A stretch of DNA of 22,397 bases from Aquificaceae bacterium (GTDB lineage: Bacteria > Aquificota > Aquificia > Aquificales > Aquificaceae). Under the pieces are notes generated by a model that saw nothing but the letters and a program-made list of their open reading frames with translations, was not told where the DNA came from and ran no database searches. Position 1 is the stretch's first letter, and each line of letters starts with the position of its first letter. Positions 1 to 22,397 of the stretch are shown one piece after another. Position numbers and translations under genes: made by a program. The stretch covers positions 1 through 22,397 of the forward strand of contig JAXSMZ010000007.1 in the NCBI GenBank assembly GCA_037924335.1. Direction: 5' to 3'.

Positions 1-114
1 CCTGAATGTGGATATCAGGACAAGATAAACCGCGTAGGTGCGCGGTTCACAAGGGAGCTTATAGTCCCCTTGCCTGCTAAACCTCATTCTGTGGAATATT
101 TTTCTATGGGATGA
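1..114 (+). pseudogene. 3' fragment of a TnpB-like (IS200/IS605 OrfB) ORF, apparently internally deleted; runs off the left edge
   Basis: Frame +1 reads PECGYQDKINRVGARFTRELIVPLPAKPHSVEYFSMG* (TGA 112-114). The (C)PECGYxxKxNR segment resembles the TnpB zinc-ribbon start. The second CxxC and the RuvC-III D..NI segment are absent. Confidence 0.5.
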
Positions 115-124
115 GGAACTATAG
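28..124 (+). ncRNA. putative omegaRNA/reRNA-like structured right end of an IS200/IS605 element
   Basis: Hairpins at 28-47 (AACCGCG/CGCGGTT), 50-72 (CAAGGG/CCCTTG) and 82-116 (15 bp, four G-U pairs on the + strand). ACTATAG 118-124 is complementary to TTATAGT 59-65. Confidence 0.4.
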
Positions 125-127
125 TTC

Positions 128-1066
128 CTAGATTGACCTTTCTCTGAACCACTCTATAGTAAAGGTTAAACCATCTTTCAGGCTTACCTTTGGACTCCAG
201 CCCAGTATCTTTTTAGCTTTGGTTATGTCTGGACATCTCCTCATGGGGTCATCTTGGGGGAGGGGCTTAAAGACTATTGATGAGTTGCTTCCTGTTAGCT
301 CTATCACCAGATTGGCAAGGTCTAATACCTTTATCTCTTCTGGATTGCCTAAGTTTATAACCTCACCCGCTAGCCCATCCTTTACAGATGTTCTGAACAC
401 ACCTTCTACTAAGTCATCTATGAAGCAAAAACTCCTTGTCTGTTCTCCTCTTCCATACACAGTAATGGGTTCGTTTTTTAGAGCTTGCGTTATGAAGTTT
501 GGTATAACTCTCCCGTCTGCAGTTCTCATACGGGGTCCATAAGTGTTGAATATCCTCAAAACTCTAACATCAACACCATGCTCTCTGTAATAGGCCATAC
601 ACATAGCCTCAGAGAATCTTTTGGCTTCATCGTACACGCTTCTTGGCCCTATAGGGTTCACGTTTCCCCAGTAGGTTTCTGGTTGGGGGTGTACCTGAGG
701 GTTGCCGTAAACCTCAGATGTAGAAGCAAATACGTACCTTGCCCTCTTTAGTCTGGCAAAACCTAAAGTGTTCATTGTTCCAAGAGAATCAACCTTCATG
801 GTATGTATGGGATGGGTTAGATAATCTACGGGGGATGCAGGGCATGCAAAGTGCAAAACCATATCAAAGGAACCTTCCAGAAAAACGTAATTTACCACGT
901 TGTAATGGACAAACTTAAACCTTTTGTGTTCAAGGAGATGCTGTATATTGTCTGGTGAACCCGTCAAGAAGTTATCTATACCAACAACATCAAAACCTTC
1001 TTTGATAAACCTGTCGCAAAGATGGGAGCCTATAAATCCAGCAGCTCCAGTTATTAGAACACGCAT
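128..1066 (-). CDS. UDP-glucuronate decarboxylase (UXS-like) NAD-dependent epimerase/dehydratase
   Basis: Rossmann motif [22 protein letters not shown], catalytic [25 protein letters not shown]. Confidence 0.9.
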
Positions 1067-1072
1067 GTTTTA

Positions 1073-1078
1073 ATTATA
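1073..1078 (-). promoter_or_regulatory. -10 element (TATAAT) of a probable leaderless promoter for the epimerase gene
   Basis: Minus strand reads TATAAT-taaaac-ATG, with no Shine-Dalgarno (SD) sequence. Confidence 0.55.
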
Positions 1079-1079
1079 T

Positions 1080-1108
1080 TTGCAAAACACCAAAAAATTT
1101 TGTATAAT
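1080..1108 (+). promoter_or_regulatory. sigma70 promoter of the spc/alpha cluster
   Basis: TTGCAA (1080-1085), 17 bp spacer, TATAAT (1103-1108); SD GAGGTG upstream of the rplN ATG. Confidence 0.8.
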
Positions 1109-1141
1109 AAATAGCTTGTTACAGTGGAGAGGTGAAGAGCT

Positions 1142-1507
1142 ATGATACAGAGGCAAGGTTATGCAAACGTGGCTGATAACTCTGGTGCAAAGAGAGTACA
1201 GCTCATAGGTATACCTTACGCACCGAGAAAGTATGCTACCTTGGGCGATGTTGTTACGGTTACTGTTAAAGAAGCTGCACCCAACAGCCCAGCCAAAAAA
1301 GGTAAGGTTTACAGAGCAGTTATAGTCAGGACTAAGAAAGAGGTGAAACGCCCCGATGGTAGCTGCATAAAGTTTGATGATAACGCAGTGGTGCTTTTGA
1401 ATCAGTATGGAGAACCGTTGGGAACTCGTATACTTGGCCCCATAGCTAGAGAGGTAAGAAACAGAGGATTTACAAAGATAGCATCCTTGGCTCCGGAGGT
1501 AGTTTAA
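1142..1507 (+). CDS. rplN: 50S ribosomal protein L14
   Basis: [36 protein letters not shown]. Confidence 0.99.
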
Positions 1508-1508
1508 C

Positions 1509-1865
1509 ATGGCATCGAGGATAAAGAAAGGAGACACTGTTGTTGTAGTTAGAGGAAAGGAGAGAGGAAAGACTGGGGAAGTTATCAAAGTCTTGAAGGA
1601 CGAAGACAGGTTGGTGGTCAAAGACATAAACATAGTAAAAAAGCATGTTAAGGGTGTACCCAACGTTAGGGAGAGCGGTATATACGAAATGGAGGCTCCT
1701 ATTCATATAAGCAACGTTATGCTTGTGTGCCCAAAATGTGGGAAGCCCACAAGGGTGGGTTTTAGGATGGAGGAAGAGGGAAAGACCTTTAGAAAGTACA
1801 GGTATTGCAAAAAGTGCAATGAAAGTTTAGACTTAGTAACATCAAAAGAGAGGGCAAAGGTATGA
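1509..1865 (+). CDS. rplX: 50S ribosomal protein L24
   Basis: KOW motif [28 protein letters not shown]; operon position. Confidence 0.99.
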
Positions 1866-2425
1866 GTGTAGAGACTAGGTACATTCCAAGGCTTTATGTG
1901 AAGTACAAGAACGAGGTGGTCCCAAAGCTTGTAAACAAGTTTGGTTACAAGAACCCAATGGAAGTTCCCAAGATAGTGAAGATAGTTGTGAACATGGGTG
2001 TAGGAGAGGCTGTGCAGGATATAAAATATTTGGAAAGGGCTATAGAAGATATAAAAGCCATAACGGGACAACATCCTGCTGTAAGAAGGGCAAAAAAATC
2101 GGAAGCTGGCTTCAAGCTTAGGAAAGGTATGCCAGTTGGTATAAAGGTTACCTTAAGGAAAGAGAGGATGTGGGACTTTTTGGACAAGCTCATATCTGTA
2201 GCTCTTCCGAGGGTAAAGGATTTTAAAGGACTAAATCCAAGGTCCTTCGATGGAAGGGGAAACTATGCTTTTGGTATCTCAGAGCAGATAGTCTTTCCCG
2301 AGATAGATTACGAAAAGGTCGATGCCATTAGAGGTATGGACGTAATCATAAACACTACAGCCGAAACAGATGAAGAAGCTTTCTGGCTTTTGTCCCTTCT
2401 TGGGCTACCCATTAGAAGTATGTGA
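1862..2425 (+). CDS. rplE: 50S ribosomal protein L5
   Basis: [30 protein letters not shown]. Confidence 0.99.
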
Positions 2426-2436
2426 AGGAGGAAATA

Positions 2437-2625
2437 ATGGCAAGGAAGGCGAAGGTTGCTAAGGATATTAAACATTTCCCCAAGTACGATGTGAGGAAGA
2501 AAAACAGGTGTCCTCTTTGCGGAAGGCCAAGGGGCTTTGTAAGGTATTTTGGGATGTGCAGACTCTGTTTTAGAGAGCTTGCTCTAAAGGGTGAGATCCC
2601 AGGTATGAGGAAAGCAAGCTGGTAA
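2437..2625 (+). CDS. rpsN: 30S ribosomal protein S14, zinc-binding (type Z)
   Basis: ATG at 2437 after [18 protein letters not shown]...CRLCFRELA...PGMRKASW. Confidence 0.98.
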
Positions 2626-2636
2626 GGAGGTAATAG

Positions 2637-3047
2637 ATGGATACTGTAGCAGATATGTTTTCGGCCATCAAGAACGCCATAAACAGGAGGAAGGATTATG
2701 TTGATGTTCCCTCCTCAAAGTTAAAGGAGTCTATCCTTAACATACTGAAGGAAGAGGGTTATATAAAAGGATGGGAAAGGTTAGAAGATAAAGCTCATAG
2801 AAAAGGGACCCAGTATACTCTCCGAGTACATCTCAAATACTTAGACCAAAGAAAGCAAAGCAACGCCATAAAGGAGCTTGTAAAGGTTTCCAAACCAGGA
2901 AGGAGAGTCTATGTTCCAAGACATAGAATGCCTCACGTTCAAAAGGGTCTTGGTATAGCCATACTTTCGACGGATGCTGGTATAGTGACAGACCATAAAG
3001 CGAGAAGCTTGGGGAAGGGTGGAGAGGTGATAGCTTATGTTTGGTGA
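2637..3047 (+). CDS. rpsH: 30S ribosomal protein S8
   Basis: MDTVADM, SKPGRRVY, GLGIAILST, GGEVIAYVW. Confidence 0.99.
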   Translation: MDTVADMFSAIKNAINRRKDYVDVPSSKLKESILNILKEEGYIKGWERLEDKAHRKGTQYTLRVHLKYLDQRKQSNAIKELVKVSKPGRRVYVPRHRMPHVQKGLGIAILSTDAGIVTDHKARSLGKGGEVIAYVW

Positions 3048-3055
3048 GGTGAGAC

Positions 3056-3601
3056 ATGTCAAGAGTAGGTAAGAACCCTATCAAAGTACCAGATAAGGTA
3101 AAGGTGAGCATTGAGGGCAACCTTATAACGGCTGAGGGGCCAAAGGGAAAGCTTTCCATGAACTTCCATCCGGACATGAAGGTATACATGGATGGAGGAT
3201 ACATAAAAGTAGAAAGGCCAAGGGATGAACCTTTTTACAGGGCTATACATGGAACCACGGCTGCCTTGATAAGGAATATGATAAAGGGAGTAACGGAAGG
3301 CTTCACCGTTGTTTTAGAGATATTTGGCTTGGGATACAGGGGAGCCGTAAAAGGTGGAAACTTGGAGCTAAGTCTGGGGTATTCACATCCAGTGGTCTAT
3401 CCCATCCCTCCAGATGTAAAGATAGAGGTAAAGGAGAACAAGATATACGTGAGCGGTATAGACAAACAGAGAGTAGGTCAGGTGGCAGCCCATATTAGGT
3501 CTTTCAGAAAGCCAGACATATACAAAGGAAAGGGTATAAGGTACGAAGGGGAAGTTTTAAAGCTTAAAGCTGGTAAAGCAGCAGTAAAGGGCAAAAAGTG
3601 A
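3056..3601 (+). CDS. rplF: 50S ribosomal protein L6
   Basis: [27 protein letters not shown]. Confidence 0.99.
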
Positions 3602-3612
3602 GGTGGTGAGAC

Positions 3613-3984
3613 ATGGCAAGATTAAAAAGCAGTGAGAGAAGAGAAAGAAGGCATAAAAGGTTAAGAAAGAAGATGTTTGGAACAGCGGAAAGACCAAGGT
3701 TATGCGTGTACAGGAGCTTACATAACTTCTATGCACAGGTCATAGATGATACAAGGGGGCACACTTTAGTCTCTGCCTCTTCTATAGACCCAGAGTTTGT
3801 AAAGCTGACTGGCAAGAGGGGAGGAAAATCCATAGATGACGTGTGTAAGGTAGCGGAGACATTGGTAAACAGGATGAAAGAGAAGGGTATAACCAAAGTG
3901 ATTTTTGATAGAGGTGGCTTTCTTTACCATGGAAAGATAAAAGCTTTTGCCGAAAAGTGCAGAGAACTTGGGCTTGAATTCTAA
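3613..3984 (+). CDS. rplR: 50S ribosomal protein L18
   Basis: [24 protein letters not shown]. Confidence 0.99.
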
Positions 3985-3995
3985 AGGAGGTTATT

Positions 3996-4568
3996 ATGGG
4001 TGGTGTAGACCTAGAGAAGCTTATTGATGAAAGGAGAAAAGTGCAAGGCATATCTGGTATAAGCGATGAGCTTCAGATTGAGGAAAGACTGATATACGCC
4101 AAAAGGACAACAAGGGTGACAAAGGGTGGTAAAAGGTTTTCCTTTGGTGCATTGGTCATAGTAGGCGACAAAAGAGGTTACGTAGGCTTTGGTCTTGGAA
4201 AAGCAAGAGAGGTTCCCATCGCAATAGCCAAGGCCATAGAGGATGGGAAAAAGCACATCATCAGAGTTCCAATAGTGGAGGGGACAGTTCCCCACGATGT
4301 GGTTGGCAAATACGGACCAACGCAGATAAGAGTACTGCCGGCAAGAAGAGGAACTGGTATAGTTGCCGGGGGTGCTGCAAAGCCAATATTTGAACTTGCC
4401 GGGTACACAGACGTTCTTACAAAGCTTCAGGGAAGTACCAATCCCAATAACGTTGTTAGGGCTGTTTTTGATGCTCTTTTGAAGCTCAGGTCCATGGAGG
4501 AAGTGGCGAGGGAAAGGGGTATAGACCTTGAGGAGTTAAAGCGGAGATACCATACATATGCGAGGTGA
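3996..4568 (+). CDS. rpsE: 30S ribosomal protein S5
   Basis: VTKGGKRFSF, GKAREVP, GTGIVAGG, GSTNPNNVVRA. Confidence 0.99.
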   Translation: MGGVDLEKLIDERRKVQGISGISDELQIEERLIYAKRTTRVTKGGKRFSFGALVIVGDKRGYVGFGLGKAREVPIAIAKAIEDGKKHIIRVPIVEGTVPHDVVGKYGPTQIRVLPARRGTGIVAGGAAKPIFELAGYTDVLTKLQGSTNPNNVVRAVFDALLKLRSMEEVARERGIDLEELKRRYHTYAR

Positions 4569-4574
4569 AAAGAG

Positions 4575-4763
4575 ATGTTAAAGGTCACGCTTTTAAGAGG
4601 ACTTGCTGGAAAGCCTGAGGCTCAGGTGCAAGCTGTGAAGAGCCTTGGGCTTAAAAAGGTCGGTCAGACTAGAGTGTTGCAGGATAATCCAATGGTAAGG
4701 GGGAACATAAAAAAGGCCTGGAGCCTTATAAAAGTCGAGGAGGTAAAGGATGAAACTGCATGA
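4575..4763 (+). CDS. rpmD: 50S ribosomal protein L30
   Basis: 62 aa, SLGLKK...DNPMVRGNI; lies between rpsE and rplO. Confidence 0.96.
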
Positions 4764-5196
4764 GCTTGCACCCAACGAAGGAGCTACAAAGGAGAGAAAA
4801 AGGGTAGGAAGGGGTATAGGTTCAGGTCTTGGGAAGACATGCGGAAAAGGTCATAAGGGGCAGAAAACAAGGTCTGGAGACAGAAGACTTCCTTCTTGGT
4901 TTGAGGGTGGGCAAACGCCACTCCACAAAAGGGTACCCAAAAGAGGCTTTAGAAGCTTAAACAGGGTAGAGTATTCTGTGGTAAACTTGAAAACCCTTGA
5001 GCAATATTTCCAGGATGGTCAGGAGGTAAACCTTGAAACCCTTTATGAAAATGGTCTAGTTAAAAAGGGTATGCCCGTAAAGGTCCTTGGAGATGGAGAG
5101 CTTACCAAAAAGCTAAAGGTAAAGGCTCATGCTTTTTCATCCTCGGCCAAGCAGAAGATAGAATCTGCTGGTGGTTCCTGCGAGGTCCTAACGTGA
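4750..5196 (+). CDS. rplO: 50S ribosomal protein L15
   Basis: [29 protein letters not shown]. Confidence 0.99.
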
Positions 5197-6491
5197 TAGA
5201 GTACATAAAACAGATATTTACCCTGGAGGATTTCAGGAAAAGATTTGTATACACGTTGCTTATGTTCTCCATATACAGAATGGGAAGCCATATACCCCTT
5301 CCTGGTATAGACACAATGGCCCTTGAAGACTTCTTCAGAAGCTTTCAGGGAACCATATTCTACCTCTATGATATATTCTCCGGTGGAAATTTAGGGCGTA
5401 TGACTCTGTTTGCTCTTGGTGTGATGCCCTACATATCTGCATCTATAATGATGCAGCTTCTGACGGTGGCTGTTCCAGAGCTTCAGAGATTGGCAAAAGA
5501 AGAGGGCGATTATGGAAGGTATAAGATAAATCAGTACACAAGGTATTTGACAGTCTTCGTTGCTTTTGTACAGTCCATAGGTATATCTGTGTGGCTTCAG
5601 AATCAAGTTTCCCCTAGGGGTATGCCCATAGTTCCGGATGGGGGCTTTGTTTTCACTTTTACCACTGTAATAGCTCTTGTCTCTTCAACCATGTTCCTTG
5701 TGTGGGTAGGGGATAGGATAACAGAGAAAGGAATAGGGAACGGAATGTCGCTCCTAATATTTGCCGGTATAGTGGCTGGCTTCCCAAACGCTTCTATAAG
5801 AGTAGTAGAGATGTTAAGGAACGGTGACCTATCCCCCTTTGCCTTTGTGGGAGCCATAATATTTGTCATAGCTGTTATAGTAGGCATAGTGTTTATGCAG
5901 GAGGCGGAGAGAAGGGTACCCATCCAGTACCCAAGAAGACAGGTAGGAAAGCACGAGATGGCCGGAGGTTCTACCTATCTCCCCATAAAGATAAACCCTG
6001 CCGGCGTCATACCTATAATATTCGCCCAATCCCTTCTCATAATACCATCAACGGTGATAGGTTTTATAAACCATCCCATAGCTCGTATACTTCATGATGC
6101 TTTTAACCCAACTACCATCTTTTATAACTTTCTCTATGTGCTTTTCATAGTGTTCTTCACATACTTTTACACTGCAGTGCTTATAAATCCAGTTGATGTG
6201 GCAGACAATCTAAAGAAGGGGGGAGCTTTCATCCCTGGAGTTAGACCTGGACAAGATACACAAAAGCTCATGGAGAGCATAATAAACAAGCTGGCTTTCA
6301 TCGGTGCCATATTCTTGAGCGTCGTGGCTACCATCCCTATATTCATAAGCTTGTGGCTAAAGGTACCCTTTTACTTTGGTGGAACAACGGCTTTGATAGT
6401 TGTTGGCGTTGCTCTCGATACTCTCAACAAGATAGAAGCTCAGATGATACAGAAAAGGTACACTGGTTATATGAGGAGGAGGGTAAGATGA
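5193..6491 (+). CDS. secY: preprotein translocase subunit SecY
   Basis: Multi-pass membrane protein; [39 protein letters not shown] start overlapping the rplO stop. Confidence 0.99.
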
Positions 6492-7129
6492 TACTTGTCT
6501 TCCTTGGACCACCGGGTGCGGGGAAGGGAACACAGGCAAAGCTCTTATCCCAGGACCTAAAATTCAAGCATATTTCCACGGGTGACCTTCTCAGAGAATC
6601 TGTAAAAGAGGGGACTCTGTTGGGTCTGAAGGCTAAGAGCTACATGGATAGAGGAGAGCTTGTCCCCGATGAGCTTATAATAGCCATGATAGAGGAGGTT
6701 ATGCCAAAGGACAGCGGTGTTATCCTGGATGGATTTCCCAGGACAATGAAGCAAGCGCAGGCTCTCCAAGATATGCTGAATAAACACGGTAAGTATCTTT
6801 GCAGGGTCTTCTTCTTTGACCTGGATGATGATACGATAGTGAAAAGACTCTCTGGAAGAAGGGTCTGTCCCAACTGTGGCGCTCTTTATCATATGGATTT
6901 CAAGCCACCTAAAAAGGATGAAGTGTGCGACCTGTGCGGTACAAAGATTATTCAGAGGGAGGATGATAGGGAAGAAGTGGTCAGAAAAAGGTTGGATGTT
7001 TACAGAAGACAGACTGCAGAAGTCGTTGACTTTTACAAGAAAGAGAATAAATTAATTCACTTGGACGCTGGACAAGACATTGAAAGGGTGTATCAGGAGC
7101 TTAGAAAGGCTTTAAAGGATGGCTGTTGA
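6488..7129 (+). CDS. adk: adenylate kinase with zinc-binding LID
   Basis: True start is ATG 6488 (ATGA overlap with the secY stop); GPPGAGKGT P-loop, LDGFPRT, CPNC..CDLC. Confidence 0.99.
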   Translation: MILVFLGPPGAGKGTQAKLLSQDLKFKHISTGDLLRESVKEGTLLGLKAKSYMDRGELVPDELIIAMIEEVMPKDSGVILDGFPRTMKQAQALQDMLNKHGKYLCRVFFFDLDDDTIVKRLSGRRVCPNCGALYHMDFKPPKKDEVCDLCGTKIIQREDDREEVVRKRLDVYRRQTAEVVDFYKKENKLIHLDAGQDIERVYQELRKALKDGC

Positions 7130-7904
7130 ACTGTACTCTTTTAAGGAAATAGATAAAATAAAAAGGGCGTGCGATGTTGTAACCCAAGTTCTCCAAGTTG
7201 TATCTGAGCATGTAAAGCCCGGTGTATCCACTTGGGAACTGGACATTATCGCAAGGGAGGAGACAAAAAAAAGAGGAGCTCGTCCTGCCTTTCTTAATTA
7301 CAAACCCCCATTTAGCAGAAGAGCTTATCCAGCAGCCATATGTGTATCTCTAAACTCGGCTATAGTTCACGGTCTTCCAAAGAAAGAGCAGATTATAAGG
7401 AAAGAAGATTTGGTAAGTTTGGACTTTGGTGCTATAATAGATGGATACGCTGGGGATTCTGCTTTAACTCTGTCGGTGGGAAAAGTTGATGAGAAGAAGG
7501 AGACTCTTTTGAAAGCTACAAAGGAGGCATTGGAAGAAGCAGTGAAGATGTGCGTTGTGGGCAATTGGTTGAGCGATGTGGTAGAAGCCATCCATAAAAC
7601 TGCGGAGAAGTATGGTGTTTATCCTGTGAGAGGGCTTGGTGGTCATGGCATAGGCAGAAAGATACATGAGGAGCCCTTCATACCCAATAACAGGAAGGAC
7701 ATGGAGAAAAGAAACGTAAAATTAAGGCAAGGTATGGTAATTGCGATAGAGCCCATGTTTGCTCTTGGGACGGAAGAGACAAGAAACGATAGTGATGGAT
7801 GGACAGTGCTTACAGCTGATGGGGGTCCATCTGCCCACTTTGAGTACACTGTAGCCATAACTAAGGAAGGTCCTATAGTTCTCACGGAGTTTAAAGATGG
7901 GTAA
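7119..7904 (+). CDS. map: type I methionine aminopeptidase
   Basis: [29 protein letters not shown]. Confidence 0.98.
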
Positions 7905-8136
7905 GAAAAAGGAGGAAAAGCAGCACAAAGAAAAGGGTATAGTGCTTGAAGGGACTATTGTAGAAGCTCTCCCCAACGCTATGTTCAGAGTAAAGCTGGA
8001 TACAGACCATGAGGTGCTTGCTCACGTATCTGGCAAGATGAGAGTCCATTTCATAAGAATACTTCCAGGAGATAGGGTAAAGGTGGAGCTTTCCCCCTAT
8101 GATCTGACAAGGGGGCGGATAATCTACAGAGCATGA
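7897..8136 (+). CDS. infA: translation initiation factor IF-1
   Basis: [30 protein letters not shown]. Confidence 0.99.
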
Positions 8137-8162
8137 GAATTATTAACTTGTTAGGAGGTTAG

Positions 8163-8282
<120 letters not shown>

Positions 8283-8293
8283 GGAGGTAAGAG

Positions 8294-8674
8294 ATGGCAA
8301 GGATAGCTGGTGTTGACCTTCCAGACCATAAGAGATTGGAGGTGGTTTTAACATATCTGTACGGTGTAGGTTGGTCTAGGGCAAGGGAGATATGCAACGC
8401 TGCGGGCATTCCATATACAAAGAAACTTGGAGAGTTAACCCCAGATGAGCTGAACACAATAAGGAAGTACATAGAACAGAACTACAGGGTGGAAGGAGAC
8501 CTAAGAAGAGAAGTGCAGATGAATATAAAGAAGCTCATAGACATGGGATGCTACAGAGGTATAAGACATGCAAGGGGGCTTCCCGTTAGAGGTCAGCAGA
8601 CCAAAACCAATTCAAGAACCAGGAAGGGTAAAAAGAAAACAGTTGGTGGTACAAAGAAGAAGATAGTTAAGTAA
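8294..8674 (+). CDS. rpsM: 30S ribosomal protein S13
   Basis: [37 protein letters not shown]. Confidence 0.99.
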
Positions 8675-8685
8675 GGAGGTTATAA

Positions 8686-9075
8686 ATGGCCAACAGAAAG
8701 GGACAATCTAAAAGGTCAAAGAGGACGGTAAGCAGCGGTATTGTAAACATACTAAGCACATTTAACAACACTATAATAAACATAACAGATCAGCAGGGGA
8801 ACACTCTCTCATGGGAAAGCGGTGGTACCGTTGGTTTTAAAGGTACAAGAAAGAGCACTCCTTATGCAGCACAGCTTGCCGCACAAAAGGCTGCCAAAAG
8901 AGCGATGCAGGAGTTTGGTTTGCAGGAAGTAGAGGTAAGGATAAAGGGTGCTGGAGCTGGCAGAGAGTCTGCTTTAAGGGCTATACATGCATCTGGGCTG
9001 AAAATAAAGCTCATAAGGGATGTGACTCCAATACCCCATAACGGATGCAGACCACCAGCAAGGAGGAGGGTATGA
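8686..9075 (+). CDS. rpsK: 30S ribosomal protein S11
   Basis: [28 protein letters not shown]. Confidence 0.99.
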
Positions 9076-9076
9076 A

Positions 9077-9706
9077 ATGAGCAGGTACATAGGTCCATGG
9101 TCAAAGGTAGATAGGAGATTTGGTGTTGCTGTCTCTAACAAGAGAGGCGGTAGTAAGACTTTAGCAAGAAGGAACTTCCCACCAGGACAGCATGGAAGAT
9201 TAAAAGGAAGGAGGAAAAAGCTCACAGAGTTTGGCATACGCCTGATGGAAAAGCAAAAGTTAAAGTTCCTTTATGGCGGCATTAGGGAAAAGCAGTTTAG
9301 GAGATACTTTGAAGAGGCATCAAAGGCAAAGGGAGATACAGGACAGGTTCTTATACAACTTCTTGAGAGAAGGCTTGATAACGTAGTCTACAGGCTTGGA
9401 ATGGCATCCACAAGGAGACAAGCCAGACAGCTGATCTCCCATGGTCATATACTCTTGAATGGAAAGACTATGGATATACCATCTTACAGGGTTAAGCCAG
9501 GGGAGATAATAGAGATAAAACCATCCTCAAGGGATATACCTCAGATAAGAGAGAACATCGAAAGCATAGACCCAAGGAGTATTCCATCCTGGCTCGAGCT
9601 GGATAAAGAAAACTTTAGGGGCAAGGTCATCGATGTTCCTAAGGATGTGCAGATTGAGATTCCTGTTAACGTTCAGTACATCATTGAGTTTTATTCAAGA
9701 GTTTAA
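9077..9706 (+). CDS. rpsD: 30S ribosomal protein S4
   Basis: MSRYIGP, PPGQHG, LERRLDNVVYR, ARQLISHGH, EFYSR. Confidence 0.99.
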   Translation: MSRYIGPWSKVDRRFGVAVSNKRGGSKTLARRNFPPGQHGRLKGRRKKLTEFGIRLMEKQKLKFLYGGIREKQFRRYFEEASKAKGDTGQVLIQLLERRLDNVVYRLGMASTRRQARQLISHGHILLNGKTMDIPSYRVKPGEIIEIKPSSRDIPQIRENIESIDPRSIPSWLELDKENFRGKVIDVPKDVQIEIPVNVQYIIEFYSRV

Positions 9707-9717
9707 GGAGGTTTATT

Positions 9718-10668
9718 ATGCAAAGAGAGTTTCTTTTTCCCTCAAAGGTTTATTGGGAAGAGAAGAATAAAAAGTATGGTAGGTTTGTTGTGGAGCCTTT
9801 GGAGAGGGGGTTTGGCATAACATTAGGAAACTCACTAAGAAGGACTCTCCTATCTTCCATAGAGGGAGTGGCTGTTACTGGTGTAAAGATATACGGAGTT
9901 CATCATGAGTTTTCCGCCATAGAAGGTGTTATGGAAGATGTACTTGAAGTTATAGCAAACATAAAGAAGATAAGGTTTAATCTAAAGAACAGCGACGTGG
10001 AGATTCTGTATTTAAAGAAGGGTGGTGAAGGCGTAGTCACGGCTAAAGACCTTACATTACCACCAAGCGTACAGGTTATAAATCCAGACCAGAAGATAGC
10101 CACCATAACAGACCCGCAGAAAGAGCTTAACATGGAAATAAGAATTGAAAGGGGATTTGGATACATGCCTACTGAAGAGATGGAAGTTCTCGGCGAAGTA
10201 GGATGGATATTGGTTGATGCAGATTTCTCACCAGTTCGTCAGGTAAGTTTTAAGGTTGAAAAGACAAGGGTGGGTAAAAGAAGCGATTATGACAGATTGA
10301 CCATGGAAGTACACACTGATGGGACCAAGGGTCCAGAAGAAGTTATAAAGGAAGCCATCTCTATACTAGTTAAGTACTTTTCAAGCTTAGAGCATATCTC
10401 CTACGAGCTACCAACTGTAGAGGAACACATTGTTGTAGATGAGCTTGCTGAAAAGCTCAGTCTTCCTATAGAGGAGCTTGACGTATCTCAAAGGTCTCTT
10501 AACTCTATTAAAAGAATAGGCATAAGTACCATAGGCGACCTTGTGAGGCTCTCCGAAGAGGACCTGAAAAGCACAAAAAACGTAGGAAGGAAAGCTATAA
10601 ATGAGATAAAGGAAGCTCTCAAACAGATGGGTTTATACTTAGGTATGGATGTAGAAAGCAGGAGGTAA
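9718..10668 (+). CDS. rpoA: RNA polymerase subunit alpha
   Basis: [29 protein letters not shown], alpha-CTD. Confidence 0.99.
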
Positions 10669-10670
10669 AC

Positions 10671-11027
10671 ATGAGACATAGAGTGAAGAAAAAGCACTTT
10701 GATAGAACTAGAGAACAAAGGATAGCTCTCTACAGGTCTCTTGCCTCTTCTCTTATAAGAGAAGAGAGGATAGAAACTTCTCTCCAGAGAGCAAAGGCGG
10801 TTAAACCCTTCGTTGAGAGGCTCATAACCCTTGCCAAGAAGGGAGACCTTTCTTCAAGAAGAAGGGCTCTTGCTCTTCTGTCTGACAAAGACACAGTAAA
10901 GAAGCTCTTTGAGGATATAGCTGCAAGGTTTGAAAACAGGAACGGTGGGTACACAAGGATAGTTAAGCTTTCAGAAAGACGTGCAGGCGATGGATGTGAG
11001 CTTGCCTTGCTTGAGTTCGTAGAGTGA
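10671..11027 (+). CDS. rplQ: 50S ribosomal protein L17
   Basis: [20 protein letters not shown]. Confidence 0.99.
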
Positions 11028-11260
11028 AGGGTATACTGTCTCTAATAATAAACCTACTTACCTTGGCTGTGCTTTTTCATGCTATAGGTTCCTGGTTTCC
11101 ATCCATAAGAAGGAGCAGTTTTTACCAAAATGTGGACAAACTGATACATCCGATGCTTGAGCCCATAAGGGCAGTTGTGAAACCCATAAATGGGATTGAC
11201 TTCTCACCGATGGTTCTCCTTTTTCTTCTTTACCTTATAAGGTATCTGCTTAGACTCTGA
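11024..11260 (+). CDS. yggT: YggT family membrane protein
   Basis: SWFP...PMLEPIR...GIDFSP signature; GTG start overlaps the rplQ stop. Confidence 0.85.
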
Positions 11261-12048
11261 TGCACCATGAAAGGCTTGATAAAAAGCTGATACAGCTCGG
11301 TCTTGCACCTACAAGGGAAAAAGCTCAGGCCCTTATAATGGCTGGGCTTGTCTTTGTTGATGGTAAACTTGCAGACAAACCAGGCCTTTTGGTAAAGGAG
11401 GGGCAAAAGGTTGAAGTAAAGGAGAGAATGAAGTACGTATCAAGGGGAGGATACAAGCTTGAGAACGCTCTTATACACTTTGGCGTGGACGTGAGGGGTT
11501 ATACAGCTCTTGACGTTGGCTCTTCAACGGGAGGATTTACAGACTGCCTTCTTCAAGCTGGTGCAAGTAAGGTTTACGCAGTTGATGTGGGAAAGTCCCA
11601 AATGGACATAAAACTGAGGTCTGACCCAAGGGTGGTACTCTACGAGGAGACGGACGCCAGAGAAATAACGCAAGAACATATACCAGATAAGGTAGACCTT
11701 ATAACTGTGGATGTTTCCTTCATATCAGCTACAAAGGTCATTGATAATATAGTGAAGTTTTTGAAAGAAGAAGGCATGCTCCTAGTACTCGTAAAACCCC
11801 AGTTTGAGCTTACACCAGACAAAGTGAGGAAAGGTATAGTTAGAAAGGACCAGTACAAGGAAGAAGCCGTTCTTAAGGTATCGCAACATCTTATGAACTT
11901 GGGTTTTAACATATGCGGTATTGTCAAAGCCAAACCAAAAGGGACAAAGGGGAATGAGGAGTTTTTTATACTCTCGGGCAGGCATGTTACTGGAATAAAA
12001 AACCTTAAAGAAGCTGTAAAGGAAGCCGTTAAGCAAAACAGTTTTTGA
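11260..12048 (+). CDS. tlyA: TlyA family rRNA (cytidine-2'-O)-methyltransferase
   Basis: S4 domain ERLD..REKAQALI, YVSRGGYKL, DVGSSTGGFTD, DVSFIS, LVKPQFE, KGNEE. Confidence 0.96.
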   Translation: MHHERLDKKLIQLGLAPTREKAQALIMAGLVFVDGKLADKPGLLVKEGQKVEVKERMKYVSRGGYKLENALIHFGVDVRGYTALDVGSSTGGFTDCLLQAGASKVYAVDVGKSQMDIKLRSDPRVVLYEETDAREITQEHIPDKVDLITVDVSFISATKVIDNIVKFLKEEGMLLVLVKPQFELTPDKVRKGIVRKDQYKEEAVLKVSQHLMNLGFNICGIVKAKPKGTKGNEEFFILSGRHVTGIKNLKEAVKEAVKQNSF

Positions 12049-12054
12049 TATACT
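12046..12054 (+). promoter_or_regulatory. extended -10 promoter (TGnTATACT), probably leaderless
   Basis: TGATATACT at 12046-12054, then 6 nt, then ATG 12061; no SD. Confidence 0.5.
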
Positions 12055-12060
12055 ATATTT

Positions 12061-12315
12061 ATGATTATGGATAAAAAGGGGGAAGCTTTAAACCTTGCAA
12101 AGGAGCTACAGCGTAAATTGCTTGAGCTTGGGACAGAGGTAGATGAGTACTACAGGAGCTTCAGGGAGATTAGGTTGGGAGTTGATGACCTATCCTTTCA
12201 AGGAGCTCTCATAAATGTGGAGCATGCTTTTTTTATGCTGGTTCAGTCTTTAAACATACTCAAGGAACAGCTAAAGTTCCTTGAAGTTGCATCAAAGAAA
12301 AAGGAGATATACTAA
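12061..12315 (+). CDS. hypothetical helical/coiled-coil protein (84 aa)
   Basis: Clean ORF filling the gap, with a Leu/Glu/Lys heptad pattern; alternative start at 12067. Confidence 0.75.
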   Translation: MIMDKKGEALNLAKELQRKLLELGTEVDEYYRSFREIRLGVDDLSFQGALINVEHAFFMLVQSLNILKEQLKFLEVASKKKEIY

Positions 12316-12316
12316 C

Positions 12317-14035
12317 ATGGGGATAAAGTTTTTACTTTTGGATGAGGAGAGGAGATTTTTCCCTTTGATAAGTGACATTTTTGATGTCACTGGCCACAAG
12401 CTTATGGTTTCCTTAGATGAGACAAAGGCTAAGGAGCTCATAAATGCGGTTCAATTTGATGTTCTCTTGTTAGAGAAAAAACATTTCAACTTTTGGATGA
12501 ACCTGATAAGAGATGGCAAGTATACATTGCCCATATTTCTTATTGAGGATTATGAATACGCTCAAGAGCTTAAAAATATGGGTTTTGTAGACCTTAACTA
12601 CATCCTGTTACCTTTCAACCCCCTTGACCTTCTCACGAAGGCTGTCTGGCTAAACAGATTAGAAAAAGAACCAAAAACACTATCATCTTTAGGTCCTATA
12701 AATACACTTATTCATCTTTTCAGGCTGAGCATTTCAGCTATCACGAAGCTCTATAATGATTCTACAGCTTGCAGTTTGTACATAAAGGAAGGTACAGTTT
12801 TGGGTTCTTCCTGTGATATATCCGCTTTAAAGTCTCTCTTTGTCTCCGGTGATATAAGCATAGAGCTTCTGCCTTATGCCAACGAAGAGCATCTTGAGGA
12901 GCTCTTTGATGGAAATTGGGACTTTTTCACAAAAGTGGTTCTCACAAAGGAAGCCTTTACCATTCCAACTACCACAAAGGAAGCCACTACCTTAAAAGAA
13001 GTTGACTTAACCCAGCCTGTTGAACTACACAGGGGTGTATTCTGGGTTGGTGTGCCAGATAAAAAGTCCATGCTCCAACCTAACTCTTACCTTCGGATAT
13101 ACGAAAGGGGAGACATTAAGGTTTTATTCCTTATCCACGCTGGTGGACCTAACGAGTATGCAAGGATAAGGGCTAAGGTAGAGGAAATCATAAGCAGTAT
13201 GGAATTGATAAAAGCTGTTGTTGTTATGGGCTCTAATTCCTATGACTACATGAACGCCATTACGATGCTTCAGAGCAATCCAAGGCTTCAGCTGATCACT
13301 TCCTTTGATATTGCATCCATCTTAGTTCAGGCAGGTATACCCCTTTCTAGGGTCAGGCTTATTGAAAGTTTGCCAAACATGAGGCTAAAACTTGCCACTG
13401 GCAACACTCTTACACTAATACCTACTCCTTTCCTACCGGAGAAAGGGAGTTATATGCTCTACGAGGAGGACACCGGCTTCCTTTTCAGCTCGCACCTTTT
13501 TAGTTCCTTTTCAACCCCAGAAGATTTCTCTTTGTATGAGAACCCTGACATAGAAGATGTTGTCATGTATGCATCCTTGAACATGCCTTGCTCAAAGGCT
13601 CTTCACCAAGCTCTGAACGTGCTATCCAAGCTTGATATAAGCGCTGTGCTTCCACTTTATGGAAACCCTATAAAGGGAGAACTCTTCAGGGAATTAATTC
13701 AAATAATACAAAAAATCAACGTGGGTGTAGACATGGTGTCAACTGTCAACAAAGAACTTTACATAAAGAAAGTGAATGATATTCTCGATGACTTAAGAAT
13801 GGACGTTGGTGAAGGTACCTTTTTAAATCTAAAAGAGGAGCTTGAAAATTACGCTTACTTTGAGGACAATGGTATAAAGGATATACTAACCTTCCCTAGT
13901 TCTTTTTCCAAACTGCTGCTGAACTGTATGAAGTCTGTGGGCATAGAGCCATCCTTTACAAAGAAGGTACTCAAAGAACTATTCCGCAATGAGCTTTTCC
14001 TTTTACCATATGATGGGTTTACCGAGCCTTTCTAA
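12317..14035 (+). CDS. pseudo-receiver + DUF4388-like + degenerate metallo-beta-lactamase (ODP-like) multidomain protein
   Basis: ATG 12317 after AAGGAG. Receiver-like N-terminus (KFLLLDEE, FDVLLLE, LPFNP). ODP/FprA-like segments PVELHRGVFWVG, NSYLRI, PTPFLPEKGSYMLYEEDTGFLFSSHLF, PLYG. Confidence 0.7.
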   Translation: MGIKFLLLDEERRFFPLISDIFDVTGHKLMVSLDETKAKELINAVQFDVLLLEKKHFNFWMNLIRDGKYTLPIFLIEDYEYAQELKNMGFVDLNYILLPFNPLDLLTKAVWLNRLEKEPKTLSSLGPINTLIHLFRLSISAITKLYNDSTACSLYIKEGTVLGSSCDISALKSLFVSGDISIELLPYANEEHLEELFDGNWDFFTKVVLTKEAFTIPTTTKEATTLKEVDLTQPVELHRGVFWVGVPDKKSMLQPNSYLRIYERGDIKVLFLIHAGGPNEYARIRAKVEEIISSMELIKAVVVMGSNSYDYMNAITMLQSNPRLQLITSFDIASILVQAGIPLSRVRLIESLPNMRLKLATGNTLTLIPTPFLPEKGSYMLYEEDTGFLFSSHLFSSFSTPEDFSLYENPDIEDVVMYASLNMPCSKALHQALNVLSKLDISAVLPLYGNPIKGELFRELIQIIQKINVGVDMVSTVNKELYIKKVNDILDDLRMDVGEGTFLNLKEELENYAYFEDNGIKDILTFPSSFSKLLLNCMKSVGIEPSFTKKVLKELFRNELFLLPYDGFTEPF

Positions 14036-14683
14036 CCTCGGATGAAGCAGAGCTAAAAAGAGTTGCCTAAATCCTGTTAGAATGTTGACATCCGTACTTT
14101 CTAAGGGTGGTATGTCTCCGGAGAAATAGACAACAAAGGCCTTACCTACAATGTTCTCCCTTGGCAGAAAGCCCCAATACCTACTGTCTTCGCTGTTATC
14201 CCTGTTATCTCCCATTACAAAGTAGTAGCCATCTGGTATAACAGTTTGGGGAACGTCTTTTCTGAGCATTATGGGGTCTTCGTAAAGGGCTATTTTATGC
14301 TTTACACCGTTGGGAAGAGTCTCTTCAAAGATGAGTTTCTTATTCCCATCTTCGTAAACTTCACCAACCTTTTTGAGCGGTAAGGGTTTACCATTTATGT
14401 AGACCTGATAATCCTTGACTTCTATCACATCACCCGGCATGCCTATGATCCTTTTTATAAAGTCTATTTTAGGGTTTACAGGCCACTTAAAAACCACTAT
14501 GTCCCCCCTTTTTGGTTCTGAAAGGTCGTAAACCAGCTTGTTCACAAGTATGAAATCCCCAACGAGAAGCGTGGGCTTCATAGAGCCAGATGGTATATTG
14601 TAAGCTTGCACCACATAAGCTCTCAGAAGAAGAACTACCAAAACTACTGATATAAATTCAATAATCCAGCTTTTTCTTCCCAT
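14003..14683 (-). CDS. lepB: signal peptidase I
   Basis: Catalytic Ser in SGSMKPTL, catalytic Lys in FIKRIIG, GDNRDNSEDSR. Confidence 0.98.
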   Translation of the reverse strand: MGRKSWIIEFISVVLVVLLLRAYVVQAYNIPSGSMKPTLLVGDFILVNKLVYDLSEPKRGDIVVFKWPVNPKIDFIKRIIGMPGDVIEVKDYQVYINGKPLPLKKVGEVYEDGNKKLIFEETLPNGVKHKIALYEDPIMLRKDVPQTVIPDGYYFVMGDNRDNSEDSRYWGFLPRENIVGKAFVVYFSGDIPPLESTDVNILTGFRQLFLALLHPRLERLGKPIIW

Positions 14684-15729
14684 CTTTTTAATTTTATCAT
14701 ACTTTCTTTACTTCTCAGCTGTCCGCATGCTCCAAAGATCTCAAACCCTTTGCTTATCCTTACAAAGGCAGATACACCCTCATCCAAAAGTACCCTTTGA
14801 AACTTATAAACTCTATCTATGGTGGGTCTTTCGTACGCTATGCCAAGGGATGGGTTGTAGGGTATTAGGTTGACTTTGAATTTTTTCTTGTGCTTACCTA
14901 TCAGACTTAAAAGCGCCTGAGCGTGCTTTACAGAATCGTTAACATCCTTTATCATAACATACTCGAGCATTATCTTCCTACCTTTTGGATAGGGGTAGCT
15001 CTTTAAAACCTCCATAAGCTCCCCAAGTGTGTTTGTCTTTGATATGGGCATGAGCGACTCTCTTAGGAACTCAAAGGGTGCATTTATGGAAACAGCTAAA
15101 TTTATATCTTTCATAACTTGGTCTTTTGCCATCCTATTTATCTGAGAGATGAGTCCGCTTGTGGATACGCTCACTCTTCTTTTTGATATGTCCAATCCCC
15201 AAGGGCTTATAAGAATCTCAATAGCTTTTCTTACATTTTCATAATTGGCAAGGGGCTCTCCCATACCCATAAATACCACGTTCCTTATTCTTTCTGGGAG
15301 AATTCTCAGTTGAACTTGGAAAAGCTGGTCTAAAATCTCTTCCACTCTTAGATTTCTGATGAGTCCATCCATAGCTGTAGCGCAGAACTTACACCCTACC
15401 GCACACCCAATTTGGGAAGATAAGCAGAGAGTCAGATGGTCCCTTTCTCTTATCAAAACAGTCTCTACAGCGTGTCCATCTCGTGTCCTGAAGATGTACT
15501 TTATGGAATCTTCCGCTTCTACTTGGGTTTCAAGCTCAAGAGAGTGAACCAGAAAGTTCTCTTTTAAAAGCTTTCTGTGCTCTTTTGATATATCTGTCAT
15601 AGCCTCAAAGTCTGTTTGAAACTTTTTGTAAACCCATTTGAAGACCTGAGAAGCTCTTAACCTCCCCATCCCGAGCTTTTCCACTTCCTTTATGAACTCA
15701 TCGATGGTGTACGAAGCCAAAACCTTCAT
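14644..15729 (-). CDS. rlmN: dual-specificity 23S rRNA m2A2503/tRNA methyltransferase RlmN (radical SAM)
   Basis: SSQIGCAVGCKFCAT, FMGMGEPL, VNLIPYN, GACGQL. Confidence 0.97.
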   Translation of the reverse strand: MKVLASYTIDEFIKEVEKLGMGRLRASQVFKWVYKKFQTDFEAMTDISKEHRKLLKENFLVHSLELETQVEAEDSIKYIFRTRDGHAVETVLIRERDHLTLCLSSQIGCAVGCKFCATAMDGLIRNLRVEEILDQLFQVQLRILPERIRNVVFMGMGEPLANYENVRKAIEILISPWGLDISKRRVSVSTSGLISQINRMAKDQVMKDINLAVSINAPFEFLRESLMPISKTNTLGELMEVLKSYPYPKGRKIMLEYVMIKDVNDSVKHAQALLSLIGKHKKKFKVNLIPYNPSLGIAYERPTIDRVYKFQRVLLDEGVSAFVRISKGFEIFGACGQLRSKESMIKLKRWEEKAGLLNLYQ

Positions 15730-15731
15730 AG

Positions 15732-15751
15732 GTAAGAATATATACTCTTAC
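15732..15751. repeat. 20-bp near-perfect palindrome at the rplI/rlmN junction
   Basis: GTAAGAATAT|ATACTCTTAC with one mismatch; contains TATATT on the minus strand 7 nt before the rlmN ATG. Confidence 0.6.
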
Positions 15752-16203
15752 TGCTTCGTTGCTTCTGGTTTTACATCCACTTTTATATCAACAGAAACTT
15801 CTGCGTGCAACTTTACATGTACAGTGTGTATGCCCACGTTCTTTATGGGAGCCGTTATTATTATACGCTTTCTATCTATATCAAAGCCTTTCTCTTTTAA
15901 TAGGTTTGATATATCTGCTGGAGTAACAGACCCAAAGAGTTTGCCTTTCTCCCCCACTGGCCTTATGACCTCCAACACAAGACCATCCAGTTTCTTAGCA
16001 ATGCTCATGGCTATTTCTTTTTCTTTCTGTAATCTTCTCGCTTTCTGTTGTATTATGTCCTGCACATGCTTTATGTTACCATCAGTAGCAGGAAGGGCTA
16101 TCCCCCTTGGTATTAGGTAATTGTTGGCAAAACCATCCTTTACGTTTATGACCTCGCCAAAAAGACCGTAACCTTCCAGATCCTGAATAAGGACAACCTT
16201 CAT
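15748..16203 (-). CDS. rplI: 50S ribosomal protein L9
   Basis: MKVVL, VKDGFANNYLIPRG, GKLFGSVT. Confidence 0.99.
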   Translation of the reverse strand: MKVVLIQDLEGYGLFGEVINVKDGFANNYLIPRGIALPATDGNIKHVQDIIQQKARRLQKEKEIAMSIAKKLDGLVLEVIRPVGEKGKLFGSVTPADISNLLKEKGFDIDRKRIIITAPIKNVGIHTVHVKLHAEVSVDIKVDVKPEATKQ

Positions 16204-16215
16204 ACATATACCTCC

Positions 16216-16434
16216 TCAAGCTACAAGGTATGGCAAAAGAGCCAACTGTCTTGCTCTTTTTATCTCCCTTGATAGCATTCTTTGATGTTTAGAGCAAACA
16301 CCCGTCTGCCTTCTGCTTACTATCTTGCCTCTCTCGCTTATGAAACGTTCAAGCTCTACATAGTTTTTATAGCTTGGGTCTTTTTTCTCTTCACAGAAAA
16401 AGCAAGCCTTTTTTGCAGTTTTCTTTATCTCCAT
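16216..16434 (-). CDS. rpsR: 30S ribosomal protein S18 (zinc-binding)
   Basis: [33 protein letters not shown]. Confidence 0.99.
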
Positions 16435-16445
16435 GTTTTACCTCC

Positions 16446-16871
16446 TTAAAAGGGCATCTCATCATCCTGTGAACCCCATGGTGCATCCTGAGTCTCATCC
16501 GATTCAAAGGTATTATTTATAACTTCTTCCTCTGGAACCTCTTCCATCTTTGGCTTGTTTATTATCCTTACAGCTTCCGCCAATATTCTTACCTTGCTCT
16601 GAGCCTTCCCTTCTTTATCTGTCCATCTATCCTGTACAAGCCTGCCTTCTATAACTACAGTGTAGCCTTTTGATATTCTTGCAGTCAGGTTTTCTGCTAA
16701 TTTTCCGTACGCCTTTACATCGAAGAAGTGACTTTCTTCTCTCCAATCTTCACCAACCTTGTACCTTCTGTTATAAGCTATGGAGAATTCGGCAACTGAA
16801 TTCCCCGATGGAAGGTATCTAACCACTGGGTCTCTTGTCAACCTACCTATTAGAAGAACTTTGTTAAGCAA
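16446..16871 (-). CDS. ssb: single-stranded DNA-binding protein
   Basis: MLNKVLLIGRLTRDP, EGRL, acidic tip DDEMPF. Confidence 0.98.
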   Translation of the reverse strand: MLNKVLLIGRLTRDPVVRYLPSGNSVAEFSIAYNRRYKVGEDWREESHFFDVKAYGKLAENLTARISKGYTVVIEGRLVQDRWTDKEGKAQSKVRILAEAVRIINKPKMEEVPEEEVINNTFESDETQDAPWGSQDDEMPF

Positions 16872-17199
16872 CCCTTGAAACCTCCTTTTCAGTAATCCGA
16901 AAATTCAACCACCTTATAATATCATCGCTTATCTTGTAATAAAAGTCAAGCTCGTTAGGAAGCTGTGGATTGTCAGACTTTATCTGCATTATAAAGTATC
17001 TACCATGATTGAAGTTTCCTATACTGTAAACAAGCTTTTTGGTCCCCCAATCTTCAATGTGGATTATCTCTCCTCCCTTCTTTTGAACAGTATCTTTTAT
17101 CTCCTCAAGCCTTCTTTGAACCTCCTCCTCTGTCAGCGTGGGCTTGAGGACAAAGACACTCTCATAGTACCTTGTAGTTGCATAGTACCTCTTTGCCAT
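16864..17199 (-). CDS. rpsF: 30S ribosomal protein S6
   Basis: True start is ATG at 17199 after AGGAGG; YYESVFVLKP, EDWGTKKLVYSI, DDIIR. Confidence 0.97.
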   Translation of the reverse strand: MAKRYYATTRYYESVFVLKPTLTEEEVQRRLEEIKDTVQKKGGEIIHIEDWGTKKLVYSIGNFNHGRYFIMQIKSDNPQLPNELDFYYKISDDIIRWLNFRITEKEVSRVA

Positions 17200-17202
17200 C
17201 TT

Positions 17203-17250
17203 TACCTCCTGGACTTTTCTCAGGTCCCCACCTTTTTGGTAGGAACGAGG
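17203..17250 (-). promoter_or_regulatory. structured rpsF 5' leader, candidate S6:S18-binding autoregulatory element
   Basis: Minus strand reads CCTCG-TTCCTACC-AAAAA-GGTGGGGA-CCTGAGAAAAGTCC-AGGAGG. It contains an 8-bp hairpin, and CCTC or CCTG can pair with the SD region. Confidence 0.55.
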
Positions 17251-17258
17251 TTGAAAAT

Positions 17259-17287
17259 ATTTTAATACATGTTGACACCTCTTGCAA
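17259..17287 (-). promoter_or_regulatory. sigma70 promoter for the rpsF operon
   Basis: TTGCAA (17287-17282), 17 bp spacer, TAAAAT (17264-17259). Confidence 0.7.
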
Positions 17288-17300
17288 GTGAATCTAGATT
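17272..17300 (+). promoter_or_regulatory. sigma70 promoter for the argA-polA-scpA operon
   Basis: TTGACA (17272-17277), 17 bp spacer, TAGATT (17295-17300). Confidence 0.7.
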
Positions 17301-17321
17301 TAGGATCACTGGGAAAGGTAC

Positions 17322-17822
17322 ATGAAAGTGAGGAAGGCACTTCTAAGGGATTCTGCGAGCATATACGCTCTGATAAATGATTATGCTAAGGATGGCATGC
17401 TTCTTCCAAGGAGTTTAAACTCCATATACGAAAACATAAGGGATTTTTGGGTTTGTGAAAGAGATGGTGAAATTGTGGGATGCTGTGCTCTCCATGTGGT
17501 ATGGGAGGACCTAGCTGAGATAAAAAGCCTTAGTGTTCATAAAGACATGAGAGAGATGGGTATTGGTTCTTTGCTCGTTGAAAGATGCATCGAAGAAGCC
17601 AAAAATTTGGGTGTTGGGAAGGTTTTTGTTCTGACATACGCCACTGGATTTTTTGAAAAATTTGGTTTTCATGAGGTAAAGAAGGAGAGTCTACCCCACA
17701 AGGTATGGGGAGATTGCATAAACTGTGTGAAGTTCCCATCGTGCGATGAGACAGCAATGGTTTTAAACGTCAAAAGCTTTGAATCTTCTTTGAAAAGCCA
17801 AGTTCACAGCGATGAAGTATAG
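17322..17822 (+). CDS. argA: GNAT N-acetyltransferase, short-form N-acetylglutamate synthase type
   Basis: LLPRS, GCCALH, DLAEIKSLSV, VFVLTY, LPHKVWGDC. Confidence 0.8.
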   Translation: MKVRKALLRDSASIYALINDYAKDGMLLPRSLNSIYENIRDFWVCERDGEIVGCCALHVVWEDLAEIKSLSVHKDMREMGIGSLLVERCIEEAKNLGVGKVFVLTYATGFFEKFGFHEVKKESLPHKVWGDCINCVKFPSCDETAMVLNVKSFESSLKSQVHSDEV

Positions 17823-19533
17823 CTACGTAACAGCGGAGGAGAGCATTGAAAGGGTCAAGAGGAAACTAAGCGGAGAGAGGTATTTGTTTCTTGATACAGA
17901 AACTGTAAACGACAGTATAAGGCTCGTGCAGTTGGGCAATGCTCAGGAGATCTTTATCATTGATCTTTTTGATTTAAAGCAGGAGGGTGTGGAATTTTTG
18001 AGAGGTCTGTTAGCGAACAAAGGTATAGTAGGACACAATCTAAAATACGACCTTAAATACCTTTATAGGTACGGCATAGAACCATACGCAGTGTTCGATA
18101 CTATGATAGCCAGTCAGCTTTTGGGAGAGGTCGACAGACATTCTCTGCAAAAGGTTGCCATGCACTATTTAGGAGAGGTTCTTGATAAGAGTTTCCAGCT
18201 CTCTAACTGGGGAAAGACTGTTTTATCAAAAGAACAGTTAGATTATGCGGCTTTGGACGTAAAGGTAGTAAGGGACCTCTTTTATACTCTCATTGAGAGG
18301 TTAAACGATACATATCACGAGGAGGAGATTCTTTTAAAAACTAGAACTTCCAAAGTTTTTGGTATAAAGAACCCAGTGGCTATAATAGAGATGGCTTTTG
18401 TGCAAGAGGTGGCAAAGCTTGAGCTAAACGGTATGCACGTGGATGTTGAAGAGCTAGAAAGGTTGATAAAGGAGAGTAGGAGGACTCTCCAGAAGAAGGT
18501 CATGGATTTTATGGTGCATTATAGGATAGACCCTATGTCTCCAAAACAACTAGGGGACCTTCTCACAAAAAGGATGGGTCTGGACCTTCCAAGAACGGAG
18601 AAGGGGAACATATCCACAGATGACAAGGTTCTTTCCCAGTTTATCGAAAACCAAGCTGTTAGAGAGGTCCTTGACTTACGCGCTATAAAGAAGTACATAG
18701 ACAAATTGGAGGAGATAAAAGAGAACCTCAGGGATGGCGATGTTTACCCTGAATTCAGACAGATAGGAGCTGTGACAGGAAGAATGTCAAGTTTGAATCC
18801 AAACGTACAGAACATACCAAAGAACCTCAGAAGCATCTTCAGGGCAAGGGGAGGGAAGGTTTTTGTTATATCCGATTTTTCTCAAATAGAACTAAGGCTG
18901 GCATGCGAGTATGTAAAAGATAGAAGAATGATAAAGGCTTTCAAGGAAGGAAGGGATATGCACAGATACACTGCAGGCGTACTTTTGGGTAAACCCGAGG
19001 AAGCTATAACTAAGGAAGAGAGACAGTTAGCAAAGGCTGTTAACTTTGGTCTCATATACGGTATATCTGCAAGGGGCCTTTCTGAATATGCAAAGAGCTA
19101 CGGTATAGAGCTATCTTTGGAAGAGGCTAACGAGATAAGGGATAAGTTCTTTCAGTATTTTACAAGCTTCAAAGAATGGCATGAGAGAGTAAAAAGGGAG
19201 CTCAGAGAGTTTAAAGAATCAAGGGGTTATACCCTGCTGGGAAGAAGGTACGTAGCTTATACATTTCCAGATGCAGTAAACTACCCCATACAAGGCTCTG
19301 GTGCAGACCTTTTGAAGCTTTCAGTTCTTATGTTTGATGCAGAGCAAAGGAAGGAGGGACTGGATGCAAGATTGGTTAACCTCGTACATGATGAGATAGT
19401 CCTTGAATGCAAAGAAGAAGATGCTCATAAGGTAAAGGATGTCTTAGAAAGAGCTATGAAGCTTGCGGGCAGGCTTATATTAAAGGAAGTTCCGGCGGAA
19501 GTGGAGAGTACCATATCACAAAGATGGAGGTAG
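17812..19533 (+). CDS. polA: family A DNA polymerase with a 3'-5' exonuclease and no 5'-3' nuclease domain
   Basis: ExoI FLDTET, ExoII HNLKYD, ExoIII YAALD; motif A DFSQIELR, motif B RQLAKAVNFGLIYG, motif C VHDE. Confidence 0.96.
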   Translation: MKYSYVTAEESIERVKRKLSGERYLFLDTETVNDSIRLVQLGNAQEIFIIDLFDLKQEGVEFLRGLLANKGIVGHNLKYDLKYLYRYGIEPYAVFDTMIASQLLGEVDRHSLQKVAMHYLGEVLDKSFQLSNWGKTVLSKEQLDYAALDVKVVRDLFYTLIERLNDTYHEEEILLKTRTSKVFGIKNPVAIIEMAFVQEVAKLELNGMHVDVEELERLIKESRRTLQKKVMDFMVHYRIDPMSPKQLGDLLTKRMGLDLPRTEKGNISTDDKVLSQFIENQAVREVLDLRAIKKYIDKLEEIKENLRDGDVYPEFRQIGAVTGRMSSLNPNVQNIPKNLRSIFRARGGKVFVISDFSQIELRLACEYVKDRRMIKAFKEGRDMHRYTAGVLLGKPEEAITKEERQLAKAVNFGLIYGISARGLSEYAKSYGIELSLEEANEIRDKFFQYFTSFKEWHERVKRELREFKESRGYTLLGRRYVAYTFPDAVNYPIQGSGADLLKLSVLMFDAEQRKEGLDARLVNLVHDEIVLECKEEDAHKVKDVLERAMKLAGRLILKEVPAEVESTISQRWR

Positions 19534-19536
19534 GAG

Positions 19537-20142
19537 TTGATCCTTTTAGAGGACCACCCTTTTGCCCTTGCTTACAGGCTTGTGGAAGAAGGTAAGCTAG
19601 ACCCATGGAATGTGGACATAGTGGAGCTTGCTAGCGCATACGTTGAAGAGATAAAAAGGATGGAGAGTCTCGATATGAGAATTCCCGCAAGGGCCATATT
19701 GGCAGCATCCTTCCTACTGAAGAAGAAGGCAGAGTTTCTTTTCCCGGAAGTAAAGAAAAGGCACGAAAGAAAGAAAGCTTATACGCTTGAGGAGATAGAA
19801 CGTCAGTTTGAAGAGGAAAAAACTCAGATAGAGGACGTCGTCCTTTCTAAAGTGGTAAGGGATGTAAAAAGGACCATAAAAGGTGGTTCCTCGGTGGGTA
19901 AAAGGGAAAGGAAGAGTAAGAAACTTCCCATACATGTATCGAAGTTTGAAGAGGTATTAAAGGAGATGAACGGACTATTCCAACGGGGGTTTGTAAAGCT
20001 TTATTTTTCTGAGCTTGTATCTGGGAAAAGCTCAGCTCCTTACCTTATGGCTTTGATGCTTATGTACTACGATGGGAAAGTGAACTTAATTCAGGAGAGA
20101 CCCTATGATGAGCTTATAGTTGAGATATACACCAATGAATAA
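19537..20142 (+). CDS. scpA: segregation and condensation protein A (SMC kleisin)
   Basis: LDPWNVDIVEL, AASFLLKKKA, C-terminal winged-helix LMALM..GKVNLIQERPYDEL; TTG start. Confidence 0.85.
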   Translation: MILLEDHPFALAYRLVEEGKLDPWNVDIVELASAYVEEIKRMESLDMRIPARAILAASFLLKKKAEFLFPEVKKRHERKKAYTLEEIERQFEEEKTQIEDVVLSKVVRDVKRTIKGGSSVGKRERKSKKLPIHVSKFEEVLKEMNGLFQRGFVKLYFSELVSGKSSAPYLMALMLMYYDGKVNLIQERPYDELIVEIYTNE

Positions 20143-20785
20143 AAAGGTAGTGGGAAGGATATTCTCCGATGTTAGCAGGGTTTACGATTTTTTCCTTAAC
20201 CTCATAACTGCTGGAAGGGTAAACGTATGGCAGAAGGACCTCCTAAGCCTTATGGAAGATGATGATAACAGGCTTGACGTGGGAACTGGAACGGGTGAAA
20301 TGCTCAAAAAATCCAAAAATGAAGGTCTAAAAGTTGGCGTAGACCTGGCTCTGGGCATGCTGAAAGAGGCAAGAAGGAAGTGTCCCCAATGTTATTTTTT
20401 GCTTGCTGATGCCGAGAACATGCCTTTCAAAGACAGCTCCTTTAAAACTATCACCCTTTCCCTCGTTTACAGACATCTGGCAGACAGGGAGGCTTTCCTT
20501 AAGGAAGCTCGCAGGATCCTCAAAAAAGAAGGTGGGATAGGAATACTTGACATTAACAGGATCAAGGGAACTCCACTTCTGTTATTTCTGATGAACTATC
20601 CTTTAAAGCCTTTTGGTCTTTTGATCTTTGGTAGAGAAAAATGGAAGTTTTTTATTGATTCCTTGGAAAACTCTCTTTCCCTTGAGGAAGTAAAGATGTC
20701 AGTAGAGAGGTCAGGATTTAAGGTAGAAAAGCTGGAGAAGAAGTTCTTTGGTTTTGTTTACATACTCAAAGCTAAGAAACTATAA
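20135..20785 (+). CDS. class I SAM-dependent methyltransferase, UbiE/MenG-like
   Basis: RIFSDVSRVYD, LDVGTGTGE, ADAENMPFKDSSF, EARRILKKEG; ATG at 20135 is the likely start. Confidence 0.85.
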   Translation: MNKKVVGRIFSDVSRVYDFFLNLITAGRVNVWQKDLLSLMEDDDNRLDVGTGTGEMLKKSKNEGLKVGVDLALGMLKEARRKCPQCYFLLADAENMPFKDSSFKTITLSLVYRHLADREAFLKEARRILKKEGGIGILDINRIKGTPLLLFLMNYPLKPFGLLIFGREKWKFFIDSLENSLSLEEVKMSVERSGFKVEKLEKKFFGFVYILKAKKL

Positions 20786-20791
20786 ATAATC

Positions 20792-20813
20792 GGAGCTCCA
20801 GAGGAGCTCCAGA
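20792..20813. terminator. hairpin between convergent genes, probable terminator
   Basis: GGAGCTCC-AGA-GGAGCTCC (8-bp stem), also a tandem GGAGCTCCAGA x2; followed by GATTATTT on the minus strand. Confidence 0.55.
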
Positions 20814-20843
20814 AAAGTGAAAGAGATTGGAAAAAGGGAGATA

Positions 20844-22148
20844 TTAAGCAAACATATCCCTGTATAGTCCCTTTGCCCATTCCATATAAGCTTTGTAGTT
20901 GGACTCTTTTGGCTCTTCATCCATCCTAACGTTAGCAAATTCAAATTGTCCTTTGCCCAGGTATTTATAAGTTAGGTCTATCCATATGGCTTCGTCCTTA
21001 GCCACCGCAGAGTAGCAGAGGGTTCTCGGAGGTTCGTAAGGTATCTCCTTACCGGCTATCTTTGCAAGTATGAGCTTTGCTATGTAGTGAGCTTCTGTGT
21101 TTGATGTGTTTCCGCTCTTTGAGAAAGGTTGATTCCTCGCATCACCTGTTACGTAAACCCTTTCATCAGCTACAGAATGGTACTTAAGAGGGTCTATGTC
21201 TGGCCATCTTTCCCCTTTCTTGATAAGGCCAGCACTGTAAACTATGTCAGCTGCCCTGCATATGGGATATATGTTGGCATCATCAAAATCTACGTCTCCG
21301 TATGCTTCCGTTGATACTCTACGTTTGTTAACATCCACAGACTTTATACCCGCATTGGGATAATACTCTACGTACCCTTTAACAAAGTTGTCCCATGCGT
21401 AATGGAATCCCTTTGCCTTAACTGGTGGGTCTGGATGGTTATCTACAATGATCACCTTACCTTTAACTCCATTTTTCTTAAAGTACCATGCCATTAAAGT
21501 AGCCCTTTCGTATGGCCCTGGTAAGCATCTGTAATCAAGACCAGGTGGTATGGTGATCAGGAAACTTCCCTTCTCAAAATTTTGAATTTTTTCCTTTAAC
21601 CTGAGGTGTTCTGAACCGGGTATGAAGGCTGCTGGGTAAAGTTTCTGTACCAGCTCCACATCCTTTGGGTCCTTTATCCAAGGCTCATAATGGTAGTCTA
21701 TACCGGGAGCAAGTACGAGATAATCGTAGCTGATGGTACCTTTTTCTGTGTGAACCTTTCTTGCAGACCTGTCTATACCTACAACAGATGTGCCGTTTAG
21801 AATATGGTATTTGTATTTTGTTGCGGGTGTCAGAAAATCGTGCATGAGAAATTCAAGAGGTACAAGGTCAACAAGCCATAAGTTGCTAACAGGACACGAA
21901 AAAAACTCCTGCCTTTTGTCTATCAGTACTACATCCACGTTAGGATTTCCTTGTTTTATGTACTTAGCGATGGTGAGTCCAGACCATCCTGCTCCAATTA
22001 TGACAACTCTTGGTGAACCAGCTGAAGGCTTTGGAAGGTTTAACTCCTCAGCCTTTCTGGCAAAAGCGGGACTGACGCTTCCAAGTATGGAAGCACTGAC
22101 TATAGCAGCACCAGAAAGCTTAAAAAGGTCACGCCTATTTAACTCCAT
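20844..22148 (-). CDS. fccB: flavocytochrome c sulfide dehydrogenase flavoprotein (FccB/SoxF), Tat-exported
   Basis: Tat motif NRRDLFK; GAGWSG FAD motif; SCPVSN (flavin-linking Cys); YRCLPGPYER and TLCYS (redox-active disulfide Cys); PFSKSG. Confidence 0.88.
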   Translation of the reverse strand: MELNRRDLFKLSGAAIVSASILGSVSPAFARKAEELNLPKPSAGSPRVVIIGAGWSGLTIAKYIKQGNPNVDVVLIDKRQEFFSCPVSNLWLVDLVPLEFLMHDFLTPATKYKYHILNGTSVVGIDRSARKVHTEKGTISYDYLVLAPGIDYHYEPWIKDPKDVELVQKLYPAAFIPGSEHLRLKEKIQNFEKGSFLITIPPGLDYRCLPGPYERATLMAWYFKKNGVKGKVIIVDNHPDPPVKAKGFHYAWDNFVKGYVEYYPNAGIKSVDVNKRRVSTEAYGDVDFDDANIYPICRAADIVYSAGLIKKGERWPDIDPLKYHSVADERVYVTGDARNQPFSKSGNTSNTEAHYIAKLILAKIAGKEIPYEPPRTLCYSAVAKDEAIWIDLTYKYLGKGQFEFANVRMDEEPKESNYKAYMEWAKGLYRDMFA

Positions 22149-22187
22149 ATGTCACACCTCCTTAAGGTTTTCTCCAAGATAATTCCT

Positions 22188-22203
22188 AGCAAACAATGTG
22201 CCA
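22188..22203 (-). promoter_or_regulatory. sigma54 (-24/-12) promoter of fccB
   Basis: Minus strand TGGCAC-ATTGT-TTGCT matches TGGCAC-N5-TTGCW; SD AAGGAGG lies downstream. Confidence 0.9.
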
Positions 22204-22268
22204 TAAAGTAAGCTTTTACTAAAAGTGCCAGACGGTGCTATTTTCAAAAAAAAATAGTCCTGAGATGT

Positions 22269-22307
22269 ATGACAGATATGTCAAAAAGGGCGAGACATTT
22301 CTGTCAT
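22269..22307. promoter_or_regulatory. tandem palindromic enhancer (UAS) sites for a sigma54 activator
   Basis: TGACA-GATA-TGTCA (22270-22283) and AGACA-TTTC-TGTCA (22293-22306), about 100 and 123 bp upstream of the predicted start. Confidence 0.7.
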
Positions 22308-22332
22308 CGGTATTAGAAACTAATCACTGAAT

Positions 22333-22365
22333 ATATAGAAGTTTATAGACGCATATAGAAGTTTA
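22333..22365. repeat. 13-bp direct repeat with 20-bp period
   Basis: ATATAGAAGTTTA at 22333-22345 and 22353-22365. Confidence 0.8.
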
Positions 22366-22381
22366 GAAACATAAAGACCCC

Positions 22382-22387
22382 TTGACA
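22382..22387 (+). promoter_or_regulatory. possible -35 box of a divergent promoter (its -10 would be outside the window)
   Basis: TTGACA at 22382-22387, just downstream of the direct repeats. Confidence 0.4.
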
Positions 22388-22397
22388 CTTTTGGTTG

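Follow-up and report, generated by a model that had tools for sequence, protein, structure and literature searches.

A truncated tnpB tail at a contig start of an Aquificaceae genome as probable part of a multicopy, putatively IS607-type miniature element with a predicted trimmed omegaRNA

The tnpB-derived tail that opens the window, by which we mean the whole 22,397-nucleotide stretch of Aquificaceae DNA analyzed here, very probably belongs, over positions 1-122, to a miniature non-autonomous element. We interpret it as one copy of a multicopy, IS607-type non-autonomous element whose trimmed omegaRNA likely guides an intact TnpB made elsewhere in the genome, a reading based on sequence comparison to which we assign a probability of roughly 0.55.

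Base 1 of contig C7, one of the 39 contigs of the assembly (genome G000), is also the first base of the window, and the DNA upstream of this copy is therefore unassembled. Frame +1 reads PECGYQDKINRVGARFTRELIVPLPAKPHSVEYFSMG up to the stop codon at 112-114, the same translation as given in the earlier note, and the element ends 8 nt past this stop. Intact tails in the same genome contain additional residues, ...NR[KGEHFKCLRCGYEGDADI]VGA[RNVLM]RFTRELIV..., relative to which the window frame lacks 18 codons and a further 5 codons. The missing DNA comprises 54 nt at 33|34 and 15 nt at 42|43 in window numbering, and the 18-codon loss removes the second zinc knuckle (CxxC) together with the RuvC-III Asp, which aligns with D335 of a close homolog. 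The intact tails, and the match of their parent protein to a TnpB profile, confirmed the TnpB origin proposed in that note, as well as the loss of the second knuckle and the catalytic Asp. Its view that the RNA lies downstream and was kept did not hold, since the RNA overlaps the remnant codons and both deletions cut the RNA itself.

The intact parent is a 367-aa TnpB with three copies in genome G017, and overlapping stop-free pieces of the parent gene are present on contigs C19 and C13 of G000. The G017 protein matched PF07282 with 57.9 bits (cut-off 26.3) and the TnpB profile NF040570 with 100.8 bits (cut-off 100). In the Pfam profile search PF01385 was not matched by the parent, and the 37-aa window peptide matched no Pfam family; one of the two families named in the earlier note was thus recovered, on the intact parent. 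The RuvC D-E-D triad is present in 65 of 74 homologs, and six more, which look truncated, lack only an aligned third position. None of these 74 homologous proteins (201-643 aa) has the window's deletion. The named relatives in the pattern and protein searches were mostly Aquificaceae. In G017, one tnpB-bearing element (L064, C1:750300-751956) lies within a Y1 tnpA gene, in the opposite orientation.

A right-end search of G000, using the last 82 nt of the element, yielded 23 matches, nine of which have the exact window deletion, making the trimmed form the most repeated derivative in this genome. The 3′ flanks of the nine deleted copies are all different, and the similarity among copies stops at 122-123. 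A left end was found upstream of six of the nine, either contiguous (C4, C18 and C27) or across N gaps (C7:22603, C8 and C15); of the others, the C26 copy has a gap at the expected left-end site, and the C7:1 and C27:1 copies lie at contig starts. In all six copies where the left end is visible, it is joined directly to the last ~200 nt of tnpB, and none of the nine is joined to upstream tnpB coding sequence. At full length the element measures 293 bp, a ~85-nt left end followed by the last ~200 nt of tnpB, and has an open frame of ~70 codons that begins at a stop within the left end. The sister copies on C18, C4 and C27 have the features of PATE- or MITE-type elements, that is, both ends, no complete protein gene and multiple copies. 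The window copy has both marker bases typical of the miniature copies in G000, which are absent from the three copies joined to mid-tnpB; together with the sister copies, these two bases argue strongly for its miniature status. The "eroding IS" considered in the earlier note was partly correct, but the form with the deletion recurs nearly unchanged in nine copies with different flanks, and was therefore copied after the deletion arose. The features of the window and of the complete sister copies are listed in Table 1. Two other internally deleted derivatives in G000, C4:18957-19326 (− strand, 375 bp) and C17:14311-14772 (+ strand, 462 bp), have a shortened right-end hairpin.

Table 1. Features of the window, in window coordinates, and of complete sister copies, in contig coordinates
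Feature	Position	Strand	Basis or remark
Right-hand 122 bp of the non-autonomous miniature element (very probable)	1..122	+	Cut by the contig start; 97.6-100% identity to 8 other copies, 3′ flanks different
Remnant tnpB 3′ frame, stop 112-114, probably untranslated	1..114	+	Translation
3′ part of predicted omegaRNA hairpin P3	1..23	+	Consensus fold columns 68-96; single-sequence fold
Trimmed stem P4 (predicted)	26..49	+	Junctions 33|34 (54 nt) and 42|43 (15 nt); new pair C33-G42; consensus and single-sequence folds
Predicted hairpin P5	50..72	+	Inverted repeat I5; loop ATAGT at 61-65
Helix P2, 3′ strand, closing the multi-way junction (predicted)	73..78	+	Columns 62-66 with 214-218; partner upstream of the contig start
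Right-end hairpin P6 (predicted)	82..116	+	Inverted repeat I2 and consensus fold; contains TTTCTAT (101-107)
Element terminus AACTAT	117..122	+	Flanks diverge after 122; empty allele in run X8
Predicted guide, flanking host DNA	123..138	+	Antisense to the end of the epimerase gene; by analogy with known TnpB biology
Host NAD-dependent epimerase/dehydratase gene	128..1066	−	PF16363 and PF01370
GTAT target (22310-22313) and left end of the next miniature copy	22310..22397	+	Runs into an assembly gap just beyond the window
Complete sister copies	C18:155-447, C4:55007-55299

The consensus fold of ten full-length copies comprises a 5′ hairpin, a three-armed multi-way junction and a right-end hairpin; the last 200 nt of a complete miniature gave a folding z of −10.5. 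In these ten copies 16 of 88 pairs change on both sides, a number reached by none of 500 shuffles and compared with 2-6 in slid controls; two divergent G005 copies contribute a large part of this covariation signal, and the alignment is the one to which the structure was fitted. The P5 loop is complementary to the terminal ACTAT (118-122), forming a predicted pseudoknot that lacks covariation support because both segments are invariant in the 16 aligned copies. Rfam contained no match for the element RNA. The junction of the left end carries TTGACA 16 nt before TATGTT, just upstream of the RNA, with 10 of 12 promoter matches; promoter-like sites were not above chance (3 found versus 1.3 ± 1.2 expected).

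In the deleted form, 9 nt stand in place of the distal 78 nt of the longest arm; the basal stem remains, and the other helices and the predicted pseudoknot are spared. Among 186 placements of the replaced 78-nt block, the real one ties for the fewest orphaned pairing partners (1 orphan), and when scored as two deletions with the 9 nt kept, it again ties for the best (8 orphans). A stricter first null was passed by none of the 186 placements, including the real one, which removes one basal partner; this null was too strict and was set after the fact, and the orphan count was used instead. The closing pair 33/42 is C-G in G000 and T-A in G080, L109, L235 and runs X7 and X8. As a compensatory pair it lends weak support, since only two lineages are involved and a C/G or T/A combination is already found at these positions in 11 of 29 full-length copies. 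In the window copy, A27 (G in the sister copies) breaks one P4 pair. Derivatives in which the fold is wrecked persist as well: L119/L250 have a 54-nt deletion across P3/P4, only the 3′ part remains in L103, L110, L130 and L240, and P1 and P3 are gone from the C4:18957-19326 and C17:14311-14772 derivatives. The 3′ fragment in L103, L110, L130 and L240 is of the trimmed form and starts at an internal GTAT directly after the stop codon of the upstream gene. At L109:2050-2280, the trimmed RNA has no left end, lies behind TTGACA-17-TAAATT and is fused to the start of a small host gene, where an ATG opens a 61-aa remnant frame.

A second TnpB family with related ends is represented in G000 by an RNA-only element of 307 bp (L042, C8:49460-49766, − strand), bounded as GTAT|TAGGAACTAAT ... 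GGAACTAT. This element has a predicted TTGACA-17-TATATT promoter, and its RNA, which folds strongly (z about −6), shows a 71% match to the 3′ end of tnpB in G004. The parent family was recovered with a covariance model of the trimmed RNA, but the 307-bp element was not, and the two RNA families are therefore not shown to be homologous.

The ends of the miniature point, indirectly, to mobility by a serine recombinase. GTAT precedes all 21 left ends in G000 (21/21) and the right ends finish with ACTAT. There are no terminal inverted repeats and, in two empty-site comparisons, there was no target-site duplication, as in IS607 elements. By inspection, the left end contains repeats of ATAGAA and the right end their inverse, the TTTCTAT within P6, which may serve as a transposase binding site. 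A subterminal hairpin is present at the right end, and the left ends give weak, inconsistent folds. The AT at 121-122 is the putative crossover core shared with the GTAT target.

A left end and a tnpA were the two transposon hallmarks at issue in the earlier note; the left end was recovered as described above, and no match to a Y1 transposase, a resolvase or an IS607 TnpA was found in the G000 assembly, which may be incomplete for repeats. Among nine Y1 loci from relatives, none had such a left end, and the resolvase loci first taken from relatives likewise lacked these ends. Ends of this kind bound a related element in G004, in which a frameshifted gene begins with a helix-turn-helix and contains a YARVSS motif; a search with a piece of this gene matched 15 of 178 genomes. 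In three genomes (G102, G105 and G123), an intact serine transposase frame follows GTAT|TGAAACTAAT(C/T)AC, a left end near-identical to the miniature's, and is succeeded by tnpB and the element end ACTAT. Two of these three transposases were scanned and matched NF033518, the IS607 transposase profile, with 184 and 181 bits (cut-off 110). Decayed serine transposases lie behind such left ends in G004, G064 and G078, and the G064 left end is identical to the miniature's over the first 17 nt before the decayed tnpA. The link to the serine transposase is indirect, because the G102, G105 and G123 elements carry a different TnpB family. We accordingly class the ends as IS607-type rather than as IS200/IS605, the family named in the earlier note, and not as canonical IS607, given the putative AT core instead of GG; these ends suggest that GG is not the sole core used by IS607-type transposases.

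Two observations concern variation at the termini. In the G005 copies L039-L041 the target is apparently GTGT and the right end is still ACTAT, so that the cores would mismatch. In L041, L241, L081 and L250, the right end consists of a purine-rich motif plus AT, and insertion at GTAT|G rebuilds a ribosome-binding site and an ATG. Of ten flanks starting with G, four have a frame of 80 aa or more opened by the regenerated ATG, versus 8 of 54 controls, and this rebuilding may make insertions at gene starts harmless.

At the site of the window copy, a contig of run X8 is ~95% identical over the epimerase gene and has unrelated DNA, ending in GG, past position 120, representing the empty allele GGTAT|AG. 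The epimerase gene is convergent to the element and undisrupted, with its stop 5 nt from the element; directly after it, according to the translations, comes a ribosomal protein cluster from rplN to rplQ (1142-11027), the upstream part of the usual cluster being absent from the window. The second empty-site comparison involves a hydrogenase accessory gene, the halves of which flank the left end on C10 and the right end on C4. Two different element variants, at L124/L258 and at C10/C4 of G000, occupy the same position of this gene in different genomes, which suggests a hot spot or homing. The right end of the next miniature copy, also of the deleted form, is located at C7:22481-22602. The GTAT plus guide of the window copy had no match elsewhere in G000, and the same was true of all nine deleted copies (0/9).

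Outside G000, the deleted form was found in G080, the metagenome contig L109 and contigs of runs X6, X7 and X8. As for its conservation in related genomes, raised in the earlier note, G080 was the only one of the other 177 genomes searched that contained it. Contig C4 is chimeric across its repeat copy near 55000-55300, the right flank belonging with the C10 left flank, and flank pairings in G000 therefore need care. The orphan left end on C10 was rejected as the partner of the window copy, as relatives pair C10 with C4:55300. Synteny did not place the left flank of the window copy, the gene order being scrambled in relatives, and the left flank in run X8 is absent from G000 both as DNA and as a peptide motif. 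Viral contigs gave no match to the right-end pattern; a short left-end pattern matched 61 times, never with a tnpB relative, and these matches were taken as chance.

The same miniature could carry its RNA as an inert passenger; replication slippage at a stable stem-loop would then have removed the hairpin, and spread would depend on the DNA ends alone. Symmetrical loss within a hairpin of ~93 nt is a possible outcome of secondary-structure-driven deletion and could come without selection. The G27A stem break in the window copy and the persistence of derivatives with a wrecked fold or without most of the RNA count against a guide role, and, as G000 yielded no transposase, the burst may have ended. 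An inert RNA fits less well with the retention of the basal stem, the junction helices and the pseudoknot, with the Watson-Crick pair at 33/42 in both deleted lineages and with the trimmed form being the commonest derivative in G000. A second TnpB family with related ends, moreover, also gave an RNA-only element, behind a near-consensus promoter (C8). We regard an inert RNA as possible, though not as the expected outcome.

A full-length, nuclease-dead TnpB, acting as a TldR-like RNA-guided repressor with its gene continuing upstream of the contig start, corresponds to the domesticated protein envisaged in the earlier note. All three deletions (54, 15 and 6 nt) are in frame, which has a chance of ~1 in 27, TldRs are described as losing the zinc finger and the C-terminal RuvC (PMC10705468), and the upstream DNA of the window copy lies beyond the contig start. 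Nevertheless, none of the nine deleted copies is linked to the N-terminal ~270 codons, the copies at L109 and L235 likewise do not join upstream tnpB, and no such protein occurs among the 74 homologs. The window copy, with its miniature-lineage markers, is multicopy and bounded by transposon ends, unlike TldR loci; in addition, its site is empty in a related strain (run X8) and its guide has no target in G000. A dead TnpB is very improbable on these grounds. The in-frame deletions would also suit a remnant kept as a short translated frame (60-70 aa) and coupled to a downstream host gene through the stop codon, a GAGGA motif and the terminal AT(G), as would the 61-aa frame directly before the host gene at L109 and the frames opened by the regenerated ATG. 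Against such a frame, none of the G000 copies offers an in-frame ATG with a ribosome-binding site, the sole ATG after the predicted promoter sits near the end and is ATA in the window copy, and the neighboring gene of the window copy is convergent; we consider translation highly unlikely. Least credible of all, and largely refuted, is a deleted form created in assembly by the collapse of a repeat: the repeat does break many contigs and C4 is chimeric across one copy, but the same junction recurs, with different bases, in separate assemblies (G080, L109 and contigs of runs X6, X7 and X8).

We return to the non-autonomous element with a putatively guide-competent RNA. A ~1.2-kb tnpB-only parent exists, from which internal deletion produced the miniature forms; a further loss of 54 and 15 nt removed the distal arm of the longest predicted stem while the other helices stayed. 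The trimmed form lies at nine sites after GTAT, with no target duplication at the two comparable empty alleles. Its mobilisation would have relied on a serine transposase (TnpA-S) that acted in trans and recombined at the shared AT, and the putative TTGACA-16-TATGTT promoter would transcribe an RNA through the right end into 16-20 nt of the flank. An intact TnpB would then load the trimmed RNA and cut empty alleles bearing GTAT and the flank, and repair would restore the element. More tentatively, we can picture an Aquificota IS607-type lineage with AT-in-GTAT recombination whose protein-less offspring, equipped with a working minimised omegaRNA (~190 versus ~260 nt) and a hybrid promoter of their own, hijack a thermophilic TnpB for protection and spread.

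Protein-less elements encoding omegaRNA are already known. In the open-access literature, we found no report of natural omegaRNA trimming or of the GTAT specificity, nor of an IS607 element with a GTAT target or an AT core. What had been supposed to be a dead nuclease becomes a natural experiment in guide-RNA trimming. A working trimmed RNA would mark the dispensable part of this TnpB's scaffold and show that protein-less elements are selected as guides; such selection has been proposed before, and we found no test of it in the sections of the sources that treat it. The parent TnpB, from hot-spring bacteria, is compact (367 aa) and has a predicted GTAT TAM, and the putative AT core runs against the statement on GG in a 2026 review (PMC13565253), as worded in the relevant section. 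If the RNA is inert, the element would be an ordinary MITE with an unusual target.

Among known systems, TldRs resemble the window frame in lacking the zinc finger and RuvC-III residues. As described in PMC10705468, they retain the remainder of the TnpB fold and are neighbors of host or phage genes, whereas in the miniature the N-terminal three quarters are gone and the sequence is a mobile repeat; its nine different flanks contrast with a stable association with a non-transposon gene, and the empty site in run X8 with a loss of mobility. Engineered truncations of the ISDra2 reRNA (PMC12415229) are alike in that part of the tnpB-overlapping RNA is removable, and deletion of core stems lowered activity in that report; the trimming in the miniature is natural and internal to a stem, the homology of which to the ISDra2 stem is not established. 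According to PMC10055086, PATE elements that lack proteins frequently code for omegaRNAs that are acted on in trans. The PATE-like IS200/IS605 derivatives of Geobacillus stearothermophilus described there share with the miniature the ends without protein genes, the retained omegaRNA and its proposed use by TnpB in trans. They differ in that the miniature's ends are of the serine-transposase type without a strong left-end hairpin, and in that its RNA scaffold is internally shortened.

In its ends the miniature resembles the IS607 family (IS607, IS1535, ISXfa1 and CboIStron; PMC6188088, 10.1101/2023.08.09.552727, 10.1101/2023.11.20.567912 and PMC13565253). In the relevant parts of these papers, as in the miniature, there are no terminal inverted repeats and no target duplication, short motifs are repeated at the ends, a short core is shared by both junctions, and TnpB comes with a right-end RNA and a pseudoknot; a serine TnpA is found in relatives that have the miniature's ends. 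The miniature itself has no TnpA, and neither does G000 as assembled. Where these papers treat the core, it is GG (PMC6188088, PMC4058570, 10.1101/2023.11.20.567912 and PMC13565253) with G-rich TAMs, in contrast to the putative AT core (TAT identity) and the GTAT target of the miniature. A pseudoknot is reported as required in an IS607 TnpB RNA (10.1101/2023.08.09.552727), and the ATAGT/ACTAT complementarity predicted here resembles it.
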